A stretch of 39,813 bases of DNA from Omnitrophica bacterium RIFOXYB12_FULL_50_7 (GTDB lineage Bacteria; Omnitrophota; Omnitrophia; Omnitrophales; Aquincolibacteriaceae): contig MHFU01000026.1 in NCBI GenBank assembly GCA_001804345.1, positions 1-39,813 on the forward strand, written 5' to 3'. Positions 1 through 39,813 of the stretch are shown here, piece by piece. The notes under the pieces were generated by a model. That model saw only the letters and a list, made by a program, of their open reading frames with translations, did not search any database and had not been told where the DNA came from. A program made the position numbers and the translations under genes. How positions within the stretch are numbered: the stretch's first letter is position 1; each line of letters starts with the position of its first letter.

Positions 1-589
1 AACGGGTTGGGGCTCGAGTAATTTTATGAGCCGCCGCCCTTGTCGCGCTTATTCTTTTCCTGGATGGTCGACAAGGACAGCACTGATTTCCAGTTTTTAA
101 ATTAATGATAATCAGGCGCAAAACATCAACGATTGCGATTTCGTGAGCATCGAGTCGTCCGGTCAACTTCCTCTCCAGATTTTTCAGCTCTTCGGCAAGC
201 CCCTTGTCGCTTGATAATGCAGCTCGCATCTTCACAAAAGCGCGGACTACGAATACGCTCATCTCGACGGCCCGTTCACTGTTAAGGATGTTCGCGGCCA
301 TGATCGCCCCATGTTCGGTGAAAGCGTGAGGCAGATAACGCCTTCCTCCCCGCGTCTTTTTTGAGGTTTCAATTTGAAACCTCAAAGTCTTGTTTTCTTC
401 CGGGGTCAAATGGAACATAAAATCGGCGGGGAATTTCGCACCGTTACGCTTGACCGCCAGGTTTAAAGATTTGGTTTTAACGCCGTAAATTTTCGCTAGG
501 TCCGTGTCCAGGATCACGCGCTGTCCGCGGATGAAGTAGATGGCATCGACGATCTGTTCGGGTTTGGTTAGCTCGGTTTTCTTTTTCAT
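1..589 (-). CDS. ORF6N (KilA-N-like) domain protein; the 3' end runs off the window edge with no stop
   Basis: Absent from the ORF track because it has no stop inside the window. Minus-strand ATG at 589-587. Translation MKKKTELTKPEQIVDAIYFIRGQRVILDTDLAKIYGVKTKSLNLAVKRNGAKFPADFMFHLTPEE...GGRRYLPHAFTEHGAIMAANILNSERAV fits the ORF6N family pattern. Confidence 0.75.
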   Translation of the reverse strand, partial: MKKKTELTKPEQIVDAIYFIRGQRVILDTDLAKIYGVKTKSLNLAVKRNGAKFPADFMFHLTPEENKTLRFQIETSKKTRGGRRYLPHAFTEHGAIMAANILNSERAVEMSVFVVRAFVKMRAALSSDKGLAEELKNLERKLTGRLDAHEIAIVDVLRLIIINLKTGNQCCPCRPSRKRISATRAAAHKITRAPTR

Positions 590-911
590 GATGCAAGCGT
601 ATCACATTGTTTAATATAAATCAATCAAAATATGATTTTAAGGTAAATATAGAAATGCTATAAAAAGATCAAAGGAGATCGGCGCATAGCAGAGAGCGAA
701 AAACGTGAGGTCGGCAGCAGTGGAGCGGTTACAGCTCAAGATATTGATGGGCACAACCAAATTCCAGCGAAGAGCCGATCCGAGGAAAAATTTCTTGAAA
801 CTCCTCTCGAAGGGTTTAGAGTACGGCAGAGGATGGAACCGTTCCTTTTGCAGCGAAACGGCAGGTTAGTGTGCCGGTTACCATTCGGTGCCATTCGATT
901 AACGGAGACTC

Positions 912-1442
912 ATGCGTAAGATCGTTGGTTGTTTAGCTGTTCTGCTTATTGTTTTCTCCTATCCTTCTAGCTGTTTACAAGCCACGCAAACAGCCACTGA
1001 CGAGCAGGTTTATTTTTCCCCTAAGGGCGGCTGCACGGAAGCCATCGTCAAGAATCTCGACCAGGCTGAGAGATCAATTCTGGTTCAGGCGTATTCGTTC
1101 ACGTCAAAGCCTATCGCGGAGGCATTGATCGCCGCGCATAAACGTGGCGTGAAGGTAAAAGTCCTTTTAGACAAGAGCCAGCTGCATGGAAAAGGAAGCA
1201 AGCTCGACTTGCTGGCAGATGCCGGCATTCCCGCTATGATCGATACGAAGCACTCGATCGCTCACAACAAGGTCATGATCATTGATGGCATCACCGTATT
1301 GACGGGTTCCTTCAACTTCACCAATGCCGCGGAAGACAAGAATGCCGAAAATCTTTTAGTGGTCAGGGATAAAACCATCGCCAGGAAATACCGCAACAAC
1401 TGGGATAAACATCAGAAGCACTCCGAGCGGTATCCGATATAA
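912..1442 (+). CDS. Secreted phospholipase D-family (Nuc-like) endonuclease
   Basis: Hydrophobic signal-like N-terminus. Single HKD motif HNKVMIIDGITVLTGSFN (HxKx4Dx6GSxN). At 176 aa it matches one-domain Nuc-type PLD nucleases. Confidence 0.85.
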   Translation: MRKIVGCLAVLLIVFSYPSSCLQATQTATDEQVYFSPKGGCTEAIVKNLDQAERSILVQAYSFTSKPIAEALIAAHKRGVKVKVLLDKSQLHGKGSKLDLLADAGIPAMIDTKHSIAHNKVMIIDGITVLTGSFNFTNAAEDKNAENLLVVRDKTIARKYRNNWDKHQKHSERYPI

Positions 1443-1796
1443 AAGCGGCAGCGAGAGAAAATAGGAGGGGGTTGTGGGGATGAATATTCGCAGAACGGTA
1501 CCGGGTACGTTGGGGACACGTTGACTGCGTCAGAAATAGCCGTTTACCCATGAGCACTTTGTGGCGGGTGGGGGAATAGATAGAATTAAGTAATGTCCCC
1601 GGAATTTTGGAATTGTGGGTGGCGGTAGGCAGGGACAGGCAAGGCATTGGTGGGTAGGTACATAAGCTGAGCCAAAAGTAGCCGTCCCCGTGGTACGTGG
1701 TATCATTCAGTAAACCGTAAACCGGACGCCGTCCAACGGGGAGGGGTAAGCCCGGTGAACGGACCCCATTCGAATTACAAGGAAGAAAGTGAGTCC

Positions 1797-2537
1797 ATGC
1801 GCACTGAAGAAGAGCTTTATGTGGAAACGGGATATAAGATTCTTCACGAGGACGATTTTTTTCTCGTGGTGGATAAGCCGGCGCCGCTTCCGGTCCATGC
1901 TGTGGGGCGCTTCAAGGAAAAGAACCTGCTCAGTCTTTTGATCAAGGACTTGGGGCCGAGTCCGGAGGGACTTCGGATTGTGAACCGACTTGATTCGGAG
2001 ACGAGCGGGCTTGTGCTTGTTGCGAAATCAAGCCAGATGGCCGGGAAGCTGGGGATCCTTTTTGAAAACAGGCAGGTAGCGAAAGAATATCACGCGGTGG
2101 TGATCGGAACGCCCAAAGCTTCCGAAGGAACGATCTCGGATTCTCTGGGACTGAATGTCGAAAGCGGTCATAATATTCGCGCATCCGACCCTGCAGGTGA
2201 AAAGGCGCAAACGGATTATCAGGTTTTAAGCAGCGCTGGTGGATACTCTCTTCTCAAGGTGATGCCGCGAACAGGTCGTACGCATCAGATCCGCGCGCAT
2301 CTTTCTTTTTTAGGACATCCCATCGTGGGAGACAAGATCTATATTGATCCACGGATTTTTGAGCGGTACATTCACGAGGGATGGCTTGAGGAGATGCGGC
2401 CTGTCGTGAAGGCCGAACGCCTTCTTTTGCACGCGTCCCGGTTAGAATTCCGCCATCCCGTGACCGGAGAGCTTGTGAAATTCACCTCCGAGATCCCGCC
2501 CTGTTTCGATTCATTCTTAAATGAGGAGACAAAATGA
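1797..2537 (+). CDS. RluA-family pseudouridine synthase
   Basis: Motifs VNRLDSETSGLVLVAK and GRTHQIRAHL. The ORF opens at GTG 1755; ATG 1797 (MRTEEEL) is the more likely start. Confidence 0.85.
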   Translation: MRTEEELYVETGYKILHEDDFFLVVDKPAPLPVHAVGRFKEKNLLSLLIKDLGPSPEGLRIVNRLDSETSGLVLVAKSSQMAGKLGILFENRQVAKEYHAVVIGTPKASEGTISDSLGLNVESGHNIRASDPAGEKAQTDYQVLSSAGGYSLLKVMPRTGRTHQIRAHLSFLGHPIVGDKIYIDPRIFERYIHEGWLEEMRPVVKAERLLLHASRLEFRHPVTGELVKFTSEIPPCFDSFLNEETK

Positions 2538-2716
2538 CCGAGGCGATAAAAAAAACGGGCACCGCTTGCTGGGACTGTGGTTTTCGCAGAGATTTCGATA
2601 ATACTTTTTTGGGCATTTGCACCTGGTTTGAGGTCCATGGGAAAGGTTCGAATAAGGATATTCCCCCAGCTCTGGTGGAAAAAGGCTGCAAGTATTGGAA
2701 GAAGAAACAAAAATAA
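2534..2716 (+). CDS. Small Cys-rich hypothetical protein (60 aa), translationally coupled to the upstream gene
   Basis: ATGA overlap with the rluA-like stop. Strong SD GAGGAG at 2522-2527. Contains CxxC plus two further Cys and a Lys-rich tail. No family recognised. Confidence 0.45.
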   Translation: MTEAIKKTGTACWDCGFRRDFDNTFLGICTWFEVHGKGSNKDIPPALVEKGCKYWKKKQK

Positions 2717-2732
2717 TCAGGAGGCAGAGCGT

Positions 2733-3260
2733 ATGTTCGATAAACTGATCGGGTATTTAGTGACGAGAGCGGGCAAGGAATACTCCGCGAGTTATCGCGC
2801 GGTGGCAACGGTGCTTGGCGCGACGCTTTTTATCGCGGGTTGGCCGGTGCTTGTCTGGGTTTTGGGGCTCGGGGGACAGGGAGCTGTCTTCCCGGATATG
2901 GCTGCGGTCCTTTTGAGCGCTCTTTTTTTTGTGGCCGGTATTCCGTGGGTGGCTTGGGCCGTTCTGTGGCAGCTTTGGAAGGGGAAGGGTACGCCTGTGC
3001 CTGTGGTGCCCACCAAGGAATTCCTGCCCTCGGGTCCTTACCGGTATTGCCGCAACCCTATGATGCTCGGGTTTTTTCTTTATCTGGCGGGTTGGGCCTC
3101 GCTTTTCAACCGGGTGGGTTCCTGGGTCGCAGCCGTCGTCTTGCTGGTCCTTTTGATCCTCGAGATCAAGCTGATCGAGGAAAAGGAGCTTGAAGCGCGC
3201 TTCGGAGAGGCCTACCGCGAGTACAAAAAAAAGACGCCATTTTTCGTCCCAAAATTTTGA
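2733..3260 (+). CDS. Isoprenylcysteine carboxyl / phospholipid methyltransferase (ICMT/PEMT) family membrane protein
   Basis: AGGAGG at 2719-2724 precedes ATG 2733. Multi-TM protein. Motif YRYCRNPMMLG and C-terminal EEKELEARFGEAYREYKKKTPFFVP are typical of the family. The ORF-track start at 2577 overlaps the small ORF and is unlikely. Confidence 0.75.
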   Translation: MFDKLIGYLVTRAGKEYSASYRAVATVLGATLFIAGWPVLVWVLGLGGQGAVFPDMAAVLLSALFFVAGIPWVAWAVLWQLWKGKGTPVPVVPTKEFLPSGPYRYCRNPMMLGFFLYLAGWASLFNRVGSWVAAVVLLVLLILEIKLIEEKELEARFGEAYREYKKKTPFFVPKF

Positions 3261-3327
3261 CCTTAAGGATTGCTTTCAGAAAAGCAATCTAGAAAAAAAC
3301 AACGGTTTCTGTTTTTCTTGCAATGAG

Positions 3328-3333
3328 TATAAT
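3328..3333 (+). promoter_or_regulatory. Candidate -10 box (TATAAT) in a block conserved upstream of both PilZ copies
   Basis: GCAATGAGTATAAT is identical at 3320-3333 and 3823-3836. There is no good -35. Confidence 0.4.
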
Positions 3334-3374
3334 GTTGTCGTTCGTTCACCGATCGACCAACAAAGGAATCTAAA

Positions 3375-3752
3375 ATGGAAAAGAATAAGCCTGTGCTGGA
3401 AAGACGCCAAAGCGTGCGATTCCGCATTCTTTCGCTTGTTAAATATGCGCCTGAGTCCAGGGGTGCTGCTTTTCAAGTGGCGAACATCCAGAATGTCAGT
3501 CGAGGGGGGCTCACTTTTTTTACAGAGCAGGAGATCAAAGAAGATGCGATCCTGCAGTTTTATTTTTTGCCCCCGAACCGCAAAAAACCGGTTGAAGTAC
3601 GAGGAAAGATTGTGCGGCGTCTTCGGTCCCCAAAAAATGCAAAAGCTTTTGAAATGGGGGTCCAGTTTTTGGATGTTTCTGAAGATGCGAAACTTGCGAT
3701 CCGGGAGCTTGAAACCTCTTTTCTTGAGAAGCAAAAAAAGACACGGCCCTAA
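3375..3752 (+). CDS. PilZ domain protein (c-di-GMP receptor)
   Basis: RRxxxR motif (ERRQSVRFR) and (D/N)xSxxG motif (NVSRGG) with correct spacing. 125 aa. Confidence 0.8.
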   Translation: MEKNKPVLERRQSVRFRILSLVKYAPESRGAAFQVANIQNVSRGGLTFFTEQEIKEDAILQFYFLPPNRKKPVEVRGKIVRRLRSPKNAKAFEMGVQFLDVSEDAKLAIRELETSFLEKQKKTRP

Positions 3753-3830
3753 AAGCATTCGCACAACCCCTTTCTCGTTTCCCAGAAGTTTTTAAAACAA
3801 AACAGCAGTTTCCGTTTTTCCCGCAATGAG

Positions 3831-3836
3831 TATAAT
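3831..3836 (+). promoter_or_regulatory. Candidate -10 box (TATAAT), duplicated copy
   Basis: Same GCAATGAGTATAAT block as at 3320-3333. Confidence 0.4.
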
Positions 3837-3916
3837 ACCGGCATTTGTTCACCGATCAGCCCACTTAGGAATTTTAAAATGAAAAAAACAAGCCTATACA
3901 GGAAAGACGGCAAAGC

Positions 3917-4255
3917 GTGCGATTCCGTATTTTTTCGCTTGTGAAGCATGCGACCGAGCCCAATGTTGTCACTTTTCAGGTGGAGAATATCCGAAATATC
4001 AGCCGCGGAGGGCTTGCTTTCTTCACAGAGCAAGAGATCGAAGAAGGGGCGGTCCTGCGACTTTATTTTTTGCCTCCGAATTGTGAAAAGCCAGTCACAG
4101 CACGGGGAAAGGTTGTTCGATGTCCCCAAGTCATAAAAAACGGAAAAATTTTCGAGCTGGGAGTCCAGTTTCTGGATGTCTCGGAAGATGCGAAGCTCGC
4201 GATCCAGGAGCTCGAAGATTTTTTTCTTAAGAAGCAAAAAAAGATTCAACTCTGA
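3917..4255 (+). CDS. PilZ domain paralog with a displaced start codon (possibly N-terminally truncated or a pseudogene)
   Basis: High identity to 3375-3752 (NISRGG, GVQFLDVSEDAKLAI). The ancestral ATG at 3879 is out of frame by 1 nt. In-frame TAA at 3875-3877. The first usable in-frame start is GTG 3917, inside the RRxxxR motif. Confidence 0.6.
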   Translation: MRFRIFSLVKHATEPNVVTFQVENIRNISRGGLAFFTEQEIEEGAVLRLYFLPPNCEKPVTARGKVVRCPQVIKNGKIFELGVQFLDVSEDAKLAIQELEDFFLKKQKKIQL

Positions 4256-4382
4256 AATTATCCTCCCCCCTTTTTTCAGAGAAGGATTTTTTGGCGATTG
4301 ATAAATGTTCCTGAAAAGTTCTTGGGTATAGCGCCATCGTTTTGCGGGATTTCTTTAAAGAAGATGAAAAAATATACCGAAC

Positions 4383-5528
4383 ATGAAAAAAGAACCCTCG
4401 AGCGCGCCCAAACTGATCAAGGGACTGGAAGGGGTCGTGGCTGCCCAGACATCCTTAAGCGATGTGGACGGTGAGAATGGCCGGCTTCTTTATCGCGGTA
4501 TTCCGATTGGTGAATTGGTCGAGAAGTCTCACTTTGAGGAAGTGACATATCATCTCTGGTATGCGAAACTTCCCAACGCTGAGGAGCTCAGAATTTTCAA
4601 GGAGACTTTGAAAGCGCAAAGGACTTTATCTGAGCGTGCGCTAGAGGTCTTGAGGTTTATTCCCACCACCACACATCCCATGAGCGCTCTTCGAACCATG
4701 TGTTCGCTCATGGGGAGCCTGGACCCACGGGCGCATATCGTGAACCCCGAAGAATCCCTGCGCAAAGCCTATCATCTGACGGGTGTTTTTCCGACCATTA
4801 TCGCGGCTTTTTACAGACTTCGTGAAGACAAGGAGCCTATCCAGCCCGACATGAGCCTTTCCCACGCGGCCAACTTCCTCTATATGATGAGCGGCAAGAA
4901 ACCAACACAGGAAATGGAGAAGGCGCTTGATGCGTATCTGATCCTTTTGGCGGATCACGGGCTCAATGCTTCGACTTTTGCGGCGCGTGTGACGACCGGG
5001 ACGCTTTCGAACCTTTATTCGGCGGTCACTTCCGCGGTCGGGACCTTAGCCGGAGAACTCCATGGAGCGGCGAACCAGTATGCGATGGAGATGATCCTTG
5101 AAATTGGAGCGCCCGCGAACGCCATCCCGTATGTGAACAAACTTTTGGATGAGAAAAAGAAAGTCATGGGTTTCGGGCACCGGATCTATAAGACCCGCGA
5201 TCCGCGCGCCGAGGCATTCCGTCAAATCGCCCACGACCTGTGCGTCAAAGCCGGGAAAACGGAATGGATGGAGATCGCCGCACAAGTCGAGAAAGTCATG
5301 ATGGATCGGAAAAAGATCCCCTGCAACGTGGACTTTTTCTCGGCTCCGGTGCTTTACGTGCTCGGGTTCCCGCCGGATTTTTTTACGACTGTTTTTGCGG
5401 CAAGTCGTGTTGCCGGTTGGAGCGGACATATCATTGAGCAGCAACTGGACAATCGCCTTGTCCGCCCGCTCGCGGAATACATCGGTCCGGCGGAGCAGTA
5501 TTACATCCCGCACGAAGACCGGAAGTGA
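4383..5528 (+). CDS. gltA: Citrate synthase
   Basis: 381 aa. Hallmark GFGHRIYKTRDPRA plus LLADHGLNASTF and catalytic-region conservation. Confidence 0.93.
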   Translation: MKKEPSSAPKLIKGLEGVVAAQTSLSDVDGENGRLLYRGIPIGELVEKSHFEEVTYHLWYAKLPNAEELRIFKETLKAQRTLSERALEVLRFIPTTTHPMSALRTMCSLMGSLDPRAHIVNPEESLRKAYHLTGVFPTIIAAFYRLREDKEPIQPDMSLSHAANFLYMMSGKKPTQEMEKALDAYLILLADHGLNASTFAARVTTGTLSNLYSAVTSAVGTLAGELHGAANQYAMEMILEIGAPANAIPYVNKLLDEKKKVMGFGHRIYKTRDPRAEAFRQIAHDLCVKAGKTEWMEIAAQVEKVMMDRKKIPCNVDFFSAPVLYVLGFPPDFFTTVFAASRVAGWSGHIIEQQLDNRLVRPLAEYIGPAEQYYIPHEDRK

Positions 5529-5532
5529 GTTG

Positions 5533-5582
5533 GAAGGGGAAAGGCTGAATTATTTTATAATTCCGCCTGTCCCCTTTATTTT
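5533..5582 (+). terminator. Hairpin of the GGGGACAGGC family followed by a U-rich tail; likely gltA terminator
   Basis: AAGGGGAAAGGC (5534-5545) pairs with GCCTGTCCCCTT (5565-5576). The loop holds an inner stem GAATTAT/ATAATTC. TTTATTTT follows. Confidence 0.6.
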
Positions 5583-5628
5583 CAAATCAGGTTGCGTTTC
5601 TTAAAGCGCCTCATTATCATGATGAACC

Positions 5629-6990
5629 ATGACCGCGAATCTTGATTACGCATACGATCAATACCTGAAGGCCAAAGAATCCCAGGCCGTTTCTGCCATC
5701 TTCAAGTTCAGGGAAAAACTCAAAACTCCCGCGTTCGCGTACGGGCGTTTCACGGTCCCGGCTTTCTACAAAGCTTATTTTGTCACGTCCAAGCAGCAGC
5801 ATCTCCTGAAACGCGCGGCCTCTTCTTTTTCCCAGATCCTTAACAAGACAGCGCGTCTTTACTTCGAGGAAGCTCAGATGAGGTCCCACTTTCGCCTCTC
5901 TTCCGAAGCCGAAGAGCTCGTGAAGATCGATCCGGGCTATTCGCAGCATGTCGTCTTCAGCCGTTTCGACGCGCTTCTGGAGGGGGAGAGTCTGAAGCTT
6001 TTGGAGTTCAATTGCGATGCCCCGGCCGGCGCCGCTTACACCGACCAACTGGAGTCTGCGTTTCTTTCCGAAGAGCTGGTCTGGCCCTTTGCCGAGGAAC
6101 ATCATTTGGTTGCCAGTGAGCGCGTTCAAAGTATTCTTTCAACGCTGCTTTCGGTCTATGAAGAGTTTGGTGGCTATGAAACACCTCAGATCGCGATCGT
6201 GGACTGGCGGCATGCGAGGACCGCCCCGGAATTTGAGCACATGAAAAACCACTTCGAGTCCAAGGGTTACAAGACCACGATCGCTGATCCACGCGAACTT
6301 CAGTACAAGGGCGGCAAACTTTATCACAAAGGTTTTCGCGTGCACCTGGTCTACCGGCGCGTAATCTTTGATGAGCTGTTAGAACGGCTTGATGAAGTTC
6401 AGGACCTGCTGCGTGCTTACAAGGACAAGGCCGTCTGTGTGGTCAACCCTTTGCGTTCGAGGCTCGCCTCAAGCAAGTCGATCTTCTCGTTTTTGACCAC
6501 CCCGGAGTTCGACCGTTTTTTCACAGAGAACGAAAACGAGATGAAGCGTCAACACCTTCCGTGGACGCGTTGTCTTTCTGATGCTGAGGATTTCTATGGC
6601 CACCGGAAGGTCTTTCTGATCGATTTTCTTAAAGATGAGAAAGACACTCTTGTTCTGAAACCTTCGGGATCAAGCCACGGCGCTCGCCAGGTTCACATCG
6701 GACGGGAGACGCCGGACGGCGACTGGAACGCGGTGGTGGACAAAGCACTTAAGGAAGGGGATTGGGTGATCCAGGAGCAGGTTTCGGTTCCGGTGATGAC
6801 CGTCCCTGACGTTGTGAACCAGAAGCTGGACTACATTTACAAAAAATATAATTTCAACATGCTAGCCTTTGGGGGAAAATACGCCGGAGGTTTTGTTCGT
6901 TTGAGCGATGAGAGCGTAATCAATGTGGCGACAGGAGGGGGCCTTATGCCGGCTATTTGGACGGATACTCCCCCGGAAGGAAACGCATAA
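5629..6990 (+). CDS. ATP-grasp superfamily protein (circularly permuted ATP-grasp / glutathionylspermidine synthase-like)
   Basis: 453 aa. The segment LLEFNCDAPAGAAYTD and the overall layout recall circularly permuted type-2 ATP-grasp proteins. The call rests on memory of the family only. Confidence 0.5.
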   Translation: MTANLDYAYDQYLKAKESQAVSAIFKFREKLKTPAFAYGRFTVPAFYKAYFVTSKQQHLLKRAASSFSQILNKTARLYFEEAQMRSHFRLSSEAEELVKIDPGYSQHVVFSRFDALLEGESLKLLEFNCDAPAGAAYTDQLESAFLSEELVWPFAEEHHLVASERVQSILSTLLSVYEEFGGYETPQIAIVDWRHARTAPEFEHMKNHFESKGYKTTIADPRELQYKGGKLYHKGFRVHLVYRRVIFDELLERLDEVQDLLRAYKDKAVCVVNPLRSRLASSKSIFSFLTTPEFDRFFTENENEMKRQHLPWTRCLSDAEDFYGHRKVFLIDFLKDEKDTLVLKPSGSSHGARQVHIGRETPDGDWNAVVDKALKEGDWVIQEQVSVPVMTVPDVVNQKLDYIYKKYNFNMLAFGGKYAGGFVRLSDESVINVATGGGLMPAIWTDTPPEGNA

Positions 6991-7007
6991 AAAGGCGAAG
7001 CCTTTTT
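6989..7007 (+). terminator. Intrinsic terminator
   Basis: AAAGGC-GAA-GCCTTT stem-loop followed by a T-run, directly after the stop at 6988-6990. Confidence 0.6.
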
Positions 7008-7014
7008 ATGAACA

Positions 7015-7150
7015 GCCAAATTACAAGATCCAAGAACCAGATAGGCTCCAATCACCTAAAGAAAAAAGGACGTTTTTTCTTTTGTTTGAGATTTTTAAAT
7101 TGATTATTGGAAATTGTTTGGAGCTGGGTTCTTGGAAATTGGATCTTGGC
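7015..7150. repeat. Long imperfect inverted repeat (~136 nt) built from CCAAG/CTTGG words
   Basis: Left arm 7015-7056 pairs with right arm 7108-7150; the best run is 7029-7038 with 7127-7136. Inner hairpin GAAAAAA-GGACG-TTTTTTC at 7061-7079. Confidence 0.55.
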
Positions 7151-7204
7151 GTTTGATTTTAAGCAGAAGAGGGAGTATTCTCATTCGGTAAGGAGAATGA
7201 ATCT

Positions 7205-7651
7205 GTGACCAGAAAAAAAAGAAGGATTTTTACTCTCCAGGAAGCCGACGCTTTATTGCCGGAGCTTGAAAAACGCCTGAAACTTCTCCGGACCAAAAAA
7301 GAGGCCTACAGCCGTACCCACGATCTTCTTTTCATGCATGAGCTTGTTTGCACGGCCGAGCGAACGAACGGAGTCTTGGAAGAGAAAGATGATCTGGAGG
7401 ACGGTATTCACGCGCTCGAAGGAGCAATCGAAGACCTGGCCAAAGATGTTGAAACGATCTTTGCGATGGGCTGCCTTCTTCGGAACATCGAAAAGGGCCG
7501 CGTCGAATTCTTCGGCAAGCATGAGGGCCGGGAGGTTTATTTTTCCTGGCAACTTGGCGAACCCCACATTTCTCATTACCGCCCGTTTGAGGGGAAAGTC
7601 CATGAACGCGTTCCTCTGTCCGGGAAGCCCGCAACGAAAAGCCAGAAGTAA
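7205..7651 (+). CDS. DUF2203 family protein
   Basis: GTG start 9 nt after AAGGAG. The N-terminus RIFTLQEADALLPELEKRL is typical of DUF2203. Confidence 0.7.
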   Translation: MTRKKRRIFTLQEADALLPELEKRLKLLRTKKEAYSRTHDLLFMHELVCTAERTNGVLEEKDDLEDGIHALEGAIEDLAKDVETIFAMGCLLRNIEKGRVEFFGKHEGREVYFSWQLGEPHISHYRPFEGKVHERVPLSGKPATKSQK

Positions 7652-7721
7652 AAACCTCCGGGAAGCACTTGCTGGGAAGCCCTCACTTATAATTCTTTGT
7701 GAGAAAAATATTCGGAAAGAA

Positions 7722-9494
7722 TCAAGCGGGAAAGAAAACGGAAAAGCGGGAGCCCTGGCCGGGGGTGCTTTGGCAGGAGGCGTGGCCGTCATGCGCTTCC
7801 ATGATGTGCTTAACGATGGCCAGACCCAGCCCCGTTCCTCCAAGCTCCTTTGAACGCGCTTTATCCACACGAAAGAACCGTTCAAAAATACGGCCTTGGG
7901 TTCCTTCGGGAATGCCGATCCCTGTATCCTCGACTGTGATCGTGATACCCTCCGGTTTTTGATCTGCTGACAGAACGATCTTGCCTTCCGGTTTGTTGAA
8001 TTTGATTGCGTTGTCGAAGAGGTTCACAAAGACCTGATGGACCTTGTCCTTGTCGCCTGGGACGAGCAGAGGTTTCCCGGGAATGCGGTTCTCGACTATG
8101 AGTTTATTCTTTTCGACCCGGCCCTTGAATTGTTCCAGGACAAAGGACAGTTCGGAGGCAAGATCGATCCGGTCTTTTTTCATGAAATCTATTTTTTGCT
8201 CGATTTCGCCGATCGTTAAAATGTCTTCCACCAAACGGCCCAGCCGATCGGTTTCTTCCGCGATGATTTTCAGGAACCGCTCGCCTGCGGGAGGGTCTTT
8301 AAAAGCGCCGCCTAAAAGAGTTTCGACAAATCCTTTAATTGCGGTCAGCGGCGTGCGAAGCTCATGGGAAACATGGGTCACGAATTCCTTGCGGACATTT
8401 TCGAGACGGCGGAGTTCCGTCATATCATGAAAGACCAGGATGCCTTGGATGTCACGGGCGTGTTCCTTCAGGATCACCACACTTAAGCGGAGAGTCTTTC
8501 TTATTTCTCCAGAGATCTGGATCTCCTCAGAGGTGGTCTTCTGCTCCTTGAAAGCGTGATCCACAATCCTTTCGATTTGAGGATGCCTTGTGACCTCGAT
8601 CAGGCTTTTGCCATGGATATCGGAAGCAAGATATCCAAAAATCTTTTCTGCCATGGGGTTCATAATGACGATCTGTTTATGACGGTCAACGGCGATCACC
8701 CCTTCGTTCATATGATTCAAAATGACAGAGATCTTACCTTTTTCGCTTTCAAGGTCTTTGATCCTCGAACGAAGGGTTGCGGCCATTTGGTTCATGGTGT
8801 CCGCGAGCATTTTGAGTTCGTCACGGCCGTCCATCAAGATCTTCTCGGACCAGTCTTCCCGGGCGTAGCGTTCGGCCACAGAGGTAATACGGCGGATACG
8901 CTTGGTGAGATGGTTGCTGAAGAACATGCCGGCCATGAGGACGATCAGGATGCCGAGGAGTGCCGTGAACATAATGGGTCGGCGGACCGAGGCTAGGATC
9001 TCATCAACCCGCGTGATCGGCATCGCTGTGCGCACAACGCCAAGGACCTTTACGCGTTCCAGGATTGGGACCGCAATATAAAGCATCCGGGTTTCTAAGG
9101 TCATACTGTAGCGGATGCTCATGCCCGCTTCTTTTTTCAGGGCTGCCGCAACCTCGGGTCGCAACGCGTGATTTTCCATTTTGGAAAGTTGCTCCAGGTT
9201 TTCGCTCGAATCGGCGAGTACCGCGCCCTCGGGGTCAACGATCGTGACACGAACATCTGTTCCGGCGGCAATGGTTTTAATCTCTTTTTGGAGGCGTTTG
9301 TGATCACCTAAAAGGGGGATTGCCAGTTCGCGGATAAGGACGGATTGGCGGGTCAGGGACCTCTGGAGCTCTTGGAGGTCCCGCTTTTGAAGGAAATGGG
9401 AAAGTGTCCAATCAGTCACAAGCAGGACAAGGATGAAAGTGATGCTGTACAGCACGAGGAGACGTTTGGCAAAACCGAACTTTGGAAATTCCAT
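7722..9494 (-). CDS. phoR: Sensor histidine kinase, PhoR-like (two TM, periplasmic domain, HAMP, PAS, HisKA, HATPase)
   Basis: H-box VSHELRTPLTAIKG; N/G boxes FDNAIKF and DTGIGIP...GGTGLGLAIVK. ATG 9494 lies 1 nt after the phoB stop. Sits in the pst locus. Confidence 0.85.
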   Translation of the reverse strand: MEFPKFGFAKRLLVLYSITFILVLLVTDWTLSHFLQKRDLQELQRSLTRQSVLIRELAIPLLGDHKRLQKEIKTIAAGTDVRVTIVDPEGAVLADSSENLEQLSKMENHALRPEVAAALKKEAGMSIRYSMTLETRMLYIAVPILERVKVLGVVRTAMPITRVDEILASVRRPIMFTALLGILIVLMAGMFFSNHLTKRIRRITSVAERYAREDWSEKILMDGRDELKMLADTMNQMAATLRSRIKDLESEKGKISVILNHMNEGVIAVDRHKQIVIMNPMAEKIFGYLASDIHGKSLIEVTRHPQIERIVDHAFKEQKTTSEEIQISGEIRKTLRLSVVILKEHARDIQGILVFHDMTELRRLENVRKEFVTHVSHELRTPLTAIKGFVETLLGGAFKDPPAGERFLKIIAEETDRLGRLVEDILTIGEIEQKIDFMKKDRIDLASELSFVLEQFKGRVEKNKLIVENRIPGKPLLVPGDKDKVHQVFVNLFDNAIKFNKPEGKIVLSADQKPEGITITVEDTGIGIPEGTQGRIFERFFRVDKARSKELGGTGLGLAIVKHIMEAHDGHASCQSTPGQGSRFSVFFPA

Positions 9495-9495
9495 T

Positions 9496-10185
9496 TTACT
9501 CTCCGTCGAAACGGTAGCCAACACTTTTGACCGTGACGATCCGTTCGGCTTCCTTTCCGAGCTTTTTCCGTAATTGTCCGATGTGCATGTCGACGGTGCG
9601 TGTTTCGATATTCATGAAATTCTCATAACCCCAGACCTTTGATAAAAGAACCTCGCGGGTGAGCACTCTTCTCTTGGAATTCATGAGGAGGCCCAAGAGT
9701 TCAAACTCTTTAGCGGTGATCTCCACGGGTTTCCCCTTTAAACGCAGCTCGTGCTTTGTCACATCCAGCTCAATCGTTCCGGACTTCAAGATCTCTTCCG
9801 CGGGCTTTCCTTGAGAGCGCCTAAGGACGGCTTTGATGCGGGCTACGAGCTCCCGGGGGCTGAAGGGTTTCGTGATGTAATCATCGGCGCCGAGTTCGAG
9901 ACCCACAACCTTGTCAGATTCTGTGCCTTTGGCTGTAAGCATGATGATGGGGATTAGGCGTGTTTTTTCGTTCTGCTTGAGGGTTTGGCAAATCTCAAGG
10001 CCGCTCATTTCGGGAAGCATGAGGTCGAGGAGCACAAGCGCCGGTCTTTCTTTAAGGGCCATTTCAAGACCTGCGGGGCCTTTGCTTGCGATGAGGACGC
10101 GAAAACCTTCCTGCTCGAGGTTGTATTTTACAAGCTCGGCAATGTTCTTTTCGTCTTCAATGAAGAGGATCGTTTGATTTGCCAT
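9496..10185 (-). CDS. phoB: OmpR/PhoB-family response regulator
   Basis: Receiver domain (LLDLMLPEMSG, acceptor Asp) plus a winged-helix C-terminus (TVDMHIGQLRKKL...VGYRF). Adjacent to phoR and the pst genes. Confidence 0.88.
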   Translation of the reverse strand: MANQTILFIEDEKNIAELVKYNLEQEGFRVLIASKGPAGLEMALKERPALVLLDLMLPEMSGLEICQTLKQNEKTRLIPIIMLTAKGTESDKVVGLELGADDYITKPFSPRELVARIKAVLRRSQGKPAEEILKSGTIELDVTKHELRLKGKPVEITAKEFELLGLLMNSKRRVLTREVLLSKVWGYENFMNIETRTVDMHIGQLRKKLGKEAERIVTVKSVGYRFDGE

Positions 10186-10245
10186 AAAGTCTCAGCGGCG
10201 GCATTCTACCATAACAAGATGGGGCGCAGAAGTTCCAAAGGTAAT

Positions 10246-10263
10246 CTTTACACACTCTTTACA
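10246..10263 (+). promoter_or_regulatory. Candidate Pho box: two CTTTACA direct repeats at 11-bp spacing
   Basis: CTTTACA-CACT-CTTTACA in the phoB/porin divergent intergenic region. Has the 7+4+7 architecture of Pho boxes; the core equals the Bacillus PhoP TT(A/T/C)ACA repeat. Confidence 0.55.
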
Positions 10264-10351
10264 TTTCCATCACGAGGACCTGACAAGAGTTTTCTATACT
10301 TCCAGCATGATAACAAAACGAATTCCATTCAACTGGAGGAGAAACAAGCTT

Positions 10352-11878
10352 ATGAAACACTACCCTTTCACAAAATTGGCGAGCATTTTTGTCGTATGCT
10401 TTTTGACTTTCACGTCCTCGGTGTTCGCGAGTGATGCTGAACTCATGGCCTTGGTCCAGAACATGCAGAAGCAGATGAACGAGCTGCAGACGATTGTCAT
10501 GGCGCAGAAAGCCGAGCTCCAGGCGCTCAAAACGAGCGGTGGTGGAAAGATAGCCATGGTTCCTAGCAGTGTGGAAGCCATTCCTCCGATGAGTGAAGCG
10601 GAATTTACCCAGCGTTTGAGTGATTCGACCGGCGGCGCCAACAAATGGCTCAAGGATCTCAAGCTCAGCGGTGACATCCGTCTGAGGTACGAAGCATTTG
10701 GTTTACATGGAAATCCTAATTCTAATCCTACGTCGACTACGGCTGGTTATCAGGACGCCAGGAATCGCTTTCGGATCCGTCTGCGTTATGGATTTGAAAA
10801 AACGTTCAATCCTGAAATGAAGGTCGGTTTTTCAATGGCCACCGGTGACAAAACCACCAATGGTTATAACACGGACCCTATTTCCACTAATCAGAGCATG
10901 ACCAATGATTTCAACTTTAAGAATATCTGGGTTGAGAAGGCCTACGCGACTTACACGCCTGAATGGGCGAAGGTAGGTCTTGGCGCAGGTATGGAAATCT
11001 CGGGGTTCGAGGTCACTGCCGGGAAATTCAACAATCCTTTTGAAAAAGGATCCACCGATATGATTTGGGACCGGGATCTGAAACCGGAAGGGGTCTATGA
11101 AAAGGTCGATCTCAAGCTTCTGGATACCGAGAACTTCGATCTGAAGGCCTACCTTCTTTCGATGCAGTCCGTTCTTATGGAAACGGGCAATTCCTCCACG
11201 GCTACGTCCAACAAAGATGCAAACCTTTTCGCGTATCAGGCCGGTTTGAATCCTGTTTTTTATATTCCGGGGATGGAGAGACCGGTGGATGCACTTTCAG
11301 CGATTTCAGTCTACAACTACCAAAATTATGATAATAACAGCAATTGGCAAATTGCTAGCGTGAGCCAGGCTAATGGCAACCCTTCCTACAATACGAACCA
11401 ATTGTCGGCAAAGGGTTTTAATATTCTGAGTTTCTATCAGGAGGTTAATTTTTATCCTCACGGGATTCCCGTGAAGCCGTTCGCGGAATTCGCGCGTAAC
11501 ATGAGCAATACGTCCGGGTTTTCATCCGCAACTCAAAATAACTCGATGCAAGGCGGCGCGGATGCCTGGTCGTTGGGCCTTACGCTCGGGAAACTCGTAA
11601 AAAAGAGAGATTGGCAGGGGAGCTATCAATACAAGTATATCGGCGCGAACTCCGTGGTTGGCGCTTTTAACGATAGCGACTTTGGAGGTTATAACTACGG
11701 TGGCACCGATAAGGCCGGGAGCGTCATCAAGTTGGGGTATAACCTTACGGATTATCTGACTTTGAACGGCGCGTGCTTCCTGGTGCGGCCGATCACTCAG
11801 AGGGATACCACGGCCAACGGTATGCAGGTGGACCAGTCGGTTCGCCGGTTTCAAATCGATATGACGTACAAGTTTTAA
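10352..11878 (+). CDS. Outer-membrane porin-like beta-barrel with an N-terminal coiled coil (putative phosphate-regulated porin)
   Basis: GGAGGA SD before ATG 10352. Signal peptide ...SSVFA/SD, then a heptad-like segment ELMALVQNMQKQMNELQ. Alternating beta-strand-like sequence. C-terminal ...MTYKF aromatic OMP signature. A Pho box lies upstream. Confidence 0.65.
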   Translation: MKHYPFTKLASIFVVCFLTFTSSVFASDAELMALVQNMQKQMNELQTIVMAQKAELQALKTSGGGKIAMVPSSVEAIPPMSEAEFTQRLSDSTGGANKWLKDLKLSGDIRLRYEAFGLHGNPNSNPTSTTAGYQDARNRFRIRLRYGFEKTFNPEMKVGFSMATGDKTTNGYNTDPISTNQSMTNDFNFKNIWVEKAYATYTPEWAKVGLGAGMEISGFEVTAGKFNNPFEKGSTDMIWDRDLKPEGVYEKVDLKLLDTENFDLKAYLLSMQSVLMETGNSSTATSNKDANLFAYQAGLNPVFYIPGMERPVDALSAISVYNYQNYDNNSNWQIASVSQANGNPSYNTNQLSAKGFNILSFYQEVNFYPHGIPVKPFAEFARNMSNTSGFSSATQNNSMQGGADAWSLGLTLGKLVKKRDWQGSYQYKYIGANSVVGAFNDSDFGGYNYGGTDKAGSVIKLGYNLTDYLTLNGACFLVRPITQRDTTANGMQVDQSVRRFQIDMTYKF

Positions 11879-11880
11879 GA

Positions 11881-11898
11881 TTTTACATCGACTTTACA
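11881..11898 (+). promoter_or_regulatory. Candidate Pho box upstream of pstS
   Basis: TTTTACA-TCGA-CTTTACA, the same 11-bp-spaced repeat as at 10246. TAGAAT -10-like hexamer at 11920-11925. Confidence 0.6.
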
Positions 11899-11954
11899 TC
11901 CACCGGAACCGGGCCCTTGTAGAATAGAGCCCATTATAAAAGAGGGGGTTTGAG

Positions 11955-12824
11955 ATGCAGACCAAGCGGTTGTTTAAAGGGATGATGATGGCATTCGGCA
12001 TCTTTTGCGTCGGGATCTTGCCAGTCCATGCGAAGGAAAAGATGATCCAGATCAAAGGGTCGGACACGATCGTGAATTTGAGTCAGGCGTGGGCTGAGGA
12101 ATTTATGACGGAAAAACCTAATGTCAGTATTGCGGTGACGGGCGGTGGTTCCGGTACCGGGATCGCGGCGTTGATCAATGGGACTACCGATATCGCCAAT
12201 TCGAGCCGCAAGATCAAGAAGAAGGAGCTCGATGACGCGCAGAAGGGCGGGTACTATCCGGAAGAATTCAAAGTGGCAGTCGACGCGCTCGCGGTGATTG
12301 TGAACCCGGCGAACTCCGTCAAGGAACTGACGATCGACCAACTCTCCGGTATTTTTACTGGCAAAATCACAAACTGGAACGAAGTCGGTGGAAAGAACGA
12401 GAAGATCCTGGTTCTCTCTCGCGACCGGAATTCCGGAACGCACATGTATTTCCTGGAGCAAGTGTTGAGGAAAGGAAATGAAAAGGGTCCGGAGCAGTTC
12501 GCGCCGTCGGTCTTGATGTTGCCGTCCTCGGAGGCGATCATTAATGAAACCTCGACAAGCGAAAGCGCCATTGGTTACGACGGCCTTGGTTACGTGTCCG
12601 CGAAGGTCAAAACCCTCGCGGTCGCGAAGAAAAACGGAGACGCCTTCGTACTGCCTTCCAAAGAGACTGCGATGAATAAGAGCTATCCGATCTGGCGTTT
12701 CCTCTACATGTATACTGGCTTCAAACCCAGGGGAGAGATCAAGGCGTTCATTGATTTTGTGTTGAGCGGAAAAGGCCAGAAGATCGTGGACGCGATGGAC
12801 TTTGTCCCGTTGGGCGAGAAGTAG
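11955..12824 (+). CDS. pstS: Phosphate ABC transporter substrate-binding protein PstS
   Basis: Signal peptide. GSDT...VTGGGSGTGIAALINGTTDIANSSR motif of the PstS/PBP-like family. Lies in the pst operon. Confidence 0.92.
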   Translation: MQTKRLFKGMMMAFGIFCVGILPVHAKEKMIQIKGSDTIVNLSQAWAEEFMTEKPNVSIAVTGGGSGTGIAALINGTTDIANSSRKIKKKELDDAQKGGYYPEEFKVAVDALAVIVNPANSVKELTIDQLSGIFTGKITNWNEVGGKNEKILVLSRDRNSGTHMYFLEQVLRKGNEKGPEQFAPSVLMLPSSEAIINETSTSESAIGYDGLGYVSAKVKTLAVAKKNGDAFVLPSKETAMNKSYPIWRFLYMYTGFKPRGEIKAFIDFVLSGKGQKIVDAMDFVPLGEK

Positions 12825-12858
12825 CCCTTAATAAGGATGTGCTAGTTTCAATTATTTT

Positions 12859-12941
12859 CCTTCTCTCCAGGGGAGAAGGTTAGGATGAGGGGACGAAGTA
12901 ATTCTACCCCCTCACCCTGGCCCTCTCCCGAAGGGCGAGGG
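12859..12941 (+). repeat. Cluster of three overlapping, mutually exclusive hairpins in the pstS-pstC spacer
   Basis: Long stem GGGAGAAGGTTAGGATGAGGGG (12871-12892) with CCCCCTCACCCTGGCCCTCTCCC (12907-12929). Alternative short stems at 12859-12879 and 12921-12941. Confidence 0.6.
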
Positions 12942-12949
12942 AAACGGCG

Positions 12950-13855
12950 TTGAAGTCAGGCAATTTACGGGATGACAAGGACCAATTTGTGAGAAAAATC
13001 ATGGAATTTTTCATTGAAAAAGCCATTCTCCTGAATGGTTTTGCGTGTATCCTCTTTGTCATTCTGATCTTTTTCTTTTTGGCCAAAGACGGGCTTGCGC
13101 TTTTCAAATTCGTTACGATCCAAGACTTTCTCTTCGGAACTTTATGGAACCCGCTCGCCGAGCCGCCCCAATTTGGGATATTGCCTCTTTTCCTCGGGTC
13201 CCTGATCGTGACGCTCGGAGCGACGATCATTTCTGTACCACTTGGAATGGCCTGCGCGATCTTCATCGGGGAGATCGCGCCTCGCTGGATGCGCGAAACT
13301 TTGAAAGCGGGCGTCGAACTTCTTGCCGCAATTCCGAGCATTGTGATCGGTTTTATCGGAATGACCATGCTGGGACCCGTTGTAAAAAACCTGTTTCATC
13401 TCCCGACAGGTCTCACCGCGCTCACGGGGGCTCTTGCGCTCGCGTTTATGGCCATTCCCACGATTGTAAGCATTATGGAAGATGCGATCAGTTCGGTTCC
13501 ACGGATCTACAAGGAAGGCTCCCTGGCGCTGGGGGCCACTCATTGGCAAACGATCTATCGGGTTATTATTCCGGCGGCTTCCTCAGGGATCGTGGCTGCA
13601 GTTATGCTTGGGATCGGGCGCGTCATTGGTGAGACTATGGCTGTCATGATGTTGACAGGCAATGCTTCGGTTATTCCCAAAACGATCCTAGCGCCCGTGA
13701 GAACAATGACTGCCACCATCGCTGCCGAAATGGGCGAGACGGTGCGCGGGAGCGAACACTATTTCGCGCTTTTCGCGCTAGGACTGGTTCTTTTTGTGAT
13801 CACTTTTTTCATTAACCTTGTCGCGGATGCGGCCCTTCACCGGAAACAAAAATGA
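12950..13855 (+). CDS. pstC: Phosphate ABC transporter permease PstC
   Basis: Six-TM permease with the EAA-like loop region. Synteny supports the call. Start is uncertain (TTG 12950 or ATG 13001). Confidence 0.9.
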   Translation: MKSGNLRDDKDQFVRKIMEFFIEKAILLNGFACILFVILIFFFLAKDGLALFKFVTIQDFLFGTLWNPLAEPPQFGILPLFLGSLIVTLGATIISVPLGMACAIFIGEIAPRWMRETLKAGVELLAAIPSIVIGFIGMTMLGPVVKNLFHLPTGLTALTGALALAFMAIPTIVSIMEDAISSVPRIYKEGSLALGATHWQTIYRVIIPAASSGIVAAVMLGIGRVIGETMAVMMLTGNASVIPKTILAPVRTMTATIAAEMGETVRGSEHYFALFALGLVLFVITFFINLVADAALHRKQK

Positions 13856-14727
13856 AAATCCGCGCGAAGTCGCACTTAAAAATATCCACACAAACCCAAC
13901 AAAAGATCGCCTTCACGTTCCTCGGGATCGCATCGATCCTTGTGATCGTCCCCGTGATCGTGATTTTTGTGATTCTGATCCAGAAGGGTCTTCCCGCGAT
14001 CAACTGGCAATTTCTAACGGCTATGCCGCGCATGGGGATGCGCGCCGGAGGGATTTTTCCGGCTATTATGGGGACTCTGTATCTGGTGTCTGGCACCATC
14101 GTGGTGGCGTTGCCTCTGGGCGTTTTGGCCGCGATCTATCTTGTAGAATATGCACGTCAGAATTTTCTGACCCGCATGATCGAAGTCGCCATCGTCAATC
14201 TCGCCGGCGTGCCCTCGGTTGTTTACGGGCTTTTCGGAATGGGACTTTTTGTGATCTATCTTAAGCTTGGCGTCTCGATCATCGCGGGGGCACTCACGCT
14301 TGCCATCATGATCCTCCCGGTTATCATCACTTCTTCGAAGGAGGCACTTCAAAGCGTGCCACGCTCGTTCCGTGAAGCGAGTCTCGCACTGGGTGTCAGT
14401 AAATGGCAAACCATTTGCTGCGTGGTCCTACCCAATGCGCTTCCCGGGATCCTGACGGGGACCATTCTTGGGATCAGCCGCGCGGCGGGGGAAACAGCCC
14501 CCATTCTTTTCACGGTCGCGGCGTTTTATCTGCCGAGGCTTCCGAAATCAATTTTTGATCAGTGTATGGCACTGCCTTATCATCTTTATGTGCTCTCTAC
14601 GCAAGTACCGAACGTAAATCCCAAGATCCAATACGGGACGGCACTAGTGCTCGTAGGTATAGTCTTTTTACTAAACCTTGTTGCCATTATTGTCCGTTCT
14701 CATATCCGGAGCAAAAAACAATGGTAG
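13852..14727 (+). CDS. pstA: Phosphate ABC transporter permease PstA
   Basis: ATGA overlap with the pstC stop. Permease motif EASLALGVSKWQT...AAGETAP. Confidence 0.9.
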   Translation: MKIRAKSHLKISTQTQQKIAFTFLGIASILVIVPVIVIFVILIQKGLPAINWQFLTAMPRMGMRAGGIFPAIMGTLYLVSGTIVVALPLGVLAAIYLVEYARQNFLTRMIEVAIVNLAGVPSVVYGLFGMGLFVIYLKLGVSIIAGALTLAIMILPVIITSSKEALQSVPRSFREASLALGVSKWQTICCVVLPNALPGILTGTILGISRAAGETAPILFTVAAFYLPRLPKSIFDQCMALPYHLYVLSTQVPNVNPKIQYGTALVLVGIVFLLNLVAIIVRSHIRSKKQW

Positions 14728-15473
14728 AGAAGATCATTATTGAAAATCTCTGTATCGATTATGGGGGTGTTCACGCTCTCAAGAACGTGAGCCTTTCCGT
14801 CAAAGAGCATGAGATTCTTGGCATCATCGGACCCGCCAACAGCGGCAAAACTTCTTTTCTTAGGGCTCTCAACCGCTTGAACGATCTGGATCTGTCTTCG
14901 CATCTGAGCGGTTCGATCTACTTGAACGGGAAGGAGATCAACCGCGAAATGGACGCTGAAGAAGTTCGCAAGAAAGTGACCATGGTTTTTGCGCTCCCGA
15001 TCCCGCTGCCTATGTCGATCTTTGATAATGTTGCTTATGGTCCAAGGCGCCACGGCACCAAGGATAGGAAAAGGCTTGCGGAGATCGTGGAAAAAAGTCT
15101 CAAGGCAGGTTTTTTATGGGACGAGGTCAAAGACCGGCTGTCCTCTTCAGCCATGAAACTTTCCGGAGGTCAACAGCAGCGTCTGTGTATCGCCCGTACG
15201 CTGGCGGTGGAACCGGAAGTTATTTTGTATGACGAACCCTGCTCGGGGCTGGATCCTATTTCTACCGCGAAGGTCGAAGATGCTATGCGTGAACTTAAAA
15301 GTCGTTACACCCAGATCCTTGTGACCAATAACGTAAAGCAAGCCGCGCGGGTGGGAGACCGGGTCGCTTTTTTTCTGATGGGTGAACTCGTCGAGATCGA
15401 TGAAGCTAACCGGATTTTTACCGCGCCCAAAGATAAACGGACCAATGATTATCTGACGGGAAGGTTTGGGTGA
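14721..15473 (+). CDS. pstB: Divergent PstB-like ATPase (PstB1): intact LSGGQ, degenerate Q-loop and H-loop
   Basis: ATG 14721 overlaps the pstA stop (ATGGTAG). Walker A GPANSGKT, signature [13 protein letters not shown], Walker B ILYDEP. MVFA replaces MVFQ and VTNN replaces VTHN. C-terminal YLTGRFG. Confidence 0.85.
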
Positions 15474-15477
15474 TACG

Positions 15478-16230
15478 ATGAGCAAGATCGAGACAAGAGG
15501 ACTCAGCCTTTTTTATGGAAATTTTCAGGCCTTGATCGATGTCAATGTCCAGATCAAAGAAAAAATGATCACAGCTTTGATTGGACCCTCGGGATGCGGG
15601 AAATCCACGTTTCTCAGAACACTGAATCGCATGAACGACCTAATCGATGGGATCCGGATCACCGGAGAAGTCCTGATCGACGGCGAGAACATTTATGGGA
15701 ACCGGACGGATCTTGTCCTGCTACGGAAAAAGGTCGGGATGGTGTTCCAGCGCCCCAATTCTTTTCCCCTCTCAGTTTTTGACAATGTTGCGTATGGACC
15801 CCGGATACACGGAAGCAAAAATAAGGCCGAGCTCGAAGATATCGTTGAAGAATCCCTGCGCCATGTCGAGTTGTGGGATATCCTTAAGGACAAACTAGAC
15901 CATTCCGCGCTCAATCTCTCCCTGGAACAGCAGCAGCGCCTCTGCATTGCGAGGCTTGTGGCTGTGACGCCTGAGGTTGTACTGATGGACGAACCTTGCT
16001 CGGCCCTGGATCCTGTCGCGACTTCGAAGGTCGAAGAGCTCATGGCGGAGCTTAAAAAACAATATACGATCTTGATCGTGACTCATAATATGCAACAGGC
16101 GGCGCGCGTTTCTGACCGGACGGGTTTCATGCTGCTTGGAAAGTTGTTGGAATATGGTGAGACTCGCCAGGTTTTTACAAATCCAAAAGAAAAGAAGACA
16201 GAAGAATATATTACCGGAAGATACGGCTAA
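15478..16230 (+). CDS. pstB: PstB ATPase (PstB2): canonical Walker A, Q-loop and H-loop, degenerate signature motif
   Basis: [22 protein letters not shown] and [11 protein letters not shown] are all canonical. The signature reads LSLEQQQRL instead of [10 protein letters not shown]-terminal YITGRYG. Confidence 0.9.
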
Positions 16231-16237
16231 AAAACGA

Positions 16238-16316
16238 TTAGGGCATAGGGTTTAGGGTATAGAAAAGTTTCTTGTTTTGAAACAGGTTTTTCTATCCCCT
16301 ATGGCCTATCCCCTAA
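16238..16316 (+). repeat. Long imperfect hairpin (TAGGG / CCCTA words) between pstB2 and phoU
   Basis: 16238-16266 pairs with 16288-16316 in runs of 6, 5, 5 and 8 bp. Apical stem CTTGTT/AACAGG. The phoU SD AGGAGG (16322-16327) follows immediately. Confidence 0.6.
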
Positions 16317-16331
16317 ACCCTAGGAGGATTC

Positions 16332-16994
16332 ATGGAAAGACATTTTGCCGAGGAATTAAAGACGCTCAAACAAAAATTGTTCCAGATGGGGTTGTTGGTC
16401 GAAGGAGCGATCGAAAAATCATTTGAGGCTCTTTCAGAACGCTCTGAGGATCGCGTCAAATCCGTCTTCGAGGATGAAGAGACCATCAACTCACTTGAGA
16501 TCGAGATCGATGAAAAAGGTCATACTCTGTTTGCATTAGTCCAACCCATGGCCGGGGATCTCCGACTTCTGACGATGATCCTCAAGATCAATACGGATCT
16601 TGAGCGGATGGGAGATCATGCGGTCAATATTGCGGAAAAAAGCCAATATCTTTTCGGTCAGCCGCCGCTCAAGCTGGATATTCCGATGGCGGACATGGCG
16701 CGAGCCACGCAGAAGATGGTCCGGGATGCGCTTGATTGTTTCATGAACGAAAATGTGGAGCTTGCGCGGAAGGTCCTGCAAAGCGACGACAAGATCGATG
16801 ACTACAATGATAGAATCTATCAGGACATGGCTGCGCTTATGGAAAAGGAGCCTTCGTCCGTTCACCGCGCTCTATGCTATGTGATGATCAGTCGTAACCT
16901 CGAACGTATCGCCGATCTCGCGAACAACATTGCCGAAGACACGATCTACCTGAAGCAGGGCAAGGAAGTCCGCCACCACTTCGAGACAACTTGA
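16332..16994 (+). CDS. phoU: Phosphate signalling complex protein PhoU
   Basis: 220 aa. Two PhoU repeats with the E(D)xxERxxD-type motifs (DLERMGDHAVNIAE and NLERIADLANNIAE). Confidence 0.92.
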   Translation: MERHFAEELKTLKQKLFQMGLLVEGAIEKSFEALSERSEDRVKSVFEDEETINSLEIEIDEKGHTLFALVQPMAGDLRLLTMILKINTDLERMGDHAVNIAEKSQYLFGQPPLKLDIPMADMARATQKMVRDALDCFMNENVELARKVLQSDDKIDDYNDRIYQDMAALMEKEPSSVHRALCYVMISRNLERIADLANNIAEDTIYLKQGKEVRHHFETT

Positions 16995-16995
16995 T

Positions 16996-17033
16996 CCCGC
17001 GCCCGAGGGCGTTCCCTGCGGGCGTTCTTTTTT
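16996..17033 (+). terminator. Candidate intrinsic terminator after phoU
   Basis: CCCGC (16996-17000) pairs with GCGGG (17018-17022). The duplicated GGGCGTTC word and a TTCTTTTTT tail follow. Confidence 0.5.
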
Positions 17034-17165
17034 CGCTTTACGAGTAAGGCATGACTCGGTACTATGATCCCGTTTCCTGGGCGCTGTCCATAGCCTACCT
17101 GCGGAGCCGGTGAGCACGGTTTCCGATGTCCTTGTAAAATTGTTGAGCCAATAAAGGAGAAAATT

Positions 17166-17798
17166 ATGCCCTTTGGATTCCTTCTTCCGAAAGAAACCAG
17201 TTTCTTCGATTATTTTGACAAACAGGCGGATTATGCTGTCCAGGCTGCCACTCATTTTGTAAAAATGGTGGCCGATTACAAGGTCGATGAAGTTGAGGTC
17301 GGGATCATGAAAGAGATCGAACATCTCGGAGATGAAGTGATCCGTCAGATTTTAGACCATCTTAACAGTACTTTTATTACGCCCTTCGACCGGGAGGATA
17401 TTCACGACTTGGCCAAAAAGATGGATGATATTGTCGATATGCTTTACACCATCACTAAACGCCTCCGCGTCTATAAGATTCTGAGCATGGAGCGAAATCT
17501 CACGGAATTTGCCCGAGTGATCGAAATGTCCGTCAAAGGTGTTTCTCAAGCTGTCAAAGGTCTTCGGGACATGAAGAACAGCAAGAACGTCCTTAAGGCC
17601 TGTATCGAAGTGAACAACCTTGAGAATCTCGGGGACAGGATGCGTGACGACATGCTCGGGGAACTTTTTGAAAAATACGCCAAAGATCCCGTTGCGATGA
17701 TCAAGTGGAAGGATATCTATCAGGACGCGGAAACGGTTCTGGACGTGTGCGAGGACGTCGTCCATGTGGTCGAATCTATTCTTGTGAAACACGCCTGA
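17166..17798 (+). CDS. DUF47 (PhoU-like) phosphate transport accessory protein
   Basis: N-terminus FGFLLPKETSFFDYFDKQA... and length fit DUF47/TIGR00153-type proteins, which are usually paired with PiT. Confidence 0.85.
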   Translation: MPFGFLLPKETSFFDYFDKQADYAVQAATHFVKMVADYKVDEVEVGIMKEIEHLGDEVIRQILDHLNSTFITPFDREDIHDLAKKMDDIVDMLYTITKRLRVYKILSMERNLTEFARVIEMSVKGVSQAVKGLRDMKNSKNVLKACIEVNNLENLGDRMRDDMLGELFEKYAKDPVAMIKWKDIYQDAETVLDVCEDVVHVVESILVKHA

Positions 17799-17818
17799 TT
17801 TTTTTGTAAAGGAGCATC

Positions 17819-18811
17819 ATGACCGCTTGGATCCTTTTTCTTGTCCTGCTGGCGCTTACATTTGACTTTCTGAACGGGTTCCACGATTCCGCGAATTCGA
17901 TTGCGACGGTTGTTTCCACCCGCGTTCTTTCCCCGCAGCATGCGGTGCTCTGGGCCGCTTTCTTCAACTTTATCGCGTTCCTCTTTTTTGGCCTTCATGT
18001 GGCCAACACGATCGGGAAGGGAATCATTGATATCAACATTGTGGATAGCCAAATCATCTTTGGGGCGTTGATGGGTGCTTGTGCGTGGAATATCATTACC
18101 TGGTATTTTGGACTCCCAACCAGTTCTTCTCACGCGCTGATTGGTGGGTTGGTCGGGTCGGCGCTTGTGAAAGCCGGTACAGGATCTCTGGTGTGGAGCG
18201 GGATCATCAAAACAATTGCTTTCATTCTGATCTCACCCGTGGTTGGACTTTTTCTGGGCGTCATTTATGGCGTGATCGTCCACTGGCTGGCCCGGAAGAG
18301 TTCGCCGGCCGGAGTCGATCACTGGTTCAGAAAAGGCCAGCTTGTTTCCGCAGCCCTCTACAGCTTGGGCCATGGCGGGAATGACGCCCAAAAGACCATG
18401 GGGATTATCGCAAGCCTTCTTTTCAGCGCTGGGCTCCTTGGTAAAGAATTCCACATCCCTTTTTGGATCGTGATCACGTGCCATAGTGCGATTGCTCTTG
18501 GGACGATGTCCGGAGGGTGGCGTATCGTGAAAACCATGGGTCAAAAAGTCGCGAAGCTCCGTCCTGTGGACGGTTTTTGCGCGGAATCGGGAGCTGCCAC
18601 AAGCTTGTTTATAGCTTCGGCTTTTGGTATCCCGGTCAGTACGACGCATACGATCACCGGCGCCATCATGGGGGTGGGTTCCTTGAAACGCATGAGCGCG
18701 GTGCGGTGGGGTGTTGCGGGGAATATCGTGTGGGCGTGGATCATTACGATCCCGTGTTCTGCAGCGATCTCGGCCATCTCTTATGCCGTGGCGAAATATT
18801 TTTTAAAATAG
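17819..18811 (+). CDS. pit: Inorganic phosphate transporter, PiT (PHO4) family
   Basis: GFHDSANSIATVVSTRVL near the N-terminus and the repeated GGNDAQKTMG motif. Polytopic membrane protein. Confidence 0.9.
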   Translation: MTAWILFLVLLALTFDFLNGFHDSANSIATVVSTRVLSPQHAVLWAAFFNFIAFLFFGLHVANTIGKGIIDINIVDSQIIFGALMGACAWNIITWYFGLPTSSSHALIGGLVGSALVKAGTGSLVWSGIIKTIAFILISPVVGLFLGVIYGVIVHWLARKSSPAGVDHWFRKGQLVSAALYSLGHGGNDAQKTMGIIASLLFSAGLLGKEFHIPFWIVITCHSAIALGTMSGGWRIVKTMGQKVAKLRPVDGFCAESGAATSLFIASAFGIPVSTTHTITGAIMGVGSLKRMSAVRWGVAGNIVWAWIITIPCSAAISAISYAVAKYFLK

Positions 18812-18836
18812 CGGCTTCATCCGCTCGCTCTTTTTT
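18810..18836 (+). terminator. Weak candidate terminator after pit
   Basis: AGCGG-CTTCAT-CCGCT stem-loop, then CGCTC and TTTTTT. Confidence 0.4.
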
Positions 18837-18961
18837 CCTCAATCCGCGATCCGAATCAGATTCGGGATACGCTCGAAGTTTCCCGTTGTTTTTGTAGCGG
18901 AAGAATAGTGTAGACCCTGCTCGTTCCGCCCAACACGGATGTGAAAAACATTTCCCGCGTT

Positions 18962-20284
18962 CTATGGTTTTCCCATTTCCAGCGAAGCGTCTACGGAAGG
19001 GTCGAGGGTGGTTTGAGCGTCTAATGCGGAAGATGAGGCGGACGGAGGTTTATCATCTATGGCGAGATCTGCATCCGCGCTATCAAGCGTGGCTGTCTTA
19101 GTTGAAGTTTTCGCTGGTATGTCCTGAGGGCTTTCTGGCGCTGATTTCACTTCCGGCGAAGGTTTTGGTGAAGCGGCTTTTTCCGGAACTTTATTTTTTA
19201 TAGCTGGAGGATGTTCCGCCTCGTAGGGCAGGTTTAAACCTGCCCTACGACCAGCGTTCGAGTCCTTTTCAGAATTTGTTGAAGGGGAAACGAATTTTTC
19301 TCCAAGTTTGAGCCGGCGCGTGTTAAATCGCGGGTCTTTTTCATCCAGGAAAACTTCTTTGGTTCCAGGCGGGACTCTCAGGATAAATTCCAGCGGATCG
19401 ATCGTGTCCAGGGCTTTCACCCGGGTGAAAAAAATCGCACTGCCTTTTTGTGTCTCGGGAGACGTGATCGTGATCTTCTTTGGAAAAACAATAGATTTGT
19501 AGGAACCGACTTGACCCCGAAACTCACGAAAATCATAGCGCTGGATCTCCGTGACCGGTTGTTCTTTAGAGTTATAAAAGAGCTCCCCGCGTACATCGCC
19601 CTCAGGTGTCAGGTATAACTTTCTTTCCAAGATTCTTTCGTTGTCATTCCGGCCATAAACGTCCAGGCTTGTGATCGCGGAATTGGTCCGTTCGACCCTG
19701 GTACGACGGGGGTCTACGGCCATCGGCTTGAGCGCCCGGTAAAGATCGCGGGCCTTGAGATGGCTTTCAATGTCCGGAGAATCCTCCAGATCAAAAATGG
19801 ATCCGTGATAGACCGTGTTTTGAGCTGGGAGATAAAGGTCAAAGCGGCGGTCAAGCGTGCGGAACACGAACATTAGCTCCTGCCGGGCGTCCACGCAGGT
19901 GAGGAACATGCGCTCATCGAGACGTTGGTACAAAAGTTCGCCGCCGCACAAGGCGTTTGGGTCGCCGGCTTTTGCGAAAAAGAGAAGTACGTCCGCGCGG
20001 ATTGCAATCCAGCGGTAATGACGAGATTCGATCTTTTGGAGAATACTTTCCAGTTCTGTGTTCGGGGCTGTTTCTGCCCAAACGAAAGAACTGAAACCTA
20101 AAAGGGAGAAGAGGAGGACGGCCCAAAAAATGGAACGCGTCGGGCGGTCCCAATAACTATCAATTGACGCAAAGCGGCACCTGATTCTCTTTAATCTAAA
20201 AACAAAGATAATCAGTGCCGTCCAAGCCACCATGAATAAAAAGAAAAAAAGATTTGGACGGCAATTAAGACCTGGGCGGTCCAT
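18962..20284 (-). CDS. Hypothetical envelope protein with an N-terminal hydrophobic anchor and a Pro/Ser/Ala-rich C-terminal tail
   Basis: 440-aa ORF starting 1 nt after the upstream gene stop, which suggests translational coupling. Hydrophobic segment IFWAVLLFSLLGFSSFVWA. No family recognised with confidence. Confidence 0.6.
   Translation of the reverse strand: MDRPGLNCRPNLFFFLFMVAWTALIIFVFRLKRIRCRFASIDSYWDRPTRSIFWAVLLFSLLGFSSFVWAETAPNTELESILQKIESRHYRWIAIRADVLLFFAKAGDPNALCGGELLYQRLDERMFLTCVDARQELMFVFRTLDRRFDLYLPAQNTVYHGSIFDLEDSPDIESHLKARDLYRALKPMAVDPRRTRVERTNSAITSLDVYGRNDNERILERKLYLTPEGDVRGELFYNSKEQPVTEIQRYDFREFRGQVGSYKSIVFPKKITITSPETQKGSAIFFTRVKALDTIDPLEFILRVPPGTKEVFLDEKDPRFNTRRLKLGEKFVSPSTNSEKDSNAGRRAGLNLPYEAEHPPAIKNKVPEKAASPKPSPEVKSAPESPQDIPAKTSTKTATLDSADADLAIDDKPPSASSSALDAQTTLDPSVDASLEMGKP
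19221..19250. repeat. 30-bp perfect palindrome inside the hypothetical gene
   Basis: TCGTAGGGCAGGTTT|AAACCTGCCCTACGA has no mismatch and no spacer. It encodes GRRAGLNLPYE in the low-complexity tail. Confidence 0.9.
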
Positions 20285-20881
20285 TTAATCTCGCGAAGTT
20301 TCAGCGAGGATTTTTTTCGTGTGGAGGATTCGCTGAATGGCCGTTGCGTGCGTGCCGACAAGCAGAACCAGGAGGACGAATTTCAGAAGCGGCGAAACAA
20401 GAGTCCCTGCGATCAAAAGGAGGATCCTTTCCGATCTTCCGAATATGCCGACACCGCAATTCTTAATGAAGTTTTCGGCTCGCGCCTTAGTGTAACTGAT
20501 CACAACAGAACCGAGGAGGATGCCAAGCGTAACAAAGAACCAGAAGATATCACCGCTTCGGATGAAATAGGTCGCCAACCCCGCGAACACGAAAAAATCC
20601 GAGTAGCGGTCTACGACCGAATCGAGAAAAGCCCCGAAGGAGCTTGTTTTTCCGGTCGTGCGTGCCAGAAGCCCATCCAGCAGATCGGCTGCTCCGGCGA
20701 CGAAAAGCATGATACCTCCCAGGAAAAGATATCCCTTCGCATAGAGGATCCCAGTTAGGAAGCTCAAGGCAGCTCCCGCGAGCGTCAGCTGAGTCGGGGA
20801 AATGCCTTGCGCCTTTAGGGAAGAGACGATGGCGTTTGCAATCGGTTCGACTTTGGGATAGAGAGTTTCGCGTAGGGACAT
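20285..20881 (-). CDS. CDP-alcohol phosphatidyltransferase family protein (candidate phosphatidylinositol-phosphate synthase)
   Basis: Exact family motif Dx2DGx2ARx8Gx3Dx3D in DLLDGLLARTTGKTSSFGAFLDSVVDRYSD. Lies downstream of the inositol-3-phosphate synthase gene. Confidence 0.85.
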   Translation of the reverse strand: MSLRETLYPKVEPIANAIVSSLKAQGISPTQLTLAGAALSFLTGILYAKGYLFLGGIMLFVAGAADLLDGLLARTTGKTSSFGAFLDSVVDRYSDFFVFAGLATYFIRSGDIFWFFVTLGILLGSVVISYTKARAENFIKNCGVGIFGRSERILLLIAGTLVSPLLKFVLLVLLVGTHATAIQRILHTKKILAETSRD

Positions 20882-20927
20882 GGCCGTTTACTCCTGTTTA
20901 AAAAATATACAGCGAATCGTTTCCTTC

Positions 20928-20966
20928 TTGGAGGACAGGCATTAAGTGATGGTCTGTCCCTTAAGA
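20928..20966 (-). repeat. Intercistronic hairpin, GGACAGGC family member
   Basis: GGACAG (20933-20938) pairs with CTGTCC (20954-20959); flanking CTT/AAG also pair. Lies between the ino1 stop and the CDP-alcohol transferase start. Confidence 0.5.
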
Positions 20967-20977
20967 ATATAACGGGA

Positions 20978-22093
20978 TTACCGGGGGCAGGTGCCCTGGA
21001 TGAATTTTCGGACAAGTTCCTTGGCTTCGTAATCCACGATTTGTTTAGGTGGATGCTTCATGGTGTAAGCCGACATGGAGATGAGTGGTCCACCAATCTT
21101 GCGGTCCCGAGCGATCTTGCAGGCCCGGATCGCGTCGATCGAACAGCCTGCGCTATTGGGCGAGTCCTCGACAGAGAGACGCATTTCAGCCGTGACGGGA
21201 AAACCGCCGAAACCGCGGCCTTCAATGCGCATGTAGCAAACCTTGTTATCATTCTGCCAGGGAACATAATCCGAAGGACCGATGTGGATATTATCCTCAT
21301 CGAGAGGCACATCGAGTTGGCTCTGGACCGCCGAGGTCTTGGAAATCTTTTTTGATTCCAGACGCGCACGATTGAGCATGTTGAGGAAGTCGGTGTTTCC
21401 GCCGGTGTTCAGCTGGTACGTGCGGTCGATCTTGACGCCGCGGTCCATAAAAAGTTTTGCAAGCGTGCGGTGCGTAACGGTGGCGCCGATCTGTGCCTTG
21501 ATATCATCACCGACGCAGGGGATACGCTTCGCCTCAAAGCGTTTCGCCCAGGCCGGATTGGAGACGATAAAAACTGGCATGCAATTGATGAGGCTTATGC
21601 CCGTTTTAAGGCAGGCTTCGGCGTAGAACTCTGTGGCCTTTTGGGAGCCGACCGGGAGGTAATTGATGAGAATCTCCGCGCCGCTCTCCTTAAGGACCTT
21701 TTCCACATTACAGGGTTTCTTATCGGAGGGGAGGAAGGTGCGGTCATCTTTATAGCCGGCCATATGTTCGGAAAACCCGTCCAGGATATTACCCATTTCG
21801 ACCTTGATCTTGCTTTTAGCGATCGGGCCGATGGACCAGACGCAGTTGGGCTTTGCAGCAAGCGCCACATCCAGACGTTCGCCCACTTTTCGCTTGTCGA
21901 TGTCAAAAGCCGCCACGACCTCGATCTCATGGGGGAGATAGCCGCCCATGTCATAGTTCATGAGGCCGAGATACTCAGTGGGCTTGTTTTTGCCAGGCTT
22001 TTGGTTGGCGATCACTCGATAGTATTCAAGGCCTTGGACAAGCGACGCCGCACAATTTCCGACACCCACGATAGCGATCTTGATCTTACCCAT
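20978..22093 (-). CDS. ino1: myo-Inositol-3-phosphate synthase
   Basis: Start MGKIKIAIVGVGNCAAS (Rossmann fold) with a GGAGGA SD. Motifs YQLNTGGNTDFLNM and the conserved C-terminal half match bacterial/archaeal-type MIPS. Confidence 0.9.
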   Translation of the reverse strand: MGKIKIAIVGVGNCAASLVQGLEYYRVIANQKPGKNKPTEYLGLMNYDMGGYLPHEIEVVAAFDIDKRKVGERLDVALAAKPNCVWSIGPIAKSKIKVEMGNILDGFSEHMAGYKDDRTFLPSDKKPCNVEKVLKESGAEILINYLPVGSQKATEFYAEACLKTGISLINCMPVFIVSNPAWAKRFEAKRIPCVGDDIKAQIGATVTHRTLAKLFMDRGVKIDRTYQLNTGGNTDFLNMLNRARLESKKISKTSAVQSQLDVPLDEDNIHIGPSDYVPWQNDNKVCYMRIEGRGFGGFPVTAEMRLSVEDSPNSAGCSIDAIRACKIARDRKIGGPLISMSAYTMKHPPKQIVDYEAKELVRKFIQGTCPR

Positions 22094-22452
22094 TGATTCC
22101 TCCCGTTTGATTTGCATGAAGACGATGGGATTTTTTAGACGGCAGAACATGATAGCAGCAAGCTCTCGAAAATCAAGCGAAACAAGGTGTTTCTAAGCGT
22201 TATTGGCAGCAAAGGTTACGCCTCATACGTCCGATAACCCCAAGATTCGTTTGCCCTTTGTCTAAAATTATTTTATGTTAGAATATCGCCAGATTTTTCT
22301 TTCTTTTCAAAAAAGGTAGTTGGCCTTGGCTTTCTATTGATTTTTTGATCAGGAAACCAGGACAGCCCCAATCTCATTTGTTTTGATTGATAGTGAGACC
22401 GCCCGTTTATGCATCACAAACTGTCGAATCTCTTTAAAGAAAGGTAATCTCA

Positions 22453-22773
22453 ATGGCTTCGTATGAGGATTTTCAGAAATTAGATATCAAGGTGGCTGAA
22501 ATCGAAAGCGTGACCCCGCATCCGAATGCGGACCGGCTTTATGTTCTGGGGATTAAGGTGGGTGAGGTGCACAAGCAGATCGTGGCCGGGATCCGGGCCC
22601 ACTATACCGAAGAGCAACTGAAGGGGAAGAAGATCGTCGTGATCGATAATCTGGATCCCGTCGTGATTCGCGGCGTGGAATCCCAGGGAATGCTTCTTGC
22701 CGCCTCCGATGACACAATCCTCACCCTCGTTGTTCCTGAGCGTCTCATTTCCGATGGAGCGAAAGTGAAATAG
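22453..22773 (+). CDS. tRNA-binding domain protein (CsaA/Trbp111-like)
   Basis: 106 aa. FQKLDIKVAEI...HPNADRLYVL...VAGI...VVIDNLDPVVIRGVESQGMLLAA is the OB-fold tRNA-binding domain pattern. Confidence 0.85.
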   Translation: MASYEDFQKLDIKVAEIESVTPHPNADRLYVLGIKVGEVHKQIVAGIRAHYTEEQLKGKKIVVIDNLDPVVIRGVESQGMLLAASDDTILTLVVPERLISDGAKVK

Positions 22774-22794
22774 ACCAAAAACCGGGGACCGGCT

Positions 22795-22878
22795 AACGGG
22801 GAACGCTGAACGTCTGCCTGTCGGTAGGAAGATAAAAACTCTTCGTTTCCCGTTCCCCGTTTCCCGAGGGGTTTTTTT
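22795..22878 (+). terminator. GGGGAACG-family long hairpin followed by T7; likely terminator
   Basis: AACGGGGAACGCTGAACG (22795-22812) pairs with CGTTTCCCGTTCCCCGTT (22844-22861): 11 bp perfect, 2 mismatches, 1 G-U wobble, then 4 bp. TTTTTTT at 22872-22878. Confidence 0.65.
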
Positions 22879-22885
22879 GATATTC

Positions 22886-22914
22886 TTGTCAAAGAACATG
22901 CGCTATGTTAATAT
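22886..22914 (+). promoter_or_regulatory. Sigma70-like promoter: TTGTCA, 17-nt spacer, TAATAT with extended TG
   Basis: TTGTCA at 22886-22891 and TGT-TAATAT at 22906-22914. The DUF1015 ATG at 22924 is only 10 nt past the -10 and has no SD. Confidence 0.5.
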
Positions 22915-22923
22915 CCCGTTCCT

Positions 22924-24258
22924 ATGAACGACTCTCGTGGTTCCAGCAATTTAACAAAGCAGCTCAACTTTCAGCCGTTTAAGGCCTGGCGCTATAACGC
23001 CGAGCGCGTCAAAATTTCTAAAGTCCTGGCGCCGCCCTATGATGTGATCTCTCCGGAGAAGCAACAGAAGCTTTATGAGAATTCACCGTTTAATAGCATC
23101 CGTCTTATCCTGAATAAAAAAGATCCCGCGGATACAGACCAGAACAACGCCTACACACGAGCTCGCGACACATTCCAGGAGTGGCAGAAGCAAGGCGTTC
23201 TGATGCAAGACCCGGAGCCCTGTTTTTATGTGTACCGGCAGACCTTCAAAGATCCCGTAACTCAATCTACAAAAAACCGGTTCGCGCTGCTTGGCCGTGT
23301 CCAGCTTGAGCCGTTCGAAAAAGGTATTATCGTTCCTCATGAGAAGACGCTTCGCGGCCCCAAAGAGGATCGTATGAGACTTCTCCGGACCGTGCGGACA
23401 AATTTCTCTCCCGTGTTCGGTCTTTATAAGGACAAAGGGTTCGAGATCCGGAGCATTATTCAGGATCCCATGAATTCCCGTCCCGCATTCGAGGCTGAGG
23501 ATGATGACAGGATCGTGCACACGCTTTGGGCGATCGAGGATCCGGACATTCTCGCCAGGCTCCACAAGGCCTTGCAGTCCAAGAAAGTCTATATTGCGGA
23601 CGGACATCACCGTTATGAGACCGCGCTGGAATATGCCAGACAGCAAAGAGAAGAACAGCACTCGTCAGACCTTGTGCTCTTTCCTTTCGATTACATGTAC
23701 ATGGCGCTCGTGAGTTTTGATGACCCGGGGTTCATCGTTCTGCCGACGCACCGGATTGTGACCAAGCTTGGCATGAGCGGCGGTGAGGCCATTCGCAAGC
23801 TTGGAGAATATTTCAAAGTGGAAGAAGTCTTGTTTGCCCAATTAAAAGAGATGACGGCTTCTTACGATCAGGAAGGAAGGATCTTCGGGATGGTTCTCGA
23901 GGAAGGGTGTTTTCTTCTGACGATGATCGACAAAGAGAAGGCGAAAAAGCGGATGATCCAGGACAAACCCGACATTTGGTACGACTTGAATGTGAACGTA
24001 CTTGCGCATCTGATTTTTGCTGAACTGCTCGGGCTTACGGAAGATCGATGGGAAGCGGTTTTGAAGTTCGAACACACGGTTGACGGAGCCGTAGCCCCGC
24101 TCCAAAAGGGCGAGGCGCAGGCTGTTTTTCTCCTGCAGCCCCCCAAGGTTGAAATGCTCGAAAAGATGGGCGCTGTCAATGAGCGCATGCCTCAGAAGTC
24201 GACCTATTTCTATCCCAAGCTCGCTACCGGGCTTGTTTTTTATTCGCATAAAGAATAA
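22924..24258 (+). CDS. DUF1015 domain-containing protein
   Basis: N-terminal FKAWRYN...VLAPPYDVIS and internal IADGHHRYETAL are DUF1015 hallmarks. Confidence 0.85.
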   Translation: MNDSRGSSNLTKQLNFQPFKAWRYNAERVKISKVLAPPYDVISPEKQQKLYENSPFNSIRLILNKKDPADTDQNNAYTRARDTFQEWQKQGVLMQDPEPCFYVYRQTFKDPVTQSTKNRFALLGRVQLEPFEKGIIVPHEKTLRGPKEDRMRLLRTVRTNFSPVFGLYKDKGFEIRSIIQDPMNSRPAFEAEDDDRIVHTLWAIEDPDILARLHKALQSKKVYIADGHHRYETALEYARQQREEQHSSDLVLFPFDYMYMALVSFDDPGFIVLPTHRIVTKLGMSGGEAIRKLGEYFKVEEVLFAQLKEMTASYDQEGRIFGMVLEEGCFLLTMIDKEKAKKRMIQDKPDIWYDLNVNVLAHLIFAELLGLTEDRWEAVLKFEHTVDGAVAPLQKGEAQAVFLLQPPKVEMLEKMGAVNERMPQKSTYFYPKLATGLVFYSHKE

Positions 24259-24266
24259 CGTTTACA

Positions 24267-24303
24267 AAAGGGGACAAGCAATCCCTCCAAGCCTGTCCCC
24301 TTT
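24267..24303 (+). terminator. GGGGACAGGC-family hairpin after the DUF1015 gene
   Basis: AAAGGGGACA (24267-24276) pairs perfectly with TGTCCCCTTT (24294-24303), and GC/GC extends the stem. 11-nt loop. A TTTCTCC tail follows. Confidence 0.6.
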
Positions 24304-24323
24304 CTCCATTGTGAAAAGATAAA

Positions 24324-25721
24324 ATGCGTTCGTATCTCGAAACCTTCCATTCCTCCAAAACTCCCTGGGAGGTTTTTCAAGCAGTCCACGCAAGCTCCCC
24401 GGCTTGTTTTTTCCTGGATTCCCCCCAGTACGCTCCCCCGGATCAAGTTTACTCTTACATTGGGATGGATCCTGAGATAGAAGTTTCTCTTGAGAAGGGC
24501 CGGTTGACCATTTCCGGTGAAGAGAAGGGGAATTATCCCGCTGCCCAACTTTTCCCGCAGTTACGCCGGCTTTTGAAACAAAAAGGGGACAGGCATCTTT
24601 TAAAGAACAAAAGGAGCCAGTCCCAAGCTCCATTCTTTACTGGGGGGCTTGTCGGATATCTTGGGTATGAAACGGCGTCTCTTTGCGACAAAGTAAGTTT
24701 CCGTCCTAAAAAAGAACTTGGAATCCTGGAGGCGTACTTCGGTCTTTTCCGAAATGTGATCGTTTATGACCATAAAGAGCGGATTTATTACTTAGCAATA
24801 AATCCGCGGGACTCGTCCCTCGGGACTCGAGACTCGCAAAAACTAAAATCCTGTTTCGAAAAGTCCATGAAAGCAGAGCCACGTTTCCATCTTAAAAAGA
24901 TTGAGCCGGAAATATCGCGCGGGCATTTTGAAAAAATAGTAAGACGCGCGAAGGAATATATCGCAGCCGGAGATATCTACCAGGCAAATCTGTCCCAGCG
25001 GTTCAATTTCGGATTCCGGGGCTCCGCGCTTGCGCTTTACGACAGGCTCCGCTCAATTAACCCCTCTCCGTTCTCTTCTTTTTTCAAGATCCGGGACCTT
25101 CAGCTCGTGAGCTCATCTCCAGAACGGTTGATCCGTAAGATCGGGAATCTTTGTGAAACGCGGCCGATTGCAGGTACCTGCCCTGCGTATGGGCCTGAGA
25201 AAAAACTTCAGGAGTGGAAGAAAAAGCTTCTCCAGAATCCCAAGGAACGCGCGGAGCACCTCATGCTGGTAGACCTTGAGCGGAACGATCTCGGGCGGGT
25301 TTGTGATTTCCGCTCGGTCAAGGTCGACGAATTCATGACGCTTGAAAAATATTCTTATGTGGTTCACATTGTTTCCAAGATCGTGGGGCGGCTTAAAAAA
25401 GGGAAAGATTGTTTTGACCTGATCAAGGCAATGTTCCCGGGCGGGACGATTACGGGGTGTCCCAAGATCCGTTGTATGGAGATCATTGATGAGCTCGAGC
25501 CTGTGCGGCGCGGTATTTATACCGGTTCCCTTGGCTACATCGATTTGCGCGGTGATATGGACTTGAACATCGTGATCCGGACAATCGTTTTGAAGAACGG
25601 AAGGGGACATCTTCAGGTGGGCGCGGGGATTGTGTATGATTCGGATCCTAAAAAAGAGTATGAAGAGACATTGCATAAGGCTGAGGCGTTGATGAGAGCG
25701 TTAACAGAAGCGTCAGCATGA
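24324..25721 (+). CDS. pabB: Aminodeoxychorismate synthase component I (chorismate-binding TrpE/PabB family)
   Basis: Chorismate-binding motifs FFTGGLVGYLGYE, SSSPERL, FPGGTITGCPKIRCMEII and GIYTGSLGY. The neighbouring class-IV lyase gene favours PabB over TrpE. Confidence 0.8.
   Translation: MRSYLETFHSSKTPWEVFQAVHASSPACFFLDSPQYAPPDQVYSYIGMDPEIEVSLEKGRLTISGEEKGNYPAAQLFPQLRRLLKQKGDRHLLKNKRSQSQAPFFTGGLVGYLGYETASLCDKVSFRPKKELGILEAYFGLFRNVIVYDHKERIYYLAINPRDSSLGTRDSQKLKSCFEKSMKAEPRFHLKKIEPEISRGHFEKIVRRAKEYIAAGDIYQANLSQRFNFGFRGSALALYDRLRSINPSPFSSFFKIRDLQLVSSSPERLIRKIGNLCETRPIAGTCPAYGPEKKLQEWKKKLLQNPKERAEHLMLVDLERNDLGRVCDFRSVKVDEFMTLEKYSYVVHIVSKIVGRLKKGKDCFDLIKAMFPGGTITGCPKIRCMEIIDELEPVRRGIYTGSLGYIDLRGDMDLNIVIRTIVLKNGRGHLQVGAGIVYDSDPKKEYEETLHKAEALMRALTEASA
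24581..24626 (+). repeat. Decayed GGGGACAGGC hairpin copy inside pabB
   Basis: GGGACAGGC (24586-24594) pairs with GCCAGTCCC (24616-24624) with 1 mismatch. It is read in the same frame (K-G-D-R) as the folC copy. Confidence 0.55.
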
Positions 25722-25787
25722 CACCAAGACACAAAGGCACCAGGATGAAACGGGTGACGTGGCAACGCTGTGACAGGTGACCTAAAG

Positions 25788-26675
25788 ATGAGTTATGCAA
25801 TTTATCAGAACGGTAAAAAAGTTAGCGGGGAACTTCCGTTCGATCTTGTGCGAACGGAGGCCATCGGCATTTTCGAAAGTATGCGCGCCTATCGCGGGCA
25901 GATTCTTCATGAAGAGGAGCATCTCTCCAGGTTTTTGGAGTCGGCGAAGACCGTGGGATACAAACCTTTCCCAAAATTGGCGAGGCTCCAGTGGGAGCTA
26001 AAGTTAGCGCTCAGGGATTTTGGTGAAAAAGAATGTTTTGTCCGCTTGACCTTGTGGGAAGGCCATTCCTTTTTGATCCTGGGTTCCCGGGAACATTCGA
26101 AAGAGCTTTATGAGAAGGGCGTGGTGCTTAAAACGGCCTCTTTTCCTCGCGGGGGACCGAACACTTTCCCCTGGCAAGTTAAAGCTTCAGCCTACCAGCA
26201 GGCGATATTGGCCAGCACGGAGCCCCATCCGGACAAGATCTATGAGTGGGTGTTTCTGGATCCGAGAGGATTTCTCACCGAAACACGCGTCGGAAATTTT
26301 TTTATCGTGAAATGCCCCTGTCCACACCGGGTGTGTCACCCTGGACACACCCGGTGTGGACAGGGTGAGGAACCAACGCTACTGACGCCGCCGGAGCACC
26401 TAATCTTGAATGGAGTGACCCGGAGGTTTGTGATAAAATGCGCCTCCGAAATCGGGATCAAGGTTCGAGAAACCCCGTTGATCCGGCATGAATTTTTCAA
26501 CGCGGATGAAGCTTTTCTTTGCAATACTTCCTGGGAAATCCTGCCGGTCCGTGAACTGGATGGTCGCTTTATCGGTGCGGGAAAACCCGGTCCCATTACT
26601 TTAAAACTGCACCGCTATTTTAAAAGGAGGGTTCAACAAGATGTCACGTCACACCGTTCGTCGCGCGCTTATTAG
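25788..26675 (+). CDS. pabC: Class IV aminotransferase-fold protein, aminodeoxychorismate lyase-like
   Basis: Family blocks FESMRAY, GNFFIVK, LNGVTRR and ADEAFLCNTSWEILPV. Adjacent to pabB. ATG 25788 is preferred over GTG 25770. Carries a 17-codon palindromic insert. Confidence 0.75.
   Translation: MSYAIYQNGKKVSGELPFDLVRTEAIGIFESMRAYRGQILHEEEHLSRFLESAKTVGYKPFPKLARLQWELKLALRDFGEKECFVRLTLWEGHSFLILGSREHSKELYEKGVVLKTASFPRGGPNTFPWQVKASAYQQAILASTEPHPDKIYEWVFLDPRGFLTETRVGNFFIVKCPCPHRVCHPGHTRCGQGEEPTLLTPPEHLILNGVTRRFVIKCASEIGIKVRETPLIRHEFFNADEAFLCNTSWEILPVRELDGRFIGAGKPGPITLKLHRYFKRRVQQDVTSHRSSRAY
26316..26365. repeat. Perfect 22-bp-arm inverted repeat (6-nt spacer) inside pabC
   Basis: CCCTGTCCACACCGGGTGTGTC (26316-26337), spacer ACCCTG, GACACACCCGGTGTGGACAGGG (26344-26365). 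No mismatches. Confidence 0.92.
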
Positions 26676-28218
26676 CGTTTCTGATAAAACAGGCCTTATT
26701 CCTTTCGCCAAAACGCTACACAAGCACGGTGTGGAAATTCTCTCCACCGGAGGTACTTTAAAAGCCCTCAAGCAGGCTGTAGTCCCTGCAATGGCGGTAG
26801 AGGATTACACAGGATTTCCCGAGATGCTGGACGGCCGGGTGAAGACCCTTCATCCGAAGATCCATGGCGGCCTTCTTTTTCTCCGTCACAAGAAAAGCCA
26901 TCAAAAACAGGTCAAGGCGCATGGCATTAAACCCATCGACCTTGTGGTCGTGAATCTCTATCCTTTTGAGGAAGCGACAAGCAAAGGAAATCTAAGCATG
27001 GACGATGCCAAAGAGTTCATTGATATCGGGGGCCCTTCGATGCTCCGTTCCGCGGCGAAGAATTATCAATCGGTGACCGTGATCACAGACGTTCAGGATT
27101 ATGATCGCGTTGCCCAAGAGCTCGACGAGCATAGAGGAAGCGTAACCGATGAAACGCGTTTCGCGCTTTCCCAAAAGGTTTTCGAGAAAACCTCCGCCTA
27201 CGATGCCGTGATCAGTCAATTCATGGCCATGCACAAGAAAAAAACAGGGGAAGAATCCGCGCTGCCGCCGCAATTCGTTTTCCATTTTAAAAAGGCCCAG
27301 GATCTCCGGTACGGCGAGAACCCGCATCAAAAGGCTGCCTTTTATATCCCAACGACCCACAAGGCCTCGGCTTCCTGGACCCAGCTCCATGGTAAAGAGC
27401 TTTCTTTTAACAATCTTATGGATGTCGACGCAACGCTGGATGTCCTTGCCGAATTCAATGCGCCGGCGGCTTGTGTGGTCAAACACAACAATCCCTGTGG
27501 CATTGCTCAGGACACGCAGGCCCTTGTTGCGGTCGACAAAGCGATCGATGGCGATATTCTGTCAGCCTTTGGCGGGATCGTGGGCGTCAACCGCTGCTGT
27601 GACCGCAAGATCGCGGAAAAAGTCCTCGAGAAGCTCGCGTTCTTTGAAGTGCTGGTGGCGCCATCTTTCAAGCCGGGAGCGCTGAAACTTCTTAAGTCCC
27701 GGAAGAATCTCCGGTTGATCGAGGTTCATCAGTTTCGTGATGAGAATCTCTACGACGTGAAATTCCTTCGCGCAGGGATCCTGGTTCAGGAAAAGAATCG
27801 TCCCATCAAGGATCACATGGCGGAACTGAAAAAGAAACTCAACTTTGTCACGAAGGCCAAGCTTTCCGAAGCGGAGACCGAGGAGTTGATTTTTGCGTTC
27901 CAATGTTCCAAGGTTGTGAAATCGAACGCTATTGTGCTGACCCAGGGGAAGCACACGGTCGGGATCGGGGCGGGGCAGATGTCACGCGTGGATTCGGTAC
28001 AGATCGCGATGCAGAAGGCGGGTTATCTGGCCGAAGGTGCAATGCTTGGCAGTGACGCTTTTTTCCCCATGCCGGATTCCATCGAAATGGCGGCCAAGCA
28101 CAAGATCAAGGCCATCATTCAGCCCGGTGGTTCGATCCGCGATGCGGACGTGATCGCGGCTTGCGATCAAGCCGGCTTGGCGATGGCCTTTATCGGCGAG
28201 CGGCATTTTAAACACTAA
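26641..28218 (+). CDS. purH: Bifunctional AICAR formyltransferase / IMP cyclohydrolase PurH
   Basis: N-terminal RALISVSDKTGL, then GRVKTLHPKIHGG and LRYGENPHQ. 525 aa. Overlaps the pabC 3' end by 35 nt. Confidence 0.95.
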   Translation: MSRHTVRRALISVSDKTGLIPFAKTLHKHGVEILSTGGTLKALKQAVVPAMAVEDYTGFPEMLDGRVKTLHPKIHGGLLFLRHKKSHQKQVKAHGIKPIDLVVVNLYPFEEATSKGNLSMDDAKEFIDIGGPSMLRSAAKNYQSVTVITDVQDYDRVAQELDEHRGSVTDETRFALSQKVFEKTSAYDAVISQFMAMHKKKTGEESALPPQFVFHFKKAQDLRYGENPHQKAAFYIPTTHKASASWTQLHGKELSFNNLMDVDATLDVLAEFNAPAACVVKHNNPCGIAQDTQALVAVDKAIDGDILSAFGGIVGVNRCCDRKIAEKVLEKLAFFEVLVAPSFKPGALKLLKSRKNLRLIEVHQFRDENLYDVKFLRAGILVQEKNRPIKDHMAELKKKLNFVTKAKLSEAETEELIFAFQCSKVVKSNAIVLTQGKHTVGIGAGQMSRVDSVQIAMQKAGYLAEGAMLGSDAFFPMPDSIEMAAKHKIKAIIQPGGSIRDADVIAACDQAGLAMAFIGERHFKH

Positions 28219-28241
28219 AAGGCGTGGAACGGGTAGCGGCA

Positions 28242-28280
28242 AACGGGGAACGATTCGTTAACCGTTCAGCGTTCCCCGTT
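28242..28280 (+). repeat. GGGGAACG-family hairpin between purH and folC
   Basis: AACGGGGAACG (28242-28252) pairs perfectly with CGTTCCCCGTT (28270-28280). 28263-28280 is the exact reverse complement of 22795-22812. Confidence 0.7.
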
Positions 28281-28290
28281 CCCCGAGCCC

Positions 28291-29601
28291 ATGAACTACT
28301 CCCAAGCCCTTCGCTATTTGAATTCTTTTACCAATCTCGAAAAGCTCGCCCAGTGGCCCCAAAACTCCTTCTTCAATCTTAAACGGATGGAGCATTTGCT
28401 TAAAGCGGCAGGTCATTTGGAGAAGAGTTTTTTCCCCATCTTGATCGCGGGGACCACAGGAAAAGGGTCGACAGGCTTTTTTCTCGAATCTATTCTGAAG
28501 GCCAATGGCATCCGGACGGGTTACTATCACTCCCCGCACGTCGAAGATCCGCGCGAGAGGATCCGGGTTCAGGGAGACATGGTTTCCAAAAGACTTTGGG
28601 CCGAAGGGCTTTCCGCGACGCAAAAACTTCTCCGCCAAAAACCTCTTCCGAAAGCATGGGGCGTTCTGACCTATTTCGAGACCCTGACATTTCTGGCCAT
28701 TTGGATTTTTGTGAAAAGGGGCATCAAAGTCGGCATTTTTGAGATCGGGCTTGGCGGCCGGCTTGATGCGACCAATGTCCTGAAAGCGCCGCTTGTGATC
28801 CTTACGCCCATTCATCTCGACCACGAAGCATTCTTGGGCAACACTATTTCAAAAATAGCTGCTGAAAAAGCCGCGATCATCAAGACGCGAGGACACGCCG
28901 TGATCGGAAAACAATGCCCGGAAGCGCTTCGGGTGATCTGCGGTGCCGTGAAAAGGAATAAGGGAATTTTATGGAAGGCGAAGCCTATCGTCGGGATTTC
29001 GCTCGGGCTTGCCGGGGATTTTCAAAAGAGGAATGCCGGTGTTGTGCTGAAAGCCGCCGAGATCTTGCGGAAGTATTTTAATTTTTCAATAACACCTCAA
29101 CGATCGAAGGAAGGATTGCGATCCCGGAACTGGAAAGGACGCATGGAAAGTTTTTACCGAGGTGGCCGGCGATTTATCCTGGACGGTGCGCATAATCCAA
29201 TCTCGACAACAGAGCTGGTCCGGTCTTTGCGGAAAATGGAACCGGCCGCTCGCAAAGGGGACAGACCCCTTAAAAATTTAGGGGGTCTGTCCCCTTCATG
29301 GCTGGTGTTTGGCGCGATGAATGATAAGAACAGCCGGGAGATGCTCCGGGTGCTGAGCGGATTTTTTTCAAAAATAATCCTGACCGGCATTACGGGAAAT
29401 CGTGCCAAGCCGGTGGCGATGCTTATCGAAGAGGCGAAAGGGCTTTTCAAATGCGTTCTTACGGCCCAGAATGTTGGAGAATCGTTGGAGTTGGCGGGGA
29501 GAGCATCAAACTCCGGAGCTACTATTACGGTGACAGGGTCGTTTTATTTAGTCGGTGAGGCAAGAAAAATCTTAAAAAACCCGGGGAACGGGAAACGGTG
29601 A
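28291..29601 (+). CDS. folC: Folylpolyglutamate synthase / dihydrofolate synthase FolC
   Basis: Mur-ligase P-loop IAGTTGKGST, then EIGLGGRLDATN, LDHEAFLGNT, and LDGAHNP in the C-terminal domain. Confidence 0.88.
   Translation: MNYSQALRYLNSFTNLEKLAQWPQNSFFNLKRMEHLLKAAGHLEKSFFPILIAGTTGKGSTGFFLESILKANGIRTGYYHSPHVEDPRERIRVQGDMVSKRLWAEGLSATQKLLRQKPLPKAWGVLTYFETLTFLAIWIFVKRGIKVGIFEIGLGGRLDATNVLKAPLVILTPIHLDHEAFLGNTISKIAAEKAAIIKTRGHAVIGKQCPEALRVICGAVKRNKGILWKAKPIVGISLGLAGDFQKRNAGVVLKAAEILRKYFNFSITPQRSKEGLRSRNWKGRMESFYRGGRRFILDGAHNPISTTELVRSLRKMEPAARKGDRPLKNLGGLSPSWLVFGAMNDKNSREMLRVLSGFFSKIILTGITGNRAKPVAMLIEEAKGLFKCVLTAQNVGESLELAGRASNSGATITVTGSFYLVGEARKILKNPGNGKR
29255..29296. repeat. Perfect 15-bp-arm inverted repeat inside folC (GGGGACAG family)
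   Basis: AAGGGGACAGACCCC (29255-29269), spacer TTAAAAATTTAG, GGGGTCTGTCCCCTT (29282-29296). 42 nt, which is 14 codons. Confidence 0.9.
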
Positions 29602-29654
29602 ACGGGGAACGGAAAAACGGCTTGCGTTCGGCGTTCCCCTTTCCTCGTTACCCA
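29581..29654 (+). repeat. GGGGAACG-family hairpin spanning the folC stop codon
   Basis: Left arm CCGGGGAACGGGAAACGGTGAACGGGGAACGG contains the folC TGA (29599-29601). GGGGAACG (29604-29611) pairs with CGTTCCCC (29632-29639). Confidence 0.6.
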
Positions 29655-29664
29655 ATCTTTTAAT

Positions 29665-31056
29665 ATGCCAAAACTAGATCTCGACGATACGATTGCAGCC
29701 ATTGCAACTCCTAATGGTGAGGGAGGCATTGCGGTGATCCGCGTAAGCGGCTCCGGGGCGTTTGAGGCGGTCGAGCCGTTCTTTGTTTCCCAGGATCATG
29801 AAAAGTTGAGCGATGCGCCCGCCAATACGATCCGCTGGGGGAAATTCGTGGATCCCGCGCAGCTTCTCGTGGACCAAGTGCTTGTCAGCTGTTTTCGGGT
29901 CCCACGCTCCTATACCGGGCAAGACGTAATCGAGATCAGCTGTCACGGGGGTTTTGCAATTACGAGAAAGATCCTGGGGGTTTTGCTTTCGAAAGGCGTT
30001 CGCCATGCCGAGCCCGGGGAATTTACACGCCGGGCTTTTTTGAACGGGAAACTCGATCTCACGCAAGCCGAGGCCGTGCTCGATCTGATCCATGCCAAGA
30101 GCGATCGCTCACTCGATATCGCGATCCGTCAACTTTCCGGATCTCTTTCCCGTACGCTCAAAGAGTTAAAAGATGCGCTCATGCGACTTTTGGCTCACAT
30201 GGAAGCCTACCTTGATTTTCCGGAAGAAAACCTGGAAGTGAATGTCCAAAGTGGCATGCAAGATCAATTCACAAACGTTCAGGAAAAGATCTGCTCCCTG
30301 ATCGCGGGCTTTGAGCGCAACCAGTTGATCCGTGAAGGCCTCCTCGTGACCCTCGTGGGAAAACCCAATGTCGGGAAATCCTCGCTTTTTAACGCGCTTC
30401 TTGAACGCGACCGGGCGCTTGTTTCCGATCTGCCGCATACCACGCGCGATCCTTTGGAAGAAGCTCTCGAGATCCGGGGGTTCTATGTCCGATTGCGGGA
30501 CACCGCGGGATTGATTTCCGAGCCGGAACATCCCCTGGACAAGATGGGTATGGATCGGGCGCTTGGAACATTACGGGAAAGTCATGTGGTGTTGTATGTG
30601 GTGGATGGTTCTGTGCCGTTTGAGGAAGCCGACCGCCATGTTTTTCAACTGATTCCTGAAGACAAGAAGGTGATCGCGCTTGTGAACAAATCCGATCTCT
30701 CTTCTCGGATTGAAACGAAGGAGTTCGAAGCGTTTTTAGGCGATAAGTTCCCGATCCGGCTTAACGCGAAGACGCGTGAGGGATTTGGAGAGCTCGAAGA
30801 AAGGATTGCGGGTTGTTTAGAGCAAGGGACTTCCGAGGCGGGGGAGCAAATCACCAGGCTGCGACATAAAAAGGCGCTGGAGGCTGCGCTCGAAGCGTTG
30901 CGGCGTGCGCAGCAGTCTTTTCAAATGAAAATGTCGCTTGAATTTGTGACGCCGGACCTTCGCGCGGCCCTGGAGGCCATGAAAGAACTGACCGGTGAGA
31001 TCTATTCCGAGGATCTTCTGGATGTGATTTTTGCGGAATTCTGCATCGGGAAATAA
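29665..31056 (+). CDS. mnmE: tRNA modification GTPase MnmE (TrmE)
   Basis: N-terminal DTIAAIATP.GEGGIAVIRVSG. G-domain GKPNVGKSSLFNAL, TTRD and DTAG. Invariant C-terminal FCIGK. Confidence 0.95.
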   Translation: MPKLDLDDTIAAIATPNGEGGIAVIRVSGSGAFEAVEPFFVSQDHEKLSDAPANTIRWGKFVDPAQLLVDQVLVSCFRVPRSYTGQDVIEISCHGGFAITRKILGVLLSKGVRHAEPGEFTRRAFLNGKLDLTQAEAVLDLIHAKSDRSLDIAIRQLSGSLSRTLKELKDALMRLLAHMEAYLDFPEENLEVNVQSGMQDQFTNVQEKICSLIAGFERNQLIREGLLVTLVGKPNVGKSSLFNALLERDRALVSDLPHTTRDPLEEALEIRGFYVRLRDTAGLISEPEHPLDKMGMDRALGTLRESHVVLYVVDGSVPFEEADRHVFQLIPEDKKVIALVNKSDLSSRIETKEFEAFLGDKFPIRLNAKTREGFGELEERIAGCLEQGTSEAGEQITRLRHKKALEAALEALRRAQQSFQMKMSLEFVTPDLRAALEAMKELTGEIYSEDLLDVIFAEFCIGK

Positions 31057-31410
31057 TTTTAAAAAAATTCCTAAAAATATTTTTTAATTGCGTTGACATC
31101 AGAAGTTTCTTTGTTATCCTTGTCAGCGATTTATTTTTAATGGTTAACAAGGATGGCCCCAATTTCAGATACTCTGAAATTGATAAGAGGTGGGACTAAA
31201 ATTCCACTCGCTAAACGAATGAGCAAAGGAAATTTTACGCGCGAGTGTTTAGCGAATGGAAATTTTCGAAAAACCAGCTGGATTTTTATAAAACATAACC
31301 GATTCAGAAACTCGTGGTGCGTTTCTTGAATTTAGGAACTCCAAGGTACAAGTCTTAACATCCAAGGCATTCCATAGGTAAAAACGGTTCGTAGAAAAAA
31401 TTCGAATGAG

Positions 31411-31458
31411 ATACTATATATAGTGGTGCTGTTTTAATCTGGCACCCATATATAGTAA
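31411..31458 (+). promoter_or_regulatory. Two NrdR boxes upstream of nrdJ
   Basis: ATACTATATATAGTGG (31411-31426) and CACCCATATATAGTAA (31443-31458) match the 16-bp consensus acaCwAtATaTwGtgt. Starts are 32 bp apart, about three helical turns. Confidence 0.6.
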
Positions 31459-31501
31459 TATTTAATAAGCTTTTAAAAAGTTTAGGGAGAAAAGACGTTT
31501 T

Positions 31502-34500
31502 ATGAAGACAGAAAAATTGCCATCTATTCAAGACGGGCAGAGCTTGGGACGGGGGCTTGTATTCAAGAGATTTTTTACAAAGCCGGACGTGCATCCGCTG
31601 GATGAAGTCAAATACGTCAAGCGCAGTTCCGTTATCACGAATCCCGACGGCTCGGTTGTTTTCAAGATGGAGAACGTGGAAGTTCCCGAGAGCTGGAGCC
31701 AGCTCGCGACCGATATTATTGTTTCAAAATATTTCCGGAAGGCGGGAGTTCCTGAAACAGGTTCTGAGGTGAGCGCGCGGCAGGTGGTGTACCGCATTGC
31801 CCATTCGATCCGGATTGCGGGTGAAAAACTTGGCGGCTATTTTAAAACGGCGGGAGATGCGCAGGTCTTTGAAGAAGAATTGCTGCATTTATTGATCCAT
31901 CAGAAATGCGCCTTTAATTCCCCCGTGTGGTTTAATTGTGGGATGGATCTTTACGGGATTAAGGGGAGCGGCGGTAATTTTTATTGGGATCCGGCAACCG
32001 ACGCGATCCGTCAAGCCACGGATTCTTATTCCAGCCCGCAATGCTCTGCCTGTTTCATTCAGTCCGTGGACGATAACCTAATGTCTATTTTCGATCTGAT
32101 CAAGAATGAAGCCCGGCTTTTTAAATATGGCTCCGGGACCGGGACGAACTTTTCGAAGCTCCGCGGTCGCCAGGAAAAGTTATCAAGCGGCGGGACCTCC
32201 TCAGGGCTTATGTCGTTTTTAGAAGTGCTGGACCGGGGCGCGGGTGCGACGAAATCCGGAGGGACCACGCGGCGTGCGGCAAAGATGGTGTGTCTGGATC
32301 TCGATCATCCCGAAATTATGGATTTCATCAACTGGAAGGTTCGCGAGGAAAAGAAGGTTGCCGCGCTGATCGCGGCCGGGTATTCCTCGGACTTCAATGG
32401 AGAAGCCTACAAAACAGTCGCGGGACAGAACTCGAATAATTCGGTGAGGATCACCGATGAGTTCATGCGTGCTTATTTGAATGACGGAAAATGGCAGACG
32501 CGTTTTCGCACCACCGGTGATATTTGCGAAACTTTTCAGGCCAAGGATCTGATGGATCAGATCGCTTTTGCCGCCTGGGCATGTGCCGATCCAGGCGTTC
32601 AGTTCGACACTACGATCAATGATTGGCATACCTGCGCCAATACCGACCGCATTCACGCTTCCAACCCCTGCTCGGAATACATGTTTCTGGATAATTCGGC
32701 GTGCAACCTGTCTTCCATCAATGTCATGAAATATCTGCGGCCGGACGGGACTTTTGATGTCGAGGGGTTTCGTCACACCACGCGTGTTTTCATTACGGCG
32801 ATGGATATTCTGGTGGATTACGCATCGTACCCGACCGAACAGATCGCCCGGAATAGTCACGTCTATCGGCCGCTCGGGATTGGTTATGCCAATCTTGGAA
32901 GCCTTCTCATGGTTAGCGGCATTCCCTACGATAGCCCGCAAGCGTCCGCGATTTGTAGCGCGCTCACTGGCGTCTTGACGGGGCATGCCTATCGAACTTC
33001 CGCGGAGATCGCATCCTCCAAGAGCCCATTCGCCGATTACAAAAAAAATGAAAGTTCGATGGTGCGTGTAATCGAAAAACATCGTGCGGCAGCGCACAAA
33101 ATCCCGGCCGAATACTGCTGGCAAGATATCCTGGTGGCGGCGCATGAAGATTGGGAAGATGCCTTCGAGATCGGAAAGCTTTATGGCTATCGCAACGCAC
33201 AGGTCTCCGTGATCGCTCCCACCGGCACGATTGGGCTTCTCATGGACTGTGATACGACCGGGATCGAGCCGGATTTCGCGCTCGTGAAGTTCAAGAAACT
33301 TGCCGGCGGCGGCTATTTCAAGATTATCAATCAAGGTGTTCCCGCGGCTCTTCAAAGACTCGGATACTCCGAAAGTGAAACGCAGAATATCATCGAATAT
33401 ATTCAAGGCACTTCCCGTCTCGAAGGGACTCCATGGATCAATCGAACGACTTTAGCGGCGAAAGGTTTTACGAGCGCCGAACTGGATAAGATTGACTCCC
33501 TGTTGCCGTCAGTTTTTGATCTCAGCTTTGCTTTCACGAAATGGACGCTTGGGGAAGATGCCCTGAAGCGGCTGGGGTTCAAGCCTGAAGATTACAACCA
33601 TCTCCGGTTCAATGTGCTTGAAGCACTTGGCTTTTCAAAGATGGAGATCGAAGAGGCCAACGACGTGGTTTGTGGCAGGATGACAATCGAAGGCGCGCCG
33701 CTTCTCAAGCCCGAGCACTTACCGGTTTTTGATTGTGCGAACCGGTGCGGGAAACACGGGAGACGGTTTATTGAACCCATGACGCATGTGCGGATGATGG
33801 CCGCGGCACAGCCGTTCATTTCCGGGGCCATTTCCAAGACCGTTAATCTTCCGCATGAGAGTACGGTCGAAGAGATCGAAAAAATCTACGTGGAAGCCTG
33901 GAAAATGGGGCTTAAAGCCGTGGCGCTTTACCGGGACGGTTCTAAATTGTCGCAACCGCTTAATACCAAGTCCGGTGATTCGGCCTCCGATAAAAAATCC
34001 GAAAAAAAGAACGAACTCCAAGCTGCACATCCTCCGGTTTTGCAGCGCAAGCGCTTGCCCAAAAAACGCGCGGGGATTACAGTCGAATCCCGTGTGGGGG
34101 GCCAAAAGATCTATCTCCGGACAGGAGAATATCCGGACGGAACGATCGGCGAGATCTTTGTCGATATGCACAAAGAAGGTGCCGCGTTTCGCTCCATGAT
34201 GAACTGTTTTGCGATTGCTGTGTCACTCGGGCTTCAGTACGGCGTGCCGCTTGAGGAGTTTGTGAATGTTTTTACGTTCACGCGTTTTGAGCCGCAGGGA
34301 CTTGTCGATCATCCGAATATCAAGCTCTCCACCTCAATCGTGGATTATCTTTTCCGCGTGCTTGGCATGGAGTATCTTGGAATGACGGAATTTGTGCAGA
34401 TCCCTCCCAAGCCCGAGGACCTTCAGATCAATAAAAAAACAGTTTCGGCCGCTCTTCAGGCACCCATGATCGAAATTGCTACTCCTGCCCAAGACATGGT

Positions 34501-34675
34501 TCCGCCGGTGAGTACTGTCAAAAAGAACACGTCTCTTGCTGCTGCCGGAGCGAACGAACATCTCTCGAATATGATGGGGGATGCGCCTTTTTGCACGAAC
34601 TGCGGCCACGTGACCGTGCGAAGCGGCTCCTGCTATAAATGTCTCAACTGCGGCAATAGCATGGGATGTTCTTGA
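31502..34675 (+). CDS. nrdJ: Class II (adenosylcobalamin-dependent) ribonucleotide reductase NrdJ
   Basis: 1057 aa. RNR core motifs SNPCSEY, CNLSSIN and GIGYANLG. C-terminal Cys-rich zinc ribbon CTNCGH...CYKCLNCGNSMGCS is typical of long NrdJ. Confidence 0.93.
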   Translation: MKTEKLPSIQDGQSLGRGLVFKRFFTKPDVHPLDEVKYVKRSSVITNPDGSVVFKMENVEVPESWSQLATDIIVSKYFRKAGVPETGSEVSARQVVYRIAHSIRIAGEKLGGYFKTAGDAQVFEEELLHLLIHQKCAFNSPVWFNCGMDLYGIKGSGGNFYWDPATDAIRQATDSYSSPQCSACFIQSVDDNLMSIFDLIKNEARLFKYGSGTGTNFSKLRGRQEKLSSGGTSSGLMSFLEVLDRGAGATKSGGTTRRAAKMVCLDLDHPEIMDFINWKVREEKKVAALIAAGYSSDFNGEAYKTVAGQNSNNSVRITDEFMRAYLNDGKWQTRFRTTGDICETFQAKDLMDQIAFAAWACADPGVQFDTTINDWHTCANTDRIHASNPCSEYMFLDNSACNLSSINVMKYLRPDGTFDVEGFRHTTRVFITAMDILVDYASYPTEQIARNSHVYRPLGIGYANLGSLLMVSGIPYDSPQASAICSALTGVLTGHAYRTSAEIASSKSPFADYKKNESSMVRVIEKHRAAAHKIPAEYCWQDILVAAHEDWEDAFEIGKLYGYRNAQVSVIAPTGTIGLLMDCDTTGIEPDFALVKFKKLAGGGYFKIINQGVPAALQRLGYSESETQNIIEYIQGTSRLEGTPWINRTTLAAKGFTSAELDKIDSLLPSVFDLSFAFTKWTLGEDALKRLGFKPEDYNHLRFNVLEALGFSKMEIEEANDVVCGRMTIEGAPLLKPEHLPVFDCANRCGKHGRRFIEPMTHVRMMAAAQPFISGAISKTVNLPHESTVEEIEKIYVEAWKMGLKAVALYRDGSKLSQPLNTKSGDSASDKKSEKKNELQAAHPPVLQRKRLPKKRAGITVESRVGGQKIYLRTGEYPDGTIGEIFVDMHKEGAAFRSMMNCFAIAVSLGLQYGVPLEEFVNVFTFTRFEPQGLVDHPNIKLSTSIVDYLFRVLGMEYLGMTEFVQIPPKPEDLQINKKTVSAALQAPMIEIATPAQDMVPPVSTVKKNTSLAAAGANEHLSNMMGDAPFCTNCGHVTVRSGSCYKCLNCGNSMGCS

Positions 34676-34678
34676 AGC

Positions 34679-34742
34679 AGTAGGTAGTAGGTGGTATGTA
34701 GGATGTCGCTTAAGTTTTTCTACCTATCACCTTCCACATACT
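34679..34742 (+). repeat. Long imperfect hairpin (GTAGG / CCTAC-type words) after nrdJ
   Basis: 34689-34703 pairs with 34718-34732 (12 Watson-Crick pairs, 2 G-U, 1 mismatch). Outer pairing extends to 34679/34742. Strand-asymmetric: GT-rich arm then CA-rich arm. Confidence 0.55.
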
Positions 34743-34856
34743 CCATACGTTATCTACGTTTTCTGGCTCTTTGAAGAAAAATGCAGTAGAATTTCCGCCT
34801 ATGAAGTACTTCCTTGAAAGACATCATCGTTTTTCTGTGAGATTCTCCATCCTCCC

Positions 34857-36632
34857 ATGACTTCCCACGAACCCATTGAAGCGACCGAAAAACTTTTTAC
34901 GCGTACCCGCCGCTCGCGGTTTTATCGGGATTGGATCCGTGGTGGGTCTTACTTCCTGATCCTCAGCATTTTCACATTTCTTTTGGGAACGCACAAGCTG
35001 GATCGTTTCGAGGATCTCGTCCGCGACAGTTTCCTCAAACATGTGACCTGGGGGCAAGCCCATCCGGCTATTGTTCTGATCGAGATCTCCGAAGCAGCTT
35101 TAGAGGAGGTGGGTCCCTGGCCGTGGCCACGGAGCTATCACGCGATCATGGCGCGTCTTTTGAGCGAATGGAAGGCGGCTGCGGTCGTTTTTGATCTTGA
35201 CCTGTCCGAGCCGACCGATCCCAAAAACGATCAGGATTTGGCTCAATCCCTGGCGAAGGTTGAAATCCCCTTCTATCTCCCGGTGGATCTGAAACCTCAA
35301 AAAGAGAAAAAATTCTGGGTTCATGGGATGCCTGTCGTGCTGGAGACTGGCGAGGGCAAGAGGAGTTGGATCCACGCGATGCAGGAGTTTGAAAAAAAAG
35401 CACGAGCGGCCGGCCACAGTTATCTTGTCCCCGACACGGACGGCACTCTGAGGAGGTTTGATCCTTTCATCACGGAGGGAAAAGAGGGACATCTTTTTCT
35501 TCCGCTTTGCGTGGCGTTCGACCAAATGGGAAAAACCATCCCGTCGCCTCAAGAAAGGAAGCGACTCGAAGATCCTCAGGGAAAGATTCTTATTCCCTGG
35601 AGCGGGGCATGGGATCGCGGGTTTACGCGTTACAGTTACGCGGATCTGGTCCACAGTTTTTATGCGATCCAGAAAGGGACGCGACCGGTCATCGATCCCG
35701 CACGGATCGCCGGGAAGATCTGTCTTGTTGGGCCCACGACGTCGGGCGCGACGGAACTGAAGGTCACGCCCCTTAATATTGCATACGCAAGGATCGGTGT
35801 TTACGCACAAGTTCTGAATGCGGCATTGACCGGGAACTGGGTGCGTCCGGTTTCATTCCTTGGAAATGTCATTTGTCTTTTAGGGAGCGGCTGTTTAGCC
35901 ACGGTCTTATTTGTCACGCTGAGCGGCGCGTGGTCGCTCGTTGCGGGGCTTTTGCTTGTCGTGGGATGGTTTGCGTTTTGCTTCGGAGTTTTTGCAACGT
36001 GGCATTTATGGTTCTATGCGGTCTATCCAATCCTGCTCATGCTTTGCTTGTTTATTTTTTCAGCGATCTATGTCCAGGTCATCGCGACGCGGGAAAAATC
36101 TCATCTCTTTCATCTCGCCACGCGAGACGGCCTGACCGAGCTTTATGTGATCCGTCATTTTCGATTGATCATGAACCAGATCGTGCGCGAAGCAAGCATT
36201 CGTAAACAGTCCTTGTCGGTCATTTTGCTCGACATCGATAACTTTAAAAAGATCAACGACACCTACGGTCATCCCGCAGGGGATATGGTTCTCAAAAGAA
36301 CGGCCGCGCTGATTCTCTCTTTCATCCGGAAACGCCGGCCTTTTCGGGAGATCGATTTTGCAGCTCGCTACGGAGGTGAAGAATTCATTGTCATGCTTCG
36401 GAAGGTCGGTCTTCAAGAGGCGGCAGAGATCGTGGCCGAGCGTATCAGGAAAAAAATCGAAGAAACAAAGTTTGAATGGGAAGGAAAGCCAATCCCGATC
36501 ACGGTCAGTCTCGGCGTTTCAGTTCTTCATCCGGGGGAGAATGTCCCCGATCCCATGGTCCATCGTGCCGATGCAGCCCTTTATAAAGCCAAGGAAGCCG
36601 GGAAAAATCGCGTTTGTGCGGAAGGCGGATAA
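34857..36632 (+). CDS. CHASE2 sensor domain / GGDEF diguanylate cyclase
   Basis: Extracytoplasmic N-terminal domain followed by about 3 TM helices. C-terminal GGDEF domain with RYGGEEF and I-site REID five residues upstream. Confidence 0.85.
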   Translation: MTSHEPIEATEKLFTRTRRSRFYRDWIRGGSYFLILSIFTFLLGTHKLDRFEDLVRDSFLKHVTWGQAHPAIVLIEISEAALEEVGPWPWPRSYHAIMARLLSEWKAAAVVFDLDLSEPTDPKNDQDLAQSLAKVEIPFYLPVDLKPQKEKKFWVHGMPVVLETGEGKRSWIHAMQEFEKKARAAGHSYLVPDTDGTLRRFDPFITEGKEGHLFLPLCVAFDQMGKTIPSPQERKRLEDPQGKILIPWSGAWDRGFTRYSYADLVHSFYAIQKGTRPVIDPARIAGKICLVGPTTSGATELKVTPLNIAYARIGVYAQVLNAALTGNWVRPVSFLGNVICLLGSGCLATVLFVTLSGAWSLVAGLLLVVGWFAFCFGVFATWHLWFYAVYPILLMLCLFIFSAIYVQVIATREKSHLFHLATRDGLTELYVIRHFRLIMNQIVREASIRKQSLSVILLDIDNFKKINDTYGHPAGDMVLKRTAALILSFIRKRRPFREIDFAARYGGEEFIVMLRKVGLQEAAEIVAERIRKKIEETKFEWEGKPIPITVSLGVSVLHPGENVPDPMVHRADAALYKAKEAGKNRVCAEGG

Positions 36633-36758
36633 TCTGTCCCGTTTCTTTTTTCTCCCCGGTTTATTAATCCGTAATGGAATTTTTTTGCCAAAGGAATCCT
36701 GAGGGGATCTGATGAAGAAGGCGATTTGTGAAAAGATAGCTCAAGAGGTGTTCTCTTA

Positions 36759-37919
36759 ATGCGAAAAATCAACCTTCTTTATGTGGTTACCCAGTTGGAG
36801 CTAGGCGGCGCACAGAAGCAGCTTCTCAGTTTGATCAGACGGATCGATAGAGACCGTTATAACCTTTTTCTATTTACCGCTCAGGAAGGATTGCTTATGG
36901 AAGAGGCTCTGTCCCTAAGGGATCTGACCCTCTACAAATCCAGACATTTAAAGCGACCGATTAACTTTCCGGAAGATCTTCTGGCGATGATTGAGATGGT
37001 GAGGGTTATTAAAAAGAACAAGATTGATATCGTCCATACGCATAGCTCCAAGGCCGGCATTTTGGGCCGGTGGGCTGGGGCCTTGGCTAAAGCAAAAATC
37101 ATTATTCACACTGTCCACGGATGGTCTTTCAACGATTTTCAAAGGCCGCTTGTTCGGAAATTCTATGTTGGACTCGAAAGGATGAGCTCGAAAGTCACAA
37201 ACAGGTTCATCGTTGTATCAAACCATGACAGGCAAAAAGGGTTGGATTACAAGATAGGGGCAGAAGGTCAATATTCCTTGGTGCGCTACGGTATCGATAG
37301 AATCCAATTCAGCATGAGGGATTCCTCAATCCGAAAAGAGCTTGGGATTAGCGATGACGCGCGGGTGGTTGGAACGATCGCCTGCTTTAAGCCTCAAAAG
37401 GCGCTAGAAGATTTTGTGCAGCTTGCTTTTTTGACGAGTCAGGTTTTTCCTCAAGCCAGATTTTTGGTGGTAGGGGATGGTGTTCTTCGCAAGAAGATCG
37501 AGAAATTGATCGAAAAATTTAATTTAGGCTTCCAATTCATTTTGACGGGGTGGCGGAGAGATATCCCCAGAGTTTTGTCTTCGATGGATGTTTTTGTGCT
37601 GACATCTCTCTGGGAAGGCTTGCCGATTGCAGTCTTGGAAGCGATGGTAAGCCAGGTGCCGGTTGTGGCAACCAACACGGGAGGCATTTCTGAAATAATC
37701 ACGGAAGGGGAGACGGGATTTCTTGTGCCTTGCCACGACATGCCGTCTATGCTAGAAAAGATACTCGCTCTTTTGCGAAACACTTCATTTAAAAATCGTA
37801 TCATCCAAAATGCGAAGCAACGCGTTGATGAAAAATTCGACACGGAAACCATGGTAAAAGCCCACGAAGAGTTATATCAAGAATTAGCCGAAGCCAAAGG
37901 ATTGGCGTATGCTGGCTAG
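36759..37919 (+). CDS. Glycosyltransferase family 4 (GT-B fold)
   Basis: N-terminal LGGAQKQLL and C-terminal SLWEGLPIAVLEAMVSQVPVVATNTGGISEII.EGETGFLV (EX7E-type motif). Confidence 0.85.
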   Translation: MRKINLLYVVTQLELGGAQKQLLSLIRRIDRDRYNLFLFTAQEGLLMEEALSLRDLTLYKSRHLKRPINFPEDLLAMIEMVRVIKKNKIDIVHTHSSKAGILGRWAGALAKAKIIIHTVHGWSFNDFQRPLVRKFYVGLERMSSKVTNRFIVVSNHDRQKGLDYKIGAEGQYSLVRYGIDRIQFSMRDSSIRKELGISDDARVVGTIACFKPQKALEDFVQLAFLTSQVFPQARFLVVGDGVLRKKIEKLIEKFNLGFQFILTGWRRDIPRVLSSMDVFVLTSLWEGLPIAVLEAMVSQVPVVATNTGGISEIITEGETGFLVPCHDMPSMLEKILALLRNTSFKNRIIQNAKQRVDEKFDTETMVKAHEELYQELAEAKGLAYAG

Positions 37920-38889
37920 CTTCGTCGGGGTTCTGGGAGTCATTTTTTTATTATCCGTGCTGTTTTTATTGCTGATCAAAGAAGCTTCTCACCGGTGGCA
38001 TTTTTTGACTTCCAAAGGTGTTCCTTCGATCGGGGGGATCAGCATGGGGCTGGCTTTCTTTGCGGGTTTTCTGTTGATCGGGCCCTCGGTTGTCAGTCTT
38101 CCCCGGGAGATCCAAGGGATCTTGATCGCTTCGGTCGTCATGCTTATCGCCGGTATTTTTGATGACCAGAGGGATTTGTCCGTGATCCAGAAATTTGTAG
38201 TGCAGTTGGTCGCCGCGTCTATTCTGGTAGGGTTTGGCGTGAGGACAAACTTTGTTTATGTGGGTGATTTGCTGAATCTTGTCGTGTCCCTCTTGTGGAT
38301 CATCGGGATTACAAATGCCGTGAATCTGCTGGATGTGATGGATGGGTTGGCGGGTGGGACGTCGCTCGTGGTTCTCTCCGGATTCGTTGTTATTTCTGCC
38401 ATGAACGGGGACAGTTTAACCTTGACCCTTTCCTGCGTTTTGGGTGGAACTGTTTTGGGTTTTTGGGTCTTCAATGTTCCTTCGGCGAAAGTTTACATGG
38501 GGAACAGCGGGAGTCACTTTTTAGGACTCGTGCTGGCGGCGATCGCCCTTACGGCGCGCTACGCGACGCTTGAAAGGACCGTGGCGCTTCTTGCCCCCAT
38601 GCTTCTATTGGGATTCCCAATTCTCGATACGCTGTTCCTCATCTTGATGCGTATTCGAAAAGGAAGGTCGGCATTCAATAAAAGCGAGGATCACATGGCG
38701 TTGAGATTTTTAAAAAAAGGATATTCGAAACAGAGAACCCTGGTTTTGATGATGGGGTGGACCCTTTTTTTTGTTATCGGCGGGATCCTTTTGAGCCAGG
38801 TTTCCAATCTTTCTGCGATCATAACGCTTGTCTCGATGGGGCTGGGGAGTCTCATTTTAACTAGAAAAATGAGCCGGGTGCAAATTTGA
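37909..38889 (+). CDS. Polyprenyl-phosphate sugar-1-phosphate transferase (WecA/MraY family)
   Basis: Polytopic membrane protein with DDxxD-like FDDQRDL and NAVNLLDVMDGLAGG motifs. Overlaps the GT4 gene stop. Confidence 0.85.
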   Translation: MLASFVGVLGVIFLLSVLFLLLIKEASHRWHFLTSKGVPSIGGISMGLAFFAGFLLIGPSVVSLPREIQGILIASVVMLIAGIFDDQRDLSVIQKFVVQLVAASILVGFGVRTNFVYVGDLLNLVVSLLWIIGITNAVNLLDVMDGLAGGTSLVVLSGFVVISAMNGDSLTLTLSCVLGGTVLGFWVFNVPSAKVYMGNSGSHFLGLVLAAIALTARYATLERTVALLAPMLLLGFPILDTLFLILMRIRKGRSAFNKSEDHMALRFLKKGYSKQRTLVLMMGWTLFFVIGGILLSQVSNLSAIITLVSMGLGSLILTRKMSRVQI

Positions 38890-39813
38890 GACCTCAAAAG
38901 AGGATCCTTATTTTAGGGGCCGGGATCGCGGGGCTAAGCGCGGCATGGCATTTACGGCAGAAAGGTGTTCCTTGTCTCGTTTTTGAAAAGGAAGAGGAGG
39001 TGGGGGGCCTTTGTCGTTCCAAGAGGATCCGTGGTTTTACTTTTGATTACAGTGGCCACCTGCTGCATTTTAAGAACCCTTATGTTTTTAACCTTGTGAG
39101 GAGGTTGCTGGGGGAACGGTTCGTCAAACACGAGAGGAGCGCGTGGGTCTCCGTTTGCGGCCGCTACACGCGTTATCCTTTTCAAGCGAATCTTTTTGGT
39201 CTCCCGCCTCGGGTCATCAAGGAATGTCTCGAGGGATTTATTCGTGCTCAAAAAAGAAGACGCGAAGGATCTATAAAAAAGCCCATGAATTTTTCGCAAT
39301 GGACCCGCCAAACTTTTGGTGTGGGCATTGCGCGTTATTTCATGGACCCTTACAACACCAAGTTTTGGACCGTTTCGCCTAACGAGCTGACGTGCGAATG
39401 GCTGGACGGGATGGTCCCCGTTCCTTCCTTGCGGCAGGTTGTTGAGGGTGCGAAAAAAGAAAGCACGCGGCTGTTAGGTTATAACGCCAGTTTTTGGTAT
39501 CCCAGGAGGGGCGGGATCGAACAGCTTCCCAGGGTATTTTCGAAATCACTGGAGAATATCTACACCGGGAGCAAAATATCCCGGATCGATCTCGACAAGA
39601 AAGAGATCAGAATGTCTTCCGGAAGAAGAGAGAAGTATGACGTGCTGATCTCAACGATCCCCCTCCCTGAAATGTCTCATTTGGCGCGGGATTTGCCCCA
39701 AGAGGTTTACGCGGCCTTTCAGAAATTGCGCTGGAATTCCATTTTTAATCTGAATTTAGGTATAAGCCCGAGCCGCGACGCTTTGAAGCGGCACTGGATT
39801 TATTTTCCTCAAC
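38886..39813 (+). CDS. FAD-dependent oxidoreductase (amine oxidase / UDP-galactopyranose mutase-like); 3' end runs off the window
   Basis: Absent from the ORF track because it has no stop in the window. TTG 38886 overlaps the upstream TGA. Dinucleotide-binding ILILGAGIAGLSAAWHL...VFEKEEEVGGLCRS. Reading frame stays open to 39813. Confidence 0.7.
   Translation, partial: MRPQKRILILGAGIAGLSAAWHLRQKGVPCLVFEKEEEVGGLCRSKRIRGFTFDYSGHLLHFKNPYVFNLVRRLLGERFVKHERSAWVSVCGRYTRYPFQANLFGLPPRVIKECLEGFIRAQKRRREGSIKKPMNFSQWTRQTFGVGIARYFMDPYNTKFWTVSPNELTCEWLDGMVPVPSLRQVVEGAKKESTRLLGYNASFWYPRRGGIEQLPRVFSKSLENIYTGSKISRIDLDKKEIRMSSGRREKYDVLISTIPLPEMSHLARDLPQEVYAAFQKLRWNSIFNLNLGISPSRDALKRHWIYFPQ

Follow-up and report, generated by a model that had tools for sequence, protein, structure and literature searches.

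Two adjacent pstB genes in the phosphate-uptake operon of an Omnitrophica bacterium encode ATPase subunits of which neither has the full consensus set of ABC motifs in one polypeptide. From the sequences, we judge it probable, at about three chances in four, that PstB1 and PstB2 form an obligate heterodimer on PstCA, with one consensus ATP site and a second that hydrolyzes poorly or not at all. The motif pattern is far beyond chance and recurs in 115 gene pairs, which were pooled from genome and metagenome scans; these loci do not count as phylogenetically independent samples. The pairing is found in more than 10 bacterial phyla.

Two types of PstB in one pst operon

The window, by which we mean the whole analyzed stretch of 39,813 nucleotides, contains a complete pstSCAB-phoU operon with phoBR adjacent, as judged from Pfam matches and open reading frames, and both PstB proteins are encoded within it. 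On the forward strand lie pstS, for the periplasmic phosphate-binding protein (11955..12824; Pfam PBP_like_2, E=2.8e-46), and the permease subunit genes pstC (12950..13855; Pfam BPD_transp_1, in the pstC place of the operon) and pstA (13852..14727; Pfam BPD_transp_1). These are followed on the same strand by pstB1 (14721..15473) and pstB2 (15478..16230), each encoding a nucleotide-binding subunit of 250 amino acids, and by phoU, the last gene of the operon (16332..16994; Pfam PhoU, E=7.8e-45), after which a terminator scan places a terminator-like hairpin at 17005-17029. Genes for a phoR-like histidine kinase (Pfam HisKA, HATPase_c, PAS, and HAMP) and a phoB-like response regulator (Response_reg and Trans_reg_C) are divergent, on the reverse strand (7722..10185). 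The stop codon of pstA overlaps the start of pstB1 in the sequence ATGGTAG. The likeliest start of pstB2 is the ATG at 15478 (the open reading frame listing gives a TTG at 15466), so that the two nonidentical nucleotide-binding domains are encoded together by adjacent genes, with pstB2 beginning 4 nt past the pstB1 stop. Existing annotation describes both genes merely as phosphate ABC transporter ATP-binding protein.

PstB1 and PstB2 are 51% identical. A first-pass annotation of this DNA had proposed that PstB1 retains its signature motif and has lost both Gln in the Q-loop and His in the H-loop, and that PstB2 retains Walker A, the Q-loop, and the H-loop but has an altered signature; both halves of that description hold in the sequence. 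In PstB1, the Q-loop reads MVFA, with Ala for Gln (14982..14993, forward strand, as are all motifs below), the H-loop reads VTNN, with Asn for His (15321..15332), and the signature LSGGQQQR is intact (15159..15182). Its Walker A motif is GPANSGKTS (14829..14855) against the PstB-typical GPSGCGKST, with Gly-Lys-Thr kept, and its Walker B/D-loop segment (15222..15254) keeps Asp-Glu, including the catalytic Glu, and has SGLD for SALD. PstB2 has a consensus Walker A motif (15583..15609), Q-loop (MVFQ, 15739..15750), and H-loop (VTHN, 16078..16089) and a Walker B/D-loop segment at 15979..16011, but its signature is LSLEQQQR (15916..15939), with Leu-Glu in place of Gly-Gly. We take the second of these glycines to be at the position equivalent to CFTR G551D.

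Both proteins were scored against TIGR00972, the NCBIfam equivalog model for PstB, which has a cut-off of 343.2 bits. PstB2 scored 394.2 bits, above the cut-off, and PstB1 scored 333.3 bits, slightly below it; TIGR00972 is nevertheless the best match of both proteins, for PstB1 by far. An alignment to E. coli PstB (PDB 9k3x) spans nearly all of PstB1 (E=5e-70), and this full-length match to a solved protein settles the fold. E. coli PstB has the consensus residue at every position that is degenerate in PstB1. The model scores and the alignment, both proposed as checks in the first-pass annotation, agree with the predictions of the heterodimer hypothesis. PstB1 matches a protein from an Omnitrophica MAG at 100% identity.

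Conservation and complementarity of the pair

A survey of tandem pstB genes, which had also been proposed as a check, recovered the same complementary pattern and so agrees with the hypothesis as well. The upstream gene lacks the Q-loop Gln in 115/115 pairs (Ala in 112, Ser in 2, and Pro in 1) and has Asn in the H-loop and an intact LSGGQ in every one. The downstream gene retains the catalytic motifs in all 115 pairs, and its second signature Gly is replaced by Glu in 83, Asp in 27, and Tyr in 5. Walker A of PstB2 is identical in 104 of the 115 orthologs, and the remaining 11 differ at one position. Gene order is pstB1 and then pstB2 throughout (115/115), with a median gap of 9 nt across loci.

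The scan queried with PstB1 gave 80 loci, all of which have the PstB1-type pattern of no Q-loop Gln, an H-loop Asn, and a retained SGGQ signature core. These PstB1-type proteins also have Walker A GK[TS] and Walker B DE in 80/80 cases and the A-loop aromatic residue in 76/80. A PstB2-type gene follows in 73 of the 80 loci; six of the seven without a PstB2 call are cut by a contig end, leaving a single real exception (L016), in which the PstB1-type gene has no PstB2 downstream. In a separate, reciprocal scan queried with PstB2, a PstB1-type gene precedes all degenerate-signature PstBs that have upstream DNA (39/39) and none of the canonical PstBs (0/27).

The 80 loci span Omnitrophota, Elusimicrobiota, Planctomycetota, Desantisbacteria, Margulisiibacteriota, Hydrogenedentota, Bacteroidota, Spirochaetota, Acidobacteriota, and WOR-3, and they also include Verrucomicrobiota (Kiritimatiellia and Lentisphaeria among them). 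Further protein searches started from the PstB1-type proteins of two MAGs, one labeled “Marinifilum” and one from Pontiellaceae; no cultured host appeared among the matches, whose named sources were MAG or unclassified “bacterium” records. The taxa with the pair are all uncultured bacteria, many of them apparently anaerobes of low-energy habitats. Some genomes have an extra canonical pstB nearby (L021), and mixed PstB assemblies are therefore possible. Both genes are under purifying selection, with dN/dS values of 0.035-0.076 for pstB1 and 0.047-0.071 for pstB2, or about 0.04-0.08 overall.

The heterodimer proposal would lose its force if the same substitutions were common in ordinary single PstBs. 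The background set comprised 150 sequences, each representing a 50%-identity cluster of PstB relatives, and 112 of them have the canonical Q/SGGQ/H combination; the degenerate substitutions are thus uncommon in ordinary PstB. PstB is highly conserved, the family collapsing into few 50%-identity clusters, and the set serves as background only. In a neighbor-joining tree that included 82 canonical PstBs and was computed without the motif columns, each type came out as one clade, with moderate bootstrap values of 34% and 68%, and the PstB1 and PstB2 clades were not sisters. As a possible pointer to the permease on which PstB1 docks, PstA and PstC were compared in their EAA coupling loops, which differ between asymmetric and canonical loci, the canonical set being taxonomically narrow.

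The group-specific substitutions are confined to one composite site, to which PstB1 contributes its P-loop, Q-loop, and H-loop and PstB2 its signature. Elements of the other composite site are essentially invariant across orthologs, and those of the degenerate site vary between lineages. One conserved and one lineage-variable site match the pattern of known degenerate sites. Within the degenerate site, position 4 of PstB1 Walker A covaries with the PstB2 signature. The central claim of the first-pass annotation, that complementary degeneration would leave the dimer with a consensus composite site and a degenerate one, is supported in that all the substitutions fall on one site, are conserved, and strictly co-occur.

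Comparison with known ABC transporters

The closest structural reference is E. coli PstSCAB (PDB 9k3x, 9k3y, and 9k3s; PMC12976172), which shares the operon layout pstS-pstC-pstA-pstB-phoU and the same type I importer parts, namely, permeases of the BPD_transp_1 family and a binding protein of the PBP type. E. coli, however, uses two copies of one all-consensus PstB, whereas here there are two distinct subunits that have lost different motifs and together offer one consensus composite site. Firmicutes likewise have two adjacent pstB paralogs in a pst-phoU operon, and the B. subtilis complex has been modeled as PstBA-PstBB-PstC-PstA-PstS (PMC11466899). The Firmicutes tandem PstBs are both canonical, in contrast to the paralogs described here, which are degenerate in different motifs. 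In E. faecalis, where PstB1 and PstB2 have identical canonical motifs, PstB2 is required and PstB1 is accessory, and excess PstB2 substitutes for PstB1 (PMC12096839); such replacement is predicted from the motif pattern to be impossible here.

Heterodimeric exporters with a degenerate site, including TM287/288, TmrAB, BmrCD, TAP1/2, CFTR, MRP1, and Pdr5 (PMC7756269), likewise pair a consensus composite site with a degenerate one through complementary changes in their two nucleotide-binding domains, with the signature of one domain degenerate and the nucleotide-binding residues retained. The degenerate signature of Pdr5, LNVEQ, is a precedent for an acidic residue in this motif (PMC7756269). 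In exporters, however, the nucleotide-binding domain is fused to an exporter-fold membrane domain, whereas PstB1 and PstB2 are free-standing 250-amino-acid subunits encoded with BPD_transp_1 importer permeases. Furthermore, the degenerate site of exporters usually lacks the Walker B Glu; here, that Glu is kept in 80/80 PstB1-type proteins, and the Q-loop Gln and H-loop His are lost.

Among importers, the CUT2-type sugar transporters RbsA and NupO (PMC11466899) also have one of two ATP sites degenerate. Their domains are fused in one polypeptide, and they differ from PstB1/PstB2 in transporter class and substrate. In both, Lys of Walker A is missing from the degenerate site, and in NupO the Walker B Asp and Glu are missing as well; PstB1 keeps all three residues. 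For the histidine permease, one intact site suffices, according to a statement in PMC3971661 that cites Nikaido and Ames (1999).

For exporters, degenerate sites are described as a frequent feature. In the open-access literature and bioRxiv content that we searched, we found no discussion of them in type I importers with free-standing ATPase subunits and no description of a degenerate PstB pair, of which an earlier mention elsewhere is possible.

Proposed mechanism, competing explanations, and significance

We propose that PstS, PstC, PstA, PstB1, and PstB2 would form a single phosphate importer with two different nucleotide-binding subunits. In a head-to-tail ABC dimer, Walker A, Walker B, the Q-loop, and the H-loop of PstB2 would join the LSGGQ of PstB1 in a full consensus site, and ATP hydrolysis at this site would drive the transport cycle. 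The second site would combine the P-loop side of PstB1 with the PstB2 signature. It is predicted to bind ATP because it would retain the nucleotide-binding residues (an aromatic residue in the A-loop, Lys-Thr in Walker A, and Asp in Walker B), and it is predicted to hydrolyze ATP poorly because three hydrolysis helpers (Gln in the Q-loop, His in the H-loop, and Gly-Gly in the signature) are lost. Most likely, this site either binds ATP or remains closed, with turnover absent or slow, and it may act as a structural or allosteric hinge like that of heterodimeric ABC exporters. Since neither homodimer would have an intact site, the two genes would depend on each other. The sequences show the motif pattern and its conservation, the strict pairing and order of the genes, and purifying selection; from these we infer that the two proteins dimerize, for which their co-occurrence is the support, that nucleotide binds at the degenerate site, and that one ATP is hydrolyzed per cycle.

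It is unlikely, in our estimation, that both sites of the heterodimer hydrolyze ATP and that the substitutions compensate for one another and tune only kinetics, so that the asymmetry would be one of sequence and not of function. Residues that PstB1 retains, namely, its catalytic Glu, Lys of Walker A, and an aromatic in the A-loop, speak for such an arrangement, and the covariation between PstB1 Walker A and the PstB2 signature suggests a site that is coadapted rather than decayed. Moreover, H-to-N and H-to-Q substitutions in NBS2 of MRP1 leave transport wild type-like (PMC7756269). For these reasons, namely, the Glu kept in PstB1 and the tolerance in MRP1, the second site may be slow rather than dead. 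However, three independent hydrolysis helpers are absent at this one site, an acidic residue stands where the signature contacts the gamma-phosphate, and this site differs in its elements from lineage to lineage while the other is held essentially invariant, as in known degenerate sites.

We regard it as unlikely, too, that PstB1 stands outside the transporter as an ABC-like regulator without catalytic activity, acting in phosphate signaling with PhoU or PhoR, for instance, and that a PstB2 homodimer powers transport in spite of its altered signature. The slight shortfall of PstB1 against the equivalog cut-off would fit it, as would the unequal tandem PstBs of E. faecalis, but that pair is fully canonical and hence a different case. 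A PstB2 homodimer would have Leu-Glu, Leu-Asp, or Leu-Tyr for Gly-Gly at both of its sites, the CFTR G551D-equivalent position among them. In addition, the PstB2 signature is degenerate only beside a PstB1-type gene with an invariant LSGGQ, as the reciprocal scan indicates, and strong purifying selection acts on the PstB1 signature as on the remainder of the protein, which would be expected of a signature that completes an active site. An artifact of sequencing or assembly, or decay of a duplicate into a pseudogene, was also considered, the window being part of a metagenome-assembled genome; both reading frames are intact and the same residues occur in 115 pairs from independent assemblies. 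We reject this reading, the chance of which is close to nil, on the recurrence across loci and the low dN/dS.

How many ATP molecules ABC importers use per substrate, and whether both sites need to hydrolyze, is still debated. The heterodimer with one consensus site would be a case in which evolution has apparently disabled one site of an importer and retained that state across phyla, and questions of stoichiometry, allosteric coupling, and subunit placement can be tested directly on the pair. We hold more tentatively, and with the balance tipped just against it, that this is a natural and widespread binding-protein-dependent type I importer working obligatorily on one hydrolytic site, whose second site, coadapted between the PstB1 P-loop and an acidic PstB2 signature, would serve as a permanent hinge or a regulatory nucleotide sensor. 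For annotation, a dedicated pair of models would cleanly separate the PstB1 and PstB2 types, the former of which falls slightly short of the present TIGR00972 cut-off. If the more tentative reading of an obligatory single-site importer is correct, each subunit would gain both a set position on PstC or PstA and a defined docking partner for PhoU signaling, and one ATP per cycle could drive high-affinity phosphate uptake, perhaps as an energy-saving adaptation.

Complementary motif loss in PstB1 and PstB2

The first-pass annotation had read complementary losses of ABC motifs in the tandem PstB paralogues of the window, and these readings were confirmed from the sequence, by TIGR00972 (PstB) scoring and by alignment to E. 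coli PstB. PstB1 carries Walker A GPANSGKTS, Q-loop MVFA, signature LSGGQQQR, and H-loop VTNN, versus GPSGCGKST, MVFQ, LSLEQQQR, and VTHN in PstB2; an 11-residue Walker B/D-loop segment was also read in each. The two proteins are 51% identical, and TIGR00972 is the best match of both (394 bits for PstB2 and 333 bits for PstB1; cut-off, 343.2 bits). E. coli PstB (PDB 9k3x), which aligned over the full length, has the consensus residue at all of the PstB motif positions compared.

The genes lie within a complete phosphate-acquisition cluster (7.7 to 18.8 kb) whose minus strand encodes a phoR-like kinase and a phoB-like regulator and whose plus strand carries, in order, a Porin_5-family porin, pstS, pstC, pstA, pstB1 (14721-15473), pstB2 (15478-16230, start ATG at 15478), and phoU (16332-16994), followed by a terminator-like hairpin (17005-17029). 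The stop of pstA and the start of pstB1 overlap, and 4 nt separate the pstB1 stop from the pstB2 start. A protein of Omnitrophica bacterium RIFOXYB12_FULL_50_7 matches PstB1 with 100% identity, which assigns the window to a metagenome-assembled genome (MAG) of Omnitrophota. Directly 3' of this operon, a PhoU_div/DUF47 gene and then a PiT (PHO4) transporter gene (17166-18811, plus strand) make up a second phosphate system of the low-affinity type. The outer-membrane porin gene (10307-11878, plus strand), between phoB and pstS, may be regulated by phosphate in this diderm Omnitrophota genome. A long imperfect hairpin (16238-16316, plus strand; minimum free energy, -36.4 kcal/mol; z = -3.1 versus shuffles) fills the 101-nt pstB2-phoU spacer; it ends just 5' of the phoU ribosome-binding region (AGGAGG) and might adjust the expression level of phoU against that of pstB or stabilize the transcript. 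Adjoining the cluster on the minus strand (18962-22150) are a 440-aa ORF without a Pfam match, then a CDP-alcohol phosphatidyltransferase, then a myo-inositol-1-phosphate synthase, which suggests inositol-phospholipid synthesis.

Recurrence and pairing across genomes

A PstB1 query against GTDB genomes, one per species, returned 80 loci, including Omnitrophota, Elusimicrobiota, Planctomycetota, Verrucomicrobiota (with Kiritimatiellia and Lentisphaeria), Desantisbacteria, Margulisiibacteriota, Hydrogenedentota, Bacteroidota (with Ignavibacteria), Spirochaetota, Acidobacteriota (with Aminicenantes), WOR-3, and further groups. Every one of the 80 matched genes has Asn in the H-loop and no Gln in the Q-loop but keeps the SGGQ core (LSGGQQQR in 79, ISGGQQQR in 1) and the Walker B Asp-Glu. 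The next gene is of the PstB2 type in 73 loci, with consensus catalytic motifs, His in the H-loop (VTHN or VTHS), and a signature that is degenerate (LSLEQ, LSGEQ, LPLDQ, LPLYQ, LPMDQ, LTDEQ, and similar ones); the median gap is 9 nt. Six of the other seven loci stop at a contig end. The seventh (L016, 4001-7662) is the only one truly without pstB2 downstream; an 873-aa methyltransferase-like ORF takes its place, pointing to a rearrangement, an insertion, or contig chimerism.

Reciprocally, among PstBs with upstream DNA on metagenome contigs matched by PstB2, a PstB1-type gene lies directly upstream of 39/39 with degenerate signatures versus 0/27 with canonical ones. The complementary degeneration recurs across these pstB1-pstB2 loci. 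Over 115 pairs, the PstB1 Q-loop residue is A (112), S (2), or P (1) and the H-loop residue is invariably N, and in the PstB2 signature E (83), D (27), or Y (5) replaces the second Gly. Three protein-match lists, the best 120 matches each, together span at least 330 distinct clusters at 90% identity; almost all have PstB1-type motifs where pattern matching could read them, and one listed match keeps the His.

One Omnitrophota locus (L021, 274-6342) has a canonical pstB directly upstream of a second, complete asymmetric set: three pstS/pstC/pstA-sized ORFs, pstB1, pstB2, and a phoU-sized ORF, the intervening ORFs being assigned by size and position. Three others (L002, L012, and L046) have the same layout, cut by the contig edge. 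Canonical and asymmetric Pst systems can therefore stand in tandem in one genome. A contig labelled as a Marinifilum sp. MAG (L056, DYDG01000073.1) encodes a PstB1-type protein 88 to 91% identical to its 13 best matches; no Bacteroidota name occurs among the matches listed, the named best ones being Desantisbacteria or unclassified "bacterium," and the contig is probably mis-binned.

Changes on one predicted composite site and constraint on both genes

Relative to canonical PstB, PstB1-specific changes fall in Walker A (S-to-A, a variable fourth position, C-to-S, and S-to-T), the Q-loop (Q-to-A, plus F-to-L five residues later), the D-loop (A-to-G), and the H-loop (H-to-N), along with one L-to-A; those specific to PstB2 occur only in the signature (S variable, G-to-L, and G-to-E/D/Y) and in two residues just upstream. 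Given the established head-to-tail geometry of ABC dimers (PMC7756269), both sets would map to the same composite site. The motifs that form its counterpart (Walker A, the Q-loop, and the H-loop of PstB2; the signature of PstB1) are essentially invariant. Judging from their motifs, PstB1-type proteins retain the nucleotide-binding determinants: an A-loop aromatic (76/80), Walker A GK[TS] (80/80), and Walker B Asp-Glu (80/80).

The fourth Walker A residue of PstB1 co-varies with the PstB2 signature (115 pairs). Doubly acidic signatures (TEE, TDE, or SEE) accompany only K, R, or H at this position, in 8/12 pairs with one of these residues versus 0/103 pairs with any other; N is matched by SLE or SGE, whereas G and S are matched mostly by PLD, PMD, or PLY. 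This co-variation, behind which lie few independent lineages, suggests that the residue directly contacts the PstB2 signature.

As judged by dN/dS against the 15 closest relatives, where dS is unsaturated (0.035 to 0.076 for pstB1 and 0.047 to 0.071 for pstB2), both are functional genes. A tree built without the motif columns, with 82 canonical PstB representatives included, unites all 85 PstB1-type sequences in one clade and all 74 PstB2-type sequences in another; the bootstraps are modest (34% and 68%), and neither clade is sister to the other.

A probable asymmetric importer ATPase

In E. coli PstSCAB, the two PstBs are canonical and identical (PMC12976172). Both tandem PstBs of E. faecalis are fully canonical, and its PstB1 can be replaced by excess PstB2 (PMC12096839); that pair is distinct from the present case. 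Exporters are described as frequently having degenerate sites (PMC3971661; PMC7756269), and for importers the searched literature mentions such sites for fused tandem domains only, such as RbsA and NupO (PMC11466899). Unlike most exporter examples, the window-type pair keeps the Walker B Glu and has lost the Q-loop Gln and H-loop His. Full-text searches of open-access papers and bioRxiv returned no description of this pair. A possible reason is that no cultured strain with a PstB1-type protein occurred among database matches, whose named sources were MAG or unclassified "bacterium" records.

The comparative evidence supports the asymmetric heterodimer proposed in the first-pass annotation, with one consensus and one degenerate site. 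Most likely, the two proteins assemble on PstCA as an obligate heterodimer, as their co-occurrence suggests. ATP hydrolysis at the consensus site, which would join the catalytic side of PstB2 to the signature of PstB1, would drive transport, and the degenerate site would bind nucleotide or stay closed with little or no turnover, acting as a hinge or allosteric element on the model of heterodimeric exporters. Neither site of a PstB1 homodimer would have the Gln or the His, and both sites of a PstB2 homodimer would have an acidic or bulky residue at the CFTR-G551D-equivalent position. The catalytic Glu is still present in PstB1, a caveat to a dead degenerate site. This site may be slow instead, since MRP1 NBS2 keeps function with H-to-N (PMC7756269).

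The Pst system of the window is a type I binding-protein-dependent importer with a predicted asymmetric, probably single-site nucleotide-binding dimer, and the PstB1-PstB2 arrangement is widespread in uncultured lineages.

Follow-up and report, generated by a model that had tools for sequence, protein, structure and literature searches.

A probable REP doublet carried in frame by a PabC-like gene of Omnitrophota

Introduction

The REP/REPIN-RAYT system, in which RAYT denotes the REP-associated tyrosine transposase and of which TnpA-REP from E. coli (PDB 4ER8) is a member, was reportedly described by Nunvar in 2010, by Bertels and Rainey in 2011 and by Ton-Hoang in 2012. REPINs are usually longer than 50 nt. 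A second class of short palindromes, the Rickettsia palindromic elements (RPEs), is said to go back to Ogata et al. in 2000. RPEs are palindromic repeats lying in frame in metabolic genes and tolerated at surface regions of the proteins; the RPE-1 type is ~100-150 bp long, encodes a conserved peptide, has no known dedicated transposase and is found in Rickettsia only (PMC10969869). Intragenic REPs are a documented minority, described for the GTAG and CGTC families and presumed neutral in loops; dimers especially are found in frame in genes of known proteins, where they encode 20-30 residues, and in one case different REPs occupy about the same recB site in two Xanthomonas species (Di Nocera et al. 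2013, PMC3733652). The addition of protein loops by mobile DNA through in-frame palindromes is a known phenomenon, and the basic event is not new.

Here we describe a perfect hairpin within a class-IV aminotransferase-fold gene of Omnitrophica bacterium RIFOXYB12_FULL_50_7, located on a 39,813-nt stretch of DNA that is referred to as the window. We consider it about 80% probable that this hairpin is a REP doublet, i.e. a compact, REPIN-like inverted pair that belongs to the REP/RAYT system of the lineage and sits in frame at a permissive β-turn. The resemblance to REP/RAYT systems is extensive: a short G+C-rich imperfect palindrome lies on both sides of a single-copy HUH/Y1 transposase gene, inverted doublets yield a long hairpin, REP variants track RAYT lineages and the position of the RAYT is conserved. 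Unlike a typical REP, the pabC copy is intragenic and translated, whereas the other family copies are extragenic. The GTAG or CGTC tag of the described REPs is absent, with ACCC...GGGT ends and a CCSGG center in its place, and in contrast to REPINs the Omnitrophota doublet is packed into only 50 nt, its left unit being truncated, and its copy number is apparently low. REPs in Omnitrophota received no mention in the literature searched.

Results

The host gene (positions 25,788-26,675, + strand) encodes a protein of 295 aa (OGX14092.1) with a class-IV aminotransferase fold (Pfam PF01063, Aminotran_4, 3.4e-35) that is PabC-like by operon context. It is preceded by a PabB-like, chorismate-binding gene (24,324-25,721, + strand; PF04715 and PF00425 on the identical gene in locus L076), its end is overlapped by purH (26,641-28,218, + strand), and a FolC-like gene lies further downstream in the same cluster. 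We infer the name pabC from this context, namely the PabB-like gene upstream and the FolC-like gene downstream: PabC models of NCBIfam scored 36-72 bits against cutoffs of 177-308, such that no equivalog cutoff was reached, and the best NCBIfam scores of the protein came from IlvE models, likewise below their cutoffs. The annotation of the gene product as a hypothetical protein is attributable to the REP insert. The FolC-like neighbor has one site at which four lineages carry unrelated insertions; that of the window's lineage, which is specific to it, is a second hairpin insert in the same operon.

The insert lies in frame between the blocks GNFFIVK and TLLTPP..ILNGVTRR. Solved class-IV structures read 'VKNG-AITTPP' at this site, leaving a gap of 19 residues relative to the query, and insert-free Omnitrophota orthologs possess three residues where the window protein has 22; the net insert therefore amounts to ~19 codons. 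In insert-free homologs the β-turn at this site is 2-3 residues long. Alignment to solved structures and orthologs delimits the inserted segment to 26,313-26,372 (+ strand; 20 codons, CPCPHRVCHPGHTRCGQGEE), with a net gain of ~19 residues at the β-turn. Of the 17 extra in-frame codons first proposed, the count describes the palindromic part and the frame is indeed kept, but the net insert is larger. The invariant residues of the enzyme are intact despite the insert; K132, which we take to be the catalytic Lys, is invariant in 43 orthologs, and solved homologs have the Lys of IKSLNY at the aligned position. An AlphaFold2 model of moderate quality (mean pLDDT 63), used for loop position only, places residues 179-193 (pLDDT <50) between strands 169-175 and 197-200. 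The 19 extra codons encode a non-conserved, probably disordered surface loop.

The inserted peptide, CPCPHRVCHPGHTRC, holds four Cys and four His in 15 residues, a composition that could be read as a selected metal-binding loop with the palindrome as its by-product. This is extremely unlikely: neither residue type is conserved in orthologs of the same length (e.g. YSSRDRTSVKSETGSLKNIKV, YPAKDPVLKNLKTGSWAGKG), both follow from CACACC/GGTGTG codons, as had been supposed from the outset, and the structure model assigns the loop low confidence. The insert peptide varies freely among orthologs.

A repeat search identified the two arms at 26,316-26,337 (CCCTGTCCACACCGGGTGTGTC) and 26,344-26,365 (GACACACCCGGTGTGGACAGGG), both given for the + strand, as complementary at 22/22 positions across a 6-nt spacer, precisely the geometry originally reported. 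The right arm is also supported by the RNA and DNA folds. The hairpin totals 50 nt, with a perfect 22-bp stem and a loop of 6 nt, and folds better than expected by chance both as RNA (-50.4 kcal/mol, z = -7.8, with none of 200 shuffles equaling it) and as DNA (-30.1 kcal/mol, z = -8.9). With up to three mismatches allowed, a search of the 39.8-kb window for the 22-mer returned nothing beyond the two arms themselves, and none of 100 shuffles gave a match. The insert is free of stop codons in all frames of both strands, except for two TGA triplets at its edges.

Positions 26,338-26,366 (+ strand) form a complete 29-nt REP unit, ACCCTG-GA-CACACC-C-GGTGTG-GA-CAGGGT, which conforms to a consensus imperfect palindrome of 29 nt, ACCCTG-NN-CACACC-S-GGTGTG-NN-CAGGGT. 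The left arm is an inverted REP core, CCCTG-TC-CACACC-G-GGTGTG-TC, whose 3' outer stem is truncated, and the hairpin loop ACCCTG (26,338-26,343, + strand) doubles as the 5' half of the outer stem of the right unit. The two cores differ at their central base, G on the left and C on the right, and are therefore inverted; the inversion of the two units yields the perfect 22-bp stem.

Other readings of the stem were rejected. An intrinsic terminator is discounted by the lack of a T-run after the stem and by a scan that returned no terminator-like sites, and programmed frameshifting by the T-rich run upstream of the stem, which is not conserved in orthologs (the position reads AACTTTTTCATC in L001, L005, L010 and L013). 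No Rfam family matched anywhere in the window at gathering thresholds, and a promoter scan found no signal at the hairpin. An origin of the hairpin as an assembly or amplification chimera, absent from the organism, has a probability close to nil. MDA can yield inverted repeats, and one supporting contig, L077, is of low coverage (cov 1.9), yet no fewer than three assemblies of different data (the window, L076 and L077) share the identical sequence, the exact 295-aa protein, insert included, occurs on 10 contigs, and equivalent in-frame hairpins are found in many independent MAGs.

The exact 22-mer was detected in three metagenome stretches only, and none of the three matches is in pabC. At L074 (248-276) the complete pabC unit recurs in reverse complement with 29/29 identity, here as an extragenic copy 3' of a membrane-protein ORF; the 22-mer also lies upstream of P0121 (L075, 1077-1098), a 215-aa ORF for a RAYT-type transposase. 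Across L075 and L078, four units occur within ~400 nt of this ORF and none in the other ~18 kb, with two units upstream and two downstream of P0121 in L078. REP units likewise flank RAYTs P0122, P0123, P0125 and P0126 on both sides. Two to four extragenic units, identical or nearly so to those of pabC, border a single-copy HUH/Y1 transposase. The units around P0121, P0122, P0123 and P0125 share the plan of the 29-nt pabC unit. Other RAYT lineages possess their own stems around CCSGG between ACCC...GGGT ends; these ends are conserved across RAYT lineages, and the geometry of the RAYT-flanking REPs varies between 29-nt units and long hairpins of 42-45 nt. A GTAG/CTAC or CGTC/GACG tag is absent beside every unit. 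Purine-rich 3' tails were considered as part of the REP and rejected, being the ribosome-binding sites of genes downstream of extragenic copies.

The family copies seen are thus those flanking RAYTs, the single extragenic site in L074 and those in pabC. No second REP copy or RAYT was found on the window's own 39.8 kb; over 458 kb around 52 Omnitrophota pabC loci, scanning with relaxed criteria for units of the REP plan recovered only the window's own; and blastn-short with 12 pabC hairpins as queries, run against the window and a further ~600 kb of loci, yielded no second stem copy. Neither the degenerate REP nor the arm of the FolC hairpin had any match in scans of viral contigs. A protein search with REP-encoded peptides in all frames returned no match (E <= 10) and was uninformative, missing even the pabC orthologs. 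The copy number looks low, and a repetitive character is only weakly supported. The recurrence of the unit at an extragenic site and beside RAYT-type HUH/Y1 transposases agrees with the proposal of a mobile or templated palindrome tolerated inside a protein. It also bears on a local template switch, i.e. a snap-back inverted duplication of the adjacent 22 nt involving no mobile family. Such events do produce perfect arms separated by a short loop, but the arms found here recur unchanged in transposase-flanking units at unrelated loci, and orthologs display the same architecture with other stems; we regard this origin as very unlikely.

The 215-aa ORF scores 28.3 bits for Pfam Y1_Tnp (PF01797), above the gathering cutoff of 23, and REP_Tyr_transpos ranks first among its NCBIfam matches, at 64 bits and below the curated cutoff of 80. 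In the PDB it has a single relative, TnpA-REP of E. coli (4ER8); the alignment spans the HUH motif, where HVH faces HMH, and the tyrosine motif YIxxNP, where YIHLNP faces YIYINP, and the IS608 and ISDra2 TnpA structures gave no match at E <= 1. As the only solved relative of the transposase is TnpA-REP, the element is assigned to the REP/RAYT system. The Rickettsia-like character originally suggested thus holds for a palindrome in frame, but not for the type of element, which is REP/RAYT and not RPE. Neighboring genes are partly shared across RAYTs of 54-76% identity, and the RAYT appears to occupy a conserved chromosomal position and to be inherited vertically. P0123 adjoins several different neighbor genes, and the statement of a single copy stands for the other RAYTs and not for P0123.

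RAYT P0123 (REPs ACCCTGTCCACACC...) occurs in BioSample SAMN03842453, as does a contig with a pabC identical to that of the window, and also in JGI metagenome Ga0208863, as does L074; this link between the window's pabC and P0123 is one of co-occurrence in samples and not on one contig. Similarly, pabC P0003 and RAYT P0122 are common to two samples, and the P0003 insert peptide back-translates to the 'TA' REP variant, a variant call made from the peptide. A second variant match is provided by L104, whose pabC arms (CAAACACCSGGTGTTTG) equal the REP flanking RAYT P0126 in L100. In one mismatch case, RAYT locus L086 and pabC locus L039 lie on one contig, and the insert is decayed and unlike the REP of that genome.

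The original prediction implied a private, recent insertion, which is contradicted by the orthologs. An insert of +19 residues occupies the same site in 36 of 119 Omnitrophota orthologs, the others carrying +12, +8, +5 or 0; about one-third of orthologs are thus occupied, with different stems and with decayed or shortened forms. Significant hairpin folds were found in 10/12 long-insert genes compared as DNA (z -2.5 to -9.2). These hairpins pair in the same register, with 73.7% of positions paired versus 33-47% when slid, and covariation is 0.45 in register versus 0.13-0.19 when slid; among species, 15/22 stem pairs are changed on both sides. The hairpins of the window and L104 are both perfect despite ~21% nucleotide divergence of the gene. 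Inserts are decayed in L022 and L039. The original prediction had also raised the case of the same residues being encoded by non-palindromic DNA, which is seen in these decayed lineages only and not at the window. The inserts share flanking inserted residues, Y before and xGxxA after, which the +12 and +5 forms retain. On an NJ ordering of the orthologs the insert states appear in scattered places, and this ordering of 120 sequences is too star-like (72-78% identity) to separate a single from a repeated origin.

These data permit a different history, in which the pabC site is a permissive, target-bearing hot spot that received separate insertions in each species from the REPs of its own genome. 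Stems that equal lineage-specific REP variants exactly are what young insertions would produce, the scattered insert states are consistent with it, and the FolC-like gene, with its unrelated insertions at one site in four lineages, demonstrates that loop hot spots exist here. Against this, the long inserts share their length (+19 in 36 orthologs), dyad position and frame; the Y and xGxxA flanks are common to them and persist in the +12 and +5 forms; and given the varying REP geometry (29-nt vs 42-45-nt), the lengths of independent inserts should differ more. On balance a hot spot seems rather unlikely.

The same comparisons bear on a locus-specific function, by which the structure would be selected either, for example, as an mRNA stem governing how the pabB-pabC-purH-folC transcript is translated, degraded or processed, or as a DNA target of a domesticated RAYT. 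The strong in-register covariation across species and the perfection of the hairpins across the divergence between the window and L104 speak for it, as does the low copy number of the REPs, which places a large share of the few copies at the pabC site; the hairpin insert of the FolC-like gene is a further point in its favor. However, in many orthologs the insert is partly or wholly gone, with the frame kept (+12, +5, 0), or decayed (L022, L039), no Rfam match, terminator or promoter signal was found, and the FolC insert is confined to the window's lineage. Moreover, structural selection alone would not hold the stems identical to REPs elsewhere. We judge a selected function at this locus to be distinctly improbable.

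Discussion

The preferred reading of the hairpin as a REP doublet implies the following history. The doublet would have been inserted in the ancestor of a large Omnitrophota clade via RAYT-type single-strand DNA transposition, in which an HUH/Tyr enzyme cuts and rejoins hairpins that single-stranded DNA adopts at replication forks. It would have been inherited since, and in some lineages would have decayed or undergone partial in-frame deletion, giving rise to the +12, +8 and +5 forms. In lineages with a matching RAYT, the intragenic copy may be kept complementary and matched to their own REP variant, probably with other REP copies as donors in replacement or gene conversion, i.e. concerted evolution. 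Transposition or homogenization by the RAYT would be the putative mechanism, and the copy in pabC seems to evolve in step with the REP cognate to the RAYT. For the cell, the doublet is most likely a tolerated passenger; within the mRNA it would present a very stable stem for the ribosome to unwind, and not a terminator.

Several features set this locus apart from the systems it most resembles. The novelty is less than the original prediction implied, since intragenic REP dimers have already been described (PMC3733652), and the folate gene is incidental. In contrast to those REPs, the family described here is untagged, one site is occupied across dozens of Omnitrophota species, compensatory stem changes follow RAYT-specific variants, and in-frame deletions form a series. 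RPEs differ by description: the pabC unit is 29 nt and its doublet 50 nt, it is associated with a RAYT, and its peptide is unconserved. With IS200/IS605 elements (IS608, ISDra2) it shares an HUH/Tyr enzyme acting on hairpins of single-stranded DNA, presumably by the same chemistry; unlike in those elements, the Omnitrophota hairpins do not bound a self-copying transposase element, and the transposase is single-copy.

A more specific proposal is that the doublet is, instead of a passive relic, a long-lived copy actively matched in each lineage to the RAYT-cognate REP by RAYT-mediated replacement or gene conversion at one fixed site within the gene. We advance this tentatively, with the odds against it. 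If true, an in-frame site in a needed gene would protect the copy from imprecise deletion, and the pabC copy could be a refuge or master of very low-copy REPs, or a RAYT target in the folate operon.

Overall, these data extend RAYT-associated REPs to a new phylum and to a non-GTAG architecture (ACCC...CCSGG...GGGT). They also provide one intragenic site that is traceable over dozens of uncultured Omnitrophota species, in a series of states comprising perfect, compensatory, decayed, partly deleted and empty forms, for which the transposase and the REP variants are identifiable. The pabC series thereby renders REP-RAYT co-evolution, and the homogenization or replacement of existing copies, testable from sequence.

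A perfect hairpin lies in frame within pabC

A repeat search of the window bore out the inverted repeat of the original prediction: a left arm at 26316-26337 (+) and a right arm at 26344-26365 (+), each of 22 nt and 100% complementary across a 6-nt spacer. Even with 3 mismatches allowed, the arm 22-mer matches nothing else in the 39.8-kb window, and 100 shuffles gave no match at all. The region has a folding energy of -50.4 kcal/mol as RNA (z -7.8) and of -30.1 kcal/mol as DNA (z -8.9). It matches no Rfam family, and a terminator scan gave no signal, which rejects an intrinsic terminator as its identity.

As originally proposed, the hairpin is in frame within a class-IV aminotransferase-fold gene (ORF 25788..26675, + strand; PF01063, 3.4e-35). 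A PabB-like gene lies upstream, with purH and then a FolC-like gene downstream; no NCBIfam equivalog model reaches its cutoff for the product, and the name pabC is reasonable on gene context alone. The extra residues anticipated relative to family members appear in alignment as 19 residues more than solved structures at the two-residue turn of VKNG-AITTPP. In a moderate AlphaFold2 model (mean pLDDT 63) the insert falls between two strands (169-175 and 197-200), residues 179-193 forming a low-confidence loop. Its length is a multiple of three bases, and it is open in all frames of both strands bar two TGA triplets at its edges; ortholog comparison shows the enzyme's invariant residues to be intact in insert-bearing pabC. 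An assembly artefact is ruled out, because the insert sequence recurs identically in two other assemblies (L076 and L077) and 10 contigs on record encode exactly this 295-aa product (OGX14092.1, "hypothetical protein", Omnitrophica bacterium RIFOXYB12_FULL_50_7).

The insert is an inverted pair of REP-like units

An exact 22-mer scan of a metagenome collection recovered copies of the arm in three stretches, 0/3 of them in pabC. In one (L074), the unit ACCCTGTCCACACCGGGTGTGTCCAGGGT, directly 3' of a membrane-protein ORF, matches the reverse complement of window 26338-26366 at 29/29 bases. The other two (L073 and L075) are a single contig represented in two data sets, which carries the 22-mer and three more units with the consensus ACCCTG-TA-CACACC-S-GGTGTG-TA-CAGGGT. 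A 215-aa ORF (P0121) has two of these units on its upstream side and two on its downstream side; the remaining ~18 kb of the contig holds none. The encoded protein is a transposase of the HUH/Y1 type (Pfam Y1_Tnp, 28.3 bits; gathering cutoff 23). Among NCBIfam models it scores best with "REP-associated tyrosine transposase" (RAYT), at 64 bits and so below the 80-bit cutoff, and its sole solved-structure relative is E. coli TnpA-REP (4ER8), in an alignment that takes in both the HUH (HVH) and the YIxxNP tyrosine motifs.

Because its arms and units are identical to these RAYT-flanking and extragenic units, the window insert is, judged by sequence, a pair of inverted REP units, with G at the centre of the left core and C at that of the right. 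The 3' outer stem of the left unit is gone, and ACCCTG, the hairpin "loop", serves as outer stem to the right-hand unit. REP copy number looks low, and the only REP-plan unit in 458 kb of pabC neighbourhoods (52 genomes) is the window's own.

Neither a RAYT nor a second REP copy was found in the 39.8-kb window. A RAYT 75% identical to P0121 (P0123) is flanked by ACCCTGTCCACACCCGGTGTGGCCAGGG-type units, one of which agrees with the window's left arm at 21/22 bases. This RAYT shares BioSample SAMN03842453 with the contig L076, which carries an identical copy of the window's pabC, and JGI metagenome Ga0208863 with L074, a link of sample-level co-occurrence and not proof of one genome. RAYT loci with transposases 54-76% identical have partly common flanking genes (a giant protein upstream and/or a DUF1844, LPG synthase, aroQ, accB, accC cluster downstream), with P0123 and P0147, which adjoin other genes, as exceptions; this pattern mostly fits a single-copy, vertically inherited RAYT. 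P0123 (L092, 81-1889; L092-L096) sits on contigs of at most 4.9 kb with several different neighbours, including a DDE transposase and zf_Tbcl_2 proteins, unlike the conserved position of P0121, P0122, P0125 and P0139; possible causes are strain variation, multiple copies, or contig breaks at REPs during assembly.

RAYT homologs on other contigs have their own flanking variants on the same plan, ACCC...stem-CCSGG-stem...GGGT. Some Omnitrophota RAYTs (L101, ~1310-1360 and ~2085-2130; L086, ~2395-2440 and ~3245-3290) are bordered not by 29-nt units but by one long hairpin with two CCSGG centres (e.g. ACCCCTCTAAAACCGGGTTCTAGAACCCGGTTTTAGAGGGGT and CCCACTCCAACACCGGGACTTAGGCCCGGGTGTTGGAGTGGG), the same geometry as the pabC doublet.

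Hairpin inserts occupy one site across Omnitrophota

Among 119 Omnitrophota pabC orthologs, 36 have 19 extra residues at the insert site, 23 have 12, 15 have five, three have 22 and 11 have none, the rest showing other lengths. The peptide varies freely (e.g. YPCTHRVCHPVHTRCVQG, TPRKHRVFEKTNTRCLQG, YSSRDRTSVKSETGSLKN). A significant hairpin fold (z -2.5 to -9.2) is present in 10 of the 12 long-insert genes examined as DNA, the inserts of L022 and L039 being decayed, while shorter forms have no significant fold. The dyad falls at the identical nucleotide in all hairpin inserts. When nine 25-codon inserts are aligned without gaps, in-register pairing is found in 73.7% of cells and drops to 33-47% with the partner slid; covariation scores 0.45 in register against 0.13-0.19, and 15 of 22 stem pairs are altered on both sides. 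The stems themselves vary from species to species (e.g. CACACCSGGTGTG, CAAACACCSGGTGTTTG, AAAGACCCGGTCTTT, TCCGACCCCGGAGGTCGGA).

Four units, ACCC(T/C)GCAAACACCSGGTGTTTG..., flank RAYT P0126 (L100), and a pabC gene 79% identical in nucleotides to the window's (L104, product P0002) carries GCAAACACCGGGTGTTTG-AAAAAA-CAAACACCCGGTGTTTGC on precisely the same codons as in the window; this one variant match is decisive. Judged from its peptide, the insert of the pabC product P0003 fits the "TA" variant flanking P0121 and P0122, and P0003 and P0122 have two samples in common. Contig JAKJDL010000001.1 is a counter-example, with a long hairpin REP at its RAYT (L086) and a decayed pabC insert (L039) unrelated to that REP. 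These comparisons suggest that an intragenic REP has been kept at one orthologous site across many species, its stems tracking lineage-specific RAYT-associated variants.

Other palindromes and repeats in the window

A second in-frame palindromic insert lies in the FolC-like gene of the same operon (29255-29296; ORF 28291..29601, +): AAGGGGACAGACCCCTTAAA|AA|TTTAGGGGGTCTGTCCCCTT, with 20-nt arms 95% complementary and a local fold of -55.7 kcal/mol. It encodes ~15 extra residues ("KMEPAARKGDRPLKNLGGLS" vs "AQKVR" in most orthologs), is lineage-specific and unrelated in sequence to the pabC REP, and has no second copy in the window, compared loci or viral contigs. The same loop carries differing insertions in other Omnitrophota, namely L010 (~7400-7530; ~+27 aa, GAATEERRRGNLARYRLLRCARNDEKK; DNA with TCATTGCGAG...CTCGCAATGAC-type inverted repeats), L039 (~+14 aa) and L008 (+6), and appears to be a hot spot where unrelated sequences insert.

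A third small repeat family comprises hairpins of AACGGGG heptads (e.g. CGGCAAACGGGGAACG...CGTTCCCCGTTCCCCG) between long ORFs at 22790-22866, 28237-28285 and 29587-29642, one overlapping the last codons of the FolC-like ORF and one directly after the purH stop codon. AACGGGGAACG has 9 matches in the window at up to 1 mismatch (1.1 expected; 0/100 shuffles reach 9). A perfect 30-nt palindrome, TCGTAGGGCAGGTTTAAACCTGCCCTACGA (19221-19250), lies within a 440-aa ORF (18962..20284, -; peptide ...NAGRRAGLNLPYEAE...).

A proposed history and its place among known systems

A history accommodating what is directly observed, namely the anatomy, the identity with RAYT-flanking and extragenic REPs, the common site and the covariation, would begin with a REP doublet entering the β-turn by RAYT-type single-strand transposition in the clade ancestor. 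Open in frame, the doublet would have become a surface loop sparing the enzyme's invariant residues. In some lineages the hairpin would then have been lost stepwise by in-frame deletion, or have decayed; in others it would have kept perfect pairing and full identity with the REP variant now current in that lineage. Selection on hairpin structure alone would not suffice here, since it would not preserve identity with copies elsewhere, and what is needed is either homogenisation of some kind or repeated insertion at one and the same position. Re-insertion of REP doublets into a pabC hot spot is the alternative, and the neighbouring FolC-like gene offers an example of a hot spot receiving different inserts; the star-like shape of the ortholog tree does not discriminate between the two. 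Equal insert length, equal dyad position and common flanking residues across orthologs nevertheless lead us to favour one origin followed by homogenisation.

REPs with RAYTs, REP doublets (REPINs) and the co-variation of REP class with RAYT are established (PMC3116915, PMC3686654, PMC5581495). In the catalogue of intragenic REPs by Di Nocera et al., dimers or groups that encode 20-30 residues make up over half, Opitutus terrae and Rickettsia conorii have the largest numbers, and in one case different REPs lie near the same site in recB of two Xanthomonas species (PMC3733652). The classical in-frame palindromes are the Rickettsia palindromic elements (PMC10969869). The original reading of a mobile palindromic element tolerated in a protein was right in kind, the element being a REP doublet that matches RAYT-flanking and extragenic units. 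It resembles REP/REPIN-RAYT systems in unit shape, REPtron arrangement, RAYT identity and inverted doublet, but is intragenic rather than extragenic and is without the GTAG/CGTC tag. The window element belongs to this known class and not to a new one; what is worth following is its evolutionary pattern, that of an intragenic REP at one orthologous site whose stems appear to track RAYT-associated variants.

Follow-up and report, generated by a model that had tools for sequence, protein, structure and literature searches.

How does a near-perfect palindrome come to stand, in frame, inside folC? The question is raised by one gene of the window, the whole stretch of 39,813 nucleotides analysed here. 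Our preferred answer, to which we assign a probability of roughly 0.7, is that a REPIN copy has come to lie within the gene, presumably moved in trans by a REP-associated tyrosine (Y1/HUH) transposase (RAYT) and tolerated in a loop of the FolC protein. A REPIN is a non-autonomous selfish DNA element made of two inverted short palindromic REP units and a short spacer, and REPINs usually settle just 3′ of genes. The features of the gene on which the argument turns are these:

28291..29601, + strand: folC (dihydrofolate synthase / folylpolyglutamate synthase), the host gene, 436 aa; PDB 1o5z at E 2e-51, TM-score 0.75-0.83 to FolC/FPGS structures
29254..29298, + strand: net insertion of 45 nt (15 codons), K322-S336, KGDRPLKNLGGLSPS, directly 5′ of W337 in the WLVFGAMNDK strand, from alignment with L008 and L327
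29255..29296, no strand assigned: near-perfect palindrome of 42 nt, read as a REP doublet (REPIN), AAGGGGACAGACCCC-TTAAAAATTTAG-GGGGTCTGTCCCCTT, from its arms and the RNA fold
29257..29269, no strand assigned: candidate REP unit A, GGGG-ACAGA-CCCC, with its own 4-bp stem and 5-nt loop, read from the sequence
29283..29295, no strand assigned: candidate REP unit B, GGGG-TCTGT-CCCC, which is unit A inverted, read from the sequence

The original prediction of a hairpin with perfect 15-nt arms was confirmed at both arms: the 5′ arm AAGGGGACAGACCCC occupies 29255-29269, and its exact reverse complement GGGGTCTGTCCCCTT occupies 29282-29296. The spacer had been described as AT-only, but TTAAAAATTTAG contains one G and is better called AT-rich. 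When the arms are extended to 20 nt they are 95% complementary with 2 nt in between, so that all 42 nt form one near-perfect palindrome; the predicted length of 42 nt thus holds for the palindrome, whereas the net insertion is 45 nt, or 15 codons rather than 14. As RNA, positions 29245-29305 fold at -39.8 kcal/mol against -18.2 +/- 3.0 for shuffled sequences (z = -7.1; 200 shuffles gave no fold as stable). If a single mismatch is allowed, the word AAGGGGACAG occurs 11 times in the window where 2.43 occurrences are expected, and none of 100 shuffles reaches 11. A chance origin of the palindrome and of the word enrichment is excluded. Since the hairpin is an inverted doublet of self-palindromic 13-mers, it has the anatomy of a REPIN, and the 13-mer of unit A is found both paired and single in metagenome loci.

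The identity of the host gene is supported, beyond the structural matches, by a Pfam Mur_ligase_C match. Its sequence is identical at every base in six contigs (ENA, JGI and NCBI) that derive from different samples and were built by different assemblers, and six independent identical copies mean that the hairpin is no assembly artefact. The downstream neighbour of folC is mnmE. The first base of the palindrome is the second of codon K322, and the encoded peptide is KGDRPLKNLGGLSP, followed by S-W-LVFGAMNDKN; only one of its three frames is free of stops, and this is the frame used. An AlphaFold model of the protein (mean pLDDT 87.8), which matches FolC structures, places the insert in a coil at residues 317-335, after a helix at 303-316 and before a strand at 336-340, with pLDDT below 50 at residues 324-332 of the insert. 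The site is the loop that joins the first helix to the next strand of the FolC C-terminal domain, and judging from the model this loop is one in which extra residues are probably tolerated.

To define how far the insertion extends, folC of the window was aligned, as DNA and by codon, with the orthologues L008 and L327. Both have an empty site, and their 8 codons in this stretch compare with 23 in the window. The baseline Omnitrophota FolC reads SL(R/E)xQK(I/V)RDP-WLVFG, and relative to it the window has 15 extra codons, in agreement with the proposed in-frame insertion before LVFGAMNDKN. Thermotoga FolC (PDB 1o5z) is shorter here by 14 residues, in pairwise gaps of 4 and 10. A segment of equivalent length with no palindrome, which would have spoken against an insertion, did not emerge from the alignment of FolC orthologues around this linker, and further copies of the element are abundant. 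In the lineage of the window the 8 native codons are kept and the element is added on top. A second filled site is found in L007, whose folC is 91.4% identical in DNA to that of L327 while only L007 has the element; here 45 nt of element replace 24 native nt, and the flanks equal L327 up to the junctions. The loss of 24 native nt is not predicted by plain cut-and-paste or copy-in, and no target-site duplication was seen at the junctions in either comparison (window with L008, L007 with L327).

Most FolC orthologues, including close ones, have no insert. Among 52 orthologues, however, all 22 internal insertions of at least 3 residues fall in this same loop. For the inserted loops with available DNA, 6/6 are palindromes able to form hairpins, and they are of four or more kinds, as compared with 0/3 empty loops. 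The same six inserts are all stop-free and multiples of three in length, a count subject to ascertainment bias because only full-length protein matches enter it. Frame-broken folC alleles were sought among truncated FolC matches and rejected, these being contig-end or start-site truncations with normal loops. The element of the window recurs in P0002 and P0003, making three non-sister lineages with a common right-hand junction, which requires either target specificity or transfer of the allele by recombination. Other palindromes occupy the same loop in L323, L324, L325 and L326, and in L324 one palindrome lies in frame in both pabC and folC, so that insertions recur at a single position in each of FolC and PabC. 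Going by these sequences, the FolC loop is an insertion hotspot that several different palindromes have struck independently.

The window holds 4-5 copies of the family in its 40 kb. Besides the one in folC they are:

5534..5576, no strand assigned: family copy in intergenic DNA, AAGGGGAAAGGC...GCCTGTCCCCTT, 6 nt past the stop of the ORF at 4383..5528
24267..24303, no strand assigned: intergenic copy upstream of pabB, AAAGGGGACAAGC...GCCTGTCCCCTTT, 9 nt past the stop of the ORF at 22924..24258
24583..24624, no strand assigned: decayed copy in frame in pabB, AAGGGGACAGGC...GCCAGTCCC, within the ORF at 24324..25721
20930..20962, no strand assigned: degenerate relative, GGAGGACAGGC...GGTCTGTCCCTT, part of an intergenic insert of 95 nt specific to the window

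The arm word had been said to recur in hairpins at 5534, 24267 and 24581. At the first two, one arm is exact and the other has one mismatch; the third is indeed a related copy, but with its start at 24583 and a decayed 3′ arm. The claim that one type of element occurs both between and inside genes was borne out, with two copies after stops and one in frame in pabB. This last copy encodes ..KGDRHLLKNKRSQS.. and makes PabB 7 residues longer here than in three orthologues, and a 37-nt window-specific insert lies at 24557-24593 in the same region. The copy at 24267 is partly missing in L008. In-frame events like that of folC are seen in pabB and also in pabC of the same operon. Directly after the copy at 5534 stands TATTTT, which suggests that other family members may be able to terminate transcription.

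Beyond the window, the identical 15-nt arms (a pattern fixing 30 nt) are found in more than 119 unrelated metagenome contigs. In the set of at least 121 metagenome hairpins selected for these same arms, spacers and flanks vary while pairing is kept, and runs of A and of T are frequent alongside. In contigs below 58% GC, the majority of copies lie directly past a stop and a minority inside ORFs, as judged from crude ORF calls. The family is in frame elsewhere too, in AcrB, a CopA-type ATPase, a carboxyltransferase, HypF, DnaE2 and an ImuB-like protein. Hairpins of the form AAGGGG-NNNN in the carrier genomes are essentially all ACAG, and the arm core is present in at least 10 phyla by record titles. 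Among the matches listed, inner modules are repeated across genomes and a sister subfamily, ..GGGGACAGGCTAC / GTAGCCTGTCCCC.., carries GTAG. A BLAST search of PLSDB plasmids with the consensus hairpin gave no match, and Rfam at gathering thresholds gave none for either the window or 11 carrier loci. The arm words are missing from the Di Nocera 2013 supplements; in full-text literature they retrieved only unrelated eukaryotic papers, with nothing relevant on Omnitrophota palindromic elements.

The link to a transposase comes from four loci in which a Y1 transposase gene adjoins hairpins of the family:

L026, 2182..2886: Y1 transposase gene, with units at 2172 and 2919 on both sides
L097, ending at 533: Y1 transposase gene, followed by units at 535 and 571
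L307, 355..1005: Y1 transposase gene, with hairpins at about 303-334 and 949-976
L316, 1883..2575: Y1 transposase gene, beside a hairpin (about 1841-1879) identical to the folC element except in the spacer

The flanking hairpins have the GGGGACAG/CTGTCCCC core in all four loci and the identical 15-nt arms in two of them. Each of the four proteins scores above the Pfam cut-off for Y1_Tnp; for those from L026, L307 and L316 the best NCBIfam match is REP_Tyr_transpos, whose cut-off of 80 bits they do not reach (70-73 bits). The RAYTs beside the hairpins are 33-47% identical to one another. Record titles name Aquisalimonas for L026 and Halioglobus for L097, the L316 protein has its closest named homologues in Steroidobacteraceae and Alphaproteobacteria, and the four RAYTs appear not to come from Omnitrophota. 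A RAYT gene was found neither in the 40-kb window nor in the fetched Omnitrophota loci, and the best 120 RAYT homologues include no Omnitrophota names.

Taken as a REPIN, the folC hairpin would have the following history. A RAYT acting in trans would have copied the element as single-stranded DNA, the GGGGACAGACCCC hairpin being the would-be substrate for its binding and cleavage. One copy would then have landed in folC in the sole stop-free reading phase, to be read out as a disordered 15-residue loop that would persist since it does little harm. On this reading a RAYT would be present and acting in this genome. The insert is presumably translated in a FolC that is still active, and we infer that it is neutral rather than useful.

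Several other explanations for the folC hairpin were considered. The palindrome might descend from a repeat and now be kept as a structured RNA or DNA signal, such as a pause site, an RNase III site, an attenuator tuning folC or mnmE, or a timer for folding of the C-terminal domain. The great stability of the hairpin (-39.8 kcal/mol, perfect over 15 bp) beside the decayed pabB copy would fit such a role, as would repeated insertion at one site in FolC and one in PabC, and the element differs between window and L007 at only 3 of 45 nt when the genes differ by about 20%. This extra conservation over the rest of the gene is marginal, however: third codon positions agree at 13/15 inside the element and 245/408 outside it (Fisher p = 0.056), and recent insertion explains this equally well. 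The insert is also missing from most orthologues, the close ones among them; loop inserts from unrelated sequence families point to tolerance and not to a specific signal; no Rfam family matches; and the stem is followed by CATGGCTGG with no T-run, the full hairpin not being called in a terminator scan. We consider a retained signal quite improbable. Slightly less so, though still unlikely, is an origin without transposition, by local DNA repair (template switching across a short inverted repeat, or short-patch gene conversion or microhomology-seeded recombination with a second copy as donor) to which the FolC loop sequence may be prone. It would account for the replacement of 24 native nt in L007 without target duplication, for the likeness of the native L327 site end ..GTCCGAAACCCC to the element end ..GTCTGTCCCC, and for the junction shared with the non-sister P0002 and P0003, as expected from allele transfer. 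De novo switching cannot, however, give arms identical to those in more than 119 unrelated metagenome contigs, which means that some donor copy must be assumed anyway. The physical linkage of the family to RAYT genes and the simple addition of the element to the 8 native codons in the window lineage also argue against repair.

That the hairpin is an ordinary terminator-like structure, sharing its stem word by chance and without common origin across genomes, is largely refuted already and in our view scarcely credible. In its favour, many of the shorter genome matches among those listed resemble plain terminators, and the AAGGGGACAG 10-mer hairpin is no commoner in viral contigs (30 loci) than two shuffled-stem controls (29 and 16), most of these being short terminators; the short versions in the control scans are ordinary terminators. 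Forms of at least 40 nt nevertheless make up 10/32 real viral matches and only 2/29 and 1/16 of the controls. The significant word enrichment in the window, the persistence of the 30-nt fixed pattern across metagenome contigs, the inner modules repeated across genomes among the matches listed, the near-uniform ACAG of AAGGGG-NNNN hairpins, the hairpins directly beside RAYT genes and the intragenic position of a folC copy lacking a T-run all weigh against it. Other candidate classes were rejected. An intrinsic (Rho-independent) terminator lacks its T-run here and its full-hairpin call; a translational bypass element (T4 gene 60 or mitochondrial byp type) does not fit the differing flanking codons (CGC AAA ... 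TCA TGG) or the frame-keeping, stop-free inserts; an integron attC site would have RYYYAAC/GTTRRRY boxes, of which there are none; a DNA-uptake sequence would be lineage-specific, which the element is not; and KOPS or similar strand-skewed motifs do not occur as inverted pairs. Collagen-like coding repeats and CsrA or Shine-Dalgarno sites were considered from the sequence and dropped.

The REPIN reading can be carried further, to the joint proposal that the FolC and PabC loops are actively targeted by unrelated REPIN families and that the GGGGACAG REPIN is one horizontally spread family. In its first part, several unrelated REPIN families would home either to a common DNA site or to each other; in its second, a near-invariant core of 10-15 nt would have spread through at least 10 phyla alongside RAYTs diverged to 33-47% identity. 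We regard the two together as possible but doubtful. If true, horizontal spread of GGGGACAG would challenge the view of REPINs as lineage-bound and vertically inherited. One FolC loop and one PabC loop, repeatedly and independently hit, make an unusually clean natural experiment, and a filled and an empty site in genes that are 91% identical in DNA make target choice, insertion tolerance and REPIN copy age measurable. The shared arm beside diverged RAYTs offers a handle on how transposases recognize hairpins. Because the repeats alter both the length of proteins and their ends, and are likely to break assemblies, they also affect the annotation of metagenome-assembled genomes.

REP/REPIN and RAYT systems are reportedly known from Pseudomonas and Enterobacteria, through the work of Bertels and Rainey, Nunvar, Ton-Hoang and, in 2013, Di Nocera. 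The folC family is like them in its short, multi-copy palindrome that forms a long hairpin where two inverted units are joined, in its variable pairing spacer, its flanking A or T runs and its position mostly 3′ of genes, and in having Y1 transposase genes with same-core hairpins alongside, here in other organisms. The GTAG or CGTC tag present in most catalogued REPs is absent from the folC copy. Such a tag at one REP end defines two Di Nocera super-families and not REPs in general. REP families are usually described as lineage-specific, whereas the arm core here spans at least 10 phyla by record titles. The published description of REPINs as an inverted doublet with a variable but pairing spacer matches what is seen here (PMC3337134), although at 42 nt the folC doublet is very compact compared with the 89-bp REPIN of SBW25 (PMC3337134). 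REPs inside genes are documented (PMC3733652), and occasional intragenic copies, DnaE2 included, are common to the folC family and the report of Di Nocera et al.

Like the folC element, MITEs, ERIC, BOX and the enterobacterial RU elements are short, non-autonomous and hairpin-forming. MITEs, however, have terminal inverted repeats with a target-site duplication and a DDE transposase and are typically much longer; the folC element shows no such duplication, is shorter and is linked to Y1 (HUH) enzymes. Closer in behaviour are the Rickettsia palindromic elements (RPEs), which Ogata et al. are said to have described in 2000. RPEs are about 150 bp long (reviewed in PMC10969869), and small hairpin repeats are able to form in-frame fusions (PMC10969869, PMC2759123). 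RPEs and the folC element have in common that they are selfish palindromes which occur between genes and also, in frame and where the protein fold allows it, within housekeeping genes. RPEs are longer (about 150 bp, with longer peptides) and restricted to Rickettsia and relatives, whereas the folC element, with 42-45 nt and 15 residues, is found in Omnitrophota. The comparison establishes, by analogy, how the folC element would work: like an RPE. In-frame selfish palindromes in essential genes are a feature of Rickettsia and a few REP-rich bacteria, and the phenomenon is now extended to Omnitrophota, an uncultured phylum.

The palindrome at 29255-29296 pairs AAGGGGACAGACCCC (29255-29269) with its exact reverse complement (29282-29296), and the exact 15-nt arms in frame in folC that the original prediction described are thus borne out by the sequence. 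Repeat finding lengthens the arms to 20 nt (95% match), which leaves a 2-nt gap and makes the 42 nt a single near-perfect palindrome. The RNA fold of 29245-29305 reaches -39.8 kcal/mol, against -18.2 +/- 3.0 in shuffles (z -7.1). The palindrome begins at position 2 of codon K322, and only one of the three frames, the one used by folC, is free of stops. Since folC is identical at every base in six contigs from different samples and different assemblers, the palindrome is no assembly artefact. A canonical terminator is ruled out by the absence of a T-run, and the element matched no Rfam family. The window is a contig of an Omnitrophota metagenome-assembled genome, and its FolC matches Omnitrophica bacterium RIFOXYB12_FULL_50_7 best. 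The host gene and the related hairpins in the window are as follows.

Host gene and relatives of the folC element in the window
28291..29601, + strand: folC ORF, host gene of the palindrome at 29255-29296
5534-5576: hairpin copy of the same family, starting 6 nt past a stop codon
24267-24303: hairpin copy of the same family, starting 9 nt past a stop codon
24583-24624: decayed hairpin copy in frame in pabB, with 7 window-only residues (KGDRHLL) relative to three orthologues
20930-20962: degenerate relative of the folC element

Copies after stops (5534, 24267) and in frame (folC, pabB) agree with the earlier claim that the element type occurs both between and inside genes. Allowing at most one mismatch, the window contains 11 occurrences of the word AAGGGGACAG, where 2.43 are expected. 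Aligned over the whole locus with L008, a syntenic relative (78% identity; L-numbers denote fetched DNA loci), the window has the copies and several other hairpins as window-specific inserts.

Orthologue alignments uphold an in-frame insertion before LVFGAMNDKN; the predicted size of 42 nt, or 14 codons, does not stand, as DNA alignment gives a net insert of 45 nt. Most Omnitrophota FolC orthologues read SL(R/E)xQK(I/V)RDP directly followed by WLVFG, and the window reads SLRKMEPAAR-KGDRPLKNLGGLSPS-WLVFG, with 8 native codons kept and 45 nt added (29254-29298) immediately 5' of the W337 TGG. Thermotoga FolC (1o5z) is 14 residues shorter across this stretch in a pairwise alignment (gaps of 4 and 10 residues). 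In the AlphaFold model of the window FolC (mean pLDDT 87.8; TM-scores 0.75-0.83 against solved FolC/FPGS structures), residues 317-335 form a coil that links helix 303-316 to strand 336-340, and pLDDT falls below 50 at residues 324-332.

This FolC loop is a well-documented insertion hotspot. Internal insertions of at least three residues number 22 in the 52 FolC orthologues compared, and every one lies in it. The six inserted loops for which DNA was obtained are all hairpin-forming palindromes; of three empty loops, those of L008 and L327 and the window's own native stretch, none is palindromic. One loop of pabC likewise occurs in three states, empty or filled by either of two palindromes.

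Palindromes in the FolC and PabC loops
FolC, window and L007: GGGGACAGACCCC element
FolC, L323: CCCTCGTACACACCCGGTGTGTACGAGGG
FolC, L324 and L325: CCCCG(C/T)AGAGACCGGGTCTCT...AGAGACCCGGTCTCT(G/A)CGGGG
FolC, L326: imperfect, GGGACTCG...CGAGTCCC
PabC, window 26316-26365 (pabC ORF 25788..26675): perfect 22-nt arms, in frame, +42 nt relative to L008, L325 and L327
PabC, L323, L324 and L326: AGAGACC-type palindrome
PabC, L008, L325 and L327: empty

The window pabC arms are CCCTGTCCACACCGGGTGTGTC and GACACACCCGGTGTGGACAGGG, encoding PCPHRVCHPGHTRCGQG. L324 carries palindromes in both folC and pabC, so one family sits in frame in two of its genes. In a neighbour-joining tree of FolC, the GDRPLK insert is found in members of different clades (the window and the orthologue proteins P0002 and P0003), and filled P0002 is sister to empty P0023. 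Their folC DNA (L007 and L327) is 91.4% identical; in L007 a 45-nt element substitutes for 24 native nt, with flanks matching L327 up to both junctions. One and the same junction is common to non-sister lineages, and the gathering of insertions at one site may reflect targeting or filtering by selection. Conservation of the element between the window and L007 exceeds that of the remaining gene only marginally (p = 0.056), which is compatible with recent independent insertion. At the protein level, inserts of P0011, P0049, P0073 and P0075 in this FolC loop (..RRGNL..R..ARND(E/K)..) resemble translations of a further repeat family.

Other repeats also occupy the window. A second hairpin family, with the words GGGGAACG / CGTTCCCC, lies in three intergenic spacers (29576-29661, 28223-28285 and 22790-22866). 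Its 86-nt copy after folC occupies the spot where the folC stop and mnmE start overlap in L007, L008 and L327, and it contains the stop codon of the window FolC, whose C-terminus is new (..KNPGNGKR). In pabB, a window-specific 21-nt in-frame insert (24803-24823) with a small palindrome, GGGAC-TC-GTCCC, adds 7 residues (INPRDSS), and in L326 the matching position also holds 7 inserted residues. Two more long hairpins, both intergenic, lie at 16238-16316 and 31116-31154: one, TTAGGGCATAGGGTTTAGGG..., has 29-nt arms that match at 83%, and the other has 16-nt arms within an 82-nt window-specific insert.

Each arm of the folC element, GGGG-ACAGA-CCCC, is a small palindrome on its own, and the second arm is the first inverted; such a build is, by sequence, that of a REP doublet (REPIN). 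Copies beyond the window were sought in one genome per species, and AAGGGGACAG..CTGTCCCCTT was found in at least 10 phyla, by record titles, among the matches listed. With all 30 arm bases fixed, a metagenome scan gave at least 119 stretches and at least 121 hairpins, the listed matches lying on contigs of 27%-71% GC. The arms of this set are constant by search design and variation is readable only in spacers and flanks, which vary among the listed hairpins but stay palindromic, often with A- or T-runs alongside. AAGGGG-NNNN hairpins in carrier genomes are nearly all ACAG. By crude ORF calls, the majority of copies on contigs below 58% GC directly follow stop codons; on high-GC contigs many lie within long ORFs, some certainly real. 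Pfam-confirmed hosts are AcrB, a CopA-type ATPase, a carboxyltransferase, HypF, DnaE2 and an ImuB-like protein, the last two with two copies each. In Olsenella sp. SW781 (L052:4058-4200), the GGGGACAG motif forms four tandem 17-mers, GTGCAAAGGGGAC(A/G)GGC, mirrored on the opposite arm, so that a very long compound palindrome results; tandem half-units of a similar kind occur in L030 and L088.

Two shuffled-stem controls cover the viral contigs, where the 10-mer hairpin of the real motif, present at 30 loci, is not commoner than they are (29 and 16 loci). The viral matches are mostly short terminators, so short cross-genome matches are chance among terminators. Forms of at least 40 nt are enriched for the real motif (10/32 versus 2/29 and 1/16).

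Searching every fetched locus by motif gave four ORFs resembling REP-associated tyrosine transposases (RAYTs), each directly adjoined by hairpins of the folC-element type.

RAYT-like genes and adjoining units
L026, 2182..2886: units at 2172 and 2919, on both sides
L097, end at 533: units at 535 and 571
L307, 355..1005: hairpins at ~303-334 and ~949-976
L316, 1883..2575: hairpin at ~1841-1879

Apart from its spacer, the L316 hairpin is the same as the folC element. Each of the four proteins scores above the Pfam Y1_Tnp cut-off. In NCBIfam, the L026, L307 and L316 proteins best match 'REP-associated tyrosine transposase', with 70-73 bits where the model cut-off is 80. The RAYT-like proteins share only 33-47% pairwise identity. 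No RAYT-like gene was found in 0.64 Mb of viral and control loci. Many contigs with L316 RAYT homologues are only ~0.9-2 kb long, which may reflect assembly breaks at flanking repeats.

The best-supported reading is that a REPIN, probably copied in trans by a RAYT acting in this genome, landed in the tolerant folC loop in its sole stop-free phase, where it would be translated as a disordered 15-residue stretch with FolC activity presumably kept. The hairpin first noticed is confirmed and its overall interpretation supported. The arm sequence of this REPIN is broadly distributed.

Variable yet still-palindromic spacers and flanks, with A- and T-runs alongside, are exactly the pattern of the REPINs of Bertels and Rainey (PMC3337134), which the folC-element hairpins resemble. 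On the high-GC metagenome contig L293 (664-5586), adjoining genes for DnaE2, an error-prone polymerase, and the ImuB-like protein each carry two in-frame GGGGACAGACCCC hairpins; this echoes the REPs within genes, DnaE2 among them, that Di Nocera et al. reported (PMC3733652). The classic case of in-frame palindromic insertion is the Rickettsia palindromic elements (PMC10969869), and the folC element is an intragenic REPIN, a further example of an already known phenomenon.
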